DNA from: a virus
Lineage: Duplodnaviria; Heunggongvirae; Uroviricota; Caudoviricetes
Direction: 5' to 3' (one strand)
IMG/VR virus record: IMGVR_UViG_2576861193_000004
Location: 1 to 64,000 of that record
DNA length: 64,000 bases
Made by a program: the position numbers and the translations under genes
The notes under the pieces: generated by a model
What the model was told of the DNA's origin: nothing
Databases searched by the model: none
The model's input: only the letters and a program-made list of their open reading frames with translations
Shown: one piece after another, positions 1 to 64,000 of the stretch
How the letters are laid out: the number at the start of each line of letters is the position of its first letter
Position numbering within the stretch: position 1 is the stretch's first letter

Positions 1-53
1 GCCAGTAATGGGTTAAGTGATAACAGGTGTCTGGAAATATAGGGGCGAATCCA

Positions 54-767
54 ATGAAATTTGTTAAAAAAGCTTTAACGTTTATAGCTGTTATTTTAAT
101 CTTTAAAGCTGTATTTTACTTTTTTTACAAAGTCAATCGGTACGACAATAAGAATCTGTTAACAGAGAGTTCGTCTGTACAGACCTCGCACACAGAAAGA
201 ACCACATCCTCTGCACTGCCTGCACCAGGCTATCATAGGTATGTTATAGGATACGATATAAGTGTTGAGTTGCCTGAAAAATGGTCTTTATTGTCTCATA
301 CTGAAATCAGTGAGATAAAGAATAAATCTGCTACTATCGCGGGTTCTCCAAGCTCCACAACACTTGCAGCAAACGCTAACAAAGATGCCAAATTTAATGA
401 TGGCATTTTTAGAGCAAGCATCACTGATGCTAATTTCACTTCTGACGATTTAAAGTCGGCAAGCCCGGCTGAGTTGGACTCTGTTTGCAAGGAGATAAGC
501 AATAATATGAAGGTGTCCTTGCCGAAGATAGGGGCACGTTTAGCAAATGAAGCAAAATGTTCAATCTCAAAAATATCCGGCAAAGATGCTTTTTTGATTA
601 ATTATCAGCGTATAAATGCAGATAGTAATACTGTGTGGGATGTTTCTATCTATCAGGTTCCCATTAATGGGAAGTCGTTTATATTTACAGCATCGCGCAG
701 TACAGATGCACGTAAGGAAACCATAGAAGAACAAGAGCATATCCTTAACAGTATTAAATGGGATTGA
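54..767 (+). CDS. hypothetical membrane-anchored protein (moron-like)
   Basis: ORF 27..767; ATG at 54 preceded by AGGGG Shine-Dalgarno; the track start at 27 is GTG. N-terminal hydrophobic helix (ALTFIAVILIFKAVFYFFY), Ser/Thr-rich remainder, followed by a hairpin terminator. No recognisable family. Confidence 0.5.
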   Translation: MKFVKKALTFIAVILIFKAVFYFFYKVNRYDNKNLLTESSSVQTSHTERTTSSALPAPGYHRYVIGYDISVELPEKWSLLSHTEISEIKNKSATIAGSPSSTTLAANANKDAKFNDGIFRASITDANFTSDDLKSASPAELDSVCKEISNNMKVSLPKIGARLANEAKCSISKISGKDAFLINYQRINADSNTVWDVSIYQVPINGKSFIFTASRSTDARKETIEEQEHILNSIKWD

Positions 768-773
768 TTCTAA

Positions 774-806
774 GGAAAGCCTACTTAACAAGTGGGCTTT
801 TTTATT
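774..806 (+). terminator. rho-independent terminator candidate after the first gene
   Basis: Imperfect GC-containing stem (agcctac / gtgggct) followed by a T-run (tttttatt) immediately downstream of the stop codon. Confidence 0.45.
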
Positions 807-916
807 CTGGTTCCGCTGACTAATAAATTTATCAGCAGTAATGATGCGACTTCATTCTTCCTGAATATGCAGATCATTTTCGATCTTCCACAGATCTATG
901 AATCGCCACGGATAAT

Positions 917-1111
917 TTAGACACTTCCGAGCCGTTGATAATACTGGTTTTCATATTCTGTCGGTGACATCTGATCGCTGGAACCATGCCGACGCTTACT
1001 GTTATAAAACATTTCGATGTAATCAAAAATATCGCTGCGGGCTTCTTCCCGCGTTCCGTAGATCTTTTTCTTTATCCGTTCGCGTTTCAACCAGCAAACA
1101 GTAGATGAAAA
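917..1111 (-). mobile_element. IS3-family transposase (OrfB) C-terminal remnant
   Basis: Minus-strand translation gives ...GTREEARSDIFDYIEMFYNSKRRHGSSDQMSPTEYENQYYQRLGSV*, matching the conserved C-terminal pattern of IS3-family DDE transposases (iFdYIE-FYN-RRHs-SP-E); the frame is closed just upstream, so only about 65 codons remain. Confidence 0.5.
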
Positions 1112-1210
1112 CTACAGATATACCTGTAGCCACTGCCATCAGATAGAGTTTGATCATGTGTTTTCCTATGTGGCTATTGTGTGTAGATGATAAGTAGGTG
1201 CTTATATATT

Positions 1211-1245
1211 TTCAAGGTATAAAGGCGTCCATTCGGACGCCTGAA
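1211..1245 (-). terminator. terminator candidate downstream of the recombinase gene
   Basis: Hairpin aggcgtcc-attc-ggacgcct (1223..1242) just after the minus-strand stop at 1248; only a moderately U-rich tail on the minus strand. Confidence 0.4.
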
Positions 1246-1247
1246 AA

Positions 1248-3587
1248 TTAATCTTCTAATTCATCTGTCGGTGATGTCTTCTCGCGCCTGTCATCTATTG
1301 CCTGTAACGCAGCAATGATTTCAGCTAATGGCTTCTCCCGGTACATCTCGACGATCTGTGATTTGGTGTATTTCTTCTCGCCAATTTCCACACGCCCGCT
1401 GGCGCTCTTGGGCAGGTATCCTTCCTCCAGCATGTATTCGACCAGAGACTCGACGACGTCCAGCCCGCGAGTCGGGTCGAAGTAGAATTTCCATGAGCAT
1501 TTGCCAAACGGAGGCGCGACTTTGTTTTTAATGCACTCGGCGCCAACGTCCTGTCCGATCTTCTCTTTGCCATCCTTCATGACGGATGCACCCAGACGGA
1601 TGCGCACCGACGCGTAGAACTTCGGAGAGTCGCCACCCGGAGACGTAGTCGGATCGCCAAACATCACACCAATTTTGGTACGCACCTGGTTCAAGAAGAT
1701 GATGCACGCGTTGTACTTACGCGCCCAAAGCGCCAGAGTAGGGAAGTTCGCACTTGTCGCGCGCGCCAGCGCCGTGTTGTCGTTCATGTTCAGCTGATCT
1801 TTGTCCTTCGCAGTGCCTTCTGCCATCTTGTCGAACTTCTCAGCCTTCGAGTTCGGAACCATCGACGCCAGAGAGTCGGCTACGATGCAGATAGGGGCTG
1901 TTTCCGGAATAAGCTCTTCGTCGCGCACCAGCTTGAGGATTGTGCCGATCAGCTCTACGGAGTCTTCGAAGGTATCCGGCTGTTTGTAGACCCACTGACC
2001 GTCGTCTTCGTCGGCGTTCAGTCCGTTCGCTACCGCCAGACCAACGTCGAAACTGTTTTCGTGGTCAAGGAATACGGCCAGACCATCCTGTTTTTGTGCT
2101 GACACCATCGCAGCCGTCGCGAGGAATGTGTTGTGGCTGATAATCCCGTTAGACCAGAAAGAGTGTGTTTCCGGCATCGCTACGTCGAACGTTGGTGCTT
2201 CACCTTCCTCAATAGCCACGACTTCGTCGTAGAACAAGTTAGAGTCAATTACCGCTGCCAGTTGTGCAAACAGATGCTCGTTAAAACGATTCTTTCTGCC
2301 AATGAAGGAGACATAGATTTCTCGCAGTTTGTCTATTCCGACACGATCGCCGCGGCCAATAACGTGATCTACCAGAACGTAGTCTTTACGAGAGGTCTTG
2401 GTGAGTGACTCGTAGAGTGATTTCACTAAGCCGCTGATGTGCGGAACGTAGCCTAAATAAGTGCGGTCAAAACTAATGTCCCGTTTGGTTGCCACTGCTA
2501 AACGAGCCGGAGACTCGAACCCAATCGTTGACAGGAAAAGGTCGTAGTTAGAGCCACTGAATGACAGCCGGTAATATATGTTTTTATAACCTGCGACGTG
2601 TTTTTCAGAGATAGTTGACGTAATCCCCAGATTCAGGAGCATGAGGCGAATTTGCTGTAGCAGCAGCCCACTCGCGCTCACAACCTCAATGCAGCGACCA
2701 TCATTGACGTGGCATTCCAGCTCAAAGTAGCCGCGAAGGAATGCAATTTGAGCCTCGCTATTGGCGCGACGCACACTCAACGGAACCTGCTTGCCAGCAG
2801 CTTTCTCATACTCCAGACCATATTCTTTAAAAAGCAGCGAACGCACCTCTTTGCTAAACAGCACATGGTCTTCCGAGCCGTTATGTTTTCTCGTAACTGG
2901 CATCTTGTCTGATACCAGCGAAATGAGGCGGTAGTACTCATCCTTGATGAATGGATCTGTGTTAGAAACATGCACAGAATTTTCAGAGGCCACGTATCCG
3001 TCAGCAATTAAATAGCCCATCAGTTTTGCGATATTGGCATCCAAGTGCTGATCGCCGAATTGATGTGTGCCAACCATTGAAGGAATCGTGTCGCCTACAC
3101 TGATTTTTTCAGCATGTCGCCAGACGACATTACCTAAGTCGTCAACCACACGGATTGGGTGACGGAACGTAGCCTCGATATAACCGCCTGATGCCAGCTT
3201 AATACGCTTGAATTTGCGACGGTTGTTCCATGTCAGGTGTGAGGTCTTCTCTATCACGCCATTTTCATTGATGAGTCCAACGTTATGCTCTACATCGCGA
3301 GTAGTGCATGTCGCTTTGTACCCTTCAATCTCAAACAACTCTTTCACTGTTACCATTCCACGCTCCGTCAGCAGCATGGTGTCTGCGGTAACACATTTCC
3401 CCGCGCTTGGTGGCCCGAATACTTCTACGATACGACCACATGGGAAACCGCCATCGTAACGACCGGAAATAGCTTTGTTTAACGGAGGAAAGCCTGTGTC
3501 AATCCAATGAGTTACTTTCTGAATTTCGTCGTTGCTACCGATTTTCTTTTTCAGAGCAAGTGCCAGTGCGGATTTTCCTTTTGCCAT
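1248..3587 (-). CDS. RecA/UvsX-like recombinase interrupted by an intein
   Basis: N-extein ...GRIVEVFGPPSAGK then C-extein TFLATAAMVSAQKQDGLAVFLDHENSFD... reconstitutes a RecA P-loop and core (compare E. coli RecA [20 protein letters not shown]...). Spliced length about 357 aa. Confidence 0.9.
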   Translation of the reverse strand: MAKGKSALALALKKKIGSNDEIQKVTHWIDTGFPPLNKAISGRYDGGFPCGRIVEVFGPPSAGKCVTADTMLLTERGMVTVKELFEIEGYKATCTTRDVEHNVGLINENGVIEKTSHLTWNNRRKFKRIKLASGGYIEATFRHPIRVVDDLGNVVWRHAEKISVGDTIPSMVGTHQFGDQHLDANIAKLMGYLIADGYVASENSVHVSNTDPFIKDEYYRLISLVSDKMPVTRKHNGSEDHVLFSKEVRSLLFKEYGLEYEKAAGKQVPLSVRRANSEAQIAFLRGYFELECHVNDGRCIEVVSASGLLLQQIRLMLLNLGITSTISEKHVAGYKNIYYRLSFSGSNYDLFLSTIGFESPARLAVATKRDISFDRTYLGYVPHISGLVKSLYESLTKTSRKDYVLVDHVIGRGDRVGIDKLREIYVSFIGRKNRFNEHLFAQLAAVIDSNLFYDEVVAIEEGEAPTFDVAMPETHSFWSNGIISHNTFLATAAMVSAQKQDGLAVFLDHENSFDVGLAVANGLNADEDDGQWVYKQPDTFEDSVELIGTILKLVRDEELIPETAPICIVADSLASMVPNSKAEKFDKMAEGTAKDKDQLNMNDNTALARATSANFPTLALWARKYNACIIFLNQVRTKIGVMFGDPTTSPGGDSPKFYASVRIRLGASVMKDGKEKIGQDVGAECIKNKVAPPFGKCSWKFYFDPTRGLDVVESLVEYMLEEGYLPKSASGRVEIGEKKYTKSQIVEMYREKPLAEIIAALQAIDDRREKTSPTDELED
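2130..3395 (-). mobile_element. intein (about 422 aa) with LAGLIDADG homing-endonuclease domain inserted in the recombinase P-loop
   Basis: Begins with Cys right after GPPSAGK, ends with HN followed by Thr (+1); internal LMGYLIADGYV motif; boundaries computed from residue positions 65 and 486. Confidence 0.8.
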
Positions 3588-3589
3588 GA

Positions 3590-3862
3590 TCAGGCTCCTT
3601 TTGTTTCGTTGATTCGTTTTAAAGCGGCGGATTCGTCGAATACAATCGCATCGTGATTAAGGAGTCTGGATACACGAGCGAGGATTTTTACGACCTGCTC
3701 GCTGACTAATCCAAACTCGCGATCTGTCGCTTTCATTCCGGCAGCGCCTAGAATTGACGGCAGTGCGATGACAGCGTACTCACCGTGATAAAAGACAATC
3801 TCTTTTGCCAGTTGGGTGGGGGTGGTTGTAGCGCCATTAATAATCGATTTAAGCATTAGCAA
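3590..3862 (-). CDS. hypothetical protein
   Basis: 90-aa ORF between the flap endonuclease and recombinase genes on the same strand; no recognisable motif. Confidence 0.4.
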   Translation of the reverse strand: MLMLKSIINGATTTPTQLAKEIVFYHGEYAVIALPSILGAAGMKATDREFGLVSEQVVKILARVSRLLNHDAIVFDESAALKRINETKGA

Positions 3863-4800
3863 TACCTTTCGAATGGAAGAACAAACACTTCAAGGTCTTC
3901 AAGGAACGAACGGAAATTCAGCTCGTAGCACAGTTGCTCGAATGCTTTCACGTCACGATTGCCTTTGATTGTTTCGATTTCGGTAGGCGGAAACTTCGTC
4001 TCAATCAGGTTCATTAGCGTGATGTTTCTCTTGAACGCTTCGAGCATTCGACAGCCTGTTTTCTCGTTGAAGGCATTCTTCGCTAGTTTGTTGAAGGCGG
4101 TCTTATGGCGTCCTTTGTCAACCACGATTGAGCCGTCGTTGATGCCGCGTACCATCGTTGCGACACTTCCCCATTCATGCAGCAGCTCTTTCGCACCGCC
4201 AGCACCAATGCCACCAACACCGCTAATGTTGTCCGATTTATCGCCTTGTAATGCTTTTGCTTCCAAAAATGCGCGAGGAGTAGCGAATCCTGTCAGCTCC
4301 GCAAATTGCTCAAAATTAACCTGCTTGTTTTTGGCGTCTTCGCGCAGGCTTACCCAGCTTACGTTTTCGCGAACTAACTGAAGCCAGTCGCTATCGCCTG
4401 TTAACAGATAGATGTGTTCAACGGTTGGCTGCGGTGCCATGCGGGATACCAGCAGCCCGGCCAGATCATCCGCTTCTGCATCTTTTGCAATGAGTTGGGT
4501 AACTCCAAGCGCGGTCATCATTTTGAGGATGTATGGCTTCTGGATAGCAAAGCCTTCCTTCATCTTTTTCATATCAGGATCGTCGTCGCGATTTGCCTTG
4601 TAGTCCGGGTAAAAGTCGCGACGCTTGTCACTAAATCCATCCCAAAGAATCATAGGTCGGGCATGGAGGATGGAGGCATAACGACGGACGTTCTTAACAA
4701 AGCCGAAAGCAGCCTGTACTTCCATTTCGCCGTTGTGCAATTTGTCAGATTGTTGGTGGTAATAACCCAGGCTATTGCCATCTACGAAGAGATAATTCAC
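3856..4800 (-). CDS. 5'-3' exonuclease / flap endonuclease (FEN, T5 D15 / RNase H-like)
   Basis: VDGNSLGYY N-terminal motif, GDSDWLQL, and H3TH motif GVGGIGAGGAKELL. Start moved to GTG at 4800 (GGAAGG Shine-Dalgarno 9 nt upstream) because the track start at 4851 overlaps the upstream terminator hairpin. Confidence 0.85.
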   Translation of the reverse strand: MNYLFVDGNSLGYYHQQSDKLHNGEMEVQAAFGFVKNVRRYASILHARPMILWDGFSDKRRDFYPDYKANRDDDPDMKKMKEGFAIQKPYILKMMTALGVTQLIAKDAEADDLAGLLVSRMAPQPTVEHIYLLTGDSDWLQLVRENVSWVSLREDAKNKQVNFEQFAELTGFATPRAFLEAKALQGDKSDNISGVGGIGAGGAKELLHEWGSVATMVRGINDGSIVVDKGRHKTAFNKLAKNAFNEKTGCRMLEAFKRNITLMNLIETKFPPTEIETIKGNRDVKAFEQLCYELNFRSFLEDLEVFVLPFERYC

Positions 4801-4815
4801 CGGTACATTCCTTCC

Positions 4816-4850
4816 AAAAAGTAAGGCGTCCGTAGACGCCTTACTGGTCA
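4816..4850 (-). terminator. rho-independent terminator after the SSB gene
   Basis: Perfect 10-bp stem gtaaggcgtc / gacgccttac with a 4-nt loop, followed on the minus strand by TTTTT. Confidence 0.7.
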
Positions 4851-4860
4851 CGTAATGGGA

Positions 4861-5889
4861 TTACAGAGAGTCCAGCTCTCTCAGTAGGTCATCCAGACCT
4901 TCATCTTCCGTCGCAGATGCGGTTGCTACAGATGTCGCTGCGACTGCTTCAGACTCTTTGACTGATACGGCAACGGCAGCGGAACTTGCCTCTGGTTTAA
5001 ATTCAGTTTCAACGGCACGGAGGATTTCTTCATCAACCAGACTGGTTGGTTCAGAAGCCGGTGTGTGCGCGGTTGCTACAGCCGTCGCTCCTTCTGTATG
5101 ACCAGTGACAGAGCCAAATCCAGGTAGTGCCGCAGCCGATGTTTTCGCGGTTGAGGAAATTGCTGGTGCAGATGCTGCGGCAGTTGGTGCAGCGATGCCA
5201 ATCAGACGACCCATAGTGCGAACTGTCGACAGAAGACGAGTTTCATCAGCCTGATTTGCGTATGCGATCAGATCATGCTGGGTGTTCCAGAATTTATCTT
5301 CGATATCGCCTTTGTAGACTTTACGCTTAGGCGAGACGTCATATTTGGTATCGCGACCAGAGCCAGTACGTTTAATCAGGAATGCGTAGCCTTCCTCTTT
5401 GCTCAGTGGATTGCCGATATCATCAGCGATGTCTTCGGTGATTGCTTTGCAGATATCATCGAATACAGTAGACGGCAGCTCGATTAACTGGCATTTCTCA
5501 GCATCTGCGAAATCCTCACGAGCAGAAAGAATGCCGTTGACCAGGTAGCGAGGAGTGGCACGCATTTGACCGATGCGTTCTTCCATTGCTTTGTTACCCT
5601 TGTGACGAGCGCGACCTTCCATCACCATTTCGCATAGCTGACAAGCGCGACCATGAGTATGTTGCTCACAAATATAAGCGATGGTTGCTTCTTTACCTTC
5701 CTCGTTCTGATACTTAACGTAGTGCATACCGAAAGTCTGGAAGAACTTACCGTTTGGGTCGTCCTTATTCGGGAAGATACGGATATAGTTGACGCCATCT
5801 TTTAAGCGAGTCAGATCAACGTTGTTACCACGTTTGGCGGCAATGTCTTCACGAGTTTTGTTAAGCAAATCAAGTAATGTCTTAGACAT
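4861..5889 (-). CDS. single-stranded DNA-binding protein, T4 gp32-like (putative)
   Basis: YIRIFPNK resembles the gp32 IRFLPSK region; Cys/His cluster CEQHTHGRACQLC (possible zinc site); Ala/Ser-rich linker and acidic C-terminus DEGLDDLLRELDSL typical of SSB tails. By-eye similarity only. Confidence 0.5.
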   Translation of the reverse strand: MSKTLLDLLNKTREDIAAKRGNNVDLTRLKDGVNYIRIFPNKDDPNGKFFQTFGMHYVKYQNEEGKEATIAYICEQHTHGRACQLCEMVMEGRARHKGNKAMEERIGQMRATPRYLVNGILSAREDFADAEKCQLIELPSTVFDDICKAITEDIADDIGNPLSKEEGYAFLIKRTGSGRDTKYDVSPKRKVYKGDIEDKFWNTQHDLIAYANQADETRLLSTVRTMGRLIGIAAPTAAASAPAISSTAKTSAAALPGFGSVTGHTEGATAVATAHTPASEPTSLVDEEILRAVETEFKPEASSAAVAVSVKESEAVAATSVATASATEDEGLDDLLRELDSL

Positions 5890-6006
5890 GTGTTTCTCCT
5901 TGTTGTGATTTGGCCGATGGCGCTATGCGCGTTGGGCTTTCGTTCATTCGTGGCTCTTTCGAGCTGTTAAATGATAGATCAGCACTTACTTATTATCTAT
6001 CAAAAA

Positions 6007-6438
6007 TCAACGGGGAGTAATAAAGCGTTCAGAGCCTAATCGCTCTAATTCAACGATGGCCATCTTTGACGCCTGAACGATCATGTCTCGGCGATGCGAA
6101 AAGGCGGCGACAGCATGTTTGTATATGTCTGCGATGTGCCGTGCTTCATCCAACTTCTGCCGTTTAGACAGATACTGTGGGTTTGTTTTAACCTTAGCGT
6201 CCAGTACAGACTCGTTGAACTTAATGCCGTTCATACTCAAGTTCTTACGCTCTGTGTCGTATAGCTTTGCTTCAACAGCTTCAAGGTTAAGTTTTGCCTC
6301 TGCGACATCTCGATCTGCCTGCGCTAGTTTTGACCCATACTCCATTAAAAGCCGTGGCTGTTTACGCCATACTTCCTCAAGGTTGTCGCGGTCGAACTCC
6401 AGATCGGCCATGATTTTAGAAAAAATATCAGTGTTCAC
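6007..6438 (-). CDS. hypothetical protein, possible UvsY-like recombination mediator
   Basis: 143 aa, predicted helical; position next to the recombinase, FEN and SSB genes and weak pattern resemblance to T4 UvsY (137 aa). Not verified. Confidence 0.35.
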   Translation of the reverse strand: MNTDIFSKIMADLEFDRDNLEEVWRKQPRLLMEYGSKLAQADRDVAEAKLNLEAVEAKLYDTERKNLSMNGIKFNESVLDAKVKTNPQYLSKRQKLDEARHIADIYKHAVAAFSHRRDMIVQASKMAIVELERLGSERFITPR

Positions 6439-6645
6439 TCTAATAGGTTCCTACTTATAAAATCTGTATCAATTATATCAAACAGAGAACGGGTTTATGG
6501 CGTCATGTCAACTTTGTTCAGGGGAAGATATTGAGATCACCGAAGATAATTAGTTGTCTTATTTTGGTAAGCTGTGCTGACCATCTTTAGGTCACATACA
6601 TGAGATGGATGGGGTGTGGCATGAACGGATGAAATTCAGTCGCCG

Positions 6646-6674
6646 TTGACAGATGTCAACACTGTGAATAGAAT
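6646..6674 (+). promoter_or_regulatory. sigma70-type promoter with a palindromic overlap (TTGACAgaTGTCAA)
   Basis: TTGACA (6646..6651), 17-nt spacer, TAGAAT (6669..6674), then GGAGG Shine-Dalgarno and ATG at 6692; the -35 lies within a perfect 6-bp inverted repeat that could be an operator. Confidence 0.5.
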
Positions 6675-6691
6675 ACCATTATCGGAGGCGA

Positions 6692-6916
6692 ATGAAGCAA
6701 CATCCGAATAAGCATATTCAAGCAGCCATTGACTATGCATTAAGTAAAGGCTGGATCTGGGTAGCTGCTGGTGGTGCTGCACATTGTTTTTGCAGACTGC
6801 GATGCGGTAATCCAGAAGGTGAACACAAAACTCACCAAATGAGCGTATGGTCGACTCCGGGTAATCCCGAAAACCATGCCAAACAGATCAAACGAATGGT
6901 TGATCGTTGTAAATGA
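6692..6916 (+). CDS. small moron protein, weakly HicA-like (YcfA family?)
   Basis: 74 aa with KGW...GGAAH...P...IKRMV pattern loosely resembling HicA toxins; has its own promoter and terminator. Family assignment is tentative. Confidence 0.3.
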   Translation: MKQHPNKHIQAAIDYALSKGWIWVAAGGAAHCFCRLRCGNPEGEHKTHQMSVWSTPGNPENHAKQIKRMVDRCK

Positions 6917-6920
6917 TTTC

Positions 6921-6945
6921 AAGGCGGCATTAGCCGCCTTTTGCA
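6921..6945 (+). terminator. rho-independent terminator
   Basis: Hairpin aaggcggc-atta-gccgcctt followed by TTTG, 5 nt after the stop of the 74-aa gene. Confidence 0.55.
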
Positions 6946-6976
6946 GAAACTGTCCAACTATCTTCAAAGGAAAACT

Positions 6977-7540
6977 ATGGCGCTTTATAACTTCACTCTG
7001 ACGCTCTCAGGCGTATCGTATGAGACGGAAGGACTGGAAGACGCGCTGTACCAAAACGGCTGTGACGATGCGCTAATTTGCGCATATGGAAACTCCGTCT
7101 ATGTAGAATTTGACCGCGAAGCACAATCACTTGATGCAGCTATCGCATCTGCGGTCGACAATATTGAATCAGCCGGTATCGGTGCAATTGTTGAATCCGT
7201 CGACTCGGCTCTTGTGGGCTTAAGCGATATCGCGGAACTGACAGACCTGTCTCGCCAGGCAGTGGCGTTGCTCAAAGACGGTAAGCGCGGAAGCGGCGAC
7301 TTCCCTTGCCCTGTACAACGCATAAAAGGCCAGTCTCCTCTCTGGGATTGGGCTGATGTGGCTGAATGGCTCATGAATAACGGACGACTTAAAGAGGGCG
7401 ATCAAATTGTCCAAAATGCCCGAACTTTGAGTAAATGGAATCTGGCGCTTCGAAACAGCGTCTCGAAAGATTTCAACGAAATAGAGCAAATTGCGGAGAA
7501 ACTGATTAAACGCCGCAAAGATATTGCGAAATGCGCATAA
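6977..7540 (+). CDS. putative DNA-binding protein with central helix-turn-helix
   Basis: ATG at 6977 with AAGGA Shine-Dalgarno (track start 6941 is TTG); segment GLSDIAELTDLSRQAVALLKDGKRG looks like an HTH; N-terminal domain of unknown fold. Confidence 0.4.
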   Translation: MALYNFTLTLSGVSYETEGLEDALYQNGCDDALICAYGNSVYVEFDREAQSLDAAIASAVDNIESAGIGAIVESVDSALVGLSDIAELTDLSRQAVALLKDGKRGSGDFPCPVQRIKGQSPLWDWADVAEWLMNNGRLKEGDQIVQNARTLSKWNLALRNSVSKDFNEIEQIAEKLIKRRKDIAKCA

Positions 7541-7656
7541 TGATGCCCGCCAATTGGCGGGCATCTGTTCTCTGTAAAGGTGTCTGGCATCGTCTGGTTC
7601 GTTAACGTTTACTAAACCAATGGTGACAAAAATTAGTTATCTTTGAAAAATAAAGG

Positions 7657-7685
7657 TTGCATGAAAAGAAGGGGTATGCGTTAAT
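7657..7685 (+). promoter_or_regulatory. cspA-type promoter
   Basis: TTGCAT -35 and GTTAAT -10 separated by 17 nt, AT-rich upstream element; closely resembles the E. coli cspA promoter (TTGCAT / CTTAAT). Confidence 0.5.
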
Positions 7686-7691
7686 AGCATC

Positions 7692-7869
7692 GTTGGTTTG
7701 CAAGACAGACCTTATGTAAGCAGTTTTAGTAAAGCAGTCTCAGTTCAGTGTTATCTTCTGATTTCCCTTCTTCGTGAGTCTCCTCCTTAAGTGCCTAAGT
7801 AAGTCCCAATCTATACAGATCAAATTCTCGCCGCACTATGTGGCTCACAAAATTAAGAAGGTAATATCT
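7692..7869 (+). promoter_or_regulatory. long cspA-like 5' untranslated leader (candidate RNA thermosensor / cold box)
   Basis: About 178-nt leader with segments resembling the E. coli cspA leader (CAGACC, AAAGCAG, GTAGTAA, AAGGTAATA before the ATG). Compared from memory. Confidence 0.45.
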
Positions 7870-8085
7870 ATGTCTAATAAAATGACTGGTTTAGTAAAAT
7901 GGTTTAACTCTGATAAAGGCTTTGGCTTTATTTCTCCTGCTGATGGCAGTAAAGATGTTTTTGTACATTTTTCGGCAATTCAGAGTAATAATTTCCGCAC
8001 TTTGGAAGAAGGCCAGCAGGTCGAATTCTCTATCGAGAATGGGGCTAAAGGCCCAGCAGCAGCAAATGTCGTTGCTCTAAGCTGA
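7870..8085 (+). CDS. csp: cold-shock protein, CspA family
   Basis: 70 aa [38 protein letters not shown]... with RNP1/RNP2 motifs, near-identical in pattern to E. coli CspA/CspB/CspG; AAGAAGG Shine-Dalgarno 7 nt upstream. Confidence 0.95.
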
Positions 8086-8173
8086 TTCAACGCTGATGAT
8101 CCTCATTTCTACAATAACGAAGACGGTGTAAGCCTGAGTGGATAGATTTGTAGGATTGTACAAGTTGAATAAA

Positions 8174-8203
8174 TTAGCATGGTAAGGCCATGCTAATTAA
8201 ATC
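8174..8203 (+). terminator. hairpin terminator candidate after csp
   Basis: Stem ttagcatgg / ccatgctaa with taag loop, followed by TTAAAT. Confidence 0.4.
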
Positions 8204-8357
8204 GACACAACGGCCAGTTTATTCCATAAAAGTGAATTGCCCATTGTGGCGAAATGCGGGGTTGCCGCATGAATAGTCAAAGGCAGAAGCTAACTGCCGG
8301 CATGGCAAAACAAAGTGCGTAAGAGGAGTGACTTCCTCAACAAGCGCCATAATTCTT

Positions 8358-8390
8358 TATAAACCCGCCAACAGGCGGGTTTTCTTTATT
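8358..8390. terminator. bidirectional rho-independent terminator between csp and the polymerase gene
   Basis: Hairpin cccgcc-aaca-ggcggg flanked by an A-run upstream and ttttctttatt downstream; serves the plus-strand csp unit and the minus-strand polymerase gene ending at 8389. Confidence 0.6.
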
Positions 8391-11300
8391 ACTTATTTAT
8401 TGTCTCCGCGATATCAGCCAGAATGGCCTCCAGTCGCTCTCCTTCTTCCGGTCGGAAGTACAGGATATTCGGGTTAAATCCGTAGAAGACGGTTGCATCA
8501 AGCTCTGGGAAGTACTCCTTACGACCAATCAGATCTGATGGTTTACTCTTATTGTTAAATAGTGCGGTTGAACGACTACCACACGTCAAAATGTAGGTTG
8601 GTCGTACAAGATTAATTTCTTCCCGCATAAAGTCTGTGAACTGGCCTATCTCGTCTTTGGTATAGTCTTTCTCTTTGTCCTTAACCTTCTTACAAACACC
8701 CGTGACATAAAGATCGCCCATGCGCAGATCTCCAACTGTCAGTAGTTTTGCCTTAAAGTCGTCGTATCCGTTCTCCATGAAGTAGCCGGTACGAGCGTCA
8801 TTGCCGTTCGCATTGTCCAGAATGATCATGATTTTGGGTTTAATACCAATAGTCGGGCGTATCAACTCCTCACCCAAGCCCATTTCAGCCGCCATACGTG
8901 TCATGAGTACGTTGATTTCGGCAGAACGCTTAGGATTCATTTCGAACGGACGTGATGCTTTAACAGCGTCAATGATGAGATTGCCCATCAGCTCAGCCTG
9001 GTCGCGCAGTCGTTCAGGATCAGTTGCTGGCAGACTGCCTGGCTCAATTGACGCAAAAGCCCCTACTTTATGAAGCGACTCGCGTACACGACTGTTACAT
9101 GCACGCTTCTCGACCGCTTCATCGAATTGTGCCACTGACTCGAATTTGCCACCAACTTTCTCACGCGCACGCATAATTGCCTGACAACCATTTTCAGAAC
9201 AGCCTTTCACAGCAGAGAATGGCGCATACAGTGCCTGACTGCCGTCTTCGAGTGTGCGGATCTCAATTCGGTTAGATGACACATTAACGTCTGGTGGCAA
9301 TACGCGAATGCCATAGGTCAGCGCATCCTTCACCAGCCCCTGATGCTTATCCTCGCCCAGAATGGTGAGCGCAGCTGCGAAGAACTCAGCAGGGTAGTGC
9401 GTCTTTAGCCACATAGACTGATAACTGATTAAAGAATAAGCAACGGAGTGTGATTTATTGAAGGCATATCCACCGAACTTCTCAAAGGCGTCCCATATTT
9501 CTTGGGCTTTTTCCTTACTGAGACCTTCTTGTTCAGAGACGATCTCCACGTAGTCTATGCCGTCACTAATAGCCTCGCTGTAGCTTCTACGCTTACCGTC
9601 TGAGCAATCCAGTTTTGCGTGTTTGTGAACCTCTACAGTACCTCCATTTTTGAGTGACAGTGTCACCCAGCCTGCTTGTGCTCGTTCTACAAAATCGCTG
9701 CCGATCGCTTTCATCTTATCCATGTTCTTTTTACCGATAGCGGAACGCAGAGCGTCTGCTTCGGCCATAGAGAACCCGGCAAGTACTCGGGAACTTTGCA
9801 TGATTTGTTCCTGATAGAGCAAAACACCATTAGTCTCCCGGGTGACTTCCTCAAGACGCGGATGAATTGAATGTGGAGCCATGAAGCCTTTGGCCACGGA
9901 GACATAGTCGTCCAACATGCCGGATTGGATCGGGCCAGGTCGGAAGAGTGCGGTCGTGGCGACAACGGTTTTAAAGCTCATTGGCTCAATGCCACCGCCT
10001 AGATCTTTAAGCAGCTTGCGCATGGGGCCGGACTCCAGCTGGAATACGCCCTGTGTATACCCTGCAGCAAAACCATCCAGCACCTTGCGATCTTCAAGAG
10101 AAATGGCATCAAGATTGATATCTTCACCTGTGTTCTCTTTTATGTAGCGTTTTGCACTATCGAGCAAATCGAGAGTTGCCAGGCCAAGCACGTCCAGCTT
10201 AATTAGGCCCATAGCCTCGCAGTAACGCTTATCAAATGCGATACAACGCGCGTCACCACGGCGCTCAACCGGTGTACGTTCTGTCAGAGGAACACCTGCT
10301 ACAATCATCCCTGCCGCATGTCTACCAAAGCCACGCATAAGGCTTTGTAACTTGCAGGCTGCATTGAATGCATCAGGATATTTTGTTGCGTATTTGTCGA
10401 GACTTGCCAGTTGTTCGCGCAGCTCTTCCAATGGAAGGCTATCATCCTCGACGTTCTTCAGTTCTTTTGATACCGCCATATCTGCGGACTCCACACCATA
10501 AATACGAGCGGTGTCACGTAGTGCAGAGGCTGCGCCCAGGTAGGTGAAGTTCGGAATGCCTGCAACGTAATCTTCGCCGTAGCGTTCATTCAGATACTCG
10601 ATCACCTCATGGCGACGTGCCTGGCTGAAGTCCAAATCCGCATCTGGCAAGTCGAGACGCTCAGGGTTGATGAAACGTTCAAACAGAAGACCGTGACGGA
10701 TAGGGTCGACGTTGGTTATGCCTATGCACCATGCCACCAAAGAGCCAGCGGAGGAACCACGACCAGGCCCGACAGGAATGCCAGTTTCACGGCTGTGATT
10801 CATCAGATCGCGTACCATCAGGAAGTAACCACAAAATCCCAGGCGAGTAAGCGTGTCCATTTCGTACTTAAGTCGCTCAACATAAACCCTGTTCTCAGAA
10901 GCCGGTGGTGTGTATCCAAACTCTTTTGTGGTAAGACGTTTACGCAGCCCTGCAACAGCCAGTTTCATCAGCGTTGCAGGTTCGTCGTCTGCCATCTTGG
11001 GCAGTGCTGGTGGCAATTCATGCCAGCGCCATGTACAGGCTTCGATAATGGAGTCCTGCGTTGTTGAGGCCATTGCAGCTGTTACCGGCACATCCATGCG
11101 AACGGAGAAGGCTTTAAGCGCCTCAAGGAGATGGCGGCGACCATTGACGGCGTTATCTCGCTGGTGGGGTATACGCAGACGATGCGGCTGGTCGATTTTT
11201 ATGTTGTTCGTAACCATGTGCGCAATGTCTTTAATGTCTGCATCGTCGATCGATTCGTAATAAGCGGGATAGAACGCTACTGGCTCTATTTTCAGTGCGC

Positions 11301-11895
11301 TGGCTACTTTCATCGCTCGGACGTTAATCTGGTCGTAGAATGGGGTAGGGTGCGGATAAACCACGCTATAGAAGTTGTCTTTCCCGCCCGCTGTAATCAG
11401 TGAGCTTATGATTTTTGCAAAATCGTTGCGTTGGAACACGCTACCGATGTCGGAAGTGAGCAGGATGATGTTGCCTTTGGCATATGTAGAAACCAACTGT
11501 TCGAGCGAGAGACGCGGTACAAAGTAGAACTGTTCTCGTGTGTTGGCCACCGTCATTAGTTCGCAGATGTCGCGATATCCTTGCTCATTTTTAATTAGAG
11601 CGGTAAACGAGTAGTTACGTCCCCGCTCTAATGATTCCATACATCTCATAGATTCTTTAGCAAGTTTAGCCCGGTGCTCGTATGTGGGATCATCAACGAT
11701 ATTTAGTTTCACACCACAAATAACCGCCATGTCGTCACCAGCGGCACGTTGTAGTGGAATAACACTCGCAATATTCATGCTATCTGCTGAAATTACAGCG
11801 GTGTAGCCAGCTTCTCTGGCAATCTTCACCGCGTTTTCTGCTTTTAGAGCCGACTCCCCAAGTGAGAAGTCAGTTCGAACCATCAGTGCTTTCAT
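8389..11895 (-). CDS. dnaE: DNA polymerase III alpha subunit (DnaE-type replicative polymerase)
   Basis: 1168 aa; N-terminal PHP-like region, polymerase core motifs (e.g. GYAFNKSHSVAYSLISYQSMWLKTHYPAEFFAA) and a C-terminal OB-fold region aligning by eye with E. coli DnaE. Confidence 0.9.
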   Translation of the reverse strand: MKALMVRTDFSLGESALKAENAVKIAREAGYTAVISADSMNIASVIPLQRAAGDDMAVICGVKLNIVDDPTYEHRAKLAKESMRCMESLERGRNYSFTALIKNEQGYRDICELMTVANTREQFYFVPRLSLEQLVSTYAKGNIILLTSDIGSVFQRNDFAKIISSLITAGGKDNFYSVVYPHPTPFYDQINVRAMKVASALKIEPVAFYPAYYESIDDADIKDIAHMVTNNIKIDQPHRLRIPHQRDNAVNGRRHLLEALKAFSVRMDVPVTAAMASTTQDSIIEACTWRWHELPPALPKMADDEPATLMKLAVAGLRKRLTTKEFGYTPPASENRVYVERLKYEMDTLTRLGFCGYFLMVRDLMNHSRETGIPVGPGRGSSAGSLVAWCIGITNVDPIRHGLLFERFINPERLDLPDADLDFSQARRHEVIEYLNERYGEDYVAGIPNFTYLGAASALRDTARIYGVESADMAVSKELKNVEDDSLPLEELREQLASLDKYATKYPDAFNAACKLQSLMRGFGRHAAGMIVAGVPLTERTPVERRGDARCIAFDKRYCEAMGLIKLDVLGLATLDLLDSAKRYIKENTGEDINLDAISLEDRKVLDGFAAGYTQGVFQLESGPMRKLLKDLGGGIEPMSFKTVVATTALFRPGPIQSGMLDDYVSVAKGFMAPHSIHPRLEEVTRETNGVLLYQEQIMQSSRVLAGFSMAEADALRSAIGKKNMDKMKAIGSDFVERAQAGWVTLSLKNGGTVEVHKHAKLDCSDGKRRSYSEAISDGIDYVEIVSEQEGLSKEKAQEIWDAFEKFGGYAFNKSHSVAYSLISYQSMWLKTHYPAEFFAAALTILGEDKHQGLVKDALTYGIRVLPPDVNVSSNRIEIRTLEDGSQALYAPFSAVKGCSENGCQAIMRAREKVGGKFESVAQFDEAVEKRACNSRVRESLHKVGAFASIEPGSLPATDPERLRDQAELMGNLIIDAVKASRPFEMNPKRSAEINVLMTRMAAEMGLGEELIRPTIGIKPKIMIILDNANGNDARTGYFMENGYDDFKAKLLTVGDLRMGDLYVTGVCKKVKDKEKDYTKDEIGQFTDFMREEINLVRPTYILTCGSRSTALFNNKSKPSDLIGRKEYFPELDATVFYGFNPNILYFRPEEGERLEAILADIAETINK

Positions 11896-12075
11896 GTGTT
11901 TTTACCTTTATGGTTTTTTTGATTTTGTCATTGGGGAAGCCTACGAACTTCCCATACATCGAAATCGCAACTTCTTTTGCTGATTGGTGACAATCGGGCT
12001 TGTCTGGACATACCAGACAAGCCTTACCAGTTTCAGAAGCAGCGATAAGAGAGCCGAAACATCCTTTACGCACGA

Positions 12076-13311
12076 TCAACCAAATATTTTTTGAACAACT
12101 TCACGAGCCGCTTGTGCAGAAGCTGAAGGGAGTTTGTTAATGAAAGAACGCTCAATACCTGTCACAAAGTCGCCTCGCATCATTCCAATCTTGGCCGACA
12201 ACAAAAGTTCACGAGGGCCAATTGGCTGACTGATAAGGTGTTCTTCGTATCCATCGCGAACGATACCGGCAAACTTAACCATCTTTTCTGCGTATTCATC
12301 CACGATACCGGCATTTATCAACATGTTGATCTCTGCCTCTTTGCTCATGTATTTCACATTCGAAACGATGCCAAAACGCGAAAAGTTCGCGGCGTTCTGG
12401 ATGTTTGTACCCTGGTACAAGCCGGTTTCATCACCAGATCCGTTCGTGTTGCCAGTGCCAATGAAAGCAAACCGTTCATGCGGAGTAATGCGACGCCATT
12501 CTGGAGTCGCCTCTTTGATGACCAACGCTTCACCTTCCAGCACTGGCTGATACACGCCAAGAATCTGTGGAAACGCAAAGTCGTATTCATCCGCGAGGTA
12601 AACCCAGCCATGCTTCATTGCGAGCGCAAGCAAGCCAGGCTCGAAATACGTAGAGCCATCACGCGCCAGAATTTGCCCCGTAACATGTGCCTCTTCCATT
12701 GATGCTGTATGTTGGGCACGGATCAACGGACGATTGAGCAAAGCACATAGTTGTGTAGGCAATGACGATTTGCCTGTTCCTGCATGACCCCACAAATAGC
12801 CAGGTATGCCAAGTTCAAGCATCATGAAAATATCTTTGATCAGTTCGAAGTCGCCATATACGTAGCCTTTCTTCACTTCGGGAACGAACTCTGGATACGG
12901 CGTATTGACGTTGACGCTAACCATGAGCGGCGTCCCACGTTTTGTTCCGAGTTCTTCCACCGTTACGTTTAGCAGTTCGTGAGCTGCGACCAGATCTGTC
13001 TTGTACTCAACTGTGCCTGTGTAGCCAGGGCTACTGGTCAAGCCAGAAGATTTGGCCATTTCGCTTTTTTGCTCGGCACGTTTAGCTTGAATTGCATCAA
13101 GTGCCTTTTTCGATAGCGTTGGTTCATCTGGAAACTGCGTTGTGTACATTTTCAGTACGGTGTCAGGATCGGCATCTTTTACTGACTCAGGAATGCCCTC
13201 GCAATTACCATTGGCTACATGGGACTTAAAATAGTGAAATGATTTTCCGCACCACTTGCAAACAAGGTAATCAGAAGGATTTTTTTCATTTTGCAGTGCA
13301 GTAGTAGTCAT
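12076..13311 (-). CDS. CobS-like MoxR-family AAA+ ATPase with N-terminal zinc-ribbon
   Basis: Walker A GHAGTGKS, Walker B VYLADEYD, sensor region FAFIGTGNTNGSGD; N-terminal CKWCGK...C. Confidence 0.8.
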   Translation of the reverse strand: MTTTALQNEKNPSDYLVCKWCGKSFHYFKSHVANGNCEGIPESVKDADPDTVLKMYTTQFPDEPTLSKKALDAIQAKRAEQKSEMAKSSGLTSSPGYTGTVEYKTDLVAAHELLNVTVEELGTKRGTPLMVSVNVNTPYPEFVPEVKKGYVYGDFELIKDIFMMLELGIPGYLWGHAGTGKSSLPTQLCALLNRPLIRAQHTASMEEAHVTGQILARDGSTYFEPGLLALAMKHGWVYLADEYDFAFPQILGVYQPVLEGEALVIKEATPEWRRITPHERFAFIGTGNTNGSGDETGLYQGTNIQNAANFSRFGIVSNVKYMSKEAEINMLINAGIVDEYAEKMVKFAGIVRDGYEEHLISQPIGPRELLLSAKIGMMRGDFVTGIERSFINKLPSASAQAAREVVQKIFG

Positions 13312-13406
13312 GCGTTTTTCCTTTGTTTTCTAATGAGCGTTCAACTTCTTATATAAATATATCATTATCTATCGTAAGTGGTTACTTATCGTTAAGGCTG
13401 TTTTGT

Positions 13407-15515
13407 TCACTTTAAAATGATACGAGATAGTTCAGTAACTACAGATGAACCAAGACTATCAACGCTCGTTACCAGGGCATGATTTGAGTAAAATCTCTCC
13501 GGTGCGTCAGTCATGATGCCAATTGCCATCAAATCAATGTCAGTCTGCGTTTCAATTTGCTTCGCAACCGAACGCAAATGAGCGTCAAAACCTCTCCCAA
13601 CAGCCCACGGCTCGCCATCGCTCAGAACAAGCATGATCTTCCTGTCCTCCATGCGACCGGAAAATAACGATGCAAGGCTGGCTATGCTTTCACCATCCAC
13701 GTTATTAAGAAGTGGGAATGTGTAGCCTACGCACCCCATACGTGAGCGAACTTCGCGAGAATTTACCTTTTCATTCCAATTTTTGATGATAGGTAGCATT
13801 AAAGATTCAAAGCGAGAGAACTCATACTTGACAGCCTTAAGTTCTCCTGCCGCCATATGACTACCAAATGTAGTGAAGCCGGTGATAATGTTGGGAACAT
13901 TTATTCGATCAAGGGCATCGGCGATGGTATATGCACTTGCAAGAGCCAATTGTATCGTTATACCCCTCATTGAACCTGATAAATCAATCACTTGTTGAAC
14001 ACAGGCGTTAACGGCTTTAGATTCTTCTTTTTTACGAAACACGCGATCATCATTCATTGCTAATCTGTAGATACTAGAACCATGAATGCGCCCCCGACGC
14101 TGGCCCGGTATAAACTGAACTCTGTTTCTGCTTGCTATTGCTCGCTCCAGGTCTTTTGCCAGCGTCGACGAAACACCTGACGAAAGATGCTTTTCAATAT
14201 ATTTGTCGAAGAGCTGGTTGCCTTCAGGAACGATGCGATAGCGGCTGATTGGACATCCTCCTAAATCAATATCGGAGAATGTTTTAATAAGCCGTTTGAT
14301 ATGGGCTTCTGCCTGATCAATCGAGCCGATGAAGTCGTATGAGCGATTGTATGGCCTGTATTCGCTTTTCGAGCTTTCTGTTAACTCGCTTTTAATCGTT
14401 TCGGATAGAGCATCTTCTGTCATGCCTCCGACTTCATCTTCTATGCTATCCAGCTCCTCTAAAGCCTCTTCCAGACTCATTTTTGACGGAGTTGGAATAT
14501 CTGAAGAGCCGTCTTCTGTCGTTTTTCTTTTTTCGTGGTCAGCGGTTAATGATTCTGACGCCGCGTTATCAGAAGCATCAGAATCTGATACCTCTTTATC
14601 ATTTTCTGTATCATCGAATATTGTTTCTGATGATTCAGAATTATCTGAATCATCGCTGTCGTTATTATCATGTTTGTGCTTACTGTGTGATTCTGATTTG
14701 ATAGATTTGTGATTATCTAACGCTGAGGGTGTCTCATGATCTTCGTTGTCTTCATTGTTTTCTCCAGAGGCATCCGTCTGGTCAGCGTCTGAAGGATCGG
14801 AAGTTTTTCCCGGAGCTGACTCCTTACCTTTGCTTTCACTTTCAGTGTCTTTGAGGATCTTAGCTATGGTCGCAGCCACCTTTACACAATCCTCGGTGCA
14901 AGACATGTTACGCACGGCCACATCGATACCATGTTCTTTTAATAATGAAATTGGTTTCTCAATGACAGGCCAATATTCATCCATGAAATCTACGAACGGT
15001 GCTTGGCCATCCCAGGCTCTTACAACCGGACAGAGAAAGAAGTTTAGAAAAAGCGCGCGCTGATCTTTGCCACAATAAGCAATAGCCTCTGAAGCCTTTG
15101 GTTTAAAGACTTTTTCGATTATAAGGCGCTGAGTTGCCATCAGATTACGTCTTGTTCCGTTAAAGATCTGACCCATTTTTCGCTCGATGAACACGTCTTC
15201 TAAGGCATTCCATAGCGACCAGGAAGGAACGCGTCCTTTTTCTCTCATTTTGTTGGACACACGAATATCGGTAAACAAAATGTGAGCAACCTCATGATCG
15301 AGAAATCCGCGCACAGCATTCATCAATGCCGGTGTTGCGTTATCCGGGATTGATGGGATGTTTACGAGAATTGGCTCTCCATCATCGTTATAGCGTACAT
15401 AAGCGTCGTCCCCTCGTTCTGCAACAGGGATGTTTTTACCTGAAAGGAGAGCGACTACTCGTTTTACACTGTCACGGAAGTCCTGAACCTCTTTGATGGA
15501 ACGTTTTTTAGACAT
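13407..15515 (-). CDS. CobT-like von Willebrand factor A (VWA) domain protein with long acidic disordered linker
   Basis: C-terminal VWA-like region (VIDLSGSMRG ... LVLSDGEPW); central 150-aa stretch extremely rich in D/E/S; gene immediately downstream of the AAA+ partner. Confidence 0.75.
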   Translation of the reverse strand: MSKKRSIKEVQDFRDSVKRVVALLSGKNIPVAERGDDAYVRYNDDGEPILVNIPSIPDNATPALMNAVRGFLDHEVAHILFTDIRVSNKMREKGRVPSWSLWNALEDVFIERKMGQIFNGTRRNLMATQRLIIEKVFKPKASEAIAYCGKDQRALFLNFFLCPVVRAWDGQAPFVDFMDEYWPVIEKPISLLKEHGIDVAVRNMSCTEDCVKVAATIAKILKDTESESKGKESAPGKTSDPSDADQTDASGENNEDNEDHETPSALDNHKSIKSESHSKHKHDNNDSDDSDNSESSETIFDDTENDKEVSDSDASDNAASESLTADHEKRKTTEDGSSDIPTPSKMSLEEALEELDSIEDEVGGMTEDALSETIKSELTESSKSEYRPYNRSYDFIGSIDQAEAHIKRLIKTFSDIDLGGCPISRYRIVPEGNQLFDKYIEKHLSSGVSSTLAKDLERAIASRNRVQFIPGQRRGRIHGSSIYRLAMNDDRVFRKKEESKAVNACVQQVIDLSGSMRGITIQLALASAYTIADALDRINVPNIITGFTTFGSHMAAGELKAVKYEFSRFESLMLPIIKNWNEKVNSREVRSRMGCVGYTFPLLNNVDGESIASLASLFSGRMEDRKIMLVLSDGEPWAVGRGFDAHLRSVAKQIETQTDIDLMAIGIMTDAPERFYSNHALVTSVDSLGSSVVTELSRIILK

Positions 15516-15613
15516 GGCTAATCCTTTGTTATGAAAACAAATTATTTACTAGTGTGTTTAATGTAGCACTGCGCGAACAGGGAACTAAGCCATTCGCGCA
15601 GGGAGAAGAGGGG

Positions 15614-15826
15614 TTAACAGATTCTGACGGCTAAAGACCCGGAGCCGGTATTGAGAAGCGTGAAGCGTTTGTTGTTAAGTTCGAATATAAATCCAGTTGT
15701 GTCATTCACACCAACCTGAATCTGCTCATTCGGTAGATCGGTGAGGATGTCAGCTACACACTCATCAGCTAATTTCTGTACGTGTCCGATCTCAAGAGCG
15801 ATTAGGCTGGAAATAGTGGTGTTCAT
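15614..15826 (-). CDS. hypothetical protein
   Basis: 70-aa ORF downstream of the VWA gene on the same strand; no motif. Confidence 0.35.
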   Translation of the reverse strand: MNTTISSLIALEIGHVQKLADECVADILTDLPNEQIQVGVNDTTGFIFELNNKRFTLLNTGSGSLAVRIC

Positions 15827-16077
15827 TCAATCAATCCATTCTAACTTATACTATGGTAAGGAATACTACTAAAATTTGTATCAATACTGAATACATTCAT
15901 ATCATATGCAAGTTGATTTTCTTACCTGTTTTGGGCTAATTTTTCTCCGTGCAATGGCCTTTAACCGGTCTTTTAAGTGCCTATCGAAAAAAATGATAAT
16001 AGCTTTACAACCCTAACCTTTGATGTAATATCGGTAAGCACTTACCAGAGAGAATTGAACGCGCAAAGGTTGTAACC

Positions 16078-16464
16078 ATGTCTGATAACAAGATTGAATT
16101 TATAGAAAGTCGCTACGCTGCTTTTATCGCAGGGTTGATTGAATCCTCACCTATGAGCCAGGCCCAGATAGCCAAAACAATTGGGTATAAAAACGCCAAC
16201 AACCTTTCTTTAATTAAAAGCGGCAAAATTCCTTTGCCTATCGATAAGGTTCGTCCGCTGGCGCTGGCACTGGGTATTGAGCCAAGTCGTCTTATGATGA
16301 TGGTGCTGGAAGAACGCCAACCCGAACTCGCAGCATTTTTATACAAAGAAGGCACTGCTCCTCTTAACGAGGACGAAAAACAGGTTCTTGCTGCATATAA
16401 CGAGCGATTCGGTAAAGAGAAAGGCGCATCACAAAAGGTTGTTGAGGCCATAAAGTCTCTATGA
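16078..16464 (+). CDS. XRE-family helix-turn-helix transcriptional regulator
   Basis: HTH segment MSQAQIAKTIGYKNANNLSLIKSGK; 128 aa; convergent with the recombinase gene. Confidence 0.7.
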   Translation: MSDNKIEFIESRYAAFIAGLIESSPMSQAQIAKTIGYKNANNLSLIKSGKIPLPIDKVRPLALALGIEPSRLMMMVLEERQPELAAFLYKEGTAPLNEDEKQVLAAYNERFGKEKGASQKVVEAIKSL

Positions 16465-17562
16465 AAAATTTACACGAATAAGCTCTGTTGATAGACGATC
16501 TCCCTTAAATTTGTGGTCAATTTCGTCTAAATCCGGTTGCTCTACGATTGATGCGATGTACGTCGAGAAACTTTCTAAGGCGTCTCGCATCTCGTCCATA
16601 TAATCGTGCCGGTCGTAGACCCGATCTATCCCCTCAAGACTGTGGTTCATGATTTTACGTGATACCTCCTGGCTTATGCCTAATGCTGGGAAGTAACTAC
16701 GCGCAGTACGGCGCAAATCTCGGGGTGTAAATGGCTCAAGCTCCATCAGTTCTGGTCGTTCCAGAATACGACGTAATGCCTGGGCTATTGCCACTTTAGA
16801 CATAGGAAGGTCTTTCCCGATTTTTTTATTCGAAGGCACGAGCCACTGGCTGTCTTTACCATATTCGAACAACTCTTCAATACAAGTGCGCATTAATGAG
16901 CTTAAAGGCAGAGAATGCTCACGGGCAGATTTGTTCCTCTTGCCTTGATTCCAAACCCCACGCTTAAGATTGAACTCACTTTTTTTAGCCCGCAGTACTT
17001 CGTCAGGTCGTCTTGCGGATACAAGACATAGCCTGGCAGCCCATTTTGTACCAGCACACACATTGAAGTAGTCCCATATATTCCAGAACACCCATACCTC
17101 TGCGTCGGTCAGCTTCCGCTCGCGAGGTGTGGGCTTTGCGCCACCGGCAACTTTGTTAAGTGACATATCGTTTAACGGTGACACGTCTATCATCCCCTGG
17201 AAGGCGCACCAGCTAAGGAACTGCTTCATCAGAGAGAAAACGCGGCGGCCCATAACAATTTTGCCATCCAGTATTAGTGGGTTGACCAGTTGGTTCACCA
17301 TGAACCTATTAATGTCACTTACTTTTACATCGGCAATGTGCGGCAAAACATGTATCAAAATACAATGAACAGCGATCTCTGGCCGACGTCTGGTTATCAG
17401 CAGAGATAAGCGAGTGAATAACATGAATGCGTCCGAGAATCTCATGTCATTGCTAACCTGCGAGATCATAACGGCCTGCATTTGAGATGCTCTTTCGAGA
17501 TACTCTATCGCCTCTTTTGAGGTGTTCTCCGCAGCGCGTGCTCTGTCAAAGCTATTTTTCAT
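16459..17562 (-). CDS. int: tyrosine site-specific recombinase (phage integrase family)
   Basis: Catalytic-domain residues in order: ARRPDEV (Arg), PRDLRRTA, MNHS, RVYDRHDY (Tyr). Could be an integrase or a multimer-resolution recombinase. Confidence 0.8.
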   Translation of the reverse strand: MKNSFDRARAAENTSKEAIEYLERASQMQAVMISQVSNDMRFSDAFMLFTRLSLLITRRRPEIAVHCILIHVLPHIADVKVSDINRFMVNQLVNPLILDGKIVMGRRVFSLMKQFLSWCAFQGMIDVSPLNDMSLNKVAGGAKPTPRERKLTDAEVWVFWNIWDYFNVCAGTKWAARLCLVSARRPDEVLRAKKSEFNLKRGVWNQGKRNKSAREHSLPLSSLMRTCIEELFEYGKDSQWLVPSNKKIGKDLPMSKVAIAQALRRILERPELMELEPFTPRDLRRTARSYFPALGISQEVSRKIMNHSLEGIDRVYDRHDYMDEMRDALESFSTYIASIVEQPDLDEIDHKFKGDRLSTELIRVNFS

Positions 17563-17660
17563 ATGACAATCACCGAGTTACGCCGATGCACTGTATAAGT
17601 AAACAGTATATTAGGCATAGATTCTTATAGGATCAAGAGTAAAAGTAACTCATTTTCAGC

Positions 17661-17693
17661 AATGATTCCATACATAGTAGGTATGGAATCATT
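17661..17693. repeat. perfect 13-bp inverted repeat AATGATTCCATAC / GTATGGAATCATT with 7-bp spacer
   Basis: Read directly; the right arm recurs as single copies at 19434..19446 and 20446..20458. Confidence 0.8.
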
Positions 17694-17772
17694 TTGACGT
17701 TGTTTTTTGAATTTTAAGGGAAATGGGAGTGAGTTTGGTGGGAATAAAAACGGCTCCTGTGAGCCGTTAAAA

Positions 17773-18018
17773 TCAGAGGGTGCTGACGTATGCAGCCAGT
17801 TCTGTGTATCCGCCAATCGGCTGGCCATCGATCAGCACCTGGGGGATAGTCTCTACCGGTTTACCAACAATTTCACTTAGTTTTTCCTTGTCGATACCGG
17901 CAGTGGTGATGTCGATGTACTCATAATCACCGTAGCCATGTCCCTTTAGTTGCTTCGCCAGCTCGACCGCACGTTTGCAGTATGAGCAGTTATCTCGTCC
18001 GTAGATAGTGATCGTCAT
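17773..18018 (-). CDS. glutaredoxin-like protein (NrdH/GrxA type)
   Basis: 81 aa with CSYC active-site motif near the N-terminus and glutaredoxin-length fold. Confidence 0.8.
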   Translation of the reverse strand: MTITIYGRDNCSYCKRAVELAKQLKGHGYGDYEYIDITTAGIDKEKLSEIVGKPVETIPQVLIDGQPIGGYTELAAYVSTL

Positions 18019-18365
18019 TGCTTTGCCTCATGCCACTTTTGCTTCAGGAGATAGCCTTCCAGGGGCCAGATTTGATCGATAGCATCTTTTCGAGCGTACT
18101 CGCGACCAACATCAAAGTTGAAGATTTCTGGTCTTACGCACGCAGATTTTCCCGTTACGGTATATCCATTTTTGAGAACCATAACGCAGAACGTTAAGAG
18201 TTTTAACGACTCATGACCTTTGTCGATATCTGTTTTTGAATTGTAAACAGAGATGAAGTTATCCCCGTGGCTGGCATCATATGCAGTGAAATAATGTTCA
18301 CTTTGAATGAGTTGTTCAATGTGTTCAGGGGTGACTTTTAGTGGTGTGTTATCTTTGCTGGTCAT
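18015..18365 (-). CDS. hypothetical protein
   Basis: 116-aa ORF whose stop overlaps the glutaredoxin start by 4 nt (coupled); no motif. Confidence 0.45.
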   Translation of the reverse strand: MTSKDNTPLKVTPEHIEQLIQSEHYFTAYDASHGDNFISVYNSKTDIDKGHESLKLLTFCVMVLKNGYTVTGKSACVRPEIFNFDVGREYARKDAIDQIWPLEGYLLKQKWHEAKQ

Positions 18366-18406
18366 TATTTCTTCCTACAAAGTTCGTAGACTTGACTCTT
18401 TCAGTT

Positions 18407-18438
18407 GCAAAAAAGGGGCCGAAGCCCCTTTGAATTTT
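18407..18438. terminator. bidirectional hairpin terminator candidate
   Basis: aggggcc-ga-agcccct stem flanked by an A-run upstream and T-rich sequence downstream. Confidence 0.5.
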
Positions 18439-18586
18439 GCGCTGAAAAAAAGTGTTGCTAGGATGTTAGCAAGCTATGGTTAAGAACGTCTGCCGTAATT
18501 GTCTATCACAGCGTTGAGCGGTCTGGTTTATGTTAGCGGAGTCTTAATCTGGGTGATTAAAAGGCCAAACCGCTCAACGCTGTGTC

Positions 18587-18673
18587 TGGCGGAGAGTAAT
18601 GGAATCGAACCATCATCGCTTGCGCAATGGGACGGTTTTCAAGACCGCTTGAGCACCATGCTCCCTACTCTCC
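18587..18673 (-). tRNA. tRNA-Ser: tRNA-Ser (anticodon UGA), type II with long variable arm
   Basis: Manual fold of the reverse complement: 7-bp acceptor stem GGAGAGT/ACTCTCC, discriminator G, encoded CCA, T-loop TTCGATT, anticodon loop CTTGAAA. 87 nt. Confidence 0.8.
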
Positions 18674-18772
18674 AGCTATTGTGATGGTCGGTGCTGAACT
18701 CCGACACAGGGTTGTAGCAAGCCCCGCAAAGCGCGCACTACTGTAGTTGCGGCACATCAGCCTGTGCATTCA

Positions 18773-18862
18773 TCACAACGGTAAGATCACTACCTTTCGA
18801 CCAGTCATTGTGCACATGAACGACGATTAACCGTAATGATCTTATCGTTGTGTTGTGAAGCC
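18773..18862. repeat. long stem-loop 1 in tRNA spacer (arms CACAACGGTAAGATCA / TGATCTTATCGTTGTG)
   Basis: About 17-bp inverted arms with one mismatch, separated by about 50 nt; paralogous to stem-loop 2. Confidence 0.6.
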
Positions 18863-18900
18863 AGATGCTTATCTTCTGGTTGCTTCAAAGAGCTGCACTT

Positions 18901-18996
18901 CCTCACAACGGTAAGAGCACTGGTCTGACTCTATCGATTTACGGGCTTGTGGGTCAGTATCGCCGATTCGCCCAATGCTCTTACCTGTTGTGTTGG
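18901..18996. repeat. long stem-loop 2 in tRNA spacer (arms CACAACGGTAAGAGCA / TGCTCTTACCTGTTGTG)
   Basis: About 17-bp inverted arms separated by about 50 nt; right arm abuts the 3' end of tRNA-Thr. Confidence 0.6.
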
Positions 18997-19069
18997 TGCC
19001 GGTTAACGGGATCGAACCGCTGACATCCTGCTTACAAGGCAGGCGCTCTACCAACTGAGCTAAACCGGC
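18994..19069 (-). tRNA. tRNA-Thr: tRNA-Thr (anticodon UGU)
   Basis: Reverse complement GCCGGTTTAGCTCAGTTGGTAGAGCGCCTGCCTTGTAAGCAGG...GGTTCGATCC...AACCGGCACCA: D-stem GCTC/GAGC, anticodon stem CCTGC/GCAGG, loop CTTGTAA. 76 nt. Confidence 0.85.
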
Positions 19070-19073
19070 AATT

Positions 19074-19160
19074 TGGTGGGGAGTGATGGAGTCGAACCAC
19101 CCGAGTCGCAATGACAGTAGATTTACAGTCTACCCCGCTGCCCCTACGGACTAACTCCCC
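19074..19160 (-). tRNA. tRNA-Tyr: tRNA-Tyr (anticodon GUA), type II
   Basis: Acceptor GGGGAGT/ACTCCCC, anticodon arm GTAGA-CTGTAAA-TCTAC, long variable arm, T-loop TTCGACT, CCA encoded. 87 nt. Confidence 0.8.
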
Positions 19161-19165
19161 TAAAT

Positions 19166-19240
19166 TGGCGATGGTGGGTGGATTCGAACCACCGACCAGT
19201 TGGTTAACAGCCAACTGCTCTACCGCTGAGCTACACCATC
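19166..19240 (-). tRNA. tRNA-Asn: tRNA-Asn (anticodon GUU)
   Basis: Acceptor GATGGTG/CACCATC, D-arm GCTC-AGCGGTA-GAGC, anticodon arm GTTGG-CTGTTAA-CCAAC, T-arm GGTGG-TTCGAAT-CCACC, CCA encoded. 75 nt. Confidence 0.85.
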
Positions 19241-19506
19241 AATTCAGCACTGCCAGTATTTATTACTCAACAGTGCCAATCGCGACGGTTTAGTTTCTGC
19301 CAGGAAACGCACCGCTACTTGCACTTTTCGTTAGTGCCAGACGCTTTCGACTTCGCTCAATAGTAGAAGGCAAAATCTTTAAGTAGATGATGTTTCTGAG
19401 GACAGCACCTACTTTGTAATTTATACAATGTGATGTATGGAATCATTTGTTGTGAAAACAGGCACCAATGGCAACAGTGGTTAAACCTACACAACAATCC
19501 TGTCTT

Positions 19507-19628
19507 CACAACGTTGAGGCCACTACTCCGATTGAATGTTTGCCCAACATGTTACATATCAACGCTCGCCGGTATCTCTGTGAATAGAACCTTAGAATTG
19601 ATAAAAATGTAATGGCCTCAACGTTGTG
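19507..19628. repeat. perfect 15-bp inverted repeat CACAACGTTGAGGCC / GGCCTCAACGTTGTG separated by 92 bp
   Basis: Read directly (arms 19507..19521 and 19614..19628); shares the CACAACG core with the tRNA-spacer stem-loops. Confidence 0.7.
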
Positions 19629-19789
19629 TGCTGGCTAACCATACCAGCCGGGCTACGTCGCCGCTTTTTAACCCAGTATAAACGACATAATTGAACAAAA
19701 TGACGTAACAGGATGGGCGGTCAGTGGCTAAGAATCCGGGAGTCATATGGAGTTGAAAATATACCAACCGCCCATTCTGTTACTTCATC

Positions 19790-19813
19790 GGAGGGAACAT
19801 GAATGTTCCCTCC
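19790..19813. repeat. strong palindromic hairpin GGAGGGAACAT-ga-ATGTTCCCTCC
   Basis: 11-bp perfect arms read directly, in a 780-bp stretch without convincing ORFs. Confidence 0.7.
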
Positions 19814-20018
19814 TGCGTTCTGCAATCACACTCGCTCAGTGTGTCCCATTTCGGTAACGAGGCTGGAAACTGACCTCGCTGGTGTTTGGCTTATTAGGCT
19901 ACTGCCAGATAGACTTCTTCGTTTGCACTTGTATTTAAGTTCAAACAGTCGCGTCTCAACGAAAACAAAGTCATCTTATACATAAAAGATAAGTAAGTAA
20001 ATACTTATCACCATGTTT

Positions 20019-20309
20019 TTATTCGGTTGTGACTTTTTTGATCAAGGCCACTCTACGACTAGGTGTTCTTGTGATGGTGGCAGTGAATCGTTTCGCTTGG
20101 ATAGTAATGGTTTCGTTCTCCTTAAGTTGCCCGTAGCGAGTTTCCACCAGGGTGCCAAGACGCCACAGACCATCATCGATACGTTTATGACTGGCAAATT
20201 TAATCAGCAGCAGTTTTACGACTAACTGACCTACGTAAAAGGCGAATGCGACTCCGGCCGCTAAGAAATAGGTGGCCAACCACCAGTCCCAAGAAGTTAA
20301 ATTGCTCAT
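20019..20309 (-). CDS. hypothetical membrane protein
   Basis: 96 aa with N-terminal hydrophobic segment WWLATYFLAAGVAFAFYVGQLVV; AAGG Shine-Dalgarno before the ATG. Confidence 0.45.
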   Translation of the reverse strand: MSNLTSWDWWLATYFLAAGVAFAFYVGQLVVKLLLIKFASHKRIDDGLWRLGTLVETRYGQLKENETITIQAKRFTATITRTPSRRVALIKKVTTE

Positions 20310-20458
20310 TTTCTAACCTTTGTTTCATGAACTACCCGATACACACGCTTTCCGATGCACAGTGTTTTGGTTTTAAGTTCCTGCTTAATTAAATCACGAC
20401 AGATGCCGAAGCCGATAAGGAAGCCACCCATAAAAGCTAATGAGATGTATGGAATCAT
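20306..20458 (-). CDS. small hydrophobic protein (50 aa), not in the ORF track
   Basis: MIPYISLAFMGGFLIGFGICRDLIKQ...; its stop overlaps the ATG of the downstream gene; its start lies inside a copy of the GTATGGAATCATT motif. Confidence 0.25.
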   Translation of the reverse strand: MIPYISLAFMGGFLIGFGICRDLIKQELKTKTLCIGKRVYRVVHETKVRK

Positions 20459-20670
20459 TTTAACGCTCCTGATTCTACTAATTGCTGTAGCAATACTTTC
20501 CCTTTATCAGTTAACTGGTAGTTGGCCGAACACCACGTTTCAGAAACGTTTGCAACCAACCCTAACCGCTCTAACTTAGCTCGCGTTTTAGGCTTCCAGT
20601 ACTCAGGGAACTCCGGCCACTTACTTATTTCATGAAGCGTTTCTTTCTCCCGTTTACTTAATACGATCAT
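20455..20670 (-). CDS. hypothetical protein
   Basis: 71-aa ORF whose start overlaps the ligase stop by 4 nt (coupled). Confidence 0.45.
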   Translation of the reverse strand: MIVLSKREKETLHEISKWPEFPEYWKPKTRAKLERLGLVANVSETWCSANYQLTDKGKVLLQQLVESGALK

Positions 20671-21989
20671 TCTTTATCTCCGATTCGATCTTCGGTATCG
20701 CGTAAGCAACGCGGCCATTTCAGTCGTGGGTGGCGTAAGCTGCCATCCGGCGTTTTCTCGTGACAATGAACCTCGACAATACGACCACGGTACTTCTCTT
20801 TGTTGTTCCAGATCTCGTCCAGATATTTATGCTTAATGCCGCTCGCACGAACAATCACACCGTTTTCAAGGCGAATAACAATTTTTCCAAGCGTGTTGGC
20901 AAAACCAGAGTCCGGGTCGCCAGGCTCAAAGTCGATAATTTCACCATCTTCTGAATCTTCGTCTTTTAACTTCCACCAGCTGCGGGTACGTTTAAACTCG
21001 TAAACAGAGTTCGGATCTTTGCCCATCTCCCCTTCTTCGTTATCGTCCAGGCGTTTCATGAAGCGTTCGATGAAGTCTTCGTGGCTATGGATGATATAGA
21101 ACGGATGCAGGTGAATGTCTTGTGCGTAGCCTTCACTGCGATCGTTTTTAAACAACGCCACCAGCATAGCCAGGCGCTCTTTCAGCTTCATACCTGTCTT
21201 TGCATACTCTTTGGATTTAGCCTGTGCCCGCCATTCCGGTAGGAAGAAGTCGAAAACATGATAAATAGCGCCAATTGCCTGCACGTTCTTTTTGCGCAAT
21301 GCAGATACGGACTGGTTAAATGAACCGGCTGTTCCTTCACCATCGAAGAAGATGTGTTTGTGGCCTGAAAGTTTGCCTAATTCGAGCATTGCTGGCTTTA
21401 GGTGATCGAGAGACGTGATTGGATTACCAGTACGAGAAAGGAAGTTAACCTCTTCCTCGTCAACAATAACCTCACAAATTACTCGCAAACCATCGAGCTT
21501 AAGGCTGCCAATCATCGGCCATTTGGCTTTAGGATTTGGCTTGAAGGGGTATTTGTCGCCTTTTTCTTTATACGGTGACGCCAGCTGCACCTCGAATTTC
21601 GGAATGGGATTTTCAAAAACCTTGTTGCATAGGCTAATCCCAACACCTGCTTTCGGGTCTTTTAAGAGGAAACGACGGAACACGTCCTGCCCATCGGCGC
21701 ACATTGACGCCACGATAGACTCAACAGCTGCTATTGCTGCGTTCCCCGTCAGCTCGCGAGAGGCCAGCTTATTCAGTATATCAATGGCTTTTTCGTCACT
21801 TGGGACGGACTCACTAAGCGGCTCTGCCACTTTGTATTTCTTTACCCCAAAACGGATGAAAGGGTTGAGCATCAATGAAACCATGCTTTGCTCGAAGTCA
21901 TCCATGTTGGCCAATGCCTCTTTTTTTGCATTGGTTCCCATAGCTTTCATTTCGTCCAGCTTATGCTTAAGTGCGATCAACTTTTTCAT
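20667..21989 (-). CDS. ATP-dependent DNA ligase
   Basis: Adenylation motif I KLDGLR (catalytic lysine), nucleotidyltransferase-superfamily layout, 440 aa. Confidence 0.85.
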   Translation of the reverse strand: MKKLIALKHKLDEMKAMGTNAKKEALANMDDFEQSMVSLMLNPFIRFGVKKYKVAEPLSESVPSDEKAIDILNKLASRELTGNAAIAAVESIVASMCADGQDVFRRFLLKDPKAGVGISLCNKVFENPIPKFEVQLASPYKEKGDKYPFKPNPKAKWPMIGSLKLDGLRVICEVIVDEEEVNFLSRTGNPITSLDHLKPAMLELGKLSGHKHIFFDGEGTAGSFNQSVSALRKKNVQAIGAIYHVFDFFLPEWRAQAKSKEYAKTGMKLKERLAMLVALFKNDRSEGYAQDIHLHPFYIIHSHEDFIERFMKRLDDNEEGEMGKDPNSVYEFKRTRSWWKLKDEDSEDGEIIDFEPGDPDSGFANTLGKIVIRLENGVIVRASGIKHKYLDEIWNNKEKYRGRIVEVHCHEKTPDGSLRHPRLKWPRCLRDTEDRIGDKE

Positions 21990-22468
21990 TGTTGTTTTGC
22001 CTCCATATGTTGATCGATTTGCTCATGTGTTTCTTTTGTTGTTTCTTCAAGCAACGCCGCATACACGTCAGTGATCGCTGTTTGTGATGTGGTGCTCTTC
22101 TTAACCATGCTATTAATCGTTACACTGTCACGTTTTCGTTTTATAGTTCTGGCTTGTTTATTCCGTTCTTCAACCTCCTTAATGAGCGCGGTCATATCTT
22201 CGAAATACAGAGATTCTCCTTTACGAATCTCTTCAACCATCATTTTTAACGCCTTGCATTTGCCTGCTTTAATAGCGGTTGCGCACGACTGGAAAGAAGT
22301 TCGAGGAAGACGGTTTTCTTTGAAGGCAAGAATGGTGTGCTGGCAAACGGAATAGCTGCAATATGCCGACTCACCGTTTATCTTTACTTCCTCACAACGA
22401 AGTGAATAACCGTTATTTCCTGAAATAGAAGGGATTTTTGACAAATCAGCTTTCACAACTACCGCCAT
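21986..22468 (-). CDS. hypothetical protein (Cys-containing)
   Basis: 160 aa with several Cys (possible metal site); stop overlaps the ligase start. Confidence 0.45.
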   Translation of the reverse strand: MAVVVKADLSKIPSISGNNGYSLRCEEVKINGESAYCSYSVCQHTILAFKENRLPRTSFQSCATAIKAGKCKALKMMVEEIRKGESLYFEDMTALIKEVEERNKQARTIKRKRDSVTINSMVKKSTTSQTAITDVYAALLEETTKETHEQIDQHMEAKQQ

Positions 22469-22523
22469 AAATAATCTTGTACTTACCTATCGTTATTTGC
22501 GTAAAAAACGACGCGCGGAGAGA

Positions 22524-23300
22524 TTACCAACTTCCCCAGCTAACCATCTTGCGCTGATTGCTTTCTAAGCGATAGGGGACAAGAAGCTCTGTGACATGAT
22601 TGGTGGCGTATGATTTGGCCTCTTGCTCTATCATCGGTAATTCGTTAGCAATCCTGACCACCTTCCAAGCAAATTCCGCCATTACGCCATCACATGCCTT
22701 CCCAGCATCAATAACGATATGCACCAGATCCAACTGGCTTTTGCACATGTCGCAAAGAGACGCATACTCACTCTCTCTGATTACATTTACGGCATCATTA
22801 GCCCCTTTATTAAGCAAGACTTCCAACAGGTTTTTCGGGGTAACGAAATCTGCTTTCAGAGATAATGTCTTTTCACCACTTATCGAACGCAAGTACTCTT
22901 CGTAGTTATTCTTCATCAAACCGCTGCTGCGCATTGCTAGAACTGCTTCTTGAATGGCCGCTTCAATAGTTTCGTCGTTTGAAAGACAAAAAACGGTATT
23001 TGTGTAGATCACTTTGCCATCCATCCATGCACCAACCTGCACTTTAAGACTGAGCGGGTTTTCTTTGCTAATAAAAACAACTAATGCAGAACGCCGTGCA
23101 CAAGAAGGTTCACCCCATACGTGTAACTCAACTTTCAGATAAGGTAGCCCTGGTAGCGGGATCTCAACCAAACGAGTGGCGATATGATCCATTGCTGTTT
23201 TTACCGCTTTTTCAATGATGTCTAGTCGATTGCTCTCGCTGATTTCTAAACCAGTTTTATCAATGATGTCGCAGGCTAATTTCTGAATTTCGTCTTTCAT
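22524..23300 (-). CDS. hypothetical protein
   Basis: 258-aa ORF in the replication operon; no motif. Confidence 0.45.
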   Translation of the reverse strand: MKDEIQKLACDIIDKTGLEISESNRLDIIEKAVKTAMDHIATRLVEIPLPGLPYLKVELHVWGEPSCARRSALVVFISKENPLSLKVQVGAWMDGKVIYTNTVFCLSNDETIEAAIQEAVLAMRSSGLMKNNYEEYLRSISGEKTLSLKADFVTPKNLLEVLLNKGANDAVNVIRESEYASLCDMCKSQLDLVHIVIDAGKACDGVMAEFAWKVVRIANELPMIEQEAKSYATNHVTELLVPYRLESNQRKMVSWGSW

Positions 23301-23375
23301 ACCAACTCCTAGCTAACAGATGAAAGTATTCTTACAGAAAGATAAGTAATCATCTACTTATTTTAGCGGCACTTG

Positions 23376-24629
23376 TTACGATAGCGCCTTAATGCCCAAA
23401 ACCTTGCTTTGCAACTCCAACTGTTTGGTATACGGTTTTGCCCGATAATAGGCTTTGATAATTTGTTCTGGCGTTGCATCGCCTGGGTCGAGTCCTTCCT
23501 CGCCCAAACATGCTACTTTGACATTAAGACCAATACTGGTCAGTCGCCTGGCTGCGGCCATAGTGTTGCGTATAGCTTGCTTTTCACTATCCCACATCAT
23601 GATCACATTACGTAATCCACGCGCCTTGAGCGTCAGGAACGCGCCCAACTGATCTTCTGCATCCTGAGTGGTGTTACCAGATAGATGCATCCCGAACGTT
23701 CCTATCGGTTCCACGTAATCACGTAATGTTTCTTCATCAAAAATAGCTCGTTTAACTCCCATAACATCGAACGCCCCCTCACAGACAACTACAGTCTGTT
23801 TGCCGACCGCATTATGGCCGTTGTAGAGAAACTTACCTGAAGCTGGAAGCTGCATAGGAAAGAGGTAGCGACGTTCAGCTGTACCGGTAATGTCTCGCCC
23901 CTGAAATGTCTTCATTACCCCATCCAGATCGTAAACCGGTATCAGTATTCGCATATCGAATATCTGTCCTTTAACCTGATCTGTATACGGATCTACATAA
24001 GCGTGCTTGCCTTCGACGCAGTATCGTAGGTCAAAATACTTTGCCATTTCAGGCGATATGTTTCGTTCAACCAGATAGTCTGGAAGACGGCCATCTATAG
24101 GAAGTTCGTAATGACGAGGGAGTGCAAGTGGTCCCTCTAACTCGACTGTGCTTGCAAGCACTATCTCTTCTTTCTTTGGTGCCCACCCCTGGGAAAGAAG
24201 GGCGTTCTGCACATATTCCTCGAACTGTCGTCGTGATTTGCCGCTGTAGTGCTTGAGGAAGACCAGCTTATTGAACTGAATCTCTTCGGGATGATCACCA
24301 GCGAAGCATTTACCGACGCCACTGGTCAGATTGAAATATACCTTCCAGTTGGAGCTGCCACATACCGGACACTCCTTGATATTCACTTCACGACCGCGAG
24401 TACTCACGCCTCCACGTCGATAAACGATACCTTCAGTATCCAACCATTGTTCAAAATCTAATTCGGTAATTAGCTCTTTCAGCTCGCTCACGATAATTCC
24501 ACTTTTAACAGGCAATATTGTGACCAACCTAAATGTTGATATAACATAAAGGCTCATGTGTTTTTCTTTTGTGGTTTGGCAAAAGAAAAGTTGTTTCACC
24601 AATGAATCAAGCGTGGAGGTGTTCTCCAC
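23376..24629 (-). CDS. dnaG: DnaG-type DNA primase (zinc-ribbon + TOPRIM)
   Basis: Zinc ribbon CPVCGSS...C..GDH, TOPRIM-like VVVCEGAFD; located directly downstream of the helicase gene. Confidence 0.8.
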   Translation of the reverse strand: MENTSTLDSLVKQLFFCQTTKEKHMSLYVISTFRLVTILPVKSGIIVSELKELITELDFEQWLDTEGIVYRRGGVSTRGREVNIKECPVCGSSNWKVYFNLTSGVGKCFAGDHPEEIQFNKLVFLKHYSGKSRRQFEEYVQNALLSQGWAPKKEEIVLASTVELEGPLALPRHYELPIDGRLPDYLVERNISPEMAKYFDLRYCVEGKHAYVDPYTDQVKGQIFDMRILIPVYDLDGVMKTFQGRDITGTAERRYLFPMQLPASGKFLYNGHNAVGKQTVVVCEGAFDVMGVKRAIFDEETLRDYVEPIGTFGMHLSGNTTQDAEDQLGAFLTLKARGLRNVIMMWDSEKQAIRNTMAAARRLTSIGLNVKVACLGEEGLDPGDATPEQIIKAYYRAKPYTKQLELQSKVLGIKALS

Positions 24630-24638
24630 GCTTATTTT

Positions 24639-25979
24639 TTAGGTAACGTCTAAGATTCGCTCAATGAAGCGCATTTGTTCGAGGTTTTGTTTAACGCGAA
24701 TGCTGATCCCTCCCTGCTGGTTACGTGAACCAGCAAAGTAGAGACGAGCCTCTCCTTTCGCTTCTTCTTCTTCTGTTTTGTTGATCGTTATTACCAGGTC
24801 AGCAATACGTACTTTTTCGATGTTGTCGGCAGCGTGCATCATTGTGGCAACTTCTGACGCGCCACCTTCACGGTTTGTCTGCGATGCCGTGATCCCAGCA
24901 ACGTTATGCTTGTCATAAAGAGCACGTAAATCGGTGTAGATACTACGAATGTTGGCGCGATCATCACGAAGGTCATAACTGGCACGCATCAAATCTGCGT
25001 AGTCGACAACAACCATGTCAGGTACCATGCCGTTGGCTTTCATGCTGTTAAGCATACGGTCCAGATCTGCCGGTGACATACTTCCTGACGGACGCTCAAC
25101 CACCCACAAACTACCAATCCCCTTCGTGGCTCCCAACTCTGCCAACTTACGATGAACCTCATCGCGCCGTTCCACCAGCTTGGACATTTCTGTCTCCGAC
25201 AATCTTGCATCAAAACGGTCGGATAAAATGGTGGTGTGAACCTCCAGCGAGAGATACAGAACATTGTAGCCAGCAAGCGTTGCGTTTATGGAAAACTCAC
25301 CCATTGCGGTCGATTTACCGGATTTAGCGAACCCCATGAAGAGCACCATTTCACGCTTCGCCCAGCCTTTTTGGTACAGCAACCTATCGAGCAGAGGGAG
25401 TCCAGTTGTAATGCTGTTTGGCACATACTCCTCTGAAGCCTCATATTCACGCGCTTTCAATCGCTCACTTGCGGAGGTGTAGTAGTCATAGATTCCGGTC
25501 GCTTCGTTCGATCCAATCTGCTGAACCTTGGCCATGATTGCCATCGCCCCCTGAAAGTCGCCCTTCTCTTTCAGTTCAGCAGCCTTAATCAGAGCATCAT
25601 CAAACGCTACGCTTTTTGCGAAGGTTGATACCTGGTCAACCATGTACGAGGTATCAGACAATTTTTCTGCAAGGATGCGCTTAAACGCAGCAACAACATC
25701 GGCGAATAGTTCCTCACGGATAGTCTTATCGCGTTTCGCACGCTTAAGCATATCCAGAATCGCAGATGAAGAGGGCGCGCTCTTGTACATACGGTAATAG
25801 CCCGAAACCATATTAACCAATATGGCATTGGCCGCATTGGCAAATTGGCTAGGTACAACCAGATCTCCAGCACGAGTAAGAAACTCGTGATCACGACAAA
25901 AATAGGCCGTCAATCTGTTCTGAAAATCTTCATCAAACTCTTCGGACAGCCCGCGTCCTGTATGGCAAAGTTCGGTCAT
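24639..25979 (-). CDS. dnaB: DnaB-family replicative helicase
   Basis: RecA-like C-terminal domain with Walker A GFAKSGKST and hexameric-helicase motifs; 446 aa. Confidence 0.85.
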   Translation of the reverse strand: MTELCHTGRGLSEEFDEDFQNRLTAYFCRDHEFLTRAGDLVVPSQFANAANAILVNMVSGYYRMYKSAPSSSAILDMLKRAKRDKTIREELFADVVAAFKRILAEKLSDTSYMVDQVSTFAKSVAFDDALIKAAELKEKGDFQGAMAIMAKVQQIGSNEATGIYDYYTSASERLKAREYEASEEYVPNSITTGLPLLDRLLYQKGWAKREMVLFMGFAKSGKSTAMGEFSINATLAGYNVLYLSLEVHTTILSDRFDARLSETEMSKLVERRDEVHRKLAELGATKGIGSLWVVERPSGSMSPADLDRMLNSMKANGMVPDMVVVDYADLMRASYDLRDDRANIRSIYTDLRALYDKHNVAGITASQTNREGGASEVATMMHAADNIEKVRIADLVITINKTEEEEAKGEARLYFAGSRNQQGGISIRVKQNLEQMRFIERILDVT

Positions 25980-26022
25980 GTGCTTTCCTTTGTTTTTTAA
26001 ACAAATTGTTTTCTAGTATTAG

Positions 26023-26772
26023 TTAATTAGATAGGGGATCAATAAACCGCCGTGCTTCTTCCAGTTCTTCTGGAAAGTGGGCGGAAATAAGGCGCTCTGG
26101 AACGATTTCCATTAGCCAGATAGCGGAGAAAATTGCGCGTATGCGCTTGCTGCGGGGGATGGTGCGTAAACGCTCCAGAATCCACTCAAAATAGCTTTCC
26201 TGAATCGGGTTGAACTGCATGTCTCCCATATGCTTAAAGCTAACCAGAGAGTCATCCAGACGGGTTGTTGCGCGTCTGGCTAATTTCTCTTCAAATATCT
26301 CAATCAGTTCTGGCTGCCACAAATGCTGTGGGCGCGGCAGCTTGTCCCACAGCCGTCGTGCAGCTGCGGAAAGAACGGTGGAGATAAAGTAGTCGTATGA
26401 GCAGCAATAGCGATCCGCAAACTGGCGTGCTTTCCATAGCGACGTTTTATTGGCAGTCGACAACTCCTGATAAGGCAGGCGTTTTAACCCGGTGGTGAAC
26501 GGAGCTGTTTCAAAGTGTTCGCGACCGTGCGTCAGCATGATATTTGAGTACTGACGTTTGTATGCCTCCGTAAAAAGACAGGTGGCCATGAGAGGATGCA
26601 TGTCGCGGTAATCAAACCACTTCGTCTCGAAGAGTTCAGCCTCGTCTTTACAGCGCGACAAACCAATGTTATCAGCGACCCACTTGTCCATAACAGCGGT
26701 ATTCCACTCTGTCATGAAGTCGTACTGGTCGTTGTCGATGGTATCGAAAAAGATTTGGCTCATGTGGCTCAC
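26023..26772 (-). CDS. hypothetical protein, first gene of the replication operon
   Basis: 249 aa, no P-loop; position upstream of dnaB suggests a replication accessory role. Inference only. Confidence 0.45.
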   Translation of the reverse strand: MSHMSQIFFDTIDNDQYDFMTEWNTAVMDKWVADNIGLSRCKDEAELFETKWFDYRDMHPLMATCLFTEAYKRQYSNIMLTHGREHFETAPFTTGLKRLPYQELSTANKTSLWKARQFADRYCCSYDYFISTVLSAAARRLWDKLPRPQHLWQPELIEIFEEKLARRATTRLDDSLVSFKHMGDMQFNPIQESYFEWILERLRTIPRSKRIRAIFSAIWLMEIVPERLISAHFPEELEEARRFIDPLSN

Positions 26773-26879
26773 CTGGTAGGTAGTTACTTACTTATCACAA
26801 TGAGCGGATGATAGCGACTGGTGGCAGTTTTTGGAAGTGGAAACGGAAGGGAGTTGTTCTGGTGGTGTCTTTTAAAAGA

Positions 26880-26934
26880 CCTGCTTCCGTATATATTTAA
26901 TAAGTTACTTATTATTTATATATACAGAAGCAGG
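26880..26934. repeat. 55-bp imperfect palindrome, copy A (CCTGCTTCCGTATATATTTAATAAGTTACTTATTATTTATATATACAGAAGCAGG)
   Basis: Identical 55-mer also at 58829..58883; 17-bp arms with one asymmetric position around an AT-rich palindromic core AATAAGTTACTTATT; flanked by perfect palindrome GTCTTTTAAAAGAC. Confidence 0.9.
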
Positions 26935-27045
26935 CATAACTTGTCGTCTTAGACGCCCAGAAGCTCTACACTTTGAGCCTGTTAAATTGATTAAAAACTT
27001 ATGTGTAAAATAGAACGCATTAGTCAGTAGCAAAGAGATGCAATA

Positions 27046-27813
27046 ATGGACGATTTATCGGTATACGCGAGATCATTGGATAAGGCTAAATACTATGTTT
27101 ACTGTCTCTATGATACAGAAGACAAGATGAAAAGACCGTTTTACATAGGAAAAGGCAAATCGACTCGTTGTCTCGATCACATCAAGTATCCCGATGACTC
27201 TCCCAAATCCATGCGGATCAAAGAACTTTTGGCTAATAAAAAATTAGGCATAGATATACTTCGTCATGGTATGGATGAAACCACAGCCAAACTTGTTGAG
27301 GCGACATGCATCGACCTTATGGGGGTCGGAGAGCTTACGAATAAGGTACGAGGAAGTGGTTCCATGATGGGCAGAATATCACTGGACGCCTACCATCACT
27401 TAGTGCTGCAAGAGGAAACTGAAATTGCTCCTGAGCACGCCGGTCTTGCCTTCCTGCTAAACAGCACCTACAAGTCAGGAATGTCCGCTCTGGCATTATA
27501 TGAAGCTACGCGTGGCGTATGGGCAAAGGTTCCAAGAGACGAGAATCTCAAATATGCCTACGCTACATATGGTGGGCTGATAATGGAAGTTTATCAGATT
27601 GAATGCTGGGTCAAAGCCGGTTCTCAGCAGTACTTTACAAGGGATATAGCTCTTGGCCCCGACACAAAACGTTATGAATTTGTTGGCAGAATAGCCGATG
27701 AGCATATTAGAAAACTGTATGTAGGCAAATTAATCAAGAAGCCACCAAGCTACGGTAGCCCTTTTGTGAAGGTTGGGGTGGTTAGGACTGAACATAGTGT
27801 TAGCGCGGCATAA
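27046..27813 (+). CDS. GIY-YIG domain nuclease
   Basis: N-terminal YYVYCLYD...PFYIGKGKSTR (GIY-YIG core); 255 aa with uncharacterised C-terminal half. Confidence 0.7.
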   Translation: MDDLSVYARSLDKAKYYVYCLYDTEDKMKRPFYIGKGKSTRCLDHIKYPDDSPKSMRIKELLANKKLGIDILRHGMDETTAKLVEATCIDLMGVGELTNKVRGSGSMMGRISLDAYHHLVLQEETEIAPEHAGLAFLLNSTYKSGMSALALYEATRGVWAKVPRDENLKYAYATYGGLIMEVYQIECWVKAGSQQYFTRDIALGPDTKRYEFVGRIADEHIRKLYVGKLIKKPPSYGSPFVKVGVVRTEHSVSAA

Positions 27814-27829
27814 AGCTGACACTGTAGTT

Positions 27830-27867
27830 ATGCATTGGCGCAATGTACGCGCCAATGCATGATTTTT
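27830..27867. terminator. bidirectional terminator between convergent genes
   Basis: Perfect 12-bp inverted repeat ATGCATTGGCGC / GCGCCAATGCAT with 7-nt loop, followed by gattttt. Confidence 0.6.
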
Positions 27868-28225
27868 AACCTTTCTTCATCAACTCTCGTTTGATTTCAT
27901 CGGTACGCATCGTGACATCGGCAGCGGTGATCGCCTCATTCAATTTCACGATGTCCTCGATTTCCTGCGGTGACTTCTCTGCCAGATGGAAAATGGCTGC
28001 TCGAATCACGTCAGAACGAGTGAACTTCTCGAAGCGAGGGATGAACTTCATCATCTCCAGCAGTTCGAAGTATTCGTCCTCCAGTGACATTGTGCGGCTT
28101 TTAATTTTCTCTTTGCCACGAGTCGGGCGTCCCTGTGGTCTGACTGGTTGGCGCAAAGGAGTTGTGTTCTTAGCCGGTGCATCAGGCTCTTTGCGCTTTG
28201 CTAGGTCACCCATTTTCATGGACAT
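27866..28225 (-). CDS. small basic partner of ParA (ParG-like, putative centromere-binding protein)
   Basis: 119 aa, basic N-terminus; gene start abuts the parA stop. Role inferred from position. Confidence 0.4.
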   Translation of the reverse strand: MSMKMGDLAKRKEPDAPAKNTTPLRQPVRPQGRPTRGKEKIKSRTMSLEDEYFELLEMMKFIPRFEKFTRSDVIRAAIFHLAEKSPQEIEDIVKLNEAITAADVTMRTDEIKRELMKKG

Positions 28226-28893
28226 TATTCTTCTTCCTCCAGACTCAACAGATAATCTACAAATTCTTCAAACTCGGCTTCCGCCTTTTTGTCGCGCTCG
28301 CTACCGGTCATTTCAAAGATAGAACGACCAGACTCTTCCGCATCATCATAGACGTTGCGGTTATACAGATTGACTGGCGCAGACTCGATTCCAAACGTCT
28401 CAACAATCTCTTTAGCCGCCAGAATGCGAGACACTTGTGATGGCAAAGCCGGACACTGGTTCATGACCGCGCGGACCTTCACTTTATCGTTTACATTGCG
28501 AACATTGTCGATAATAGGATCGATGTCACGTAAAGATTTCAAATCACGACGCTTAGGACGCAGCGGGATAATGATAACGTCAGCCATCAGCATCGCTTGT
28601 CGCTGAATTTCGGAGTCGAAGCCACCAGCATCTACCACTACAAACTCAGCTCTACCCTGAAGCGATTTTAGGTGCTTAATGATGTCATCCTGAACGTATG
28701 CAAAAGGAATCAGCTCAAGGTCTTCGTTCTGTCGACGGTCTTCACACCAGCTCGTTGTCGTGCGCTGAATATCTATATCGGTAATATAAACCTTCTTCTT
28801 CTTTTTGACTTTCAGGCAAACGGCAATTTGCTGGGCAACGGTGGATTTGCCAGGCCCGCCCTTTGTGCCGCCAACCACAAAGATCTTGGTCAT
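28225..28893 (-). CDS. parA: ParA-family partition ATPase (small type Ib)
   Basis: Deviant Walker A KIFVVGGTKGGPGKST at N-terminus, 222 aa. Confidence 0.85.
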   Translation of the reverse strand: MTKIFVVGGTKGGPGKSTVAQQIAVCLKVKKKKKVYITDIDIQRTTTSWCEDRRQNEDLELIPFAYVQDDIIKHLKSLQGRAEFVVVDAGGFDSEIQRQAMLMADVIIIPLRPKRRDLKSLRDIDPIIDNVRNVNDKVKVRAVMNQCPALPSQVSRILAAKEIVETFGIESAPVNLYNRNVYDDAEESGRSIFEMTGSERDKKAEAEFEEFVDYLLSLEEEE

Positions 28894-29211
28894 TGGAGAG
28901 TTCCCTTTGCGTATATAATTATCGTCTGAAACAACTTGTTTTCTTATATGTGATATAGCCTAAATGCCTACGGCTGCGGTGTAAAGGTTAAATGGTAGGT
29001 TGTGATTAACAATTGGCAATCATAGCTTGTATTTGTCTGTTGAAAAAAGTAACAATGACCTCTATATTACAAGTACGGTGATATGCCGTACACAATTTGA
29101 TAATGCACACGTAATGGGCTATAGCCTTTTAAAGTAATTTTTGAGTCGAAAACTCAGTTTGAACAGAGGAGATTGATGGCCTTCCTACATCACGGCCATC
29201 AGGAGGAATAC

Positions 29212-29481
29212 ATGTCAGCACTAAAAAAGCAGCGCATCGATTTGAGATTAACCGATGACGATAAAAGCATCATCGAGGAAGCTGCCGCAATGTCTAACCA
29301 GAGCATTACTCAGTTTATGGTTAGCAGTGCATCTGAACGTGCCGTGAAAGTTATAGAGCAACACCGTAGACTAGTTCTGAATGAAGAATCCTGGAATCTG
29401 GTTATGGACGCTATAAGCAATCCTCCGGCACCGAACGACAAGCTGAAACGAGCTGCTGATCGTCTGAAAAGCATGGAGTAG
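29212..29481 (+). CDS. DUF1778 (TacA/AtaR-family) antitoxin
   Basis: 90 aa MSALKKQRIDLRLTDDDKSIIEEAAA...NPPAPNDKLKRAA; AGGAGG Shine-Dalgarno 6 nt upstream of ATG 29212 (track start 29173 is TTG). Confidence 0.85.
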   Translation: MSALKKQRIDLRLTDDDKSIIEEAAAMSNQSITQFMVSSASERAVKVIEQHRRLVLNEESWNLVMDAISNPPAPNDKLKRAADRLKSME

Positions 29482-29488
29482 TTTACTC

Positions 29489-30010
29489 GTGAGCAATACA
29501 ACGATAGAGATTTTCTCTGGAGAGAAAGATTATGATCTAAACGGTTTTGATTGCGGCGAAGAGTCACTAAACGCCTTTTTAGCCAACCACTTAAAAAGGC
29601 AGCATGAGGGAAAAATTCTTCGTGCTTATGTGCTTTGCACTCAAGAAGAAAGGCCAAAAGTGTTAGGATATTACACTTTGTCAGGTAGTTGTTTTGAAAA
29701 GGAGTCCTTACCTTCAAGAAGCAAACAAAAGAAGGTTCCTTATCGGAATGTTCCAAGTGTTACTTTGGGTAGGCTGGCTTTGGACAAGTCCCTTCAAGGT
29801 CAAGGATTTGGCTCAATGCTTGTAACACATGCAATGCGCGTTGTGTACAATGCATCTCTTGCTGTAGGCATTCATGGACTTTTCGTTGAGGCGTTAAATG
29901 ACAAAGCCAAGGCGTTTTATAAAAGTTTAGGCTTTATCCAGCTGGTTGGTAACAACGAGCGTTCTTTGTTCTATCCTACAAAATCTATCGAAAAATTGTT
30001 CGAAGAATAA
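29489..30010 (+). CDS. GNAT-family acetyltransferase toxin (TacT/AtaT-like)
   Basis: 173 aa, GNAT motif A LQGQGFGSMLV; starts 8 nt after the antitoxin stop. Family members acetylate aminoacyl-tRNA. Confidence 0.85.
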   Translation: MSNTTIEIFSGEKDYDLNGFDCGEESLNAFLANHLKRQHEGKILRAYVLCTQEERPKVLGYYTLSGSCFEKESLPSRSKQKKVPYRNVPSVTLGRLALDKSLQGQGFGSMLVTHAMRVVYNASLAVGIHGLFVEALNDKAKAFYKSLGFIQLVGNNERSLFYPTKSIEKLFEE

Positions 30011-30042
30011 TGTGTTCCCCTCATTTGAGGGGAACTTCGACA

Positions 30043-30258
30043 TCACCAACCACAAACCCTCTCTCCCATCGTATTGTGAAAAAGGATTTGGCGTTCGGTT
30101 TCTTCAGTCATTACATCATTATTGCTGATATAGATAGGCTCAGCCCCATCGCAGAACAACACGCTGGCTGTTTGTGGTTTAATGACGCACCCACTTATCA
30201 TACAACTCACGATGAACGGCAGAAGCATCTTTCTGACGTATTTTACTGCTCGTCTCAT
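30043..30258 (-). CDS. Rz1-like outer-membrane lipoprotein spanin candidate (overlapped in Rz)
   Basis: Signal-peptide-like MLLPFIVSCMISGC with lipobox-like ISGC; overlaps the 3' end of the Rz-like gene in another frame. Confidence 0.35.
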   Translation of the reverse strand: MRRAVKYVRKMLLPFIVSCMISGCVIKPQTASVLFCDGAEPIYISNNDVMTEETERQILFHNTMGERVCGW

Positions 30259-30430
30259 TCACCACTTTCACTGTGTTTTGAAGTCGTTTTCTGTCTTCCT
30301 GTTTTGCCTTCTCTTCCATTGCTCGTCGCGCCGCATTCCCGCCCATCGTGTAAGCGCCGACAAGAACGAAAAGAACGGCAGCCAGCGTAATCAAAGCAAC
30401 TTTTAGCTTTGTCATCAGGCTGCCTAGCAT
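30179..30430 (-). CDS. Rz-like inner-membrane spanin candidate
   Basis: 83 aa: N-terminal TM (VALITLAAVLFVLVGAY) followed by charged helical region; located downstream of the putative lysin. Confidence 0.45.
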   Translation of the reverse strand: MLGSLMTKLKVALITLAAVLFVLVGAYTMGGNAARRAMEEKAKQEDRKRLQNTVKVVNETSSKIRQKDASAVHRELYDKWVRH

Positions 30431-30431
30431 A

Positions 30432-31151
30432 TTAGACCATCCCTTTCTGGTGTTTTCTTACCTGCGACCAGGCAATGAATCCTGCCACAACAATAGTGGC
30501 AATACCGAAGATGATGCGTACTGTATCCCCGCTAGAGATATGACCTTGTGCTTTATCCATAGCAGCGGAAACCTGCGGCATAACATCGGCCAGCTGCGCC
30601 AGACCAATACCTGCTGTAACAGTTGCGCCTGCGGTTTCTTTAGTTACAGGAACAGCCTTCACGGTTTTCACCGGCTTAACAACGCCAGCTCGACGCAGAC
30701 CTTCCTCAATAACTTCTGCCGCATACCAGGTGTTCAGCGTTTTTAGCGGGCCTCGGCCATTCTCGTGGCGAATGATTGCCTCAACCAAAGGTCGAAGGAT
30801 GTCGTAATCATGCAGATCGATGATCATGTCTGCGGTTACACCAACGGCTTTAGACACCTCATTAATGTAGGCGTCAGTATTGTTTTCATTCGGCGGTGCC
30901 CAGCGTTCAATAACTTCACGAATGGTATCGATACTTGTGCCGTCTTTTGCGCGACGTTTATCGTGGTAGGTAATTAGAGTCACCGCCAGCGCACGAATCC
31001 CCCAAACAGGGTCTTTAAACGTGCAAAAGCGCGGTTCGTCTGGATTCGCAACCAGACCTTGCCACGGTGATCCTTTATCAAGATTACCGGGGTTATTATT
31101 ACGAATGCCTCTCGGAGTTTTCATCCTTGATCTCCTGTTATTGCAGTCCAC
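30432..31151 (-). CDS. putative cell-wall hydrolase / endolysin with C-terminal transmembrane helix
   Basis: 239 aa with GIRNNNPGNL motif near the N-terminus and C-terminal hydrophobic segment IIFGIATIVVAGFIAW; assignment rests mainly on position between holin-like and spanin-like genes. Confidence 0.35.
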   Translation of the reverse strand: MDCNNRRSRMKTPRGIRNNNPGNLDKGSPWQGLVANPDEPRFCTFKDPVWGIRALAVTLITYHDKRRAKDGTSIDTIREVIERWAPPNENNTDAYINEVSKAVGVTADMIIDLHDYDILRPLVEAIIRHENGRGPLKTLNTWYAAEVIEEGLRRAGVVKPVKTVKAVPVTKETAGATVTAGIGLAQLADVMPQVSAAMDKAQGHISSGDTVRIIFGIATIVVAGFIAWSQVRKHQKGMV

Positions 31152-31473
31152 TTTTTACGCCATACGCGGCTAACCCCAAAAGCAGTGCGGTAATAATGAA
31201 CGACGTTATTTTAGAAACAATGCCGCCAAAGAACCCACTGGAGATGGTGTCGAGCCGGTTAAGAAGTTTGTCCAGATTGGAGTGCTGAATGCTGTGTTGT
31301 GCGGGCGTCATATCGCCAAAGTAGGTTTTGAGCTGGTCATTGACCTCCTGACCAATTTCCTCGCGTATTTCTTTACCTAATTTGCCTACGACTTCCCGAG
31401 CAACGATTGAGGCGATGCGCTCAACCTGTTCAGTTGTGACTCCCGCCATCTCGTTCGACATGTTTTCCTCCAT
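31138..31473 (-). CDS. tail-anchored membrane protein (holin candidate)
   Basis: 111 aa, hydrophilic N-terminus and single C-terminal TM (ITSFIITALLLGLAAYGV); first gene of the lysis cluster. Confidence 0.3.
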   Translation of the reverse strand: MEENMSNEMAGVTTEQVERIASIVAREVVGKLGKEIREEIGQEVNDQLKTYFGDMTPAQHSIQHSNLDKLLNRLDTISSGFFGGIVSKITSFIITALLLGLAAYGVKSGLQ

Positions 31474-31594
31474 GAAAAGTCAAATCGGGATGGCGTGTTT
31501 ATATCATATTTTAACCATTTGTAGTAGGTATGTACTTACCTACTATATATCTTGCAAACTAATCGTTGTTAATAATGCAGATATAATCTGCCCC

Positions 31595-32176
31595 TTACTC
31601 TGCTGGTATTGTTGGCCACTCAATATCAGGTGCAGTTGATGTATCAACACGGTTCAGCAACACCCGATACTTTTTCCAGGCTTCCAGCAATGAGTTTTCT
31701 TCCTCCGTTGCGATTTCCAGATCTACAGCATCCTGAAGTGGCGCAATATGCTCACTGGCTACCTGCATCAGGTTGTTTTTTGTTTCTTCCGCCTCCCGGA
31801 TCCGGAACAGTTTTTCTGCTTCCGTATCCTTCAACCAGGCTGTGCCGTTCCACTTCTGATATTCCCCTTCCGGCGATAACCAGGTAACATTTTCCGGTAA
31901 CGGACCGAGTTCAGAAATAAATAACGCGTCGCCGGAAGCCACGTCATAAACCGTTTTACCCCGATGATCTTCAACGAGATGCCACGATGACTCATCACTG
32001 TTGAAAACAGCCACGAAGCCAGCCGGAATATCTGGCGGTGCAATATCGGTACTGTTTGCAGGCAGACCTGTATGAGGTGGAATATATGCGTCACCGTCAC
32101 CAATAAATTCATTAGTTCCGGACAACAGATTATAAATTTTTATGGTCCGTGCTTGTTCACTCATTCTGAATGCCAT
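31595..32176 (-). CDS. tfa: tail fiber assembly protein (Tfa, lambda Tfa / T4 gp38-like)
   Basis: 193 aa; start overlaps the stop of the fiber gene; typical Tfa layout and sequence character. Confidence 0.8.
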
Positions 32177-35100
32177 TATGCAAGCCTCACAATATAGTTA
32201 AATGCGATGTTTTTGACGGTGTTTTCCGCGTTACCAGCAGCGTTAACGGTGATGGTGTGTCCATGTGAGCCAATCGCAACCGAGTGCGTATGCGCACCAA
32301 TACCTACAGTATGTGCATGTGCGCCAGAACTTGCTGCAGTACCAGACAGCGAGTGGGTATGAGCACCTGCTGACTGTGTCTGAATACGTTGATAATACGA
32401 TCTACTGGAAGAAGTCCCCGGGCTTACTTGATACTGTGAATCCTGGACATAAGTGAACCCACCGCCATCATAAAATGCTAACGCAGAACCGCCGCCTCCT
32501 GGCCAACGAATACCATTACCATGAGTATGAGCACCGGCAGCCCCCGTAGAGCCACTCAGACTGTGCGTATGCGCCCCGGTGTTATTCGTGGATTTAGTGC
32601 CGTAATCAAACGACGATGTGGTTTTCGTCCCCAAATCCGTACTGGATGCGCTGGCGCTGTGGGTGTGCGATTTAATGCCGTCCTGTTCCTGAGACAATAC
32701 GGCGCGACCACTGGCAGGTTTGCCCTTAATCGTCCAGCCACGCATATCAGGGATCACGCCTGACGGATAAGCGGCTGCAAGTTTCGGGTAAGCAGATTTG
32801 TCAAAAGTCTGCCCCTGCATCAGGGCATAGCCAGACGGAACGGTATCTGATGGCCACGGGATTGGTGCACCGACTGGATAAAACTCTGCAGGAGGATGAG
32901 CCGAGGTGTAAAGCTGCGCCCACGGCGACCAGTTTGCGTCGGTCGTATCCCGTCGTGAACGAATAAATGCCGGAGCATGAGCACCGCTTGTACCACTCCA
33001 GCCAATTAGCAACTCTCCCTCACCAGCAACTCTCGCACCTTTCATGTGCAATACGTTGCCATACGTGGTCGGGTAGCTATTGTTGTACGCCTCGTACATT
33101 TGAATGCCAGCAGTGCCTTGAGTAGAGCCGCTTAACGCCGTAACTTGGCCACGAGATACCAATGTATTAATGTTGATATCGCCTGAGCCATCAAACTTAA
33201 CACCATTGATGTTTCTCGCTGTTTGCAACTTCGTAGCTGTTGAAGCATTACCGTTCAAACTACCATTTACGCCACCAGTCACATTTAGTCCATTACCGAT
33301 CGTAACAGCACCATTGGCATTGTTAATGATAAGCGGCCTTAAACTATTCCATGATCCAAGATTGTCACCCGAGGCGGTCAACATGAAGTATGTGTTTGAA
33401 CCATCGTTTCGGATAAAGAATCCGTAGTTTCCGCAGACAATGCGCAGACCATTCGCCGATTTTGAAATGATCTCACCAGAAGATGTCAAACCTCCAGATA
33501 ATGTACCACCGGTAAGAGGTAATGCACCGACATCAGAGGCTGTTGGTTTGTTTTTCGTGTTATATACTCTTCGCCATCCTGGAGAATAATCTGTGCCATT
33601 AAATACATAGATAAACTCCGCATTAGTGAGAGCACCAGAGACACTCGTCGTTGTGGCCGTTGTTATACGGATCGTATAATTGTTTGAGCTACTACCGTTA
33701 TTAAATACCTCTATAACAGCTCCTGCCAATGGAATAACGCCACAACCAGTTTCACTATTTGGTATGGTTGCACTATTGGCATAGGCCCACGCACATCGAG
33801 CAATCCATGACCTTGTGGTAAACGCGCCGTTATTTTGCAATAACGTCACTAACTGTGCTGTTGTTATTGCTCCGCCATTACTTCCTGTAGTTAACCAACC
33901 AGTAGGAGATGCCGGGCAACCTATATCGGCAGGCCCCAACGATATATTTCTTGTGCCATCAAACGCAATACCGTTGATGGTTCTTGCGGTTTGCAACTTC
34001 GTAGCAGTAGCCGCGTTGCCCGTTGTATTCTGATTACCAGTCGTATTAACACCTGGCAAATTAATATTCGCAGTACCATCAAAGCTCACGCCGCCGATAG
34101 TTCTTGCCGTCTGAAGTTTTGTAGCAGTTGCAGCATTACCAGTGGTGTTCTGATTACCCGTAGTATTTACACCTGGAAGGTTGATATTTGCAGAACCGTC
34201 GAAACCAACTCCACCGATAGATCTTGCCGTCTGCAATTTCGTTGCTGTACTTGCATTACCATTTAATGTTCCGGTGATCCCACCAGTAACAGACAACGGA
34301 CCTGAAACTGTTCCTCCGGTTGTTGGCAGTGCACCAATATCTAACGGCGTCGGTTTCTTATGTGTGCTATACATCGTATAAACAACACCATCGGTAACGC
34401 TGGAAGGCTTACTCGCTGAATATGTTGGCGATGTATAAATAGAAACTGTCGCATTTGCAGTACAATCCCAATGGATATTTACACTAGTCGCATAATTGCC
34501 AATCTCAACGTAAATATCATATGTATCGCCGGATGTGTTGATCCAGGCGAAATTCGTTAATCCGACGGCTGTACGCTTCCACAAAGCCCCGGTAATTCCT
34601 TTGGGCATTCCATTGCCTGCTCGTAGAACCAGTTCTGAAATGCCTGCCTGTTGAGGTGACCCCACGTTAAATCCCGCGCCACCAATCAATGCGATGTAAA
34701 CGATGGAACTATTTTGTGGCATGGTAACCGTAGCCAGTTTGAACCACCCAGCCCCGCCAGAGAAAGACATCGTTATTGAATTTAAAGTACCAATATCTTT
34801 CGGCGTTAATGTGATATCCGCAGTCAGTGCTTTCCCGTTAATTTTTCGGTTAGATGGCACCCTGCTGTTCGCATTGTCATTGACTACTTTAACTGCTTTT
34901 GGCGTTGCGGCCAGCGATTCACTGGTGCTGTCGACAGCACTGCTAAGTTTCACAACACCTTTAGTTGTAAGGCTTGCGTCTTCCATCGCAACTGCACCGG
35001 CAATCTCTTCAGCACGATCAGCAGCAGCTTCCGCACGGGTCGCAGCGGATTCAGCAGCAGTTTTGCTCTGAGATGCTGCCGTCGCACTGCCAGCTGCCTC

Positions 35101-36348
35101 TGTCGCCTTCGTGGATGCCGTCGTGGCGCTGCTCTTCGCTGCTGACGCCTGTCTGGTCGCCTCATCTTTTGAAGCAGACGCCGATGATGCCGATGACGCC
35201 GCCGAACTGGCGGACGATGCGGCTGCCGTTTTTGAGGATTCTGCACGGGTTTCCGACGCTTTCGCGTTCGTTTCGGATGTCTTCGCTGCGGAAGCAGACC
35301 TCGCTGCTGCGCTGGCCTGTTCAGTGGCTTGGCCAGCCTTCGTTGTGGCAGTTGAAGCAGACGATGCGGCACTTTCTGCCGATTTTCCGGCGGCGGTGGC
35401 ACTGGCTGAGGCCTGCCCGGCACTTGTTGACGCGGCACTGGCAGACGACGCAGCCGCTGTTTTTGAGCCTGCCGCAGCCGAGGCGCTCTGTCCCGCTGCC
35501 GTTTCAGAAGACCTGGCGTTCGTCTCGGACGTTTTTGCCGCCTTCGCGGAATTTCCTGCCGCCGTTGCCGAGGAAGCGGCATTACTGGCGCTCGAGGCTG
35601 CGCTCGTTTCTGATGATTTCGCTGCCTCTTTTGAGGCCGCCGCATCCCGGGCTGAGGTGGCAGCTTCTGACGCCTTCGTGGTCGCGGTGGATGCAGAAGT
35701 GGCTGCAGATTTTTGTGACGCTGCAGCATTCGTTTCAGATTTTTTCGCATCAGTTGCACTCGCACTTGCGGCACTTTGTGAGGATGCCGCAGCGGATGCA
35801 CTTTGAGACGCTTGAGAGGCTTTTTCTCCAGCGGCATTGGCGCTTTTTGCTGCTGCGGCAGCACTGGCCGCCGCCTCACGAGCTTTGTCGCCAGCAGCAT
35901 CAATCGCGTCAGTGTTATTTTTATACCACTCAACGTTTTCGTTGTGCTCGTTGACGATCTGCATTAGCGGCTTAACGGTCACTTCTGTACCGTCTTCACG
36001 CTCGATTGTCACCTCATCCAGCGCAGTCAACCAACTGCGTATGGACTTGGAATCAGCCGACATACGCGACATTAGCGCAGTAAAGCGCGCGCTAAACTGT
36101 GTTAAGTCGCCTTCATAGGTCGTAATGATTCGGCACGGAACTTCAGACTGAGTTTCGCCGGTATAAGGTTCTGAGAGAACAATGTTCGTATCACTGGTTA
36201 CGCGCTTGATCTCATACAGCTTATTGTCGGGGCCAATGACGATCATCCCCGGCAACACACCATTAGCTGTTACGTTCCAGGCTGTCCCTGCCCCAACCAG
36301 AGTATTGCTGCCCTGTGTAAATGTGATAGTACCTTCCCTGTACCACAT
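32176..36348 (-). CDS. stf: side tail fiber protein (Stf-like) with Ala/Ser-rich rod and Phage_fiber_2-type repeats
   Basis: 1390 aa; repeated units [40 protein letters not shown]; C-terminal His-rich GAHTHS repeats typical of T4 gp37 / lambda Stf distal regions. Confidence 0.85.
33930..34330. repeat. tandem DNA repeats (about 111 bp units) encoding fiber repeat motifs
   Basis: Three near-identical consecutive units visible in the DNA within the fiber gene. Confidence 0.7.
34990..35900. repeat. low-complexity GC-rich region encoding the Ala/Ser/Thr-rich fiber segment
   Basis: All six frames are open here (spurious ORFs 34950..35933, 34974..35954, 35111..35806) because of biased GCN/TCN codon composition. 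Confidence 0.8.
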
Positions 36349-36440
36349 GTTGAATATGCTCCTTGATTTGGCGGGCTATCCTTGCCCGCCATTAAGTATA
36401 TACTTACCTATTTTTACCGATATAAAATTTTTTTCCACCA

Positions 36441-39400
36441 TCACAGACGGCCAATTCTTACTCGTAAGACGTTGTTATCGTCATAAACGTCAATCCGCTG
36501 ACCATTTATAACCAATCGCCCATTGCCGCCGCTATTACCGTTGATCTCCAGCGTTCCATTTTTGCCGAACCGCCATCCAGATCTACCGCTAACAAAATTG
36601 GTAGATTGCAGATCGCCTACTTTTGCATTGGTGATTGTGCCATCCTTGATATACGCTCCATTCATATAGGCGATACTGTTTTCGATAACAAATGGCGTTG
36701 TGATCTTCCCGTTAACAGAGTTGACCAAACCAAACCTGTCCGCCTGAACCAAAAACTGAGATAGCCCAGTGGTGTCAATACCAAGCGCAATACCGGCAAC
36801 ATACTTCTGCCCTCCGCTCGTTGAAGTCTCCATTTTCAACGTCCACGCGGTTGATACTTTTTTGTTGGTATCAGCAATAGCTGTTGCCTGCTGTTGAATT
36901 GTCGCGGTATTTCCATCCACCTCTGCTTTCAGAGTATCGATTCGCCCACTCAGAGCATTATCTGCCTGCGTTCTCGCTGTCGTTTCAGTTGTTACCGCCG
37001 CGGAAATGTTGGCTGCCGTTTGAGACTCTAAGTTTGTGATTTGAGTCGCCAATGCAGCATCTTGCTCTGTACGCGTTTTCGTTTCGGTTGCTACAGCCGC
37101 TTTAATATCCTCTTTGTATTGAGAGGTCAGCTTGGTGATCTGAGACGACAACGCCGAGTCAGCATCAGTTCGAGCCTGCGTTTCAACTGCAACGGCCGCA
37201 CTAATATCTTTCGCTGTCTGTGCTTTTAAACTTGAAACCTCTTTTGTTAAAGCGGTATCACCATCTGCACGAGCCGTTGTTTCTCTGGCAAGAGACGCCT
37301 CGAGATCATTAGCTTTTGCTGTAAGAGACGTAATCTGGGTAGACAATGCACTATCGGCATCAGTCCTTGCTTTTGTCTCTACAGCAACCGCTGCGGCAAT
37401 ATCAGTTCCGGTTTGTGCTCGCAGGCTGTTAATTTCTCGTGAGAGCGCCTGGTCAGCACTTGCCCTGGCCTCCTGCTCCTGAGTGATGGCAGCGGATATA
37501 TCACCGTCAACCTTTGACTGAAGCTGGTTTATTTGTTTGGCTAACGCAGAGTCCCCGCTTGCTCGAGCCTCCTGCTCACTACGTATTGCAGCAGAAATAT
37601 CATCATCAACCTTTGCCTGAAGTTGGGTGATCTGGCTTGCCAGAGCCGAATCTTCCGTTGCTCGGGCTTCTTGCTCTTCCTTAATAGCTGCGACGATATC
37701 GTTGCTTACTTTCGACTCAAGCTGAGTGATCTGTGTCGTCAGAGCTTCATCGGCAGATGTACGAGCCTCCTGCTCTGTACTAATCGCCGCGCTGATATCT
37801 CCTTCAAACTTAGATTGCAGCTGAGTGACACGCTTTGCCAACGCTTCATCGCCATCGGCACGAGCGGTGGACTCTTCCAGAATACTGGCCTTAATGTCTT
37901 CGCCAATTTCTACGCGAATTTCCTCAACCTTCGTGGCCATTGCAGACATATCATCAGCAAAGGTTTTCTGTGTTGTTGCGATCTTCGCGTTATTGACCAT
38001 CTGCTTGTGCTGGTCTTCATCTTGACGAAGAGCCAGGTCAATATTTGTTTTGGCTAACGCCTCAATGTTCGTAGTCAGTTCTGCACTGGCACGATCGACC
38101 TCTGCAACCGTCTTTTTCATTTCTTCAACGGCAGCGGAGCTTTCCTCTACCGTTGACTGCAACACTTCCAGTTGTTTAGCGTTTGCAGCATCGCCTTCAA
38201 CACGAGCCTCGCTTTCCTTAGCAATAAGAGCCGCCGCTTCATCTCTTGCAGCCTTTATTGCCTCGACTGTATTAGCGAGAGCTTTATCGTGTTCAGATAC
38301 GGTGTTTTCGATTTCAACAATTGCAGCATCAGTAGCATCAATTTTTTCAAACGCTTCATTGACCTTGTCGATCGTTGCCGAAACCTCACCTTTAAGCTCG
38401 GTTTGTGCGTTCTCCAAAGCATCGCTACGCTCGTTGAATTTTATTTCAAAATCCGCGAGGTTATCGCTGAACTGCTTATCTAATTCAGCTATATCTTCCT
38501 TAACGTCGTTTACCGACCCCTCCAAAGATTCGACGCTCTGGTTGATATGCTCATTTAACTCGTCAACTGCTTCTTGAGAGGCTTTGCTGTTGATGTCCTC
38601 AAGCAGAGCCTGACCAAGCTCGGAAGATGTAATTTTGCCAGTCAGGAACGACAGTACATCGCGAGTTGTCGCCTCTGTACCCAAGTTTGAGTTCGGAGGA
38701 CTTAACATACCTCGCTTGTTCGATGCTCGAACCCAGTAATACCACGTTTCGCTATCCCCAAGACCAGCATGTGTAAAGGTGGTGCTTGCAGACTCTGCGA
38801 TCAGTTTCGCCGTATCCAGATTGTTGGTCTGGGATGCGTAAACATTAATGTGATCAAGGTCTACCGAATCTGGATTAACCCAATTCAGTATCACATTACG
38901 ATAGTCTCCAACGGCCGTTAATGACGTTGGGGAATCCGGCGGTGTCATTGTGCCCAACACCTGATAAACGGTACTGATAATCTCTGTTTTTTTACCGTTG
39001 AATGAAACCGCATACAGCTGGAAGTCGTAGCGTCCATTCTCCGCGACATTAACGATTTCGTATTGCTCTTCGGTTACACGCGCCGATTGCCAGTTCGATA
39101 CATTGTTTTCATCAGAACGTCGCCAACTGATCCAATACTCTGGAGATTTCCCTTCCCATGTTGCAGTCAGTTTTACTGACAGGTTGCCAGGGCTTGAGAG
39201 ATAAGTCCCTTCGGTGATTTGCAAATTAGACGGCTTGGAGTAAGTCGGGTCCAATACCGTCGTATTCTGCGGGATAAGCGTTGCACCATTGTCGATTGCC
39301 TCATATTTAGACGGATTGTTCTCAACAGCGGTGATGTCAAAGCTACCCGGCGTTTCCCCCTGCGCGATGTTAACGATGCGAACGCGCATAGGTTCGAGAT

Positions 39401-41174
39401 CTGGTTCTGTAATAGTCCAGACGCCGTTCAAAACAGGCGTTTCAGCCGAAGACAGGGATTTTGAAAACGTAACTTTTGTTATATTTTCGCCAGTTTCAAG
39501 AACATCGCGTTCAACGATTTTGCCTTCATGATTCAGTATTCGAATAAAGCAGCCGCCTTTGGCTAACGACACCGGCGCATCGAGTGTGACGCTGTTTTTG
39601 GTAAACGCCACAATTCGACCTGAGTTACGTTTGCCTGCGCGATATTTGTTCTGAATCAGAACGGTTTCACCAGGCATCAGAAATGACGCGTCTAAGCCGG
39701 CAGTAAATGTAATTACATCCGACTCCATTCTGGCGGTATATAAAAGCCACAAACCAACTCGGTGAGCCTGCCCTCGGCTTGTACAGCCAAATGCTACGAC
39801 TTCTGTCTTACGCTCACCATAACGGCGCATTGCGTCCTGATCTTCAACGTACTCGATGTTTTGCTTATAACCGTCCTCCTTGTTGTTGTAGGTTACGAGC
39901 GCAACGGATGGGCGATCTTTACGCGCAGAACCTTTATAGGTAAACAATCCATCTTTGACGTTAGAGTTGGTAAACATCATTACCGGATCTGATGGGCTAT
40001 CCTGCATGATGTTAACCATGCCACCAGCCCAAAACACCATACCGCGGAATGCACCGGCAATATCCTGAATTAGTCGGTATGCGTCCTGTCGACTGGTGAT
40101 CTGCGTATTGATTGCAAAGCGTTTCTCTTTGCCACCAAAGCCATCATCGACCTCTTCGTCACAATATCGACCAATCTGGTACAACTGGCCAAGGTCAATC
40201 ATAGATTCCGACACATACTGACCAAGGCCATATCGAGCATTGGTCAGCAAATCAAAGAGAATCCACGCGGGGTTCGAAGAAGACAACAGCTTAAAAGTGC
40301 CATCCCATACCCCAGCGTAAGTGTTACTGGACTCGTTATAGTTTGAAGGTACTCGAATTTTTAGGCCACGCACCAGATAAGAGCGAGATGGCATGGTGCT
40401 GCCGAATTGCTCAGAGTTTACCTTCAATCCAACTAAAACAGAGTTTGGATAGTTCATCGGTGTATCGACAATTTCCCCGATTGAATCCACCCATGTATCG
40501 TTATAGAGATACTGGCTACTGTTATCATCGGTAATACGGACTACACGAACCTTGTATGCGCGTCCAGGCTTAGGCAGCTTCAGCTCGTAGCTACGGTAAT
40601 AAACGCCGGTCTTCTTTGCTGTTAGCTTAATGCCAACGCTTTTTTCACCTTCCGCGACCACATCTACAAATGTTGAGTCGCCATTTGCTATCTGGAACTT
40701 GTACTCAACAGTCGTACCGTTCGTGTCACCAGTTTTTTTATCTATGCTTCGCAAAGAAGGAAACTTCATGATGACACGAACCCGATCAGCTTCATCGTTA
40801 TCGATTGAAACCGTTACATAATGTGTTTTTTTTAACTGGATATTGACGGATTTAGGCGTTTCAACGAAATCAAAGCCAGACATTGGAGTCTGGTCTTGTG
40901 AACCGTCGCGAAAATCCCATGTGATTCCGCTGAAGTTGGAGGAACCGTCTTCATTTACAATCGGCAGATCGTCGATAAAAATAGATCTTGCGCCATTTAC
41001 TAAGCCGCCAATTACCCCTTCCCCAAGAAGATCGAGGATAGCGGCCATTGCACGAGAATTTACGGTATCGTCGGCTTCAACCGGTGTACGGCTGGAGCTT
41101 TTGCTGCTTTTTTTACCACCCGCACCGGCAATAAACAGCGGTAGCTTTTTCTTCTTGAACTGTTCCATGTTCAA
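36441..41174 (-). CDS. central tail fiber / host specificity protein (lambda gpJ-like) with embedded coiled-coil repeat rod
   Basis: 1577 aa; N-terminus resembles lambda J; about 13 tandem 32-aa repeats (ISAAI..EQEAR...D.AL..QI.QL.SKV). Confidence 0.85.
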   Translation of the reverse strand: MNMEQFKKKKLPLFIAGAGGKKSSKSSSRTPVEADDTVNSRAMAAILDLLGEGVIGGLVNGARSIFIDDLPIVNEDGSSNFSGITWDFRDGSQDQTPMSGFDFVETPKSVNIQLKKTHYVTVSIDNDEADRVRVIMKFPSLRSIDKKTGDTNGTTVEYKFQIANGDSTFVDVVAEGEKSVGIKLTAKKTGVYYRSYELKLPKPGRAYKVRVVRITDDNSSQYLYNDTWVDSIGEIVDTPMNYPNSVLVGLKVNSEQFGSTMPSRSYLVRGLKIRVPSNYNESSNTYAGVWDGTFKLLSSSNPAWILFDLLTNARYGLGQYVSESMIDLGQLYQIGRYCDEEVDDGFGGKEKRFAINTQITSRQDAYRLIQDIAGAFRGMVFWAGGMVNIMQDSPSDPVMMFTNSNVKDGLFTYKGSARKDRPSVALVTYNNKEDGYKQNIEYVEDQDAMRRYGERKTEVVAFGCTSRGQAHRVGLWLLYTARMESDVITFTAGLDASFLMPGETVLIQNKYRAGKRNSGRIVAFTKNSVTLDAPVSLAKGGCFIRILNHEGKIVERDVLETGENITKVTFSKSLSSAETPVLNGVWTITEPDLEPMRVRIVNIAQGETPGSFDITAVENNPSKYEAIDNGATLIPQNTTVLDPTYSKPSNLQITEGTYLSSPGNLSVKLTATWEGKSPEYWISWRRSDENNVSNWQSARVTEEQYEIVNVAENGRYDFQLYAVSFNGKKTEIISTVYQVLGTMTPPDSPTSLTAVGDYRNVILNWVNPDSVDLDHINVYASQTNNLDTAKLIAESASTTFTHAGLGDSETWYYWVRASNKRGMLSPPNSNLGTEATTRDVLSFLTGKITSSELGQALLEDINSKASQEAVDELNEHINQSVESLEGSVNDVKEDIAELDKQFSDNLADFEIKFNERSDALENAQTELKGEVSATIDKVNEAFEKIDATDAAIVEIENTVSEHDKALANTVEAIKAARDEAAALIAKESEARVEGDAANAKQLEVLQSTVEESSAAVEEMKKTVAEVDRASAELTTNIEALAKTNIDLALRQDEDQHKQMVNNAKIATTQKTFADDMSAMATKVEEIRVEIGEDIKASILEESTARADGDEALAKRVTQLQSKFEGDISAAISTEQEARTSADEALTTQITQLESKVSNDIVAAIKEEQEARATEDSALASQITQLQAKVDDDISAAIRSEQEARASGDSALAKQINQLQSKVDGDISAAITQEQEARASADQALSREINSLRAQTGTDIAAAVAVETKARTDADSALSTQITSLTAKANDLEASLARETTARADGDTALTKEVSSLKAQTAKDISAAVAVETQARTDADSALSSQITKLTSQYKEDIKAAVATETKTRTEQDAALATQITNLESQTAANISAAVTTETTARTQADNALSGRIDTLKAEVDGNTATIQQQATAIADTNKKVSTAWTLKMETSTSGGQKYVAGIALGIDTTGLSQFLVQADRFGLVNSVNGKITTPFVIENSIAYMNGAYIKDGTITNAKVGDLQSTNFVSGRSGWRFGKNGTLEINGNSGGNGRLVINGQRIDVYDDNNVLRVRIGRL
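36950..37900. repeat. tandem about 96-bp repeats encoding the coiled-coil heptad repeats of the J-like protein
   Basis: Periodic recurrence of near-identical DNA segments; generates spurious antisense ORFs (37041.., 37623.., 38050..). Confidence 0.7.
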
Positions 41175-41185
41175 AAAATCCTTGT

Positions 41186-41779
41186 TTACATTAGCTGGTC
41201 AATCGTGATTGAAGAACTCACAACCTGTGAGCCAACCAGAATTTCCTCGCCATAGATAAGTTGTACTGGGTTGCCCTGGTTTTCTGTATTTTGAGGGCCG
41301 TCGAAATAATAAGAGTTCGAGTTATCTGCCTGTCTCACACTTTCGTTAGTGGCTTGCGGCGATATGATTTGTGATATGCCGCCCATCATCAGTGACAAAC
41401 CGAGAGGTGCTAAAGCAGGCATCACTACCGCCGATACAACCAACAAAGCGGCCCCTACTACCGTCTGAAACCACCCAAAAGCAGATCCACCGCTTCCTCG
41501 CGGAACAGGTGTAATGCGGATTTTGGCAATGTTGTCAGACTGCCCCATCATCTGATATTCACTTTCGTCAACAGACCACTTGTGGCCCTGTTTATTGGTG
41601 ATCTGGATGTGGTAACGGTCATAGGTTTTGATATTGCGCTTCATCCATGCTTTAAACCCAGGCTTGTTGGCCTCAATTAAATCCAGAGCCTGTTTTGTAT
41701 TGCGCACCTTTAGATGCCAGTGGCGGCCAAAATGTTTGGCCATAGGGCCGCCAAGCTGCACATGAACTAACTCAGACAC
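41186..41779 (-). CDS. tail assembly protein (lambda gpI-like)
   Basis: 197 aa with C-terminal hydrophobic/Gly-rich region; position between K-like and J-like genes. Confidence 0.75.
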   Translation of the reverse strand: MSELVHVQLGGPMAKHFGRHWHLKVRNTKQALDLIEANKPGFKAWMKRNIKTYDRYHIQITNKQGHKWSVDESEYQMMGQSDNIAKIRITPVPRGSGGSAFGWFQTVVGAALLVVSAVVMPALAPLGLSLMMGGISQIISPQATNESVRQADNSNSYYFDGPQNTENQGNPVQLIYGEEILVGSQVVSSSITIDQLM

Positions 41780-42591
41780 GTCTCATCTCCCTTGAGCAAG
41801 TCTCTGTGACGCAAGTGATGCGTCGTATGTTTCTGATACATTCCGCCGTAATAAGCACGACAACTAAGACGGTCGATCTGGTGATGAAGAATCATTCCAT
41901 CGCCGATATAAACCGCGCAGTGATCTGGCATTTTCCCGTATTGAATAAAGAAGACGTCCCCACGTTGAGGCTCTGTTCCAGGCGCAAGCCGTACCAATCC
42001 TTCGTTTCGGTAGTTCTGGTCGAGAATGTCGTTATCGCCGGTGTACCACGATGGAATATGCAGGTGTGCGTTCGGGTTTAGTTCGACGTTAAACTCACGC
42101 TTCAAATAGTCCCGACACAACATCCAGCAATCAAATACGCCAAATACATACGGTCTGCCCAGGTATGGCATTTCGAAACCATCAGGTGTGATCACATTCA
42201 TCTCGCTAAAATGGAAAGGGGCATCTCCCTCAACATTCTTGCGAATAGCCAGAATCATCCACGGAACTTCCGTCGTTTCGCAGCCTGCACGATCGGCATA
42301 AGATGCTTCTGCTGATTCATCAGTATGTGAATGCCAGATTGCGATAACATCACCCGCATCCTCTGCCGCCATAATGTCGTCAACGTGCATTACAAAAGTG
42401 TTCTGCGGGTTCTCCGAAACATTCCGCGCTTCCATAAAGCGATATTTGTCGCCATTAGTTCTAACCAGAAAGCCACACGCTTCATTAGGGTAGCGATTTA
42501 TGGCGCAGAGATAGATTTGCTGCATAACGTCAGAGCCAAGCTCAGGGATTGCTTTATTACCCATACCGCGTAGCTCCAATAAATCCGCCAA
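41767..42591 (-). CDS. tail assembly protein (lambda gpK-like; JAB/MPN + NlpC/P60 domains)
   Basis: JAMM-type motif HSHTDESAEASYAD and a Cys/His peptidase-like region (DCWMLCRDY). Confidence 0.85.
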   Translation of the reverse strand: MADLLELRGMGNKAIPELGSDVMQQIYLCAINRYPNEACGFLVRTNGDKYRFMEARNVSENPQNTFVMHVDDIMAAEDAGDVIAIWHSHTDESAEASYADRAGCETTEVPWMILAIRKNVEGDAPFHFSEMNVITPDGFEMPYLGRPYVFGVFDCWMLCRDYLKREFNVELNPNAHLHIPSWYTGDNDILDQNYRNEGLVRLAPGTEPQRGDVFFIQYGKMPDHCAVYIGDGMILHHQIDRLSCRAYYGGMYQKHTTHHLRHRDLLKGDETCLS

Positions 42592-43255
42592 AATGGATCA
42601 CACCGTCGGCAAAATAATTCCGACGCGCATTACAGGCGTCATAACGTTTTGTGCAGTAATCCGCACCAGACATAGACGTCTGCTGGTTATTTTTGTCGAA
42701 ATATGGACCGGTATAGCCGCATTCTGGCCCTCGGTATTTCCACGGGCAGGTGTTTTTAATGATCTGACGATACGGCAGTTGCACCCCCATCAAATCGAAC
42801 ACACTGGACAATTCAAACTCGACAACCTGATGAGTTTCGAGAGTTTTCTGTTCGATAAACCACATTTCATCCGGGAAATGTTGGTTTGGATCTGCTGTTG
42901 GGTTGCCGTCTTTAAAATTAACGGCATCGAGGAAGCGAGCCAGCGTCATCTTGCGAATAATGCGGCAGCCAACAAGATCGTCGTTCGCCTGAACTTCCGC
43001 AGAGACGGTTCCGGCAAAGTTCGATACCTGAATTTTTGGACGTGGCAACGTTCCCTGGCCAGTTTTGTCAAAGCCTGATGCTTTGATTGGCCACGGCTCG
43101 TATGTCACTCCTTGCCAGACGACCGGTTGCATCAGTTCGTTTGTTCCGGCGTGGAAGAATAGCTTCCCCCCTGAAGTTGTGTTCGACATATCCAATACGA
43201 ACAACTCAATGAGTGCAGAGGGAGATAAGCTCTGAATATCAGCTTTAATTCCCAT
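42557..43255 (-). CDS. minor tail protein (lambda gpL-like)
   Basis: Start set to ATG 43255 (AAGGA Shine-Dalgarno 7 nt upstream); conserved Cys cluster CPWKYRGPECGY...C..C as in lambda gpL. Confidence 0.85.
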   Translation of the reverse strand: MGIKADIQSLSPSALIELFVLDMSNTTSGGKLFFHAGTNELMQPVVWQGVTYEPWPIKASGFDKTGQGTLPRPKIQVSNFAGTVSAEVQANDDLVGCRIIRKMTLARFLDAVNFKDGNPTADPNQHFPDEMWFIEQKTLETHQVVEFELSSVFDLMGVQLPYRQIIKNTCPWKYRGPECGYTGPYFDKNNQQTSMSGADYCTKRYDACNARRNYFADGVIHFGGFIGATRYG

Positions 43256-43337
43256 TGTTTCATCCTTGAAATAAGTAGGCGCTAACATCCTGTCAGCGCC
43301 ACAATGATAGTAAATTAGTACTTACTTATCCAGATGC

Positions 43338-43673
43338 TTAAGCCTCAAATACTTGTCTGAATGTAGCAGTTAAGACACAGTACCCCTGATATCGCTTGAC
43401 CGTATGACTGTCACATACAACTACAATCTGCTTGCCTCTTGGATTAACCCAATAGAACGATTCAACACCTGATCGCTCAGTCAGGAAGTCATCGATTGCA
43501 TTAATTTCGTTGTATGATCTGGTAAAGGTTAACGACCATTCTTCTTTAATACGATTAAGACCTTGAGCCTGTCGCTGCTCGTAGTCATCACCAAAATTAA
43601 GTACCGTTACATTCGGTTTTACGCTCTTTTCAGATTCGTAATCTGGATACCAATTAAACGTTTGTCTTTCCAT
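43338..43673 (-). CDS. minor tail protein (lambda gpM-like)
   Basis: 111 aa; position between tape measure and L-like genes. Confidence 0.75.
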   Translation of the reverse strand: MERQTFNWYPDYESEKSVKPNVTVLNFGDDYEQRQAQGLNRIKEEWSLTFTRSYNEINAIDDFLTERSGVESFYWVNPRGKQIVVVCDSHTVKRYQGYCVLTATFRQVFEA

Positions 43674-43715
43674 CTCACATCCTTGTGAGACTGCCCCGGT
43701 CGGGGCAGTCGATAG

Positions 43716-46700
43716 TTAGTTACGTTGAGTGTTTGGGTTGAGTGATCCGCCAGGGCGTTTCTCTTGAGCGATAGTCTCAAGCGCGATTGCTTTCATCCGT
43801 TGAGCGGCATTGTTCCATATGCTTTCTGTATCGCCGGATTCTGTCGTGCTACCGTCACTATGGACGTTGATCTCAATTGATACAGGAGAAAGAACATTTC
43901 CGCCTCCACTCATACCATCGGTACTGAGCGTTACAGGGATTGTTCGGCCATCAGGCAATGGAACATACGCCTCATTCATAGAACCTTCCCCAAACAACGC
44001 TAATTGAGGCGAGTTAGCAATACCGCCTTTCTGGTATGCCCGGAGCGGGATCACGCCGTCTTTTCCGAATATTCCTCCATTTGCAAACTTCGGGATTGCA
44101 GGAATGCCTTTAGTTCCGTCAGCCACACTGCTGGTTGCGGTTTTAGCAGAGCTTGATGTCACGCTGTCGAAACCACCGCCAGCCCAAGCTGAAACAAGAC
44201 CAGATGCAACCGTTGCTCCAAAACTCAACCACTTATTACCAGAGCCGGAAGCATTAGCTCCAAGCATTGCAAACGCGGCAGACAGCGCGCCGGTAACAGA
44301 GCTTAGGTTCTGCATCGAGAAGATGGAGTCCTTCACTGCTTTTGTCTCAGCATCTTTGGCTTCAGTGCTATCAAATAGCCCTGATACCCAGCTACCAATC
44401 GCATTTGTTGCTGTGCCAATTGCGCTGGTGGTCTGCTGTGTTGTTTGCCCCAATCCAGTTACCGAACTGGACGTCTCCTTCGTGGCTTCTCCTACTGACT
44501 TGTCGCCGTTAACAGTGTTACCCATTCGTACACCTTGATTGGCAACTGCGGAAGCAACCCCGGTGAGCAAATTACCACTCTGTAAACTACCAGCTGCGGT
44601 GGTTCCCATCCCCAACATGTTCATTAGAGGCAGCGTGATCTGCGACTTCACGACCATATTGGTGATATCTTTCAAAATGGACTGAGATAGGCTGGAGAAG
44701 CTCATCTTCCCGTTAATAACGAAATCAGTCAGGACATCAGTTAAGCCACTAAACAAATCAGTCCAGGTGCTTTCGATCTGCTCTGCCAGGTTTTCGTATT
44801 CCAGTGCCAACTTCTGCGTCGCAGTCCCCGTCTCTTTAATAAGCGCGGTATTGCCAGCAGCAATCAGTTGATTGATTTTCTTTGTATAAAGCGCCACAAC
44901 TTTAGGATCAGACGCCTTATCACGAAGTTCTATCAACGCTTTGAGATTGCGGTTGTAGGTGTCTTCGAAATCAGCAACTTTCTCTTCACGAGACGGCGTA
45001 TAGCCAGCACTAATAATGGAATCCGACTCCGGTGCCCAGGTGGAGATCATTTGCTCAACATTGCGGCGATTAAACATCTCGCGATATTCAGGTGTCGCAT
45101 TTTTGAGGTCTTCAAGACGTTTTTTCGCCTTGTCGATCATCTCTTGAGTGATGAACTCGTTAGGAACCGCATTAGCCAAATCAGTCAGCGATTTCGTTGT
45201 ATCGCGAAGAGACTGATCAAACGATACCGTAGCCTTAGAGCTTTCACCCATTTGCCCCATAAGCTGATCGGCTTTGTCCAGAGCCTTCTGGTATCCGGCT
45301 GCCAGTTTCTGTTGCGCTGCCTGTTCCTTCTTGGCCGCACGCTGCGAGGCGTTAGCTGATCGTTGGGCTGCTTTCTCGGCTGCTGCTGCATCCTGTTCAC
45401 GAGCTTTAGTCAGTGCGGCAATGGCTGCGGCACGCTCTTCATCGCTCATTTTCTCCAGAGAGCTGGCACTGGATGCTTTCTGCAAATTAAGCTGCGTCTT
45501 GAGTTGTTTAGGCCCAATAATCGGCTTACCTTCGAAGTCCATCATCGGAGTGCCGTCAGGCAAAGTACGTTGATAAGTCGCAGAATCCATCTGGTTTCGC
45601 ATATATTGCGCCAGCGCCTTCTGAGCTGCTTTATCAGTTGTACCTAACCCCAGAACAGTCCCCTGGTTTGACATTACGCCCTTACCAGTTTTGGCCGCGT
45701 TATCTCTCTCGAACTCTGCCTGAGTCAGTTCCTGAGCGACGACTTCCAAATTCTCCTGATAACCACGAATACTGCCTTGCAGTTTCTTGATCTGCTCGGT
45801 GTTTCCTTCCTTTTTCGCTTTTTCAAGCTGATCATTAAGAGTGGCTATTTGCCCCTCGACAGCATTCTTACGAGAAGAAAGTGAATCAACCAGTTTTTGC
45901 GCAGGCTCCAGATAGCTTTTGTTTACCGTTTCACGTAACGGTGCCAATAGTTTGTTCTTTTCGTCATCAGAAAGTGAATCGTCATCATTGATTTTTTGGA
46001 TCTTCTCCAGAGCCTCTTGACGAGCTTTAGCGAATGTTGCCGCAAAGTCTCTATTCTCTTCCCGTATTTTCTCTATCTGTGATTCTGCCGCATCTTTTGC
46101 AAGACGTTTGGCTACAGCAATGTCTCCGCGTTCAATTGCCCCAGTAGTTTTATCGCGTTTCTTACGAAGGTCATTTAGCTCATTTTCTATACGCTTACGT
46201 TCATCCTGATTAATCTTTACTGTAGTTCCGGCCATACCCGGCCCATAAACCACCTTTTCGCCAGATTTTAACTCTTGTTCCTTTTGCGTGATTTGTTGCT
46301 CAAGACGCGCTTTATACTCCGCCATTTGTGCACGTTTGGCCGCTGTCATCGCTTCTGGTATTTTCCTAATCTCGTCAACGACCTTTGAAGTTTCGCTGCG
46401 GAGCATGGTCATGTACGTGATTAGGCCAGCAACAGCTACAGTGGCAACTGTAAATGCTGCCCCTATAGGGTTTGCTGCAATGAACGCCGTTAATCCAGCA
46501 AAAGCGCCTTTAAGCCCCGTAATCGCCCCACGGATGGCGAAAATAAGAGAGGGGATCGGAGCCAGCCCCATACGTGCCGCACGATTGAATCGAGTTACTG
46601 CTGTAGCGCCGAGGTTAAATGGAGTCTGTATGGCGGTCGCCATCGTGGCAAAGGTGCTAACCATCTGGCTGCCTGCGCCAACTACCCCCATGATCCCTGC

Positions 46701-48296
46701 TCGCATCAGTTTGAACGCAACCATCGCGGCCACGACCTTACCGAGATTAATTACCAGCTCTTGGTTCTTTGCTAACCATTGAGCAAGCTGACGCAACCCA
46801 TCGATTGCCGTCGTTAACCCCGAACCTAAAGAATTGGCAAACGAAATCCCTTCGGCGCTATTCATGATTGAAGCCAGTTCTTTCATCCCCTTCGATAGAG
46901 AATCCAGATATCCGGCCTGACCAACCCGATCAGCAAATAACGTGAATGACGTCTGAAGTTGCGCCAGCGCACCTGTGTAGGTTTGCATCATGTCTTTCGC
47001 TGCGTTCTCATTCTCCGCACGCAGACCAACAAACATCAGAGACAACGCCTGTTTTGCCTCAACCGTACCGCTGGCAACGGCTTTAGTCAGTTCCCCCATA
47101 GTGATGCCTGCGGCGTCTGCCATTGCCTGCATCGCGTTAGGAACGGCTTCACCTAATTGCTGACGTAGCTCTTCCATTGACACAACGCCCTTACCGGACA
47201 TCTGCTGAACGGCCACAGCCGCACGTTTCAACAGCTCACTATCACCACCAAAACGAGCAACGGAGTCCACCAGCGCCTTCAGAGAACCATCGGTTGGATC
47301 TAAGCCAGCAGAACGAAACTTCACGAAGGAGTCTGTTAACGCCTGCATCGCGAACGGCGCATTTTGAGCCATGTCTACGATGTACTTCATATCATCAGCG
47401 GCAGCCTGGCCCGGGTTGGACTTCTCCTTATTCAACCCTCGAAGCATCACCCGCATACGTTCCATTTCGGCCGCAGCTTCAACAATAGGCTTCTGCCACC
47501 CAAACATGATGTCAGTAACCGTTCTGGCTGCATCTCCGATCTCGCCAAGCAGGAAAATGTTGCCACGAAGGCCAGAGAACATACCTCCTTCGTTACTTTT
47601 ACCGCTATGGCCAGAAGCGCCGCTACGCCGCCCGCTACCACCATCGCCACTTCCAGATGTACGAACGCGTACCGGCTTGCTAATCAGTTGCTGACGTCCG
47701 ATAACTTCGTCCATCTGCTCACGAACCTTTTTCAGTCCCTCGGCAGCCTGACTCGTTGTGACACCCCAATTACTGAGTCGCTTCGTCGTGGTATTAAGGC
47801 GCGTATTCATGCCACTCACGGACGCAGAGGCTTCTTTGACCTCCGTACCAAAGCGGCTTGCGCTTTTGCTTGCATAGGTCGCCCAATCAGAGAAATCATT
47901 TAGCTCTGATTGCACTTTACGTAATGACGCGGTGAGTTTATCTACTGAAGAAGTTGTCGTATCGACGCGCTCAATCAGGGCTTTAAGACCAGAATTGAGG
48001 CTGGTGATGTTGCCACGCATTTTACGCGTAGCATCTGAAGCAAGCTCAAAACCGGCAGCTACATCCTGTAGTTTATCTGCCGTAGAATCGAGCTTGCTTT
48101 CCAGAACGCCAATGATACGGGCGACCGAACCCAAAGAGCGTTCAAAGGTTTGGATTTTTTGAGCAGGCTTTGTTACCTGCTCACCAAATCGAGTAAGCAG
48201 TTTCCCCGCACGATCGATTGACGCTGTAAACTGTTTGTCTTCCAGCGACAGGATAAACTCTACGTTTTGTGACATTCCCTTGTCATCCTCTGCCAA
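43716..48296 (-). CDS. tail tape measure protein
   Basis: 1526 aa, long helical regions, internal hydrophobic segments and Gly/Ala-rich stretches; directly downstream of the G/T chaperone genes. Confidence 0.85.
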   Translation of the reverse strand: MAEDDKGMSQNVEFILSLEDKQFTASIDRAGKLLTRFGEQVTKPAQKIQTFERSLGSVARIIGVLESKLDSTADKLQDVAAGFELASDATRKMRGNITSLNSGLKALIERVDTTTSSVDKLTASLRKVQSELNDFSDWATYASKSASRFGTEVKEASASVSGMNTRLNTTTKRLSNWGVTTSQAAEGLKKVREQMDEVIGRQQLISKPVRVRTSGSGDGGSGRRSGASGHSGKSNEGGMFSGLRGNIFLLGEIGDAARTVTDIMFGWQKPIVEAAAEMERMRVMLRGLNKEKSNPGQAAADDMKYIVDMAQNAPFAMQALTDSFVKFRSAGLDPTDGSLKALVDSVARFGGDSELLKRAAVAVQQMSGKGVVSMEELRQQLGEAVPNAMQAMADAAGITMGELTKAVASGTVEAKQALSLMFVGLRAENENAAKDMMQTYTGALAQLQTSFTLFADRVGQAGYLDSLSKGMKELASIMNSAEGISFANSLGSGLTTAIDGLRQLAQWLAKNQELVINLGKVVAAMVAFKLMRAGIMGVVGAGSQMVSTFATMATAIQTPFNLGATAVTRFNRAARMGLAPIPSLIFAIRGAITGLKGAFAGLTAFIAANPIGAAFTVATVAVAGLITYMTMLRSETSKVVDEIRKIPEAMTAAKRAQMAEYKARLEQQITQKEQELKSGEKVVYGPGMAGTTVKINQDERKRIENELNDLRKKRDKTTGAIERGDIAVAKRLAKDAAESQIEKIREENRDFAATFAKARQEALEKIQKINDDDSLSDDEKNKLLAPLRETVNKSYLEPAQKLVDSLSSRKNAVEGQIATLNDQLEKAKKEGNTEQIKKLQGSIRGYQENLEVVAQELTQAEFERDNAAKTGKGVMSNQGTVLGLGTTDKAAQKALAQYMRNQMDSATYQRTLPDGTPMMDFEGKPIIGPKQLKTQLNLQKASSASSLEKMSDEERAAAIAALTKAREQDAAAAEKAAQRSANASQRAAKKEQAAQQKLAAGYQKALDKADQLMGQMGESSKATVSFDQSLRDTTKSLTDLANAVPNEFITQEMIDKAKKRLEDLKNATPEYREMFNRRNVEQMISTWAPESDSIISAGYTPSREEKVADFEDTYNRNLKALIELRDKASDPKVVALYTKKINQLIAAGNTALIKETGTATQKLALEYENLAEQIESTWTDLFSGLTDVLTDFVINGKMSFSSLSQSILKDITNMVVKSQITLPLMNMLGMGTTAAGSLQSGNLLTGVASAVANQGVRMGNTVNGDKSVGEATKETSSSVTGLGQTTQQTTSAIGTATNAIGSWVSGLFDSTEAKDAETKAVKDSIFSMQNLSSVTGALSAAFAMLGANASGSGNKWLSFGATVASGLVSAWAGGGFDSVTSSSAKTATSSVADGTKGIPAIPKFANGGIFGKDGVIPLRAYQKGGIANSPQLALFGEGSMNEAYVPLPDGRTIPVTLSTDGMSGGGNVLSPVSIEINVHSDGSTTESGDTESIWNNAAQRMKAIALETIAQEKRPGGSLNPNTQRN

Positions 48297-48665
48297 ATAT
48301 TTGCATCAGTTGCTCTTTGGCGTCAGGGTCTGCCTTATCCTGGCTTGGATCGTAGACTTTATCTGTTACGACTGGTCTTCCAATCCTGAGTTGCAAACCC
48401 TCCATGAACGCCTTCACAGCCTCGCCATCCGCCTGGGACGCACGAGCGACTTGTAAGTTGCGGACATCCTCTTCCGCACGCAGACGGTCTATATTGCGAC
48501 TGAGCATCCAGAACATCGTGAGAGGAACGTTCAGTAGCTCTAATGGCGACACGGCGTAGTGAGCAACTACACGACTGAAATAGAATCCGAGATCTATTGA
48601 GACGGTCCTTGTCCCGGATTCATCGCGGGAAATTACTTTGCCCCTTCGCCAGCCGCTTTTTCGTT
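48283..48665 (-). CDS. tail assembly chaperone T-frame segment (expressed as G-T fusion by -1 frameshift, putative)
   Basis: Open frame overlapping the last 12 codons of the G-like gene in the -1 frame and continuing to 48283; synteny with lambda G/T. Confidence 0.55.
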
Positions 48666-48950
48666 TTCTTCATCAATCACTTCCATAGCGAAGGTGAAGA
48701 TCTGCTGGAGTTGCGGAACAGTCAGTTTTTCAAGAACTTCGTCAGGTACTGAAGGGATAACCTTACGAACCAGATCTGCATAAGCTGTCACTTGCTCAAC
48801 AGGAGACATGTTCTTGAGATCTTTGCCTTCCATCTGCTTGATGGAAACAAAGAGGCCGACGGTCATTTCAACGATGGGATATTCTTTGCCACCAAATTTG
48901 ATGCTTTTTTTCGGCGGCAGAATGGAGTCGAGATCGAGTAATTTGGTCAT
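48633..48950 (-). CDS. tail assembly chaperone (lambda gpG-like)
   Basis: 105 aa acidic protein immediately downstream of the major tail gene, followed by the overlapping T-frame. Confidence 0.75.
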   Translation of the reverse strand: MTKLLDLDSILPPKKSIKFGGKEYPIVEMTVGLFVSIKQMEGKDLKNMSPVEQVTAYADLVRKVIPSVPDEVLEKLTVPQLQQIFTFAMEVIDEENEKAAGEGAK

Positions 48951-48960
48951 GGTTTAAATC

Positions 48961-48997
48961 CTTTTAAACTCATACAGAGGCCCATCCATGGGCCTCT
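48961..48997 (-). terminator. hairpin (attenuator/terminator candidate) between major tail and chaperone genes
   Basis: Perfect 10-bp stem agaggcccat / atgggcctct; weakly U-rich tail on the minus strand. Confidence 0.4.
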
Positions 48998-49011
48998 TGG
49001 GTTATCACAAT

Positions 49012-49758
49012 TTAGCTTGCGGCAGTTACAGAGACGGCTTTGGTCGCCTTCTTGGCACCGTCATTAGTTGTGAAGGTGATATTGGCTGAACCGACAGCTT
49101 TACCAGTTACCAGTCCGTTCTGATCTACGGTCGCTTTATCAGTCGCATCAGAGCTCCACACGCCAGTCTTATTGGTTGCATCGGCCGGGGTGAAGGTTGC
49201 GCTCAATTGAACTTTAGTGCCCACTTTTACGGTCGGTGAAGACGGGGTCAGCGTGACGCTCTCAACCGGCTTTGGGAGGCTCATTTTCCCCAACACGCCA
49301 GCGTCGTCCGGGTAAGCGGAAAACTCAACTGAGAACACGCGAACGTCGTCAGACTGGTAGGTCATGGTGAAGTTACCCGCGGTTGCTGCTTTAGGGATGG
49401 TCAGAACATAATCCGTCGCATCCTGCGGGGTCAGCACCAACTCTTTCGCAACGTCGATCAGGTTCACTCCCTGCGCAGACGTGATGGTTACGGTATCTTC
49501 GCCAGAACTCAGCGTGGAACCTGGCATCAGATCGACCATGTTTTTCAACACGGATTCAGCCAGCGGCGCAGTAATGGTGATGTTGCGGCCCTGGATCAGC
49601 TCGGAGATCGTGGTCTGGCCCAGCTGGTCTACGGTCACTTTCAGCGTTTCGGTTGCGATTTCAACCTGAACACCACCTTTGGTGTAACCCAAATCCACAC
49701 CACCAAACGACACCTTACAGGCACCAAGTTTGATGTTTTTTACATGGGTATTAGACAT
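49012..49758 (-). CDS. major tail protein (lambda gpV-like) with C-terminal Ig-like (Big_2) domain
   Basis: Start at ATG 49758 with AAGGAG Shine-Dalgarno 9 nt upstream; C-terminal region shows the Big_2-type pattern (TVKVGTKVQLSATFTPADATNKTGVWSS...). Confidence 0.85.
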   Translation of the reverse strand: MSNTHVKNIKLGACKVSFGGVDLGYTKGGVQVEIATETLKVTVDQLGQTTISELIQGRNITITAPLAESVLKNMVDLMPGSTLSSGEDTVTITSAQGVNLIDVAKELVLTPQDATDYVLTIPKAATAGNFTMTYQSDDVRVFSVEFSAYPDDAGVLGKMSLPKPVESVTLTPSSPTVKVGTKVQLSATFTPADATNKTGVWSSDATDKATVDQNGLVTGKAVGSANITFTTNDGAKKATKAVSVTAAS

Positions 49759-49832
49759 TGATGGAAAACTCCTTTTTCCGTTAATTCTACGCATTCATTG
49801 CGCTAATAGTAAGTATATACTTACCAATTGAG

Positions 49833-50216
49833 TTAATTCAATAAATAGCCAGCAAATTCAACAGGAATGCCTGCTTCTATTAATGCCCCATCATTTTTGG
49901 GATAAATGATTGGCATCGCCATCGGTCGTACAAGTCGAAAATACACACCACCAGATTCCGTTTCCTCTACTGGAAACATCTCAATGATTTTATTGGCTTT
50001 CTCAACCGTCGTAGTAATTGACGAACCACGCACAATGATTGTGAATGATTCGTGATAAAAGCCCTGTAGCTCATGATCGATGCTGATGCCGGTATTTGGA
50101 TTAATAAGCAGGACGCCAGATTTCACATTGGCAGGCAAGTAGTGACAGAAAATGTCAGTCCCGACCGTGCCAATCTTTGCCTTCTGCATCAAACTTGCAA
50201 ACGCTTCAATAAACAC
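49833..50216 (-). CDS. tail terminator candidate (gpU-like by position)
   Basis: Start placed at GTG 50216 (GAGAGG Shine-Dalgarno) because the track start overlaps the upstream gene; about 128 aa. Confidence 0.4.
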   Translation of the reverse strand: MFIEAFASLMQKAKIGTVGTDIFCHYLPANVKSGVLLINPNTGISIDHELQGFYHESFTIIVRGSSITTTVEKANKIIEMFPVEETESGGVYFRLVRPMAMPIIYPKNDGALIEAGIPVEFAGYLLN

Positions 50217-50217
50217 A

Positions 50218-50691
50218 TTAACCTCTCGTAAATCCGGCTTTTCTGGCAGCCTCAAGAATCGCTTCTGAGAACTGCTTCTCGCTAATTTCCACCGCTCTTT
50301 CCAGAAAGTGTGGCCCAACACGGGGTTTAACACCGGCAATTGGTGGGTTTGTCACGTTCTTCATTCGAGAAAGATAACCGAGTCGGTATTTACCCAGCTC
50401 CATGTACTTAGCATAGTCACCTACTTCTACACCCGGATGCCCCTGACGTGGTTTTGCTCCAGACACAGAAAGCTCAATGCGCAGCCCTGAATAACCTTCT
50501 TTAATCACCCTGGCAAAGATAGCTGTCTCCAGAGATCCGGTTTCCAGCGGGGCCATTGCACGGCTGAGGCGCTCAACCAAACGCGCCAGCTTTTCCATGT
50601 CCCGAATAAGATATCGCTTAAATGCTTTCTGGCTGTTATTGAGTCTATTCCCCGCACGTTTGAACTGATGCGCATCGTATTTCAGACCCAT
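50218..50691 (-). CDS. head-tail joining / tail completion protein candidate (gpZ-like by position)
   Basis: 157-aa ORF in the neck gene block; assignment by synteny only. Confidence 0.4.
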   Translation of the reverse strand: MGLKYDAHQFKRAGNRLNNSQKAFKRYLIRDMEKLARLVERLSRAMAPLETGSLETAIFARVIKEGYSGLRIELSVSGAKPRQGHPGVEVGDYAKYMELGKYRLGYLSRMKNVTNPPIAGVKPRVGPHFLERAVEISEKQFSEAILEAARKAGFTRG

Positions 50692-51026
50692 ATATTCGCC
50701 CCTACTTCAAGATGCCCAGGTCTTCCTCGTAGCCCCCAGCGGCGATGAACACTGGACACCTTTAATTTTTGACCTTCAAGGATCAGTACATCATCAAGTT
50801 GTACAGCCGCTTCTAAAGGGACAACTAACACAGCATCAAACAGCTCCAGACTCGCCTTACCACGACTACCAGAGCTATCAGCACGAACTGACGATTTCTC
50901 ATTACTCTGTTCGAACTTAACCACGCCGACATTCGTCTTCCTGACGAATTGTAATTGCGCCTCACCGTAAACGTTCTTTGCGCCAAAGCGGTAGATCGCA
51001 ATTTCTGTTTGCCATGAAATATTCAT
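50682..51026 (-). CDS. head-tail adaptor candidate (gpFII-like by position)
   Basis: Start at ATG 51026 with GGGAGAGAG Shine-Dalgarno; about 114 aa. Confidence 0.4.
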   Translation of the reverse strand: MNISWQTEIAIYRFGAKNVYGEAQLQFVRKTNVGVVKFEQSNEKSSVRADSSGSRGKASLELFDAVLVVPLEAAVQLDDVLILEGQKLKVSSVHRRWGLRGRPGHLEVGANIWV

Positions 51027-51105
51027 GCTCTCTCCCTGTTGTTGTCGGTCGCTCTCATTACTGGCCAAAAACCCTTTAGACCAAAAGTAAATAATGCGAC
51101 TGGCG

Positions 51106-51939
51106 TTACGCACGGCGAACAATCATACGGTTGTTGATGTAACTGACCAGCAAGCGCCAGGTGCTACGAGCCACATGCACGTTTGCAGCTTTACCGGTAC
51201 GGTACATGTTGGTTGTTTCACCGATGGACTCTGACAAAATGCCATCCTCTCGTGCTGCGGCTACATCATTGCCATTTGCGATCTCACACGCTTCGTTGAC
51301 AACGGCAAGCATCAACGCTTCTTTGAAGTAGTCAGGGAACTCTTCAAACTTCTCCTGCGTCATCTTTTCCCAATCGACTAAATCATGCCGGTACGCTCCA
51401 TCTGCTCCCCACGGAATATCATACACATTCAGCATATTTTGAGGGCGATCGTATCGGTCAAAGTCGATACGTAGAATTTTGCGGATTGAGAACGGTAAAG
51501 TTTTAATTCGTCTGGTAGCCTCAATGAGACGCTTGCGCATTAAGCCTTCACCATCCGACAGCAAAGTGTCCCCATTCAGCATATCGATCGCCTGCATTTG
51601 AGCATCAGCGACAGTTGCAAACGACTGTTCTGGTATCGACAGTTCAAAACTATTCAGCAGAACATACATTTGCCGCTCTTCATGCGTCAGACCCGATGCA
51701 ACAGCCTTCACAATGACGTACCGCAGATCTCGCTCTTTCTCAGAGAGCTGGTTATATTCAGCCGACACGACAACCGGAATCGACATTTGACCGTTGGTAA
51801 TTTCTAGCGGCTCGCCATCAACGAGAATAGCCCCGGTGCTGTCCTTTACTGTGTAGGTGGCAGATTCGATATCCAGCACGTTGAAGGCAAATGAAAGAGA
51901 AACAGCTTCACCGCTACGATACGAGTCGATCTGCGCCAT
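51106..51939 (-). CDS. structural protein of unknown role (head completion / connector candidate)
   Basis: 277-aa ORF between capsid and neck genes; no motif. Confidence 0.4.
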   Translation of the reverse strand: MAQIDSYRSGEAVSLSFAFNVLDIESATYTVKDSTGAILVDGEPLEITNGQMSIPVVVSAEYNQLSEKERDLRYVIVKAVASGLTHEERQMYVLLNSFELSIPEQSFATVADAQMQAIDMLNGDTLLSDGEGLMRKRLIEATRRIKTLPFSIRKILRIDFDRYDRPQNMLNVYDIPWGADGAYRHDLVDWEKMTQEKFEEFPDYFKEALMLAVVNEACEIANGNDVAAAREDGILSESIGETTNMYRTGKAANVHVARSTWRLLVSYINNRMIVRRA

Positions 51940-52373
51940 TACTCACCACCTTGTGCTTTCAGGATGCCGTCAATCATTTCGACAATTCCTTTCGCTTTGA
52001 CACCAACCTGATTACCAATAACTCGTAGACCGGCAATACCTTCGTTGTCTGCAATTGACTCCAGTTCTTCTCGTGTGAAAGTCTGGATCTGTTTGGCCGG
52101 TTCATCTGGTGTCCCACGTTTCATTGGCACAATGTCAGGCGCTGCTGGCTCGGTAATCAGGTCTGCTGTCAATTCACCACGATCACTGTATGCGGCAGAC
52201 GGAGAAACATTTTTGCCCTCTACTGTTGACGCTCGCATTGAAGCACAAATCCTCTGCTGATCGATAAAAGGCAACTCCGCTACGGATACCCCGTTCTCGA
52301 ACTGAACGCCACACAGCATTCCCGAATAACCGGAAAATTGCGGTTCTAATAAAACAATTTTTGCTGGTTTCAT
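51939..52373 (-). CDS. hypothetical structural-module protein
   Basis: 144-aa ORF whose stop overlaps the downstream start. Confidence 0.4.
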   Translation of the reverse strand: MKPAKIVLLEPQFSGYSGMLCGVQFENGVSVAELPFIDQQRICASMRASTVEGKNVSPSAAYSDRGELTADLITEPAAPDIVPMKRGTPDEPAKQIQTFTREELESIADNEGIAGLRVIGNQVGVKAKGIVEMIDGILKAQGGE

Positions 52374-52417
52374 AACGCTTTCTCTCCACTTGGGCGGCGA
52401 AAGCCGCCCAATATCGG

Positions 52418-53338
52418 TTATTCCTGTGCGGCAGTAACTTCTACAGTTGCTGTCGCTTTGTGGCTACCATCTTGGGTAGTAACCTCGATTGTGGCAGTAC
52501 CAGCCGCAACGCCAGTTACAACACCGGTTTCGCTATCCACCGTTGCAAACTCGGTATTTTTGGATTCCCAAGTAACGGTTTTATTTGTGGCTCCTGCCGG
52601 CTCGACATTTGCGGTCAGCTGAACAGTTTTGTTTGCCTCAACGGTTGTGCTATTTGGGTCGATTTCGACGGCGGTAACAGCCACAACAGGCGCAGTTACT
52701 TCCACCGTTGCAGTTGCCTTTTTGCTGCCATCTTGGGAAACGATCTCAATCGTCGCAGTGCCAACTTCTACACCAGTAACGTTCCCGCTCTGGTCTACCG
52801 TTGCCTTATCTTCATTTTTGGAAGACCAGGTAACAGCCTTATTCGTCGCATTTGACGGCTGAACATTCGCTTTCAGACTGACTGATTTCCCTTTCTCAAC
52901 AGACGTTGATTCTGGCGTTACCGTTACGGATTGAACGGCTACCGGATTTACGGTGACTTCCACTGAAGCGGAAAGCTGGGTTTCCTGATCAGTTGCAGTA
53001 ATTTTTACTTTGCCTGGTGCTACGCCAGTTACTAATCCAGTGCCGTTAACGGTTGCAATTTGGTCATTTGCTGACTTCCAGGTGAATGAACTGGCACTCT
53101 TACCCATACTAATACCTGCACTAAGTTGAACAGTTTTCCCAACCAAAACTGACGGTGAAGCCGGGGTTATGTTTACGGATTGGGAGAGGGGAACCGCCTG
53201 CAAACAAGCAGATAGCTGACTTTGTTGCCGCTCGGTTAAAGGTTCATCGGAGATAGAATTGGTAAATCCGGCACGGCACATATGCCCCGTAAAATCCGAA
53301 AATGCCTCTTCCGTAATCTTCATCTTTTGTTCTGGCAT
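52418..53338 (-). CDS. capsid decoration candidate with three Ig-like (Big_2) repeats
   Basis: Three tandem about 80-aa units with the pattern V..V.V.P......G..V.L.A.V.P..ATNK.VTW.S......ATVD..G.VTGV..G.A.I. Confidence 0.65.
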   Translation of the reverse strand: MPEQKMKITEEAFSDFTGHMCRAGFTNSISDEPLTERQQSQLSACLQAVPLSQSVNITPASPSVLVGKTVQLSAGISMGKSASSFTWKSANDQIATVNGTGLVTGVAPGKVKITATDQETQLSASVEVTVNPVAVQSVTVTPESTSVEKGKSVSLKANVQPSNATNKAVTWSSKNEDKATVDQSGNVTGVEVGTATIEIVSQDGSKKATATVEVTAPVVAVTAVEIDPNSTTVEANKTVQLTANVEPAGATNKTVTWESKNTEFATVDSETGVVTGVAAGTATIEVTTQDGSHKATATVEVTAAQE

Positions 53339-53349
53339 TTCTCGCTCCT

Positions 53350-53380
53350 ACAAAAAGGGTGGGCGTATAGCCCACCCTTT
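53350..53380 (-). terminator. rho-independent terminator after the major capsid gene
   Basis: GC-rich stem gggtgggc / gcccaccc followed on the minus strand by TTTTT; the next gene's AGGAG Shine-Dalgarno follows immediately. Confidence 0.6.
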
Positions 53381-53411
53381 AACATAGATAACTACTTATC
53401 TACTACACTGA

Positions 53412-54287
53412 TTAAATTTTTACATTGGTCAGTGCAGCGATAGCCTTATCGTGCTTATTCGCCAGAGAGCAGTACCACTTCACACGGGTACGTACTGCGT
53501 CTTTGTTCTGTACAGTACCAATGTTTTCAACAACGATACCTGCGTTGTCGCCGCCATACAGACCAGTAACGCCGTTCTCTTCTGACAGATGCAGGCAGTA
53601 GATGCTTGCTTTGCCAGAATCGGTCGGGATGAAGTCGTTGATGATGAACGGAACGCCGTTATGACACAGCATCGGACGACCGAAGTTCTCCATCATGATT
53701 TCAGACGGACCTACGTTTACTGTACGCAGCAGCGCACGGTAAGCACGCAGGTGCTCTGAACGCATCATGATGCAGTCAGCACCAAGATCTTTCACCGCAT
53801 CGACCAGTTCGTCGAACATAGAGAAAGTCATAGATGCACCGGCGATATCGATCTTCTGATCTGCGTGCATCAGGCGTGGAATGCCGTCAAACGCCTTGTT
53901 GTTGGAGCTGGAGTCACCCAAAATCAGGTTGCGACGGAACGCACGAGCCAGACCTTTAACTTTCTGACGAACCTGAATAGCCAACTGGTTGTTGGTGTCG
54001 GCCATAGTGGTCGCCAGGAATTTATCAACGTCTACGTCACCAGCCAGAATACGCAGTTTCGCAACGCATTCTTCGAAGGTTGCTGCACCTTCAGGGATGG
54101 TGTCGTTAACGTCGATGAAGGTAGCTTCACTCAGCGTTTTTTCACGGTTGTACAGATATGCCTTTGAATTAATTTTCATAAAAGGCAGGATGGCAAACAG
54201 GTCATCGCGATCGATGATAGTTTCGATCACACCCTGTTCAAGTTCGTTGTTAGACAGCTTTTCAGCTTCTTCACGCAGTAATGGCAT
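53412..54287 (-). CDS. major capsid protein (putative)
   Basis: 291 aa; follows the scaffold-like gene and precedes a strong terminator, as is typical for major capsid genes. Fold not verified. Confidence 0.55.
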   Translation of the reverse strand: MPLLREEAEKLSNNELEQGVIETIIDRDDLFAILPFMKINSKAYLYNREKTLSEATFIDVNDTIPEGAATFEECVAKLRILAGDVDVDKFLATTMADTNNQLAIQVRQKVKGLARAFRRNLILGDSSSNNKAFDGIPRLMHADQKIDIAGASMTFSMFDELVDAVKDLGADCIMMRSEHLRAYRALLRTVNVGPSEIMMENFGRPMLCHNGVPFIINDFIPTDSGKASIYCLHLSEENGVTGLYGGDNAGIVVENIGTVQNKDAVRTRVKWYCSLANKHDKAIAALTNVKI

Positions 54288-54312
54288 CTATCAATTCCCT
54301 TTGATTTAGATG

Positions 54313-55200
54313 TTACTTAAGTCCAATTTTCCCCAGACCGGAGGCCAACTTATCCATAGTCGACTTGTTCTTCGGTTGGGATATTGTGTAGGTCGATTTG
54401 GAATGTGAGCCTACACCCTGCTTGGCTTCGCTACGCATCAATGCGTCAGCTTCCGGATCTGCCCGCACAATGCGTTCAATCGCGGATTCAAACGGCAACG
54501 GCTTACCTTCACCGTCAACCAGAACAGCTCGTTCTTTGTGACCTGCCGGTTTGTCATAACCCACTACGCTACCGTCTTCACCCACTTCAAAATGAGAACC
54601 GTAGATCACGCGGGCTTTTGCCGGGGTCATCAGAACTTTGTCACGTAGGAAGAGAGAGTTACTGAAGGAAGCGCCCACGGTCATCTCGACTAATTGAGAT
54701 TTCAGTGATGCGTTTTCACTTTCCAGTGCTGCATAACGTTCGTCACGCTGTGCCAGCTCTGCCTGGTGTGCTTCGATCATCTGTTTTTTAACAGCATCGA
54801 ACTCACCACGACGCTCCAGTTCAGCTTGCTCCGCCTCACGACGTGCGTTTTCTGCGGCCTGTTCAGCTTCTAAAAGCTGGCGAGCACGAGCCGGATCGAT
54901 ATCACCGTACTGAGCAAGCTGATCGGCCAATGTGCGCTCTTTCTCTTTGCGCTTCATGTTCTCCTTCAGCAGTTCAGCACCAGCTTTCTTGGTTTTACGA
55001 AGTTCGGCCAGTAACTCTTCCTGAGTCATGCCAGCGTATTCGTCATCGCCCTTCGGCTGCTCTTTTTGTTCACCCTGTTTGTCAGGATCTTGTGTACTCT
55101 GCTCATTATCAGCAGCTACACCGCCAGCGCCTCCACGCTCATGCGCTTCAGCAACATCCATCAGACCACGACGGGCCAAAAGCATTTGCCACAGATTCAT
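54313..55200 (-). CDS. scaffolding protein (putative)
   Basis: 295 aa, highly charged Glu/Ala/Lys/Arg-rich predicted coiled coil; between portal and capsid genes. Confidence 0.5.
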   Translation of the reverse strand: MNLWQMLLARRGLMDVAEAHERGGAGGVAADNEQSTQDPDKQGEQKEQPKGDDEYAGMTQEELLAELRKTKKAGAELLKENMKRKEKERTLADQLAQYGDIDPARARQLLEAEQAAENARREAEQAELERRGEFDAVKKQMIEAHQAELAQRDERYAALESENASLKSQLVEMTVGASFSNSLFLRDKVLMTPAKARVIYGSHFEVGEDGSVVGYDKPAGHKERAVLVDGEGKPLPFESAIERIVRADPEADALMRSEAKQGVGSHSKSTYTISQPKNKSTMDKLASGLGKIGLK

Positions 55201-55221
55201 AAAAATTCCTTTTGTTACTTA

Positions 55222-56796
55222 TCACTCGTTCTCTTGAGTAGATGAGTCCCCATTCCCTCGGGGTTGATCTTGCCCGCTTTCTTGGGCCGCACCACGATCA
55301 TAAGTAAGTACTGACTTATTTTCAAGGGTATTTAGATCATTTTTTGGAGGAAAATTCAAGAGATCTTTATCAAATTCCTTTTTCATCGCCTCAGTAATGT
55401 TCGGGAAAATCTTCTCAATAAGCATTTCCATCTGGTGACGACGTACAGAGTCCGGTGCCTGAAGTAATGACAGTTTCTCGGCAACAGAAAATTCATCAGT
55501 AAGGCCACGAATATCGAAACTTTCTGGATACGCAATTAAAGAGTGGTCTTCGTCCAGATCTACCCCCATCCATTTCGCAACCAGTAGCATGATTTGGCGT
55601 TCAGCCCTTTCCAGACGCTCTGCTTTTGTGACAAGCAAGCTATTTACACGCTGGAAGTCATACATTTTTGCGGCACCAGATGAATTATCGATTCCCTGTG
55701 CGTTGTCCTGCTTCGTTCGCTCACCAGCTACACCAACTGAATGGTAGATTTCGTTAATCACCGTCTTAATCGTAGTGATGATCATCTGAGCTTGTTTCGG
55801 GTCTGGTGACAGATAAAACGGCTGGTTTCCACCTTCAGAATCGTAGGTGAAGACTCGCTTTGTGCCCATTTCAAGCACTTTAGTGTGGTTTTCATCACCA
55901 GGTAAAAGCGACTGTACCGGTATAGCCAACTGGCTAAATGTCTGATCCTGAATAATGGCATCAAGGTTTGACAGATAGTTTGCAACCGCACGATCAAGAT
56001 AAGCAATATCATCGATCAACGATGGGCTGAAATACGGTGATTCACTTTCTCCAATACAATCAACAGGAAACACAGGAACTACGCCGAGATTATGCGCGCC
56101 GCTGTCCTCTAAAATAACTTTTGCCTGACGACGACCTGCTCCACCAGCCCCCTTCTTCACTTCCTCACGGAACAGATACCACTCGTTTTGTGTCCACAGA
56201 CGATAACGTTGGTATTCCTGACCTGTAGAAGTAAAAGGATCTGCGTCATCGCGAGCGACTTCCACAATTAACGCCCATAACATATTCCCGTCGTCGTCCC
56301 ATGCCACATCCAGCATTTGCTGAGGTGAAATCCAGTAGGCGTAGGCGCGAGCATCTTTCTTTTTCTCGTCAGCTACTGACTCAACATCACCACTCATCGT
56401 GCTATCGACAACAACCCATATGCGACCGTAAATAGACGACTGCAAATCAATAGCGGCCATAAATGAGTCAATAGAGGCATTCTGGCGAGTCGCACGTTTC
56501 CAGAAATTGCGGATCTGCTCTGGTGCCTCTTCGATATTTCTATGAATGTCTTCTTTAAAGAGATATTTGTTGATGAGGTTTACCACCTCACGAGTGTGGT
56601 TGAAGCGATAAGCACGCTCAACTCGCTCCTTAAACTCCTGATCTCCCTCTTTAAAGTAACGAAAGATATTGTCTGTAAACCAACCACGCCCGCCAGCGTA
56701 AGTGCTGGCGAGGAAGTCCCAATGTTCTTTTTTCTTTTCGTATTCCGGGTGGCGTCGCGCCACCAGATCCTTAATTTGTTTGTCGTTCAATTCCAT
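55222..56796 (-). CDS. portal protein
   Basis: 524 aa immediately downstream of the large terminase gene; acidic C-terminus. Confidence 0.7.
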   Translation of the reverse strand: MELNDKQIKDLVARRHPEYEKKKEHWDFLASTYAGGRGWFTDNIFRYFKEGDQEFKERVERAYRFNHTREVVNLINKYLFKEDIHRNIEEAPEQIRNFWKRATRQNASIDSFMAAIDLQSSIYGRIWVVVDSTMSGDVESVADEKKKDARAYAYWISPQQMLDVAWDDDGNMLWALIVEVARDDADPFTSTGQEYQRYRLWTQNEWYLFREEVKKGAGGAGRRQAKVILEDSGAHNLGVVPVFPVDCIGESESPYFSPSLIDDIAYLDRAVANYLSNLDAIIQDQTFSQLAIPVQSLLPGDENHTKVLEMGTKRVFTYDSEGGNQPFYLSPDPKQAQMIITTIKTVINEIYHSVGVAGERTKQDNAQGIDNSSGAAKMYDFQRVNSLLVTKAERLERAERQIMLLVAKWMGVDLDEDHSLIAYPESFDIRGLTDEFSVAEKLSLLQAPDSVRRHQMEMLIEKIFPNITEAMKKEFDKDLLNFPPKNDLNTLENKSVLTYDRGAAQESGQDQPRGNGDSSTQENE

Positions 56797-56822
56797 TTGA
56801 ATAACCTTAGATAATTACTTAC

Positions 56823-58079
56823 CTATCTAGAACCACCAAGAATAACACGGTTTTTGACTGGATACCTACGATGTACTGGATAGCCCAATGCGTCTGCACT
56901 ATGCTCAATGCCACCTGTCTTATCCATATCTCGTGTTCCAGGCTTGTAGATGACTTTTTCCAATGAATCAATCAAATGCTTGCACTTCGGATCGATATAC
57001 AGCCGGATATCTCCAGATGCGGTCATCAGCATTCGGTTAACAGCATTAACACGATCCGCAATTGGCGGGTGCTTTTTCGAATAATCGACACGTAAGAATC
57101 CCTTCTCTTTGAATATGTCGACGTCAGACTCCCCGCGAGCATGTTGGCGATAAGCACCTGCCGGATCTGGAAATACCGTTATCTGTGATTTCCAGCGCCA
57201 GAAGCGTCTCTCAAGCTCATCACAAACCTCTGCCGTGTTAGAGGAAAAGAGCACCAATTCATCAATTGCCCATAGCTCACCATTTGGCTGAGGTTGCAAA
57301 ATTACTGAAGACATCGGGTCAATGTTGAAGTCCTGCCCTACCCATATAGGCAACCGAGGGTTGAACTGAAGCGGTTTTACATGCACGTTACGATCGAACG
57401 GGTAGTAAACGCGCCCGGACATGTTCTCAAAGCTCGCCAGGTACTCCTGAGCGAACGATTTCGGGTCCATATCGTTCTTAGCAGCTTCAATTTCCGCCGT
57501 AGGCACAAACGGAGAATCGGCAGTTACAAACTGCCAGCTCTTCCACTGTCCCTTTCTTTGCAGCTCTACGTTCTGGCCTATAGTCCACAGTTTGTGAAAT
57601 TCCGAGAAGCCTTTTGGCGTACCAATGATCAGTGCACCGCCGCGTGTCGATGAAAGAGTAGGTCGTAACACCTTGTACCAGGTGTCAGCCTTCATATCCT
57701 GAAATTCATCAAGCACTACAAAATGCAACGCTACGCCGCGCAGAGTGTCAGGCTTATCAGCACCTTTGAGGGCGATCTCCGAACCGTTCTTCAACACGAT
57801 TGTCATCGTGGTGTCGTTCTTTTTCCTAACCCACTTACGAGGCAGAACTTCCTGTAGATCGTCCCACAAAATCTGGCGAGCCATCTGGTAAGTAGGAGCG
57901 ACATACCAGACCCTTTGCTTTTTTTCCTTTGCCGCCGCACGAATAATAGTGGAGATCGACAACCGGGATTTTCCCCAGCGTCGACCAGCACAAACAACTT
58001 TAAATCGATGCGGAGACTGGAAGACTTTCATCTGTCCAGAATGCAGTTGCACAAGACTGAGCGAGGACGGGATTGCCAT
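56823..58079 (-). CDS. terL: terminase large subunit
   Basis: Walker A VCAGRRWGKS, Walker B VVLDEFQ, C-terminal nuclease-like region with conserved acidic residues; 418 aa. Confidence 0.9.
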   Translation of the reverse strand: MAIPSSLSLVQLHSGQMKVFQSPHRFKVVCAGRRWGKSRLSISTIIRAAAKEKKQRVWYVAPTYQMARQILWDDLQEVLPRKWVRKKNDTTMTIVLKNGSEIALKGADKPDTLRGVALHFVVLDEFQDMKADTWYKVLRPTLSSTRGGALIIGTPKGFSEFHKLWTIGQNVELQRKGQWKSWQFVTADSPFVPTAEIEAAKNDMDPKSFAQEYLASFENMSGRVYYPFDRNVHVKPLQFNPRLPIWVGQDFNIDPMSSVILQPQPNGELWAIDELVLFSSNTAEVCDELERRFWRWKSQITVFPDPAGAYRQHARGESDVDIFKEKGFLRVDYSKKHPPIADRVNAVNRMLMTASGDIRLYIDPKCKHLIDSLEKVIYKPGTRDMDKTGGIEHSADALGYPVHRRYPVKNRVILGGSR

Positions 58080-58711
58080 TATTCGTCCTCCCCTTCACTT
58101 CCATCATCTGTCGCATCAAATTCGCTTAGAGCTTCTTCTTCCAACGTCTCAAGCAATTCGTCATCGATGATTTCAGGCTCGTCGTCTTCCTGACGTAATT
58201 TCGCCACCTGGGAAGGCGTAAGCTCACCAAATACCAGGTTCGGAATTTCTTCCTCGTCATTTTCCGCATGATCCATGCCCAATGCTTTGGACGAAACTTC
58301 AAAGCATTTTGCAAGGGTATTACTGGCTCTCTGTAAGCTCTTGAGAGAATCCTCAATCGCCCCTAAAGGCCTACCCTCACGTTTGGCCGTAGTGACTTCG
58401 ACCATCACCATCTGCCCCAACGCATACGCCCAGCCGTCATAACGTGTACGACGTTCTTCTATCTTTTCCGCACGGGCTTTAGCGCGAAGCTCTGCGTCAG
58501 ATTTAAGAGACTCACGAACCATCTTCCCAACAGAGTCCGCGCCTTTCTCTAATCCTCGCTTTTTGAAATGTCTGGAGAGTGTTTCACGACGAATGCCGTA
58601 CTCTTCCTCCAGCTTTGAGAGTGTATATTCGCCTGACGTCCATTTGGCTTCAGCTTCGGCCCACTCCGCTGGTGTCAGGCGAGTTTTTACCTCGTCTTTT
58701 TCGACCGTCAT
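58079..58711 (-). CDS. terS: terminase small subunit (putative)
   Basis: 210 aa, N-terminal HTH-like region and very acidic C-terminus; stop overlaps the terL start. Confidence 0.6.
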   Translation of the reverse strand: MTVEKDEVKTRLTPAEWAEAEAKWTSGEYTLSKLEEEYGIRRETLSRHFKKRGLEKGADSVGKMVRESLKSDAELRAKARAEKIEERRTRYDGWAYALGQMVMVEVTTAKREGRPLGAIEDSLKSLQRASNTLAKCFEVSSKALGMDHAENDEEEIPNLVFGELTPSQVAKLRQEDDEPEIIDDELLETLEEEALSEFDATDDGSEGEDE

Positions 58712-58828
58712 AGATCCCTCTAAAACACACAGAGCGCGTCCATGCGCTCTAAAACAACTTGTTTACTGCATCTGCTAACCAACTTGTTTTCTGGGGTGTT
58801 TAATTAGGTCTGGGCATGTCTTATTAAG

Positions 58829-58883
58829 CCTGCTTCCGTATATATTTAATAAGTTACTTATTATTTATATATACAGAAGCAGG
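58829..58883. repeat. 55-bp imperfect palindrome, copy B (identical to 26880..26934)
   Basis: Exact 55/55 match on the same strand; nested inside a larger inverted repeat (GGTCTGGG ... CCCAGACC); 118..172 nt upstream of the terS start. Confidence 0.9.
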
Positions 58884-58907
58884 TCTTTAAATAAGCTCCC
58901 AGACCGA

Positions 58908-59174
58908 TTACATCACCAGTAACTTCGCTTTGGCTCGACCTAAAGTGGTTAACCCAAGAGTTCGGCGGTGATAGCGATTGTCACTGCGTTGGCGCGTATG
59001 CCCTTTCTCCACCAGCCCCTTTTTTATCAGAGCGCGAATTGAGAACTGGATACTTTGCTTGGTTGTCTTGTACGGCAAAACTTCAAGCAATTCGTCCAGA
59101 TCAAGTAAATGACCTCGCTCATAACCGAGATTGAGCGTTTTGATGATGTCCTTTTGTTTATCGGTTAACGTCAT
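58908..59174 (-). CDS. winged-helix DNA-binding protein
   Basis: 88 aa with segment KQSIQFSIRALIKKGLVEK; AAGGA Shine-Dalgarno overlapping the upstream stop (coupled). Confidence 0.5.
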   Translation of the reverse strand: MTLTDKQKDIIKTLNLGYERGHLLDLDELLEVLPYKTTKQSIQFSIRALIKKGLVEKGHTRQRSDNRYHRRTLGLTTLGRAKAKLLVM

Positions 59175-59183
59175 GGCAAATCC

Positions 59184-60074
59184 TTATGCCGGTAAAGCAA
59201 TTTCTAACGGTTTATCCAAAGGTTGTTTGTCGAATGCCAGCAGTGGCAGCGTGTCAGGCAGTCGACGACCAAAGTCAGGGTTTCGGTACACACCATACAA
59301 CGGAGACGTAAAGCTCAGGTTGTGAATGTCCTTGAGCAGCTTCACAATGCTGGCCTCGTCCACCAGACTGTCGGCAATGTCCTGAATCGTCGTGCCACGA
59401 TTCCGCCCAGCTTTTGCCAGGGAACTGTTCTTGTGGTAGTCCGCCACCAGATCACGCAGTGCACGGCGACGACGAGACTCGCTCATTGCGAACAACTCTT
59501 TGACGATCGCCTCGTTATCACCAGGGTCGGAACGGAAATGGCGCTGGAATACACGCAGTGCACTTTCATAGCTCTTCGGTCGCTCAGGGCGGATGAACTT
59601 AAACCCTGCTTTCATGGCGAAGGGATTGTATTTGCTCATCGAGGACTGGATCTCAATGATTGGCCGGTCATGCATCCTGCTAACCAGGTTAATCATTCGA
59701 TAAGAGACGCCTACGCCACGATACTGAGTATCCACAACTGAGCGACTGATCACCGCAAAGTTGTTATTCACGTACCGACCCCAGTACTGGTTAGCCACGG
59801 TGGTATTAGTGGTTGGTTTCAACTTAGGAAACATGCGGTGGCGAGGTGCCAGCAGTAGTTTCGGGTAAGCCATAACCACGACGCCCACCAGACGGTCATC
59901 AAGTTCGCAGCGATAGTAAGTTGGCGCGAAAGGTTTGCCGTCTGTTTTGTAGTGAAGCGACTTAAGAGCGTGCCAGTCCTCTACAGTTCCCTTTGTGACA
60001 GTCATTCGCTCCAGAAAGTCCAGATGACGCGGAAACTCTTCAGGGCGGTAGCGTTTAATGATGATGTCCGTCAT
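59184..60074 (-). CDS. GNAT-fold acetyltransferase domain protein with C-terminal extension
   Basis: GNAT motif A-like VVDTQYRGVGVSYRMINLV and YNPFAMKAGFKF; 296 aa; start overlaps the ABC ATPase stop by 4 nt. Confidence 0.6.
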   Translation of the reverse strand: MTDIIIKRYRPEEFPRHLDFLERMTVTKGTVEDWHALKSLHYKTDGKPFAPTYYRCELDDRLVGVVVMAYPKLLLAPRHRMFPKLKPTTNTTVANQYWGRYVNNNFAVISRSVVDTQYRGVGVSYRMINLVSRMHDRPIIEIQSSMSKYNPFAMKAGFKFIRPERPKSYESALRVFQRHFRSDPGDNEAIVKELFAMSESRRRRALRDLVADYHKNSSLAKAGRNRGTTIQDIADSLVDEASIVKLLKDIHNLSFTSPLYGVYRNPDFGRRLPDTLPLLAFDKQPLDKPLEIALPA

Positions 60075-60736
60075 AAATGAACCTCATCATGACTACCATT
60101 GTGATATTCCACCTTCACGCGTTCTTTGTAGTGCTTGGTGATCTGCATATCCGGGCGCAGCGCGTTCTTCAGGTCTTCGTGAGTCGTCGCCACCATTACC
60201 GTCGCACCAACCTTTCGAGCGGCACGCTGGAGGTTAGATGCCACAACCTGAGCGGTTACACGGTCTAGAACAGCACCGAACTCGTCAGCAGCCCACACTT
60301 TAGCGCCTGACTCAATCAGTTTGGCAATCTTGAGACGATATTTCTGACCGTCTGACATTTCAGAAGGCTTGCGAACAAACAGATATGCATCGTTCAGACC
60401 AGCCATAGATAACAACCCAAGCGCATCGCTGGTCGTTTTGCCCAACTGATCGATGACGTTAACCTCATTATCGAAGGTAAAATCATCGATGGAGGCTACA
60501 GACAGCCCTTCATCCTTCATCTGTCGTTGCAACTCGCGCAGCACAACGGATTTGCCGGAACCGGATTGGCCGGTGATGTACACCACATCGCCCTGCTTCA
60601 CTTCCAGCTCCAGATTGTCGTAAAGCGTCCACTCTTTTTCGTCCAGGCCAAGCCCGAACGACTCAGCGATTTCCAACGTGCGCGTGGTTTTATTTACGCG
60701 TGTCTGAAACGATACGTTGATGATGTATTTGCTCAT
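60071..60736 (-). CDS. single-cassette ABC-type ATPase (no transmembrane partner)
   Basis: Walker A GQSGSGKS, signature-like MSDGQKYRLKIAKL, Walker B VWAADEF, H-loop ATTHED; 221 aa. Confidence 0.75.
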   Translation of the reverse strand: MSKYIINVSFQTRVNKTTRTLEIAESFGLGLDEKEWTLYDNLELEVKQGDVVYITGQSGSGKSVVLRELQRQMKDEGLSVASIDDFTFDNEVNVIDQLGKTTSDALGLLSMAGLNDAYLFVRKPSEMSDGQKYRLKIAKLIESGAKVWAADEFGAVLDRVTAQVVASNLQRAARKVGATVMVATTHEDLKNALRPDMQITKHYKERVKVEYHNGSHDEVHL

Positions 60737-61401
60737 GCAGCCATCTCCCCGGAAGAGATCTTCTCCGCATATGCCACAAATGCGTCTACACCGCTTTCTC
60801 CCGTCATTTCTTCCATATGGGCAAGCAAATCACCAACAACAATGGCAGAGCCAGCAGGGAGCGTTTTAAAGCCCAATACGTCGACAACACGTACTTCTTC
60901 CGCTGCAACTTCATGACTGATCTCGGTGTGTTCATCCTTCTGTCGTTTAGTTTCTTCGCCAAGATCGATAACTAGCGAGTCGGTGTCCATTTCTTCTGTC
61001 ATGCTGCCAACGAGAACATTCAACTCACGCTCTTCAAAGCCGAAAACCTCGATATCGTCCAGAACAAGCGACTCAAGCTCTTTCTGTAGCTTAATTGCAT
61101 CGTAATCAATGCTGGCAAGTCGGTTATCTTCAAGACGCTTCGCACGAACCTCGTCATCACTGAGATCATCGCGAACAATAACCGGTACGCGCTCAAGTCC
61201 AGCAAAAATTGCAGCCTCACGGCGGCCGTGGCCAGTAATAATTACGTCGTTCTTATCGACCGTAATTGGCTGGTCAAATCCGCGCTTTTTAATGGCTGCG
61301 GCCAGATCTCGGATCTGCTGTTCATCATGCTTTTTGGCATTCATCTCATAGGGAATAAGATCTGCCGGGTCGCGATATACGATTTCAAACTTTTTGGTCA
61401 T
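60733..61401 (-). CDS. ParB/Srx-fold N-terminal domain protein (ParB-like nuclease domain) 1
   Basis: Pattern LIPYEMNAKKHDEQQIRDLAAAIKKRGFDQPITVDKNDVIITGHGRREAAIFAGLERVPV; start ATG overlaps the upstream stop (TAATG). Confidence 0.75.
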   Translation of the reverse strand: MTKKFEIVYRDPADLIPYEMNAKKHDEQQIRDLAAAIKKRGFDQPITVDKNDVIITGHGRREAAIFAGLERVPVIVRDDLSDDEVRAKRLEDNRLASIDYDAIKLQKELESLVLDDIEVFGFEERELNVLVGSMTEEMDTDSLVIDLGEETKRQKDEHTEISHEVAAEEVRVVDVLGFKTLPAGSAIVVGDLLAHMEEMTGESGVDAFVAYAEKISSGEMAA

Positions 61402-62081
61402 TACATACGCTCCTTGTAGTAGTCGACCAGCCACACCAGAGCCTCACCAGCGTTTTCCATTTCATTGCCAGTATTAATTGCCTGGTCTTTGATGATGTTT
61501 TTTATGGTTTCTGCAACGCGATCTGACGCATCGAAAGTTACTTTGAAGCGCATGGTCTGATGTTCCGCACCGACACGTTCGGTTTTCTCTCGTTTGTCGG
61601 TATCGACAGGCTCATCACTACCACGAGACAACGCCTCCAGTGCTTCAAGGTCGATTGCCGCCTCTTTTGCTAAAACCATCGAGATTTCGTCGTCATACGG
61701 GGCGATTTCAGACAGTTGATAGTCAAGTTCTGACTGAATTTCTTCAATGAAGCGCTGCAATGCGATTTGGTCGTCTTCACCGTATCGCTCGTTGTCCACC
61801 AGTGACATCTGTTTAGCTACGACATCGCTAATTTTGCCCACAGAAAGCACCGGAACCGTTGAAATTCCTTGCTCAATAGCAGCACGCCAGCGATGTTCGC
61901 CGCCGAGGATTTCAAAAAATCCATCTTCAAGTTCACGAGCCAAAATTGGCTTAAAAAAGCCCAATTTTTCGATAGAACCTTTCAGTTTTTCAAAATTCTG
62001 CGCACCAACCGAATTGGTGTTCCAGGTATTCGGGCGAAGGTTGGCAACATCAACCTGCAAAATCGTGATTTTTACATCCAT
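61401..62081 (-). CDS. ParB/Srx-fold N-terminal domain protein (ParB-like nuclease domain) 2
   Basis: Pattern LRPNTWNTN...KLKGSIEKLGFFKPILAREL..GFFEILGGEHRWRAAIEQGISTVPV; start set to ATG 62081 (track start 62099 is GTG). Confidence 0.7.
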   Translation of the reverse strand: MDVKITILQVDVANLRPNTWNTNSVGAQNFEKLKGSIEKLGFFKPILARELEDGFFEILGGEHRWRAAIEQGISTVPVLSVGKISDVVAKQMSLVDNERYGEDDQIALQRFIEEIQSELDYQLSEIAPYDDEISMVLAKEAAIDLEALEALSRGSDEPVDTDKREKTERVGAEHQTMRFKVTFDASDRVAETIKNIIKDQAINTGNEMENAGEALVWLVDYYKERM

Positions 62082-62163
62082 TTTATTGCTACAATCCACT
62101 ATGTAATCACTTACTTATTATAATAGCCAAATAACATACAAAAGGCACTAAGGAAAGAGGTTT

Positions 62164-63723
62164 ATGACTGTTCGGATTGTATCTAACGCAGTAAATGCAC
62201 TTATTTCTGGCGCAGATGACAAGGTAAAGCAACTGGTGCAACAGATGTTGAGCTACGAAGTCGAGACTGGCGACTGGAAGGGCACAAGCACGATGTTCAA
62301 CTGGAGTAAAAACTCGTTCCCTGCTGGCTTTGCCAAGCCTGTAGCGGCGAACTTGAACAAGGCGGGCATCAAATGTGTTCATATCCGCAAAGACAAAGCC
62401 CCGGCGCTTGGAAAGCCAAATCCGGCGGTCAACCCATTCCCATACAATCCTGATTATGCATATCAGGATCAGACTGTGGAAACACTGGTTCGAGAGGGAA
62501 TGATGATTGCGCAGATCGCTACTGGTGGCGGGAAATCTAATGTTGCCTGCAAAGCAGCTGCACGTATCGGTCGAATGACATTATTTTTAACAACCCGCTC
62601 TGTTCTGATGTTTCAGATGGCCGAAAACTTCCAGAGATCCATCGACTACCGCGCCGAAAATGGCGAACCGTGGTTAAAAGACCAAAAGGTTGGAGTCATT
62701 GGCTCGGGTGAGTTCCAGGTATCACGACATATCAACGTCGCTACAGTTCAAACTCTGGCAAGTTTCCTTGAAGAACCACCACGCGATGCAACTCCAGATA
62801 AGAAGAGCTACCACCTCAAACGTCGGGACTTGGTGAAACGCTTCCTTTCAAGTGTGTCTCTTCTTATTCTGGAAGAGGCGCATGAGTCTTCAGGCTCTAA
62901 TTTCTATGACATCGCCAGATTATGTGCGAACGCAGACTATCGCCTGGCGCTTACGGCAACGCCGTTCATGAAGGATTCTACGGAAGCCAACATGCGTCTG
63001 ATGGCAGTGGCCGGGCGAATTGAAATAAAAGTCACGGAAAAGTATCTGATTGATAGAGGCATTCTGGCAAAGCCATACTTCCTTTATCATAAAGTTGCCT
63101 ACAAGCCGGACGAGGCCAGAATCAAGGCAGAACTTGCCAACAAACACCTCAATTTTAGAGTAGGTATGAGCACTGCCTACCAAAAGGCTTATCAGTTGGG
63201 GATCGTGTATAATTTGGGACGTAATGAGGCCATTGTTCGCGAAGCATTGCTCTATAAGCAACATTCTCTCAATTGTATGACTCTGGTTCGTCTTAAACGC
63301 CACGGGCAAATCCTGATGGAAATGATGAAAGAGTCCGGCCTTAGAGTTGACTTCATTTATGGGGAATCGAACCAGTCGACAAGGCAAGCAAAGCTGAACA
63401 GTTTAGCGTCTGGCGACATAGATGTTTTAATAGGCTCGACTATTCTGGATGTCGGTGTTGATGTGCCAAACGTTGGTGCGGTCATTCTTGCTGGTGGTGG
63501 GAAAGCAGAAGTTGAAATGAGACAACGTGTCGGTCGTGGCTTACGAGCCAAGAAGAATCAGGCAAACGTGTGTTTTGTCACTGATTTCATTGACATTAGC
63601 AACAAATACCTGTTGTCTCACTCTTATGAGCGAAAACACATCATCGACACCACACCTGGCTTTGCAGAAGGTGTATTGCCTGTTGATGGCGCATTCGATT
63701 TTGGAGTTCTGAAACGAGATTAG
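62164..63723 (+). CDS. SF2 DEAD/DEAH-box DNA helicase (UvsW-like candidate)
   Basis: Motif I ATGGGKS, motif II LEEAHE, motif III TATP, motif VI RQRVGRGLR; 519 aa; transcribed divergently from the ParB operon. Confidence 0.85.
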   Translation: MTVRIVSNAVNALISGADDKVKQLVQQMLSYEVETGDWKGTSTMFNWSKNSFPAGFAKPVAANLNKAGIKCVHIRKDKAPALGKPNPAVNPFPYNPDYAYQDQTVETLVREGMMIAQIATGGGKSNVACKAAARIGRMTLFLTTRSVLMFQMAENFQRSIDYRAENGEPWLKDQKVGVIGSGEFQVSRHINVATVQTLASFLEEPPRDATPDKKSYHLKRRDLVKRFLSSVSLLILEEAHESSGSNFYDIARLCANADYRLALTATPFMKDSTEANMRLMAVAGRIEIKVTEKYLIDRGILAKPYFLYHKVAYKPDEARIKAELANKHLNFRVGMSTAYQKAYQLGIVYNLGRNEAIVREALLYKQHSLNCMTLVRLKRHGQILMEMMKESGLRVDFIYGESNQSTRQAKLNSLASGDIDVLIGSTILDVGVDVPNVGAVILAGGGKAEVEMRQRVGRGLRAKKNQANVCFVTDFIDISNKYLLSHSYERKHIIDTTPGFAEGVLPVDGAFDFGVLKRD

Positions 63724-63725
63724 TT

Positions 63726-64000
63726 ATGAGCGAAAAGAAAACAACTTATTGCCAAGTGGCATTGTCTGATAAGGCCAATGAAAAACTTGGAAAATTTCAA
63801 ATAAAACTCAAAGAGAAAAAAATCAAGATGTCTAAGGCTGAAGTTATCAATGCCATTCTGGAGACGATGACTATGGCTGAATTTGACAAAGTCACATCTG
63901 CCGTTGGGGTTTCCGCTAAGACGCGTGAGAAAATCATGCGCATCTATGAGAACTCCAATATGACAAAAAAAGATCTAGAGGAAATACTGAGCAGGTTGCC
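63726..64000 (+). CDS. hypothetical protein, 3' truncated by window end
   Basis: ATG at 63726 three nt after the helicase stop; open to the end of the window (MSEKKTTYCQVALSDKANEKLGKFQ...). Confidence 0.4.
   Translation, partial: MSEKKTTYCQVALSDKANEKLGKFQIKLKEKKIKMSKAEVINAILETMTMAEFDKVTSAVGVSAKTREKIMRIYENSNMTKKDLEEILSRL

Follow-up and report, generated by a model that had tools for sequence, protein, structure and literature searches.

The window analysed here, i.e., the whole stretch of 64,000 nucleotides (64 kb), derives from an SSU5-like phage-plasmid, and the 780-bp interval at positions 19241-20018 is the 5' portion of a presumed minus-strand stable-RNA operon that continues into the tRNA cluster (Table 1). 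The features previously singled out in this interval are indeed present, namely a perfect 15-nt inverted repeat (19507-19521/19614-19628) enclosing 92 bp, a hairpin with a perfect 11-bp stem and a 2-nt loop (19790-19800/19803-19813), and a copy of the motif GTATGGAATCATT at 19436-19448, whose second copy lies at 20446-20458. The inverted repeat lengthens to 20 nt at 95% (19507-19526/19609-19628); by our own calculation, chance would account for about 0.01 inverted repeats of this kind (15 bp, within 150 nt) in 64 kb. Two more long-range stems, absent from the first-pass annotation, are located at 19700-19721/19767-19788 (22 nt, 91%) and at 19449-19462/19499-19512 (14 nt, 93%). The inverted repeat, the hairpin, and the motif copy are non-random, yet they are peripheral to the main element of the interval. 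The reported lack of a convincing ORF was upheld: Pfam returned no credible match for the four largest ORFs of the interval (the largest being of 49-60 aa) or for the two small ORFs on its flanks, and the indels found in relatives are not multiples of three, so that a protein-coding reading was rejected.

Table 1. Features of the interval and of the adjoining part of the presumed operon, with positions in the window.
Feature	Position	Strand	Remarks
Putative sigma-70 promoter	19973-20001	minus	-35 TTTACT 20001-19996, 17-nt spacer, -10 TAAGAT 19978-19973
5' antisense arm	19943-19966	minus	Box 1, 4-nt loop, and box 2
Box 1, GUUUUCGUUG	19966-19957	minus	Predicted to pair with host tmRNA nt 95-104
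Arm internal loop, 4 nt	19956-19953	minus	Between box 1 and box 2
Box 2, GCGACUGUUU	19952-19943	minus	Predicted to pair with host tmRNA nt 82-91
A-rich single-stranded linker, GAACUUAAAUACAAGU	19927-19942	minus	Upstream of the resume codon; -4 A equals tmRNA A86
Tag frame, ANEEVYLAVA	19926-19897	minus	GCA AAC GAA GAA GUC UAU CUG GCA GUA GCC; conserved frame
Tandem stops, UAA UAA	19896-19891	minus	Directly after the tag frame
Helix 5 equivalent	19879-19908	minus	CUGG 19908-19905 with CCAG 19882-19879; encloses tag end and stop codons
Pseudoknot A, whole	19844-19878	minus	Pairs in the window read from sequence
Pseudoknot A, stem 1	19878-19874/19862-19858	minus	CGAGG with CCUCG; 99.5% paired
Pseudoknot A, stem 2	19868-19864/19848-19844	minus	Loop UUCCA with UGGGA; 100% paired
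Pseudoknot B, whole	19815-19843	minus	
Pseudoknot B, stem 1	19843-19839/19831-19827	minus	CACAC with GUGUG
3' stem-loop	19790-19813	minus	The 11-bp hairpin of the first-pass annotation; five covarying pairs, 96.7% paired
Long helix I1	19700-19788	minus	22-bp arms, 45-nt variable loop; 93% paired in 17 relatives
Second highly conserved block	19629-19699	minus	About 86% identity against about 66-70% for its neighbours
Long helix I2	19507-19628	minus	The previously noted inverted repeat; 20-bp arms, 82-nt variable interior, CACAAC...GUUGUG ends
Helix I3	19449-19512	minus	14-bp arms; 6 nt of the 5' arm are shared with the end of I2
15-nt direct repeat, ATGATTCCATACATC	19434-19448	minus	Previously noted motif, other strand; repeats the first 15 nt of a 50-aa ORF at 20458-20306
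Presumed operon, downstream part	18587-19240	minus	tRNA-Asn, tRNA-Tyr, tRNA-Thr, two long hairpins, tRNA-Ser (tRNAs by ARAGORN and Rfam)
Operon long hairpins	18904-18992 and 18774-18857	minus	

The suggestion that the interval might encode a structured non-coding RNA was correct in kind; the main element, a tmRNA-like RNA at ~19969-19815 on the minus strand, was not among the features listed. A covariance-model search (Rfam 15, E <= 10) matched tmRNA models to the tag stretch, all of them below threshold, and retrieved no known RNA family. The stems are kept with compensatory changes in 17 SSU5-like relatives, in which 93.8% of the cells of all the interval stems are paired (against 32-48% in slid controls), 12 pairs are changed on both sides, and none of 500 shuffles reaches the observed score. 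The mismatches within the stems are mostly of the G.U type when read on the minus strand (51 G.U against 17 A.C), which is what RNA helices, and not DNA sites, would be expected to show.

Judging from its sequence, the first product of the operon (~19969-19790, minus strand, ~150-180 nt, both ends being predicted) is a tmRNA-derived RNA in which the mRNA-like half has been kept and the tRNA-like domain is missing. As in the one-piece bacterial tmRNA (SsrA, RF00023), it harbors an internal frame of ten codons, devoid of a start codon and of a ribosome-binding site, which begins with the alanine resume codon GCA, encodes a peptide with an A-N-D/E start, an aromatic residue 6, and a hydrophobic, Ala-rich C-terminus, and terminates with double stops embedded in a helix. 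The tag frame is present in every phage group examined, with the consensus AN[DE]xx[YF]LAVA (LMAA in two groups), and ARAGORN independently reads the tag ANDNVFLAVA, with its double stop, in Moogle. No in-frame start codon occurs in 11 of the 13 lineages, and no Shine-Dalgarno sequence in any of the 13. The variable sites at the first, second, and third codon positions are 2, 3, and 9, respectively (i.e., nine of the ten third positions vary), and 50% of the differences are synonymous in the tag frame versus 11% and 8% in the other two frames, which are both interrupted by internal stops. Changes such as GCA AAC to GCU AAU and CUG to UUG are seen, length and stops being fixed, and the tag peptide shows purifying selection. 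Upstream of the resume codon, where positions -12 to -1 were compared, the A at -4 (the equivalent of E. coli A86, shared with tmRNA) is invariant in the 13 lineages. The tetranucleotide AUAA occupies positions -6 to -3 in nine of them, the E. coli tmRNA having AUAG, and the base at -5 in the window is a C, corresponding to U85 of E. coli. An alternative frame of nine codons, (A/G/C)UG CAA ACG ... UGG CAG UAG, was discarded, as its start is lost in SSU5 and Maynard, its stop is lost in SPARTY, and merely 8-11% of its changes are synonymous.

The other half of a tmRNA was searched for within the 780 bp, upstream of them, and in relatives, and it was not found. ARAGORN called no tmRNA in the window or in eight related loci, and no tRNA-like domain was recognised in SSU5, HK620, Michonne, the Felix O1 locus, EC1-UPM, CS01, KpV2811, or the window itself; Rfam did not reveal one either, and the inspection of 19241-20030 disclosed neither a T-loop nor an acceptor pairing. 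The sole tmRNA call of ARAGORN among the loci, that of Moogle, spans 749 nt and borrows across three complete tRNA genes. The tRNA-like units flanking the element in Maynard, considered as a possible acceptor, are not conserved, being missing from the relatives L075 and L088. Scores of the Rfam tmRNA models range overall from 14 to 34 bits against gathering thresholds of 47-84 (beta_tmRNA, 14.4-17.3 bits in the window against 84; tmRNA_permuted, 33.7 bits in EC1-UPM and 29.8 bits in Moogle against 47), and the alignments cover only the tag region and the following hairpin, with ~98 positions of the acceptor part deleted. Since the acceptor stem, the T-arm, and the CCA end of a tRNA-like domain, all present in bacterial tmRNA, are lacking, the phage RNA would not be able to be charged or to enter the ribosome alone.

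The fold is 94.9% paired (slid controls, 31-45%); 13 pairs differ on both sides, five helices show compensatory changes, and both pseudoknots are supported. As in tmRNA, the last part of the tag and the stop codon lie within a helix 5, which is followed by H-type pseudoknots, two instead of three, with no recognisable pseudoknot 1; the phage RNA is also shorter (~150-180 nt versus 363) and differs from tmRNA in carrying a 5' arm antisense to the host molecule. The outer stem of helix 5 is 100% paired in 37 sequences, with a G-C to A-U replacement in two of them, and in the inner stem, where pairing amounts to 89%, three pairs covary. In pseudoknot A, three pairs of stem 1 (UA/CG 24:13, GC/AU 25:11, and AU/GC 33:4) and two pairs of stem 2 covary. 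Stem 1 of pseudoknot B, with pairs of the CG/UA/GC types, reaches 100% pairing in 37 sequences; stem 2 of this pseudoknot is weak in the SSU5-likes, window included, where it can be tentatively drawn between GCG 19835-19833 and CGC 19817-15, and by inspection it is clear elsewhere (GCCC/GGGC, GGCCCUGA/UCAGGGC, GGCGGGAG/CUCCCGCC, and GCCCAC/GUGGGC). As a possible counterpart of pseudoknot 1, the 5' region of the lambdoid types can fold into a hairpin (94.9% paired), in which no pair differs on both sides; the nucleotides involved also show complementarity to the host tmRNA. The loop of the 3' stem-loop varies from 2 to ~24 nt among relatives, and the entire structure is naturally deleted in one of them (L110). 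By position and sequence, it corresponds to the closing helix of the lambdoid copies, which sits at the position of tmRNA helix 2: the partner strand of the closing-helix sequence GGUAAGAGCAUUG lies 5' of the element in lambdoids and 3' of it in EC1-UPM and the SSU5-likes. An intrinsic terminator at this hairpin was rejected, since no U-tract follows it on either strand, and the scan tool makes no call.

From the putative promoter, an RNA start at ~19966-19969 is predicted. The position of the promoter is conserved in the SSU5-likes (TTTACT-N17-TAAGAT or TATGAT) and has a counterpart in Ounavirinae (TTGACA-N17-TAAGAT in Michonne and TTGACA-N17-TATAGT in Felix O1), where the element is embedded in tRNA arrays, on the same strand as the tRNAs. 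In the window, it agrees with the consensus at 8 of 12 positions, which is below the threshold of the scan tool, and it was therefore not called. A sigma-54 promoter (CTGGCAC...GTGCA, ~19335), considered by inspection only, was set aside because its spacing is off by 4 nt. A terminator, GGGGCUUCGGCCCC-U6, is visible on the minus strand at ~18432-18408. Between the tmRNA-like RNA and the tRNAs, one pair of helix I1 alternates among G-C, A-U, and A.C, and three pairs between G-C and G.U on the minus strand. The second conserved block holds a hairpin, GCUGG/CCAGC (19648-19630), whose pairing is complete (100%) and in which a single G-C to A-U change is compensatory. Helix I2 is 97.9% paired, with three covarying pairs (including GC/AU 9:8), and its interior is shortened or deleted in some relatives. 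Helix I3 has compensatory variants (GUGGCCACGG/CGUGGCCAC in the L006 type) and is only 75% paired in the MAFFT columns because of register shifts. By their sequence, I1 and I2 resemble RNase III-type hairpins (arms of 20-22 bp, compensatory conservation), and so do the hairpins at 18774-18992. The hairpins at 19813-19449 are probably structured precursor spacers, i.e., nuclease processing signals that would separate the RNA from the tRNAs.

The arm (the first ~25 nt of the RNA) is complementary to nt ~82-104 of the host tmRNA (E. coli ssrA, sequence verified), a stretch that comprises the frame-setting bases U85/A86, the resume codon, and codons 2-5. According to RNAduplex, the arm of the window binds it with -26.3 kcal/mol, a value not reached by any of 200 shuffles (mean -14.4, sd 3.2), versus -13.8 kcal/mol with the RNA's own tag region. 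With a 36-nt 5' arm, all the 12 representatives give -23 to -29 kcal/mol against nt 76-112 of the E. coli tmRNA, the shuffle means being -11 to -18 kcal/mol and the observed value being reached by 0-2 of 200 shuffles; since the 12 arms are homologous, these tests are not independent. In 11 of the 12, pairing of the arm with the RNA's own tag region does not go beyond -10 to -18 kcal/mol. As the main function of the arm, pairing with the own tag was rejected, being weaker than that with the host, and the arm does not co-vary with the own tag codons. For the arms of the window, Michonne, and SPARTY, nt 76-112 represent the best site anywhere in tmRNA, while in the other representatives the best duplex continues from this site upstream, to nt 52-75. 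In full-length cofolding, the heterodimer with the host tmRNA is the favoured species; the energy models ignore pseudoknots and proteins. Computationally, the arm thus displays, as an antisense RNA would, an extended complementarity, above chance, at a conserved regulator region.

In all the phage groups, the two boxes are (nearly) invariant, whereas the stretch linking them differs in both length and sequence; codons 3-5 of the phage tag vary as well. In 63 SSU5-like copies, the variation of the arm is confined to the 4-nt predicted internal loop and to two helix-terminal pairs. Additional complementarity is group-specific, extending to tmRNA nt 64-69 in lambdoid, N4-like, and Kuttervirus types and to nt 106-107 in Ounavirinae, whose box 2 has a U.U mismatch against the E. 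coli tmRNA. Box 2 of SPARTY reads UGCUUCUAUUUUU. A genome scan for a host with ...AAUAGAAGCA..., predicted for the arm of the Hafnia/Erwinia phage, returned chance hits only, the pattern being too short, and a hit in Brenneria is not ssrA. The second conserved block (19699-19629) and the stem interiors were considered as further anti-tmRNA arms, but neither they nor other parts of the interval outperform shuffled sequences in pairing with tmRNA. The lambdoid copies lie within the late leader, from which the arm has to be freed by processing.

Since the 5' end of the RNA is antisense to the coding start of the host tmRNA, the phage may block or re-programme the tagging of host proteins. The account that we favour, although with a confidence just short of even, is that the tmRNA-derived product of the stable-RNA operon docks on the host tmRNA via its arm and swaps (or blocks) the tag. 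According to this model, the host would supply the alanine-charged tRNA-like domain and SmpB, and docking would mask the host resume codon and set the phage leader and resume codon ~16 nt from the end of the duplex, beside host pseudoknot 1, in the usual place of the host resume codon (11 nt away). The tag read by rescued ribosomes would then be that of the phage (...LAVA) rather than that of the host (...ALAA), and this would change the fate of tagged proteins in lysogeny or infection. That a virus-encoded, template-only tmRNA makes the host tmRNA a two-molecule chimera appending an AANEEVYLAVA-type peptide is a possibility suggested by the same sequences, to be regarded with somewhat more reserve. 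The ~20-bp duplex adjoining the decoding site might also simply block trans-translation.

Such a blockade without tag translation, in which the docked host tmRNA would merely be obstructed or cleaved (e.g., by RNase III acting on the ~20-35-bp duplex) and host trans-translation and tagging would be shut down, is rather unlikely, even though it draws on the same complementarity as docking, does not require an unprecedented template switch, and has a precedent in a partial phage tmRNA, the 'TLD only' molecule of mycobacteriophage DS6A (PMC4131195). The tmRNA-like body would in this case recruit the RNA to SmpB, protein S1, or the ribosome, or stabilise it; however, the translated-like evolution of the 10-codon frame, the maintenance of the -4 A and of the resume-codon context, and the avoidance of pairing between the own tag and the own arm would be left unexplained. 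It is improbable that the RNA is instead the coding piece of a true two-piece tmRNA, with a separate acceptor piece encoded by phage or host and an incidental complementarity to the host molecule. The permuted call in Moogle and the tmRNA_permuted scores would agree with this arrangement, as would the frequent adjacency of the element to tRNA genes, the tRNA-like units near it in Maynard, and the occurrence of the closing helix in two permuted arrangements. Besides the length of that call, the deletion of the acceptor positions from the Rfam matches, and the absence of the Maynard unit from relatives, it is contradicted by the lack of an acceptor-like sequence conserved beside the element from group to group: nothing tRNA-like exists in lambdoid, N4-like, or siphovirus loci, SSU5-like loci have no conserved upstream tRNA-like piece either, and the 5' end of the RNA, GUUUUCG, is without a G3.U70-type acceptor strand.

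ssrA is a common integration target of genomic islands and prophages, and these commonly contain pieces of the gene; one might therefore wonder whether the element is a decaying relic, i.e., a captured bacterial ssrA or an attP-type ssrA fragment devoid of function, with stems that are incidental or DNA-level repeats. This is very improbable, since integration fragments contain the 3' tRNA-like end of ssrA rather than the tag region, virulent phages retain the element under a promoter of its own, its identity across SSU5-likes is 93% against 55-70% for the flanks, and both the selection on the peptide and the compensatory changes in the helices speak against decay. There is equally little to recommend an interval acting as DNA, as a replication origin, partition site, or recombination site. 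The several long inverted repeats, an integrase-like gene 2 kb away, and the 15-nt direct repeat, which flanks ~1 kb and is conserved in relatives, might be invoked in its support; the interval, however, contains no iterons and no AT-rich tract, its base composition is ordinary, and DnaA-box-like matches (43 versus 57 expected) are below chance, so that the origin or recombination site envisaged in the first-pass annotation was abandoned. Moreover, the stems accept G.U on one strand only and vary in a compensatory fashion, where protein-binding sites would keep their sequence, and their interiors are freely variable or deleted. The direct repeat is the one feature that could still act as a DNA-level site: both copies of ATGATTCCATACATC are nearly invariant in the SSU5-likes, with a single-base change in one copy at 4 of 55 loci, whereas the flanks diverge, and the upstream copy was not found in five loci of SSU5-like lineages.

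Phage-encoded tmRNAs have been described in Bxz1-type mycobacteriophages, in Bacillus phage G, and, as the 'TLD only' form, in DS6A, and strong inhibition of tmRNA is exerted by a molecule similar to that of DS6A (Hudson, Lau and Williams 2014, PMC4131195). The DS6A RNA and the one described here are both phage genes derived from one half only of a tmRNA; the former keeps the tRNA-like half, whereas the latter keeps the coding half plus an antisense arm and comes from Enterobacterales phages and phage-plasmids, none of which is in that survey (PMC4131195). The two-piece tmRNAs of alpha- and beta-proteobacteria and cyanobacteria (RF01849, RF01850, RF04321), whose models give the best Rfam similarity, share a coding function placed on a separate piece. 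Their two pieces, however, come from one gene, the coding piece gives the 5' acceptor strand, and they join by acceptor and helix-2 stems, whereas the phage RNA has no acceptor piece and its proposed partner is a complete host tmRNA, bound by coding-region antisense pairing. Prophage antisense RNAs and anti-sRNAs of enterobacteria (DicF, AgvB, AsxR), encoded in prophage regulatory or leader regions, pair with a specific host RNA through a short conserved 5' region. They target mRNAs or Hfq-dependent sRNAs, whereas the candidate target here is tmRNA itself, with a long, two-part pairing (~20-35 bp) and a translatable tmRNA-type template. The species 1 and 2 RNAs of T4 (rnaC, rnaD) are small stable RNAs within the phage tRNA cluster; like them, the phage RNA lies beside phage tRNAs, is probably co-transcribed with them and processed out, and has no function in the annotations examined, but it differs in its recognisable tmRNA ancestry and in having a defined candidate target.

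To our knowledge, tmRNA is universal in bacteria, and its tRNA-like and mRNA-like halves have always been seen working as one unit. An RNA consisting of the coding half only makes the long-standing question of whether the template of trans-translation can be supplied or redirected in trans directly testable; if the tag swap is true, trans-translation would for the first time be seen to use a template provided in trans, and a virus would for the first time be seen to rewrite the protein-quality-control tag of the cell. If docking is true, ribosome rescue and ClpXP/SspB-directed proteolysis would be a new point of phage-host conflict, to which old genetic findings of an SsrA dependence in some lambdoid hybrids and in Mu would be relevant. 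Even if only inhibitory, the RNA would be a natural anti-tmRNA agent, trans-translation being an antibiotic target.

No RNA annotation of the element occurs in the database records examined, and the literature searchable in full text, i.e., that not restricted to subscribers, yielded nothing beyond 'ssrA' mentions, due to ARAGORN, in the genome announcements of Felix O1 and Moogle. Homologues of this unannotated gene are nonetheless found in at least 614 phage records (therapeutic-phage candidates included), at least 752 plasmids, and at least 137 E. coli genomes. The carriers comprise Felix O1-like, Vi1-like, N4-like, T1-like, and lambdoid phages, as well as SSU5/pHCM2/pMT1-type phage-plasmids, including those of Klebsiella, Salmonella (Typhi-type pHCM2 relatives), and Yersinia pestis.

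Escherichia phage Cyrano and two 'CMS-2020a' records match the 778-bp interval at 99% identity, and Salmonella phage SSU5 matches positions 19432-20008 at about 79%; these matches mark the window, on sequence grounds, as an SSU5-like phage-plasmid. None of the Cyrano, 'CMS-2020a' and SSU5 records carries any annotation inside the interval. On one side of it is a cluster of minus-strand tRNA genes (Asn, Tyr, Thr, Ser), and on the other are small ORFs of the minus strand, with a DNA ligase gene beyond them. A 367-aa integrase (Cyrano annotation) lies 1 kb off the tRNA cluster, which is unusual for a plasmid-maintained element.

Hundreds of unrelated phages share about 150 nt of the interval, with identities of 73-78%. 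In Citrobacter phage Michonne, the matching segment sits among the genes of a tRNA array and has their orientation; in HK620, it belongs to the late leader, with qut on one side and the terminator tQ on the other. The minus strand of this core reads GCA AAC GAA GAA GUC UAU CUG GCA GUA GCC UAA UAA, i.e., ANEEVYLAVA and two stops, similar to the E. coli SsrA tag (ANDENYALAA and two stops); a pattern scan of IMG/VR yielded 119 more loci with 96 distinct variants. The tag frame is kept, with synonymous changes, in remoter phage groups: Maynard has GCU AAU GAU AAC ACG UUC CUG GCA GUA GCU UAA UAG, SPARTY ends in GUG GCG UAA, and both EC1-UPM and CS01 end in UUG AUG GCG GCG UAA (LMAA). Over 24 distinct tags, nine of the ten third codon positions are variable, compared with three second and two first positions. 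On a minimum spanning tree of the tags, 50% of the differences are synonymous in the tag frame; the two alternative frames show 11% and 8%, and internal stops interrupt them in 23/24 and 10/24 tags. The tag frame shows the signature of purifying selection. From the preceding stop to GCA, 11 of 13 lineages have no start codon in frame, no Shine-Dalgarno sequence precedes the frame in any of the 13, and the A at -4 (corresponding to tmRNA A86) is invariant in all of them. ARAGORN independently outputs, for Moogle, a starred 'tmRNA' with the tag peptide ANDNVFLAVA and two stops, evidently the 'ssrA' of the Moogle and Mushroom genome announcements. In Felix O1, an insertion of about 90 nt separates the conserved promoter from the element, whose first stop is UGA rather than UAA (GCU UGA UAG).

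Coordinates of the features (window positions, unless a retrieved phage locus is named)
Feature	Position	Strand	Cells paired (%)	Covarying pairs
Match shared with unrelated phages	19824-19978			
tmRNA-like RNA	~19969-19790	-		
Tag frame	19926-19891	-		
5' arm	19966-19943	-		
Arm box GUUUUCGUUG	19966-19957	-		
Arm box GCGACUGUUU	19952-19943	-		
I4 hairpin	19790-19813	-	96.7	5
I1 (stem 19700-19721 / 19767-19788)	19700-19788	-	93	1
Conserved block	19699-19629	-		
Small hairpin	19648-19630	-	100	1
I2 (stem 19507-19521 / 19614-19628)	19507-19628	-	97.9	3
I3 (stem 19449-19462 / 19499-19512)	19449-19512	-	75 (alignment register shifts)	2
ATGATTCCATACATC, copy ending the structured block	19434-19448	-		
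ATGATTCCATACATC, copy at ORF start	20444-20458	-		
Motif, two copies	19436-19448; 20446-20458			
Short island	19310-19345	-		
tRNA cluster	18587-19240	-		
Two ~85-nt hairpins	18774-18857; 18904-18992			
Candidate terminator	~18432-18408			
Integrase	16459-17562	-		
Felix O1 (L124), insertion and element	1600-1790			
EC1-UPM (L127), 16-20-bp hairpin 5' of GUUUUCG	~1670-1760			
Maynard (L129), 13-bp perfect hairpin 5' of GUUUUCG	~1650-1720			
Maynard (L129), tRNA-like units	~1351-1430; ~1745-1790	-		

The first-pass annotation had suggested that the region might encode a structured non-coding RNA; in a covariance-model search (Rfam), tmRNA models do align to the core, with scores far under threshold. 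The fold proposed for the core RNA consists of a stop-codon helix and then two H-type pseudoknots, a layout that is the same as that of the mRNA-like half of tmRNA. In 37 non-redundant sequences of six groups (lambdoid, Ounavirinae, Kuttervirus, N4-like, Drexlerviridae, and ~46-kb siphoviruses), 94.9% of the cells hold standard pairs, vs. 31-45% with slid partners, and 13 pairs change on both sides vs. 2-7; the covariation score was matched by 0/500 shuffles. Stems 1 and 2 of pseudoknot A and stem 1 of pseudoknot B are 99.5-100% paired, with two or three pair types each, and the window sequence makes the same pairs, except for a weak pseudoknot B stem 2.

A tRNA-like domain was found by neither ARAGORN nor Rfam in the window, SSU5, HK620, Michonne, the Felix O1 locus, KpV2811, EC1-UPM, Maynard, and CS01. 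The Moogle call of ARAGORN is 749 nt long and runs across three complete tRNA genes, and in the Rfam permuted-tmRNA alignment about 98 positions of the acceptor part are deleted. The sequences thus compared disclose a tmRNA-derived RNA gene devoid of the tRNA-like domain: its derivation from tmRNA is clear, and the absence of that domain places it outside the tmRNAs. In Maynard, unannotated tRNA-like units are present on both sides of the element. Their T-arms (GGUUCGAGUCC, GGUUCGAAUCC) are good and CCA is encoded, and in one unit a GAAA-capped stem replaces the anticodon arm; the units receive no ARAGORN call, are absent from the Maynard relatives, and are not conserved in related Kuttervirus-type contigs.

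Conservation between remote groups begins at GUUUUCG and stops past pseudoknot B and the terminal helix. Just 5' of the element lies a putative promoter, whose position is conserved in SSU5-likes and Ounavirinae (TTGACA-N17-TAAGAT or TATAGT in the latter) and would set the RNA 5' end at GUUUUCG; that of the window (TTTACT-N17-TAAGAT) is a weak consensus match, not called by the scan tool. In several groups, a long stable helix is located directly 5' of GUUUUCG (in EC1-UPM, in Maynard, and, as the closing helix, in lambdoid loci), which suggests that a double-stranded structure generates or protects the 5' end of the arm.

By predicted pairing, the conserved 5' arm is complementary to the decoding start of the host tmRNA. 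With a verified E. coli ssrA sequence, its first box is complementary to tmRNA nt 95-104 (codons 2-5) and its second to nt 82-91, a stretch with the frame-setting U85/A86 region and bases 1 and 2 of the resume codon. In 12 representatives of all groups, the 36-nt arm pairs with tmRNA nt 76-112 at ΔG -23 to -29 kcal/mol, vs. a mean of -11 to -18 kcal/mol for dinucleotide shuffles, of which 0-2/200 reached the observed value; the arm pairs with the tag region of its own RNA at -10 to -18 kcal/mol in 11/12, and at -22 in a Maynard relative (L075). Arms of the lambdoid, N4-like, and Kuttervirus types stay complementary as far as tmRNA nt ~64-69, inside the 3' strand of pseudoknot 1, and those of Ounavirinae as far as nt 106-107. 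Both boxes are invariant, with a linker of ~2 to 12 nt; in 63 SSU5-like copies, three of the five variable arm positions fall in a predicted 4-nt internal loop and two in helix-terminal pairs. The differences between the phage and host tags coincide exactly with the positions that pair, namely -5 to -1 and codons 3-6. When the full-length RNAs are cofolded, the heterodimer is preferred by 3-16 kcal/mol; elsewhere in the interval, pairing with tmRNA is no stronger than for shuffles.

The arm might dock the phage RNA on the host tmRNA, which would supply its alanine-charged tRNA-like domain and SmpB, whereas the host resume codon would be hidden under the duplex. The leader of the phage RNA and its resume codon would exit ~16 nt from the duplex end, beside host pseudoknot 1, roughly at the usual place of the host resume codon (11 nt from pseudoknot 1), and rescued ribosomes would append the phage tag. 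Such a tag swap is put forward tentatively, its chances being somewhat short of even. The main rival, a simple inhibition or cleavage of tmRNA, requires no new ribosomal step but leaves the coding signature of the tag frame unexplained, and is considered rather unlikely. Since both readings contribute to it, docking of the arm on tmRNA, whether for tag swap or inhibition, is judged likely.

Among SSU5-likes, conservation 3' of the core is patchy; still, all the stems are maintained by compensatory change, and G.U outnumbers A.C among minus-strand stem mismatches (51 vs. 17). The 15-bp perfect inverted repeat of the first-pass annotation (I2) was recovered and is extendable to 20 nt at 95%; its 11-bp palindrome (I4) is indeed a perfect hairpin, and its motif copy has a second one, whereas the long-range stems of I1 and I3 had been overlooked. 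I4 is the counterpart of the lambdoid closing helix. The partner strand precedes the element (5') in lambdoids and follows it (3') in SSU5-likes and EC1-UPM, a permuted arrangement. I4 or the I2 interior is missing in single relatives, hence not essential to the core RNA. I2 and I3 share CACAAC / GUUGUG ends with two near-perfect ~85-nt hairpins between tRNA-Thr and tRNA-Ser, whose arms (GGUAAGAGCAUUG / CAGUGCUCUUACC; GGTAAGAGCA(T/C)TG) are identical to the lambdoid closing helix. Cyrano lacks both hairpins and tRNA-Tyr, its tRNA-Ser-tRNA-Thr gap being 8 nt. The two hairpins could represent a module that moves or duplicates, or else 'empty' closing helices left behind.

The precursor would comprise, in order, promoter, tmRNA-like RNA, hairpins, tRNAs, and terminator, the hairpins probably being its double-stranded punctuation, i.e., nuclease processing sites. 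At its end, GGGGCTTCGGCCCC, with A6 on one side and a T-rich stretch on the other, looks like a bidirectional intrinsic terminator closing the stable-RNA operon, unreported by the scan tool despite an apparent fit to its rules. The block between I1 and I2 is ~86% conserved in SSU5-likes, well over the sequence on either side, and has repeated ACGUC / GACGU-type motifs (UUACGUCAU, UUAUGUCGU, GCGACGUA) that could pair as an alternative to the I1 3' arm (GUUACGUC / GACGUAAC) and may form a structural switch. Upstream of tRNA-Asn, a short island, CGUCUGGCACUAACG(A/U)AAAGUGCAAGU(A/U)GCGG, with a 5-bp hairpin (GCACU/AGUGC), is kept in SSU5-likes amid unalignable sequence; its assignment as a sigma-54 -24 element, which it resembles, was rejected, the -12 GC being at the wrong distance.

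The earlier suggestion of an origin or recombination site was also rejected: iterons are absent from the interval, DnaA-box-like matches are under chance, and the composition is ordinary. The sole reservation is the 15-nt direct repeat ATGATTCCATACATC. One copy opens a hydrophobic ORF of 50 aa (beginning MIPYI) that has a ribosome-binding site in front of it; the other is found 1 kb downstream, at the 3' end of the structured block; together they bracket two small ORFs and the entire RNA module. Both are near-invariant in SSU5-like lineages, synonymous sites included, whereas their flanks have diverged. The repeat could be a translation-start mimic or decoy, a recombination core, or a processing site.

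The survey of Hudson, Lau and Williams (PMC4131195) records phage ssrA in Bacillus phage G and in mycobacteriophages alone, with DS6A having an RNA described as 'TLD only'; a tmRNA form with the coding half only is absent from that survey and from the papers within reach of full-text literature searches, and the mechanism is possibly new. The element occurs in at least 614 phage records and at least 752 plasmids, all of the SSU5/pHCM2/pMT1 type (Klebsiella, Escherichia, Enterobacter, Salmonella, Yersinia pestis, and others), and, counting the lambdoid type alone, in prophages of 137/5,426 complete E. coli genomes. In these records it is unannotated or, now and then, lies under a 'hypothetical protein'. 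The Y. pestis plasmid NC_006323.1 (137 kb, pMT1 type) has a copy of the element, together with a portion of the structured sequence downstream of it, at 75767-76171 (84.5% identity). A Felix O1-type copy (89.6% identical) at 59419-59627 of GU169904 (Staphylococcus phage SA1) suggests that this record contains Felix O1-like sequence, through mislabelling or contamination.

Follow-up and report, generated by a model that had tools for sequence, protein, structure and literature searches.

A conserved partition gene pair flanked by two swappable cargo slots, here holding a CMoRE-family nuclease gene and an AtaRT/KacAT-type toxin-antitoxin pair, in an SSU5-type phage-plasmid of Escherichia coli

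The window analysed here, a 64,000-nucleotide stretch of a Caudoviricetes record (IMGVR_UViG_2576861193_000004, positions 1 to 64,000), is an E. coli phage-plasmid of the SSU5 type. Its identity to E. coli 'phage CMS-2020a' is 99.8%, and it shares synteny with SSU5, Cyrano and PhiR41_1. The element was matched by 737 plasmids in PLSDB, 703 of them typed as non-mobilizable, and those matching plasmids that were inspected had a size of approximately 106-113 kb. For positions 26773-30010, a preliminary description had listed a GIY-YIG protein, a ParA protein with a small partner and a DUF1778/GNAT pair; the GIY-YIG, ParA and DUF1778/GNAT identities were found to be correct, and all five ORFs are present, in the strand order + - - + +. 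Rfam and tRNA scans of 26000-31000 returned nothing meaningful. The features of the region and of the adjoining lysis genes are as follows:

26880-26934, unstranded: 55-bp inverted repeat (hairpin) in conserved backbone, its 3' end being the exact left breakpoint of slot A
26935-27867, unstranded: cargo slot A, here with the nuclease cassette, delimited by blastn breakpoints against seven relatives
27046-27813, plus strand: PD-T4-3/CMoRE-family GIY-YIG nuclease, 255 aa, with an N-terminal GIYxY-YIG domain and a C-terminal homologue of the CMoRE sensing domain
27830-27860, unstranded: perfect 12-bp inverted repeat separating the nuclease and parG-like genes, whose ends converge on it, a probable bidirectional terminator
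27866-28225, minus strand: small gene downstream of parA, 119 aa, candidate centromere-binding protein, ParG-like, with a basic, disordered N-terminal tail
28225-28893, minus strand: ParA-type partition ATPase, 222 aa, with the deviant Walker A motif KGGPGKST and without an N-terminal DNA-binding domain
28925-28999, unstranded: nearly invariant noncoding block of 75 bp upstream of parA, its outer end being the left breakpoint of slot B
29001-30045, unstranded: cargo slot B, here with the toxin-antitoxin cassette, between breakpoints 29000 and 30046/30051
29040-29068, plus strand: promoter-like TTGAAA-17-TATATT from a promoter scan (10 of 12 matches)
29073-29091, plus strand: palindrome GTACGG-N7-CCGTAC, read from the sequence, after the promoter-like site
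29212-29481, plus strand: DUF1778/TacA-family antitoxin (AtaR/KacA type), 89 aa (Pfam TacA1, E 8.6e-26)
29489-30010, plus strand: GNAT toxin (AtaT/KacT clade), 173 aa (Pfam GNAT)
30014-30035, unstranded: terminator-like hairpin separating the converging ends of the toxin and o-spanin genes
30043-30258: o-spanin gene, the start of the lysis genes, directly after the toxin gene
30179-30430: i-spanin gene
30432-31151: endolysin gene

Comparison with seven relatives via blastn revealed breakpoints at 26934, 27868, 29000 and 30046/30051. The stretch 27868-29000, which covers the small downstream gene as well as the ParA gene with approximately 107 bp of its upstream DNA, was present in 737/737 related plasmids found, and the ParA gene with its small partner was the part of the query common to the elements of E. 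coli, Salmonella, Citrobacter, Enterobacter and Klebsiella. These two genes are core backbone across the SSU5 supergroup. In a census of complete E. coli genomes (n = 5426), 264 had the par block, 107 the nuclease cassette and 152 the toxin-antitoxin cassette, in each case exclusively on plasmids. Among the 264 genomes with the par backbone, 107 carried the nuclease cassette, 152 the toxin-antitoxin cassette and 74 both, all four presence/absence combinations being common. Slots A and B flank the par pair and assort independently; 26773-30010 is a conserved partition gene pair between two separately swappable cargo slots and not one island.

The 55-bp element, which had been taken as one boundary of the block with the lysis genes as the other, proved to be real, and the lysis genes do follow on the far side. 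It occurs in two exact copies, at 26880-26934 and at 58829-58883, the second lying upstream of the terminase small-subunit gene; no published description of an SSU5 cos site was found in the literature search. Its arm pattern is expected 0.01 times by chance, and its RNA fold was calculated at -23.3 kcal/mol (z -6.8). SSU5, pHCM2 and Klebsiella elements have the hairpin at the corresponding position, with invariant arms of 13-14 bp and a variable centre. Homology to all seven relatives on the left side stops at 26934 or 26944. The start that had been proposed, 26773, falls within conserved backbone, and variable DNA runs only from 26935 on. An integron attC-like site was considered for the hairpin and dropped, a paper that mentions SSU5 with integrons being silent on such a site; the arms lack the attC core.

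In relatives, slot A holds a KAP NTPase gene (PDC-S49), a DUF2971 gene (PDC-S31) or unknown genes, or is empty, as in L007, where a 34-bp site is left. The KAP NTPase and DUF2971 occupants are candidate defence genes, as judged from their PDC matches. The nuclease encoded in slot A of the window was matched by Pfam LEM-3_GIY-YIG (E 5.5e-7) and by the PADLOC profile PD-T4-3 (E 1.3e-23, residues 11-231 against profile positions 11-238 of 256), and phmmer aligned residues 12-230, spanning both domains, with the CMoRE entries 9u7u/9u75 of the PDB (E 2e-15). The motif Y17-V-Y19, F-Y33-I-G conforms with 'GIYxY-YIG', the catalytic Arg and Glu are present, and Y17, Y19, Y33, R41 and E85, aligned with the CMoRE residues, are invariant in 37 homologues. 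Foldseek analysis of the AF2 model (pLDDT 84) gave 9u75/9u7u as top matches over the full length (E 2.5e-11, 257-262 aligned columns). The global TM-score against the CMoRE crystal structures was low (0.37-0.40, rmsd ~17 Å), which we would attribute to a different relative orientation of the two domains on a flexible linker in the model. The C-terminal half, formerly described as uncharacterised, aligns with the modification-sensing domain of CMoRE/PD-T4-3 (PMC12923530); the sequence alignment runs through residues ~110-230, and Foldseek returned no PDB match for this half besides 9u75/9u7u.

On sequence grounds, the slot A nuclease belongs to the PD-T4-3/CMoRE family over both domains. CMoRE is a type IV restriction endonuclease cutting the 5hmC/glucosyl-5hmC DNA of T-even phages (PMC12923530); the mechanism of the family is described in PMC12923530 and PMC12366544, and data from native hosts in 10.1101/2024.12.20.629700. 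By analogy with the characterised homologues, which are 26-30% identical, the protein would be an active nuclease with specificity for 5hmC/5ghmC. Of the two roles suggested for it before, defence effector and homing endonuclease, the former is favoured by the evidence, and the latter found no support.

The ParA gene product was assigned to the P-loop ATPases by Pfam (MipZ/AAA_31/CbiA). The NCBIfam model ParA_partition was matched with E 1.9e-33 and 115.7 bits, under its cutoff of 180, and the best solved relatives were ParF of TP228 (4dzz) and a ParA (5u1g), at E 1.2e-10. Homology shows the protein to be ParF-like, of type Ib, and in this part the earlier label 'ParA/ParG-like pair' was accurate.

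The small partner, which has 117 aa if read from the second ATG at 28219, as in the RefSeq annotation, is retained alongside parA in all relatives (phrog_5111). No Pfam family was assigned to it. In its AF2 model, which is of low confidence (pLDDT 63), the Arg/Lys-rich residues 1-47 are disordered and four helices follow. Ribbon-helix-helix (RHH) signals at residues ~49-85 were sub-threshold (aCcr1, E 2.3e-4), and in the Pfam scan of distant members two homologues gave RHH_1 at E 0.005 and 0.11, below threshold. Phmmer and profile searches of PDB sequences found no significant match to ParG or an RHH family, comparison with the window's own RHH-containing antitoxin via hhalign gave a probability of 0.2, and Foldseek of the model against the PDB returned nothing below E 4. 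When its profile was run against 1.8 billion representatives, 18 matches were obtained, all of one small family, which points to a tiny, lineage-specific family. The 'ParG-like' half of the earlier label is plausible, drawing solely on gene position and the sub-threshold RHH signals. 'RelE/ParE putative toxin', the annotation of the Cyrano homologue, was rejected, as it was supported by no family search.

The 75-bp block upstream of parA is near-invariant in an alignment of seven elements from four genera, and it holds the 13-bp palindrome AAACAA(C/G)TTGTTT at 28929-28941. Within two mismatches, this palindrome family has 12 matches against 3.0 expected, a number reached in 0/100 shuffles; similar boxes occur elsewhere too. 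A tandem array of short repeats is not visible upstream of parA. The block is a candidate par promoter, operator or centromere.

In relatives, slot B is occupied by a diverse two-gene module or by a gene for 183-185 aa, and no family was assigned to these occupants by Pfam or PADLOC scans. Here, the antitoxin reached 90.2 bits with TacA1/DUF1778 (cutoff 21) and matched KacA (5zgn, E 1.7e-41; 80% identity) and AtaR (6ajm, E 3.3e-40). Its start was set to the ATG at 29212, behind GGAGG, instead of 29173, because the KacA/AtaR alignment begins at residue 14. With 70% identity to AtaT, the toxin has the QGQGFG motif of the acetyl-CoA loop and Tyr144, which we take to be the catalytic Tyr known for AtaT. 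It matched AtaT (6gts, E 1.4e-79) and KacT (5xun, E 1.4e-74) and, far behind, TacT (E 1.9e-11), placing it by sequence in the AtaT/KacT rather than the TacT clade; the previous assignment to AtaR/AtaT or TacA/TacT was right as to the tRNA-acetylating GNAT/DUF1778 type, and the pair falls with AtaRT/KacAT in clade A of the type II DUF1778-GNAT systems. PADLOC did not match the pair. Positions 29040-29091 are a candidate promoter and operator of the toxin-antitoxin genes.

Taken together, the following mode of action is proposed. Segregation of the plasmid prophage, an element of low copy number, would be the task of the ParF-like ATPase together with its small partner. The partner probably binds the invariant block upstream of parA and stimulates the ATPase via its basic N-terminal tail; we infer both this role and the site. 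The C-terminal domain of the nuclease would sense incoming DNA of T-even-like phages by its hydroxymethylated or glucosylated cytosine, and the N-terminal GIY-YIG domain would then cut this DNA, shielding the lysogen, and hence the phage-plasmid, from competing lytic phages. DNA of the element itself would be spared, as it presumably is without such cytosine modification. The stable GNAT toxin would acetylate aminoacyl-tRNAs and halt translation once synthesis of the labile DUF1778 antitoxin ceased, so that cells losing the element would be killed or arrested (addiction), with abortive infection as a possible second role. Cargo would be swapped between related elements via recombination in conserved flanks, which would give rise to sharp, recurrent breakpoints.

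Acquisition of the whole of 26773-30010, par genes included, as one horizontally transferred accessory island had been the original proposal and is very unlikely. The mixed strand orientation, observed then and confirmed here, and the somewhat lower GC (0.38-0.43) toward either end of the block would agree with it; however, every related element found, from E. coli to Klebsiella, has the par pair together with its upstream block, and the flanks vary independently of each other in all four combinations. As for slot B, it is possible, if rather unlikely, that its gene pair serves mainly abortive infection or inter-element competition and not plasmid addiction. Its position next to the lysis genes and beside a defence slot, the fast diversification of slot B occupants and the known anti-phage roles of toxin-antitoxin systems (cited in PMC9177977) argue for such a role, while PADLOC models fail to match the pair, no paper was found on phage defence by an AtaRT/KacAT-type pair, and addiction is classically associated with elements of this kind, a non-mobilizable plasmid prophage of low copy number and ~110 kb.

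Homing by the nuclease, in which it would spread its own gene into cognate empty sites, is even less probable than a single island. Homing enzymes such as I-TevI likewise have the GIY-YIG fold, and the presence of the gene varies at one fixed, sharply bordered site, both of which suit homing. The full-length match, C-terminal domain included, is nevertheless to CMoRE/PD-T4-3 restriction enzymes, unrelated genes occupy slot A in other elements, an intron or intein context is absent at the gene, and homologues on chromosomes stand alone, with unrelated surroundings; homing endonuclease identity was rejected for 27046-27813. Somewhat less remote than an abortive-infection or competition role of the slot B pair, though still doubtful, is a short-loop CMoRE subfamily with different control or specificity, acting on other base modifications (PD-T4-3Capno also cuts Mu DNA) or lacking autoinhibition by charge repulsion. 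The 15-residue, negatively charged autoinhibitory α2-α3 loop of CMoRE is absent here; the loop, YPDDSPK, is about 6 residues shorter, with two acidic residues, and it is likewise short and weakly acidic in most of the 37 closest homologues, so that the published autoinhibition mechanism may not apply. The low identity to characterised enzymes and the published plasticity of the family (PMC12366544) point the same way. Against this, the catalytic motifs and the entire sensing domain align with CMoRE, the loop is found in most but not all members of the family (PMC12923530), and the gene is stably kept in >100 complete E. coli genomes, implying that it is not overtly toxic.

Overall, we regard it as highly likely, from sequence comparison, that the region is an SSU5-type partition locus with an exchangeable cargo slot on either side, a CMoRE-type nuclease in slot A and an AtaRT/KacAT-type toxin-antitoxin pair in slot B. 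A more far-reaching version is improbable in our estimation, namely that the SSU5 supergroup swaps cargo via two fixed slots, that the nuclease represents a widespread short-loop CMoRE branch without the acidic 'safety-catch', controlled differently or sensing other modifications, and that the hairpin with its invariant arms and the invariant block upstream of parA set the slot borders by serving as sites of recombination or protein binding, and not just as homologous flanks.

The region has largely been described already, its cargo being of known types (PD-T4-3/CMoRE nuclease, AtaRT/KacAT-type toxin-antitoxin), and current understanding is unchanged, known families being applied to a known element. 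For E. coli and Shigella, PD-T4-3 has been reported from elements of SSU5 clade J (10.1101/2025.09.12.675607), and the annotation of phage Cyrano includes a KacT-type toxin; an explicit description of the two-slot layout around the partition operon was not found in the literature. Phage-plasmids of the SSU5 type are frequent in E. coli, Shigella, Salmonella Typhi and Klebsiella, among them lineages of clinical importance (10.1101/2025.09.12.675607). A map of backbone and swappable cargo aids their annotation and predicts which lysogens would resist T-even-like therapeutic phages, namely carriers of the CMoRE-type nuclease (107/264 par-positive complete E. coli genomes), and the toxin-antitoxin pair would, as an addiction module, hinder curing of such elements.

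Among known systems, CMoRE/PD-T4-3 of E. coli APEC O1 and O157:H7 (PDB 9U7U, 9U75; PMC12923530) is the best sequence, HMM and fold match of the slot A nuclease, both being single-gene systems of ~250-260 aa with an extra tyrosine in the GIY-YIG domain. The slot A protein differs in its identity of merely 26-30%, in its location on a phage-plasmid and in the 'lid' loop, which has four consecutive acidic residues in CMoRE and DD here. The slot B pair shares with AtaR-AtaT of E. coli O157:H7 and KacA-KacT of K. pneumoniae the bicistronic, antitoxin-first order of DUF1778 and GNAT genes with a 7-bp gap, but is a distinct allele, confined in E. coli to SSU5-type plasmids. The type Ib system ParF-ParG-parH of TP228 likewise has a small ParA without an N-terminal DNA-binding domain, its ParF being the closest solved relative, followed by a small protein, which here combines a disordered basic tail with a helical C-terminal part. 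ParG has 76 aa and parH is a tandem array of short repeats, whereas the partner here has 119 aa without significant similarity to ParG and no repeat array lies upstream. Defence hotspots are known from P2 and P4 phages. In temperate phages and phage-plasmids, defence and cargo hotspots likewise lie at fixed positions between conserved genes, with unrelated defence or candidate defence genes replacing each other; variable regions of the P1 and SSU5 groups are treated in PMC7969092 and 10.1101/2025.09.12.675607. Unlike in these hotspots, two slots directly flank the partition operon here, and one border falls at a conserved hairpin.

The region between 26500 and 30500 was found to be syntenic with phages Cyrano and PhiR41_1 and with Salmonella phage SSU5, and to be 99.8% identical to the E. 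coli 'phage CMS-2020a' (CP053388). In PLSDB, 737 matching plasmids were retrieved, mainly from Klebsiella, Escherichia, Enterobacter and Salmonella, with 703 of them typed as non-mobilizable and the inspected ones measuring ~106-113 kb. Judged by this synteny and identity with SSU5-type phages and by the plasmid matches, the window is assigned to an SSU5-type phage-plasmid. In the relatives, the annotated order runs from primase and DnaB-like helicase through a conserved hypothetical gene to a first variable stretch; a small gene and ParA follow, and beyond another variable stretch come spanins, endolysin, holin and tail fibre.

The gene content of the preliminary description was confirmed, with five ORFs at the positions it had listed (strands + - - + +) and correct gene identities, four of the five having Pfam matches; the lysis genes directly follow the block, as had been proposed, and the 55-bp element bordering it on the left is real, being present in two exact copies.

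Features of the region
26880-26934, first copy of the 55-bp element
27046-27813, plus strand, GIY-YIG nuclease gene (Pfam LEM-3_GIY-YIG)
between the GIY-YIG and ParA genes, minus strand, 119-aa ORF (no Pfam family)
28225-28893, minus strand, ParA gene (Pfam MipZ/AAA_31/CbiA/ParA)
29173 as listed ORF start, ATG at 29212, plus strand, antitoxin gene (Pfam TacA1, DUF1778)
29489-30010, plus strand, toxin gene (Pfam GNAT families)
30043-30258, o-spanin
30179-30430, i-spanin
30432-31151, endolysin
58829-58883, second copy of the 55-bp element

Comparison of 26000-31200 with seven relatives by blastn revealed the same four homology breaks in all cases. Homology on the left stops at 26934 (26944 in Cyrano), the former position being the exact 3' end of the 55-bp hairpin; the central homologous stretch extends from 27862-27870, where the 119-aa gene has its stop codon, to 29000, and on the right homology sets in again where the o-spanin gene ends (30046 or 30051). 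From these recurring breakpoints, two cargo stretches were delimited, slot A at 26935-27867 to the left of the par gene pair and slot B at 29001-30045 to its right. The reading of 26773-30010 as a single acquired island was, therefore, not borne out, as a backbone partition operon lies between the two slots.

Contents of slots A and B in the window and in related elements (L numbers)
Slot A, GIY-YIG gene (nuclease cassette): window, PhiR41_1, L005
Slot A, KAP-family P-loop NTPase, 564-587 aa, matching PADLOC candidate PDC-S49: L004, L015
Slot A, DUF2971 protein: Cyrano (matching candidate PDC-S31), also SSU5, pHCM2, L013
Slot A, gene pairs or triplets without assigned family: L006, SSU5
Slot A, empty, 34 bp between the hairpin end and the parG-like stop codon: L007 (NZ_CP027369.1), L007:1413-1448
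Slot B, DUF1778/GNAT pair (TA cassette): window, Cyrano, L004
Slot B, more divergent DUF1778/GNAT pair: L014 (Citrobacter amalonaticus plasmid), L014:2228-3025
Slot B, two-gene module, 127-140 aa then 233-258 aa, backbone strand: L005:3548-4668, L006:3845-4965, L007:2632-3782, L002 (SSU5):7178-8334, L003:6561-7736, L013:5714-6840
Slot B, single gene, 183-185 aa: pHCM2, L015

Slot A of NZ_CP027369.1 constitutes a natural empty reference site. The C. amalonaticus pair represents a second DUF1778/GNAT lineage in slot B, in which conservation is far higher for the antitoxin (86.5% identical to that of the window) than for the toxin (63.7%). The main variant types of the two-gene module are ~30-43% identical to one another and gave no Pfam or PADLOC match; by sequence, the module appears to be a fast-evolving system that replaces the toxin-antitoxin pair in many relatives.

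Of 5426 complete E. coli genomes, 264 contained the par block, 107 the nuclease cassette and 152 the TA cassette, every copy being located on a plasmid. All three occurred together in 74 genomes, compared with ~62 expected under independence of the slots. Since all four combinations of slot presence and absence are common, we conclude that slots A and B assort largely independently.

The ParA encoded between the slots is a protein of 222 aa that carries a deviant Walker A motif (KGGPGKST) and lacks an N-terminal DNA-binding domain. Among solved structures it is most closely related to ParF of TP228 (4DZZ) and to a ParA (5U1G), with E 1.2e-10 in either case, and its score against NCBIfam ParA_partition was 115.7 bits, under the cutoff of 180. 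The family of the 119-aa protein encoded downstream is very small, with 25 clusters in a 5.8-billion-sequence collection and 18 representatives in one of 1.8 billion; the protein's N-terminal 47 residues, which carry the invariant motifs MGDLAK and RPQGRPTRGK, are predicted to be disordered and are followed by four helices. For the designation 'ParG-like', position, size and tail speak in favour and make it a reasonable working label, whereas the ribbon-helix-helix signals were sub-threshold, namely NCBIfam aCcr1 for residues 54-79 (21 bits, with the cutoff at 60; E 2.3e-4) and Pfam RHH_1 at residues 49-85 of two homologues (E 0.005 and 0.11), and all further tests for this fold were negative. 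The Cyrano homologue (L001 5258-5617) is annotated as 'RelE/ParE putative toxin', for which family searches gave no match; this looks like a mis-annotation.

Upstream of parA, a 75-bp noncoding block (28925-28999), ending exactly at the slot B breakpoint, was found to be nearly invariant in E. coli, Salmonella, Citrobacter and Klebsiella elements, the par genes of which are only ~80% DNA-identical to those of the window. It contains a 13-bp palindrome, AAACAA(C/G)TTGTTT (28929-28941), with close copies at 58752-58764 and 58777-58789, between hairpin and terS, and at 25999-26011, after the helicase gene start. Boxes of this type recur in intergenic regions, with 12 matches within 2 mismatches compared with 3.0 expected. 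The block is a candidate par operator or centromere, and the palindrome may be a common operator or centromere box.

When folded, the 55-bp element forms a long hairpin (-23.3 kcal/mol, z -6.8), and it occupies an identical place in the backbone of every relative examined, Klebsiella elements and pHCM2 among them. Its arms of 13-14 bp are invariant across genera and its AT-rich centre varies, which points to a function at the DNA level or in protein binding rather than to a generic terminator. Upstream of the terminase small-subunit gene (58079-58711, minus strand), at a distance of 118 bp, lies the second copy, and in the records of SSU5 and Cyrano the linear genome starts and stops within it, at a window position of ~58846/58847. 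This copy may mark a real packaging terminus (cos/pac region) or reflect a shared linearisation convention; a literature search retrieved no paper on an SSU5 packaging terminus or cos site at the hairpin. The replication-module gene flanked by the hairpin and the DnaB-like helicase gene (26023-26772, minus strand) encodes a 249-aa protein that is kept across the whole group (phrog_2500), with no match in Pfam, NCBIfam or PADLOC.

In slot B, alignment of the antitoxin with KacA/AtaR begins at residue 14 of the listed ORF with its TTG start, placing the predicted true start at ATG 29212, with GGAGG upstream, an 89-aa product and 7 bp separating the antitoxin and toxin genes. The antitoxin matched KacA with E 1.7e-41 (70/87 identical, 80%) and AtaR with E 3.3e-40, including the C-terminal toxin-binding fragment 6GTQ_C. 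Its toxin partner matched AtaT (6GTS, 6AJM) with E ~1e-79 (120/172 identical, 70%) and KacT (5XUN, 5ZGN) with E ~1e-74. TacT (5FVJ) was a far weaker match (E 1.9e-11), so that of the AtaR/AtaT or TacA/TacT type suggested previously, the former stands, together with KacT. Tyr144 and the QGQGFG loop are retained, which we take to be catalytic and acetyl-CoA-binding, respectively, as in AtaT. In vitro, AtaT acetylates Met-tRNAfMet. A promoter scan revealed a promoter-like site at 29040-29068 (10/12 matches), followed by the palindrome GTACGG-N7-CCGTAC (29073-29091), a plausible candidate for the operator of the pair. No PADLOC model matched the pair, and a literature search yielded no paper linking AtaRT/KacAT-type pairs to phage defence, nor to phage-plasmids specifically; the Cyrano record already names the toxin homologue 'KacT acetyltransferase-type toxin'. 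The role of the pair would most likely be plasmid addiction in a low-copy, non-mobilizable element of ~110 kb.

For the slot A nuclease, PADLOC called PD-T4-3 (E 1.3e-23, residues 11-231 against profile positions 11-238 of 256), and the sole PDB sequence matches were the crystal structures 9U7U/9U7Z and 9U75/9U8D of this family, now named CMoRE (E 2e-15, residues 12-230). With 37 homologues as input, AlphaFold2 gave a model (mean pLDDT 84, pTM 0.80) that has a low-confidence linker at residues 95-107 and retrieved these four entries as the top Foldseek matches in the PDB (E 2.5e-11 to 2.7e-10, probability 1.00, 257-262 aligned columns, 26-30% identity). The next matches, UvrC GIY-YIG domains, covered the N-terminal third only, and the C-terminal half had no PDB fold match besides the CMoRE entries. 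The global TM-score to the crystals was only 0.37-0.40, likely due to a differing domain orientation of the model, as the linker between the CMoRE domains is flexible and unresolved in the crystal structures (PMC12923530). The GIY-YIG identity proposed in the preliminary description, thus, holds and the C-terminal half described as uncharacterised does not, given that the CMoRE alignment spans both domains; of the functions considered, that of a defence effector is upheld by the PADLOC, PDB and Foldseek matches, which place the protein in a characterised defence family.

The nuclease family has at least 288 members at E < 1e-5, mostly of 245-255 aa, many of them stand-alone genes on megabase-size contigs of other Gammaproteobacteria. 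Characterised PD-T4-3/CMoRE is a single-component type IV restriction endonuclease that degrades DNA with 5hmC or glucosyl-5hmC and protects against T-even phages (PMC12923530). A Capnocytophaga homologue restricts T4, spares unmodified T4-GT7 and, at high concentration, cuts Mu DNA, too (PMC12366544), and a PD-T4-3 system is active in native clinical E. coli (10.1101/2024.12.20.629700). In the 37-sequence alignment, Y17-V-Y19, F-Y33-I-G-K-G, R41 and E85 are present and invariant. The one point of difference from CMoRE lies in the α2-α3 loop (YPDDSPK), which is ~6 residues shorter and contains two acidic residues where CMoRE has four in a row, a loop form typical of its subfamily. PD-T4-3 is already known from SSU5-type phage-plasmids, being listed among their defence systems in E. 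coli and Shigella in a clinical-isolate survey (10.1101/2025.09.12.675607), and all parts of the region map to known families within a known, well-sampled element.

Follow-up and report, generated by a model that had tools for sequence, protein, structure and literature searches.

A long intergenic palindrome occupies three operon junctions of an SSU5-type phage-plasmid, and we consider the chance about even that it is a transcript-boundary hairpin, which would insulate the lytic operons from the units upstream of them as a terminator and possibly also as a site for RNase III. Three copies of the element, designated A, B and C, are held at the same positions in related genomes, their predicted folds are very stable, and gene-level expression in the relative Cyrano falls across copy A. 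The element is real, conserved and so far undescribed: none of the records searched carries an annotation under it, no Rfam family matches copy A or copy B, and no published description was found in the literature. It is not surprising in kind and is probably of an ordinary type.

The window, that is, the whole stretch of 64,000 nucleotides analysed here, represents 64 kb of a ~108-kb SSU5-type phage-plasmid, since the sequences around both copies that it contains match Escherichia phage CMS-2020a (CP053388.1) at 99.1–99.9% and also match PhiR41_1, Cyrano (pLF82) and, farther off, Salmonella phage SSU5 and Klebsiella phage-plasmids. Almost all genes of the window lie on its minus strand, and transcription in SSU5-type phage-plasmids is almost wholly one-directional. 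The GC skew of the window is dominated by this one-directional transcription. The features around copies A and B are collected in Table 1. Family and solved-structure searches with the 249-aa, 119-aa and 88-aa proteins encoded beside the copies gave no informative match; the 88-aa protein has a weak match to the Lrs14/Sta1 HTH, under the cut-off. A sigma-70 consensus scan found no promoter in either 1-kb region around the copies. From the sequence we infer that TATCAT is the −10 hexamer of the replication operon, and alignment shows the block TATCATC..GC..ATAGTAAGTAA to be kept in the Klebsiella oxytoca plasmid pCAV1099-111. The arrangement of the short hairpin in the terS leader recurs in SSU5, pCAV1099-111, an Acinetobacter plasmid and phage nickie.

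Table 1. Coordinates of the palindromic element and of neighbouring features, numbered from the first letter of the window.
Feature	Position	Strand	Remarks
Copy A, 55-nt palindrome	26880..26934	−	between partition block and replication operon
Extended palindrome of A	26857..26963		outer motifs TTCTGGTGG (26857-26865) and GCCCAGAAG (26955-26963)
Copy B, 55-nt palindrome	58829..58883	−	25 nt past the stop of the 88-aa gene, 118 nt ahead of terS
Extended palindrome of B	58807..58905		outer arms GGTCTGGGC (58807-58815) and CTCCCAGACC (58896-58905)
Primase gene	23376-24629		replication operon, after the helicase gene
DnaB-like helicase gene	24639-25979		replication operon, after the 246-249-aa gene
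First gene of replication operon	26023..26772	−	246-249 aa, PHROG 2500, function unknown
ATAAGTAAGTAA motif	26785-26797		follows the putative TATCAT −10 hexamer
Putative −10 hexamer TATCAT	26808..26813	−	replication operon; 67-72 nt downstream of copy A; read from sequence
GIY-YIG homing-endonuclease-like cassette	27046..27813	+	partition block; exactly at the upstream edge of copy A; presence varies among relatives
119-aa gene	27866-28225		partition block
parA	28225-28893		partition block
terS, small terminase, DNA-binding	58079..58711	−	opens the packaging/head operon
Second short G+C-rich hairpin, then GUGUGUUUUAG	58730..58751	−	directly ahead of the terS Shine-Dalgarno; leader terminator-like
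88-aa winged-helix-like gene	58908..59174	−	closes the ParB-like/ABC-ATPase operon just before copy B

A repeat search of the window and direct reading both find copies A and B 100% identical over 55 nt and on the same strand, as the first-pass annotation had reported. They are direct repeats 31.9 kb apart, and we estimate the odds of an exact 55-mer repeat within 64 kb at ~1e-24. Also borne out is the description of 17-nt inverted arms around an A+T-only centre that is itself palindromic, with one non-Watson-Crick arm position that reads C·A on the plus strand and G·U on the minus (coding) strand. The centre consists of TAATAAGT-T-ACTTATTA with a T/TTT bulge, and overall two G+C clamps enclose ~35 bp of pure A+T. 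When up to three mismatches are allowed, the arm pattern has four matches in the window against 0.28 expected, a count reached in 0 of 100 shuffles; no half-sites beyond those of copies A and B occur elsewhere in the window. The flanks had been called otherwise unrelated, which has to be qualified: both copies sit inside imperfect palindromes of ~100 nt with the outer motifs TCTGG...CCAGA, and the 8 nt to the left of A are the reverse complement of the 8 nt to the right of B.

The suggestion of an RNA structure agrees with the very stable predicted fold. On the coding strand each copy is predicted to form a hairpin of 25–27 bp with a 10-bp G+C-rich base and an A+T-only upper stem; that of copy A is fully paired over ~25 bp with one G·U (−27.7 kcal/mol) and is followed by UCUUUUAAAA. 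Folds of 136 nt over the extended palindromes reach −42.5 kcal/mol for A (z = −6.4) and −55.6 kcal/mol for B (z = −9.1).

The core had been placed in a recurrent TAAGTA/TACTTA motif family, of which it is a poor member. That family is ATAAGTA-N6-TACTTAT, with a spacer of ~6 nt and in some cases 2, while the core of the 55-mer is ATAAGT-A-ACTTAT, with a half-site spacer of 1; moreover, the TAAGT/ACTTA core is missing from copy C and from several Klebsiella copies. ATAAGTA-N6-TACTTAT has at least 12 sites, one of them just past the putative TATCAT hexamer of the replication operon. A second motif, AAACAAGTTGTTT, has sites ahead of parA, twice ahead of terS and ahead of the helicase gene, with 12 matches against 3.0 expected. 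Judged by where their sites lie, promoter-proximal control seems to belong to these two kinds of palindrome and not to the 55-mer.

The element had been described as present twice, but the genome has three copies. The third lies outside the window, at 91622-91676 of CP053388.1, the complete genome nearest to the window; its context is a phage Dam-like methylase gene upstream, with an 84-aa gene and RNase H downstream. A pattern scan of IMG/VR and annotated phage records returned 102 complete palindromes in only three contexts: 30 before the 249-aa gene, plus one at a contig end (context A), 39 between the 88-aa winged-helix-like gene and terS (context B), and 32 after the Dam-like methylase gene (context C). 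Cyrano has exactly three, at 31.2, 78.1 and 108.3 kb. The search of related genomes that the first-pass annotation had proposed thus finds the positions of A and B, and also of C, conserved in relatives, and the three positions are kept in plasmids of E. coli, Salmonella, Klebsiella, Yersinia, Kluyvera and Buttiauxella. Across 185,579 species genomes the full pattern occurs at just seven loci, each of context A or B. Their contigs measure 12–109 kb, four of them ~92 kb or longer, and come from Kluyvera, Buttiauxella, Yersinia pestis and one MAG that bears the label Bacillota. Among complete E. coli genomes, 255 of 5,426 carry the element, at 393 plasmid places with one to three per genome and at no chromosomal place.

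The position of the element relative to the neighbouring genes is also kept. The downstream distances given for the window hold, copy A lying 108 nt from the GTG at 26772 (117 nt from the annotated ATG at 26763) and copy B 118 nt from the ATG at 58711. In relatives the palindrome begins 24–33 nt past the preceding stop codon, which belongs to the 88-aa gene at B, to the methylase gene at C, and to the 119-aa partition gene or Cyrano ORF30 at A, and the next start codon follows 81–121 nt on. From the palindrome to the start of the replication operon the distance is 107–121 nt in 30 relatives, and from palindrome B to the start of terS it is 95–118 nt in 38. Downstream of A the distance is fixed; upstream it varies from 33 to 2042 nt, owing to cassettes placed right at that edge of the palindrome, namely the GIY-YIG gene in this window and a 267-aa gene in Cyrano. 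Among context-A loci, GIY-YIG is found in 15 and the 119-aa gene is the nearest marker in 14, at 33–2042 nt. In the window, the GIY-YIG gene beside copy A is divergently oriented.

The outer 16 nt of the arms (CCTGCTTCYGTATATA) hardly differ between contexts or between genera. Centres differ in both sequence and length yet stay A+T-rich, so that the element spans 52–57 nt, and self-complementarity of the centre is maintained: of 38 distinct variants, 36 have a better fold than 95% or more of the controls in which the centre alone was shuffled. No compensatory covariation occurs in the arms, where 8 of 14 pairs are invariant; arm position 9 takes all four combinations, C-G, U-G, U-A and C·A. 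An excess of G·U over C·A on the coding strand, considered as proof of an RNA hairpin, looked strong for A and B and was abandoned when it vanished once copy C was oriented, since on that strand Salmonella-type C copies have C·A and U·C mismatches. Between E. coli and Salmonella types the 55-mer is ~95% identical, against ~55–75% for the adjacent 40 nt, and the outer arms of the extended palindrome are conserved in SSU5-type copies.

Perfect conservation between A and B, which the first-pass annotation had stressed, does not extend to the family. The two are identical in just 3 of 7 genomes from which both copies were recovered, and their identity is therefore not a conserved constraint; A and B differ at several positions in PhiR41_1, Cyrano and the Klebsiella- and Salmonella-type plasmids, which makes the identity a lineage feature. 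In the present genome it may be put down to shared ancestry and to purifying selection acting on a long hairpin, probably together with gene conversion among the copies. Conservation of the arms without covariation could mean either that a sequence-specific factor reads the DNA or RNA duplex or that gene conversion homogenises the copies. The phage has a full T4-like recombination set, with UvsW, UvsY, gp32-like, RecA-like, SbcCD-like and RuvC-like proteins.

A transcript boundary at the element had been named as something to look for, and published RNA-seq of Cyrano/pLF82 lysogens shows one across copy A at the level of genes (PMC9928086). In these per-gene values, obtained from uninduced lysogens in broth and inside macrophages, CYRAN_28, 29 and 30 (the parA operon, upstream of A) have 50, 89 and 55 normalised counts, and CYRAN_31, the 249-aa homologue just past copy A, has 6.2, with the floor at 5.0 (PMC9928086, supplementary file 2); in condition B6 the value falls across copy A from log2 10.4 to 2.6 (PMC9928086). 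At B and at C the lysogens show no expression on either side of the copy (PMC9928086), so the data are uninformative for these two copies. Within the 193-nt gap between CYRAN_30 and CYRAN_31 the palindrome is the sole strong structure, and Cyrano copy A is the most stable 60-nt fold genome-wide, at −33.2 kcal/mol against a mean of −11.2 (sd 4.3).

Other terminator-like features differ among the copies. Copy A is followed on the coding strand by the short U run TCTTTT in 9 of 11 flank variants (5.2 T per 8 nt, against 3.6 on the other strand) and copy C by CTTTTT or CTGTTTT (4.3 T against 3.1), and these runs are conserved while the remaining flank changes. Copy B has no U run on either strand; its coding side reads CUUAAUAAG, with 3 of 8 T and no strand bias. 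A terminator consensus scan does not call the palindrome, and a d'Aubenton-Carafa-type score, rough because it was computed with modern energy parameters, is negative for all copies (−20 to −48), with canonical terminators of the same or related genomes at +30 and +31 on the same rough discriminant. The ~25 paired positions predicted on the coding strand reach the length of near-perfect double-stranded RNA, at least ~20 bp, at which RNase III acts.

More distant relatives help to place the element. In pCAV1099-111, whose terS is 64% identical, there is no 55-mer, and each of the three equivalent junctions has an ordinary terminator hairpin, for example CAGAGCacgGCTCTG with T8 after it at junction B and AGAATAAGGCGCttttGGCGCCTTATTCT with TTGTG after it at junction A. 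These hairpins are flanked by homologues of a 35-nt half-element (TCTGGG..TTATTAAAAGACC.TGCTCTG.TA; z = 8.2), which at junction A are flipped, lying tail-to-tail and not head-to-head; junctions A and C of this plasmid have in common a 43-nt block of 97.7% identity. The Acinetobacter plasmid has a hairpin with a T-rich tract at junction B, past the equivalent stop and before terS, and a different, unrelated A+T-rich palindrome of 54 nt directly before the 249-aa homologue; no element is common to its junctions. Pseudomonas phage nickie has palindromes past the stop codons before terS and before the 249-aa homologue, both with CTTTCCCT..TTAACTACT. Their similarity is modestly significant, being reached in 0 of 500 shuffles but also in 6 of 500 random windows, and nickie was set aside as evidence on the 55-mer, the shared sequence being akin instead to the 13-nt motif ACAAGTTGT. 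In Rhizobium phage RHEph10 the homologue of the 249-aa gene follows its neighbour without intergenic space.

Taken with the siting of the element 24–33 nt past a stop codon, the ordinary terminators at the same junctions of a more distant relative point to the 3′ boundary of the upstream unit and away from the first-pass proposal of an operator that co-regulates the operons downstream. On the boundary-hairpin reading, the three paralogous extended palindromes would mark three operon junctions, and each hairpin would end the upstream RNA by hairpin-dependent termination, perhaps reinforced by RNase III cutting of the long duplex. The units ended in this way would be the parA operon at A, the ParB-like/ABC/winged-helix operon at B and, at C, the replication and nucleotide-metabolism block that closes with the Dam-like methylase. 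The lytic replication and packaging operons would each have a promoter region of their own in the ~110 nt after the hairpin, and ending the upstream RNA at the hairpins would keep plasmid-state transcription out of both. Cassettes such as GIY-YIG and Cyrano ORF30 insert only upstream of the palindrome edge, so the insulation of the downstream operon would be kept. This reading is favoured because four lines of evidence agree, namely the position past the stop codon, the fall in expression over copy A, the U runs that follow A and C, and the relative's ordinary terminators; a duplex of ~25 bp would in addition be a natural RNase III substrate, and processing may therefore contribute. By their siting nearer the promoters, the other short palindromes also look better suited to operator roles.

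Several observations stand against it. All copies score negatively on the classical scale, a U run is missing from copy B, and covariation is absent from the arms. The primary sequence of the arms and of the outer TCTGG/CCAGA motifs is kept at all three sites and from genus to genus, and the 35-nt half-element persists in flipped form in pCAV1099-111, none of which a plain terminator needs. In the window itself the GIY-YIG gene beside A is divergent, so that only antisense parA read-through would be stopped there.

These observations lead to readings at the level of DNA, as a protein site or as a replication or recombination element, which we hold jointly to be possible, if less than probable. 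The first, in itself unlikely, is a double-stranded DNA site for a sequence-specific phage protein, whether a repressor, an activator or one of partition/nucleoid type, with inverted half-sites TCTGG...CCTGCTTCYG that would co-ordinate three lytic modules. Such a site would account for arms and outer motifs conserved at three sites in six genera without covariation, for the half-element kept in another relative orientation in pCAV1099-111, for the likeness of copies within a genome in two lineages (A and B here, the A/C block in pCAV1099-111), and for a downstream start distance that is fixed beside a variable upstream distance at A. However, the window holds no further half-sites, arm position 9 varies freely, and the centre of the palindrome lies ~105 nt upstream of the putative start site of the replication operon, far for an operator, while other recurrent palindromes occupy the promoter-proximal positions. 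Related genomes have ordinary terminators at these junctions, and no candidate protein is tied to the site, the 88-, 119- and 249-aa proteins being without informative matches.

A combined form, which we regard as doubtful, would have the palindromes read by a phage factor, or by the SbcCD-like nuclease acting on extruded hairpins, instead of serving as passive terminators. They would so switch the phage-plasmid from the plasmid to the lytic state, whether through a joint opening of the three module boundaries or through DNA ends made for T4-like recombination-dependent replication from a circular prophage. If this were true, the conserved arms and the flipped half-elements of pCAV1099-111 would be recognition sequences.

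We give still less credence to a replication or recombination element in the narrower sense. Here the A+T-rich centre would unwind between inverted initiator sites, as in HSV oriS/oriL, or a cruciform or hairpin would be cut by the SbcCD-like nuclease, and the ends made there would start T4-like recombination-dependent replication from the circular plasmid. The clamp, A+T, clamp architecture in three copies, one of them beside the helicase-primase operon, the maintained self-complementarity of the centre, the recombination proteins of the phage and the 54-nt A+T palindrome directly before the 249-aa homologue of the Acinetobacter relative are all in keeping with such a role. Against it, the cumulative GC skew has no inflection where the two copies lie (26.9 kb and 58.8 kb), neither B nor C adjoins replication genes, pCAV1099-111 has half-elements without the A+T palindrome, RHEph10 leaves no intergenic space ahead of the homologous gene, and no initiator was identified. 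A palindrome with 27-nt arms is, moreover, short for SbcCD cleavage in E. coli.

That copy B is, or overlaps, a packaging site (pac or cos), with A and C as relics, is very improbable. Copy B lies 118 nt ahead of terS, and the SSU5 GenBank record is linearised within it, between nt 37 and 38 of the coding-strand 55-mer; this could, however, be an assembly break as well as a real end, assemblers often breaking at hairpins. No other contig ends at a copy, the equal conservation of A and C would be left unexplained, and no packaging data for SSU5 were found in the literature. The start of the Cyrano record was considered as an independent virion end and rejected: the record is a re-annotated pLF82 that was compared gene by gene with SSU5, and its start was presumably set colinear with SSU5.

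Recombination sites bracketing the block between the copies, as the first-pass annotation had also proposed, or a mobile miniature inverted-repeat element, are extremely improbable and largely refuted: the copies are direct repeats and copy A has a mosaic junction at its upstream edge, but hybrid A/B/C flanks occur in 0 of 101 palindromes with scorable flank context, only three fixed positions are occupied, the seven loci among the species genomes are all of A or B context, and the absence of chromosomal places in E. coli, beside 393 on plasmids, together with three fixed loci per genome led us to reject a miniature inverted-repeat, REP or ERIC-type element.

SSU5-type phage-plasmids are present in ~5% of complete E. 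coli genomes (255 of 5,426) and are also frequent in Klebsiella, Salmonella and Yersinia pestis (pMT1), some with resistance genes; how more than 100 kb of lytic genes is silenced in the plasmid state has hardly been studied. With the three boundary elements the one-directional genome falls into three blocks, of which one is late and one serves replication, and this offers a concrete map of transcription units that can be tested. They also mark safe insertion points, because cassettes accumulate just upstream of copy A. If a factor recognises the elements, it would give a handle on the switch from the plasmid to the lytic state.

The element can be compared with several known systems. As with lambda nutL/nutR (boxB) and HK022 putL/putR, the same hairpin heads two operons of one phage. 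Those sites lie downstream of the promoter, inside the transcript that is modified, as RNAs of 15–70 nt that work through partner proteins or directly on the polymerase; the present element, unlike them, abuts the upstream stop codon, no promoter is predicted ahead of it, and neither an N-like protein nor a boxA was identified. HSV oriS/oriL likewise combine an A+T-centred palindrome with inverted G+C-containing sites in three copies, one beside replication genes; here, unlike there, no initiator was identified, the skew gives no signal, and two of the three copies are away from replication genes. The N15 centromere sites and P1 C1 operators are likewise cis elements of one kind scattered beside the lytic operons of a phage-plasmid. 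They are short protein sites of ~14–17 bp at promoters, a description that fits AAACAAGTTGTTT and ATAAGTA-N6-TACTTAT better than the 55-mer.

The RNase III sites of the T7 early region (R0.3 to R1.3) are several similar long intergenic hairpins in a one-directional genome, and a duplex of more than 20 bp would make the present element an RNase III-type substrate too; what sets the T7 sites apart is a characteristic internal loop and cleavage points that have been mapped, while the duplex here is a predicted one. Intrinsic terminators differ from it in that the element is 55 nt long with an A+T-only upper stem, a U run that is short (A, C) or absent (B) and a negative score, and in that one sequence is kept at three sites and across genera within a 100-nt extended palindrome. 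It nevertheless resembles them in having a hairpin with a G+C-rich base just past the last stop codon of an operon, with short U runs after copies A and C alone and a drop in expression across A, and the same junctions in relatives hold ordinary intrinsic terminators.

The short hairpin before terS, the small terminase gene, is rich in G+C and is followed by GUGUGUUUUAG. The same type of arrangement precedes terS in SSU5, pCAV1099-111 of K. oxytoca, an Acinetobacter plasmid and Pseudomonas phage nickie, which suggests that transcription enters the late operon through antitermination. The region between copy B (the 55-mer palindrome before terS) and terS also holds two sites of a 13-nt palindrome, AAACAAGTTGTTT, which lies before parA as well and has the form AAACAATTTGTTT at a fourth site (Table). 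With up to two mismatches, AAACAAGTTGTTT has 12 matches in the window versus 3.0 expected, a count reached in 0 of 100 shuffles, and related sequences are found upstream of terS in pCAV1099-111 and phage nickie. The 119-aa protein of the partition operon gives a weak, ribbon-helix-helix-like match. AAACAAGTTGTTT is a candidate operator or centromere-like site.

Copy A is the identical 55-mer before the replication operon. A GIY-YIG (LEM-3-like) endonuclease gene is a cassette, present or absent, whose insertion point coincides exactly with the upstream edge of this copy; its position is taken by another gene, of 267 aa, in Cyrano and by nothing in some contigs. In pCAV1099-111, the operon boundaries equivalent to those holding copy A and the third copy, C, have a block of 43 nt in common (97.7% identity), and junction A is a palindrome of ~190 nt in which flipped half-elements surround an ordinary terminator hairpin. 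The SSU5 GenBank record both starts and ends within copy B; read on the coding strand, its break separates nt 37 from nt 38 of the 55-mer, and the Cyrano record is broken 1 nt from that point.

Coordinates of the features (window positions unless another record is named)
Feature	Position	Strand	Remark
ATAAGTA-N6-TACTTAT, example sites	19989-20008, 23342-23361, 55300		
ATAAGTA-N6-TACTTAT, example sites	26785-26797, 31533, 43319	-	
GIY-YIG gene	27046-27813	+	opposite orientation to neighbours
AAACAAGTTGTTT	28929-28941		36 nt upstream of parA start codon
AAACAAGTTGTTT	58752-58764, 58777-58789		between copy B and terS
AAACAATTTGTTT	25999-26011		between 249-aa gene and helicase
Hairpin, then GUGUGUUUUAG	58730-58751	-	directly upstream of terS ribosome-binding site
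pCAV1099-111 junctions A, C	56252-56579, 108521-108714		loci L130-L132
Record-end stretches	JQ965645.1 (SSU5) ends; L002 1-40, L004 1-20		
IS009	31635-31833	-	
cspA thermoregulator	7692-8110	+	
tRNA genes	18997-19240	-	

In Rfam, the window scores above the gathering threshold for the IS009 small RNA (226 bits), for a cspA thermoregulator 5′ UTR (186 bits) and for three tRNA genes. A family of 120-nt direct repeats (33176-34183; three copies, two in tandem, 65-72% identity) probably lies inside a tail-fibre gene. Acinetobacter plasmid NZ_CP043470.1, a distant SSU5-group relative, carries a sigma-70 family factor gene (67404-68069; L137 17404-18069) with the gene for a MoxR/CobS-like ATPase on one side and that for DNA polymerase III alpha on the other. 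In Cyrano, no sigma-70 family gene is annotated at the equivalent position.

The palindromic motif ATAAGTA-N6-TACTTAT, in some cases with a spacer of 2 nt, recurs at no fewer than 12 sites in the window, mostly immediately upstream of genes; TAAGTAAGT is among the commonest 9-mers of the window. These sites look like a dispersed operator set of the kind known for C1 of P1.
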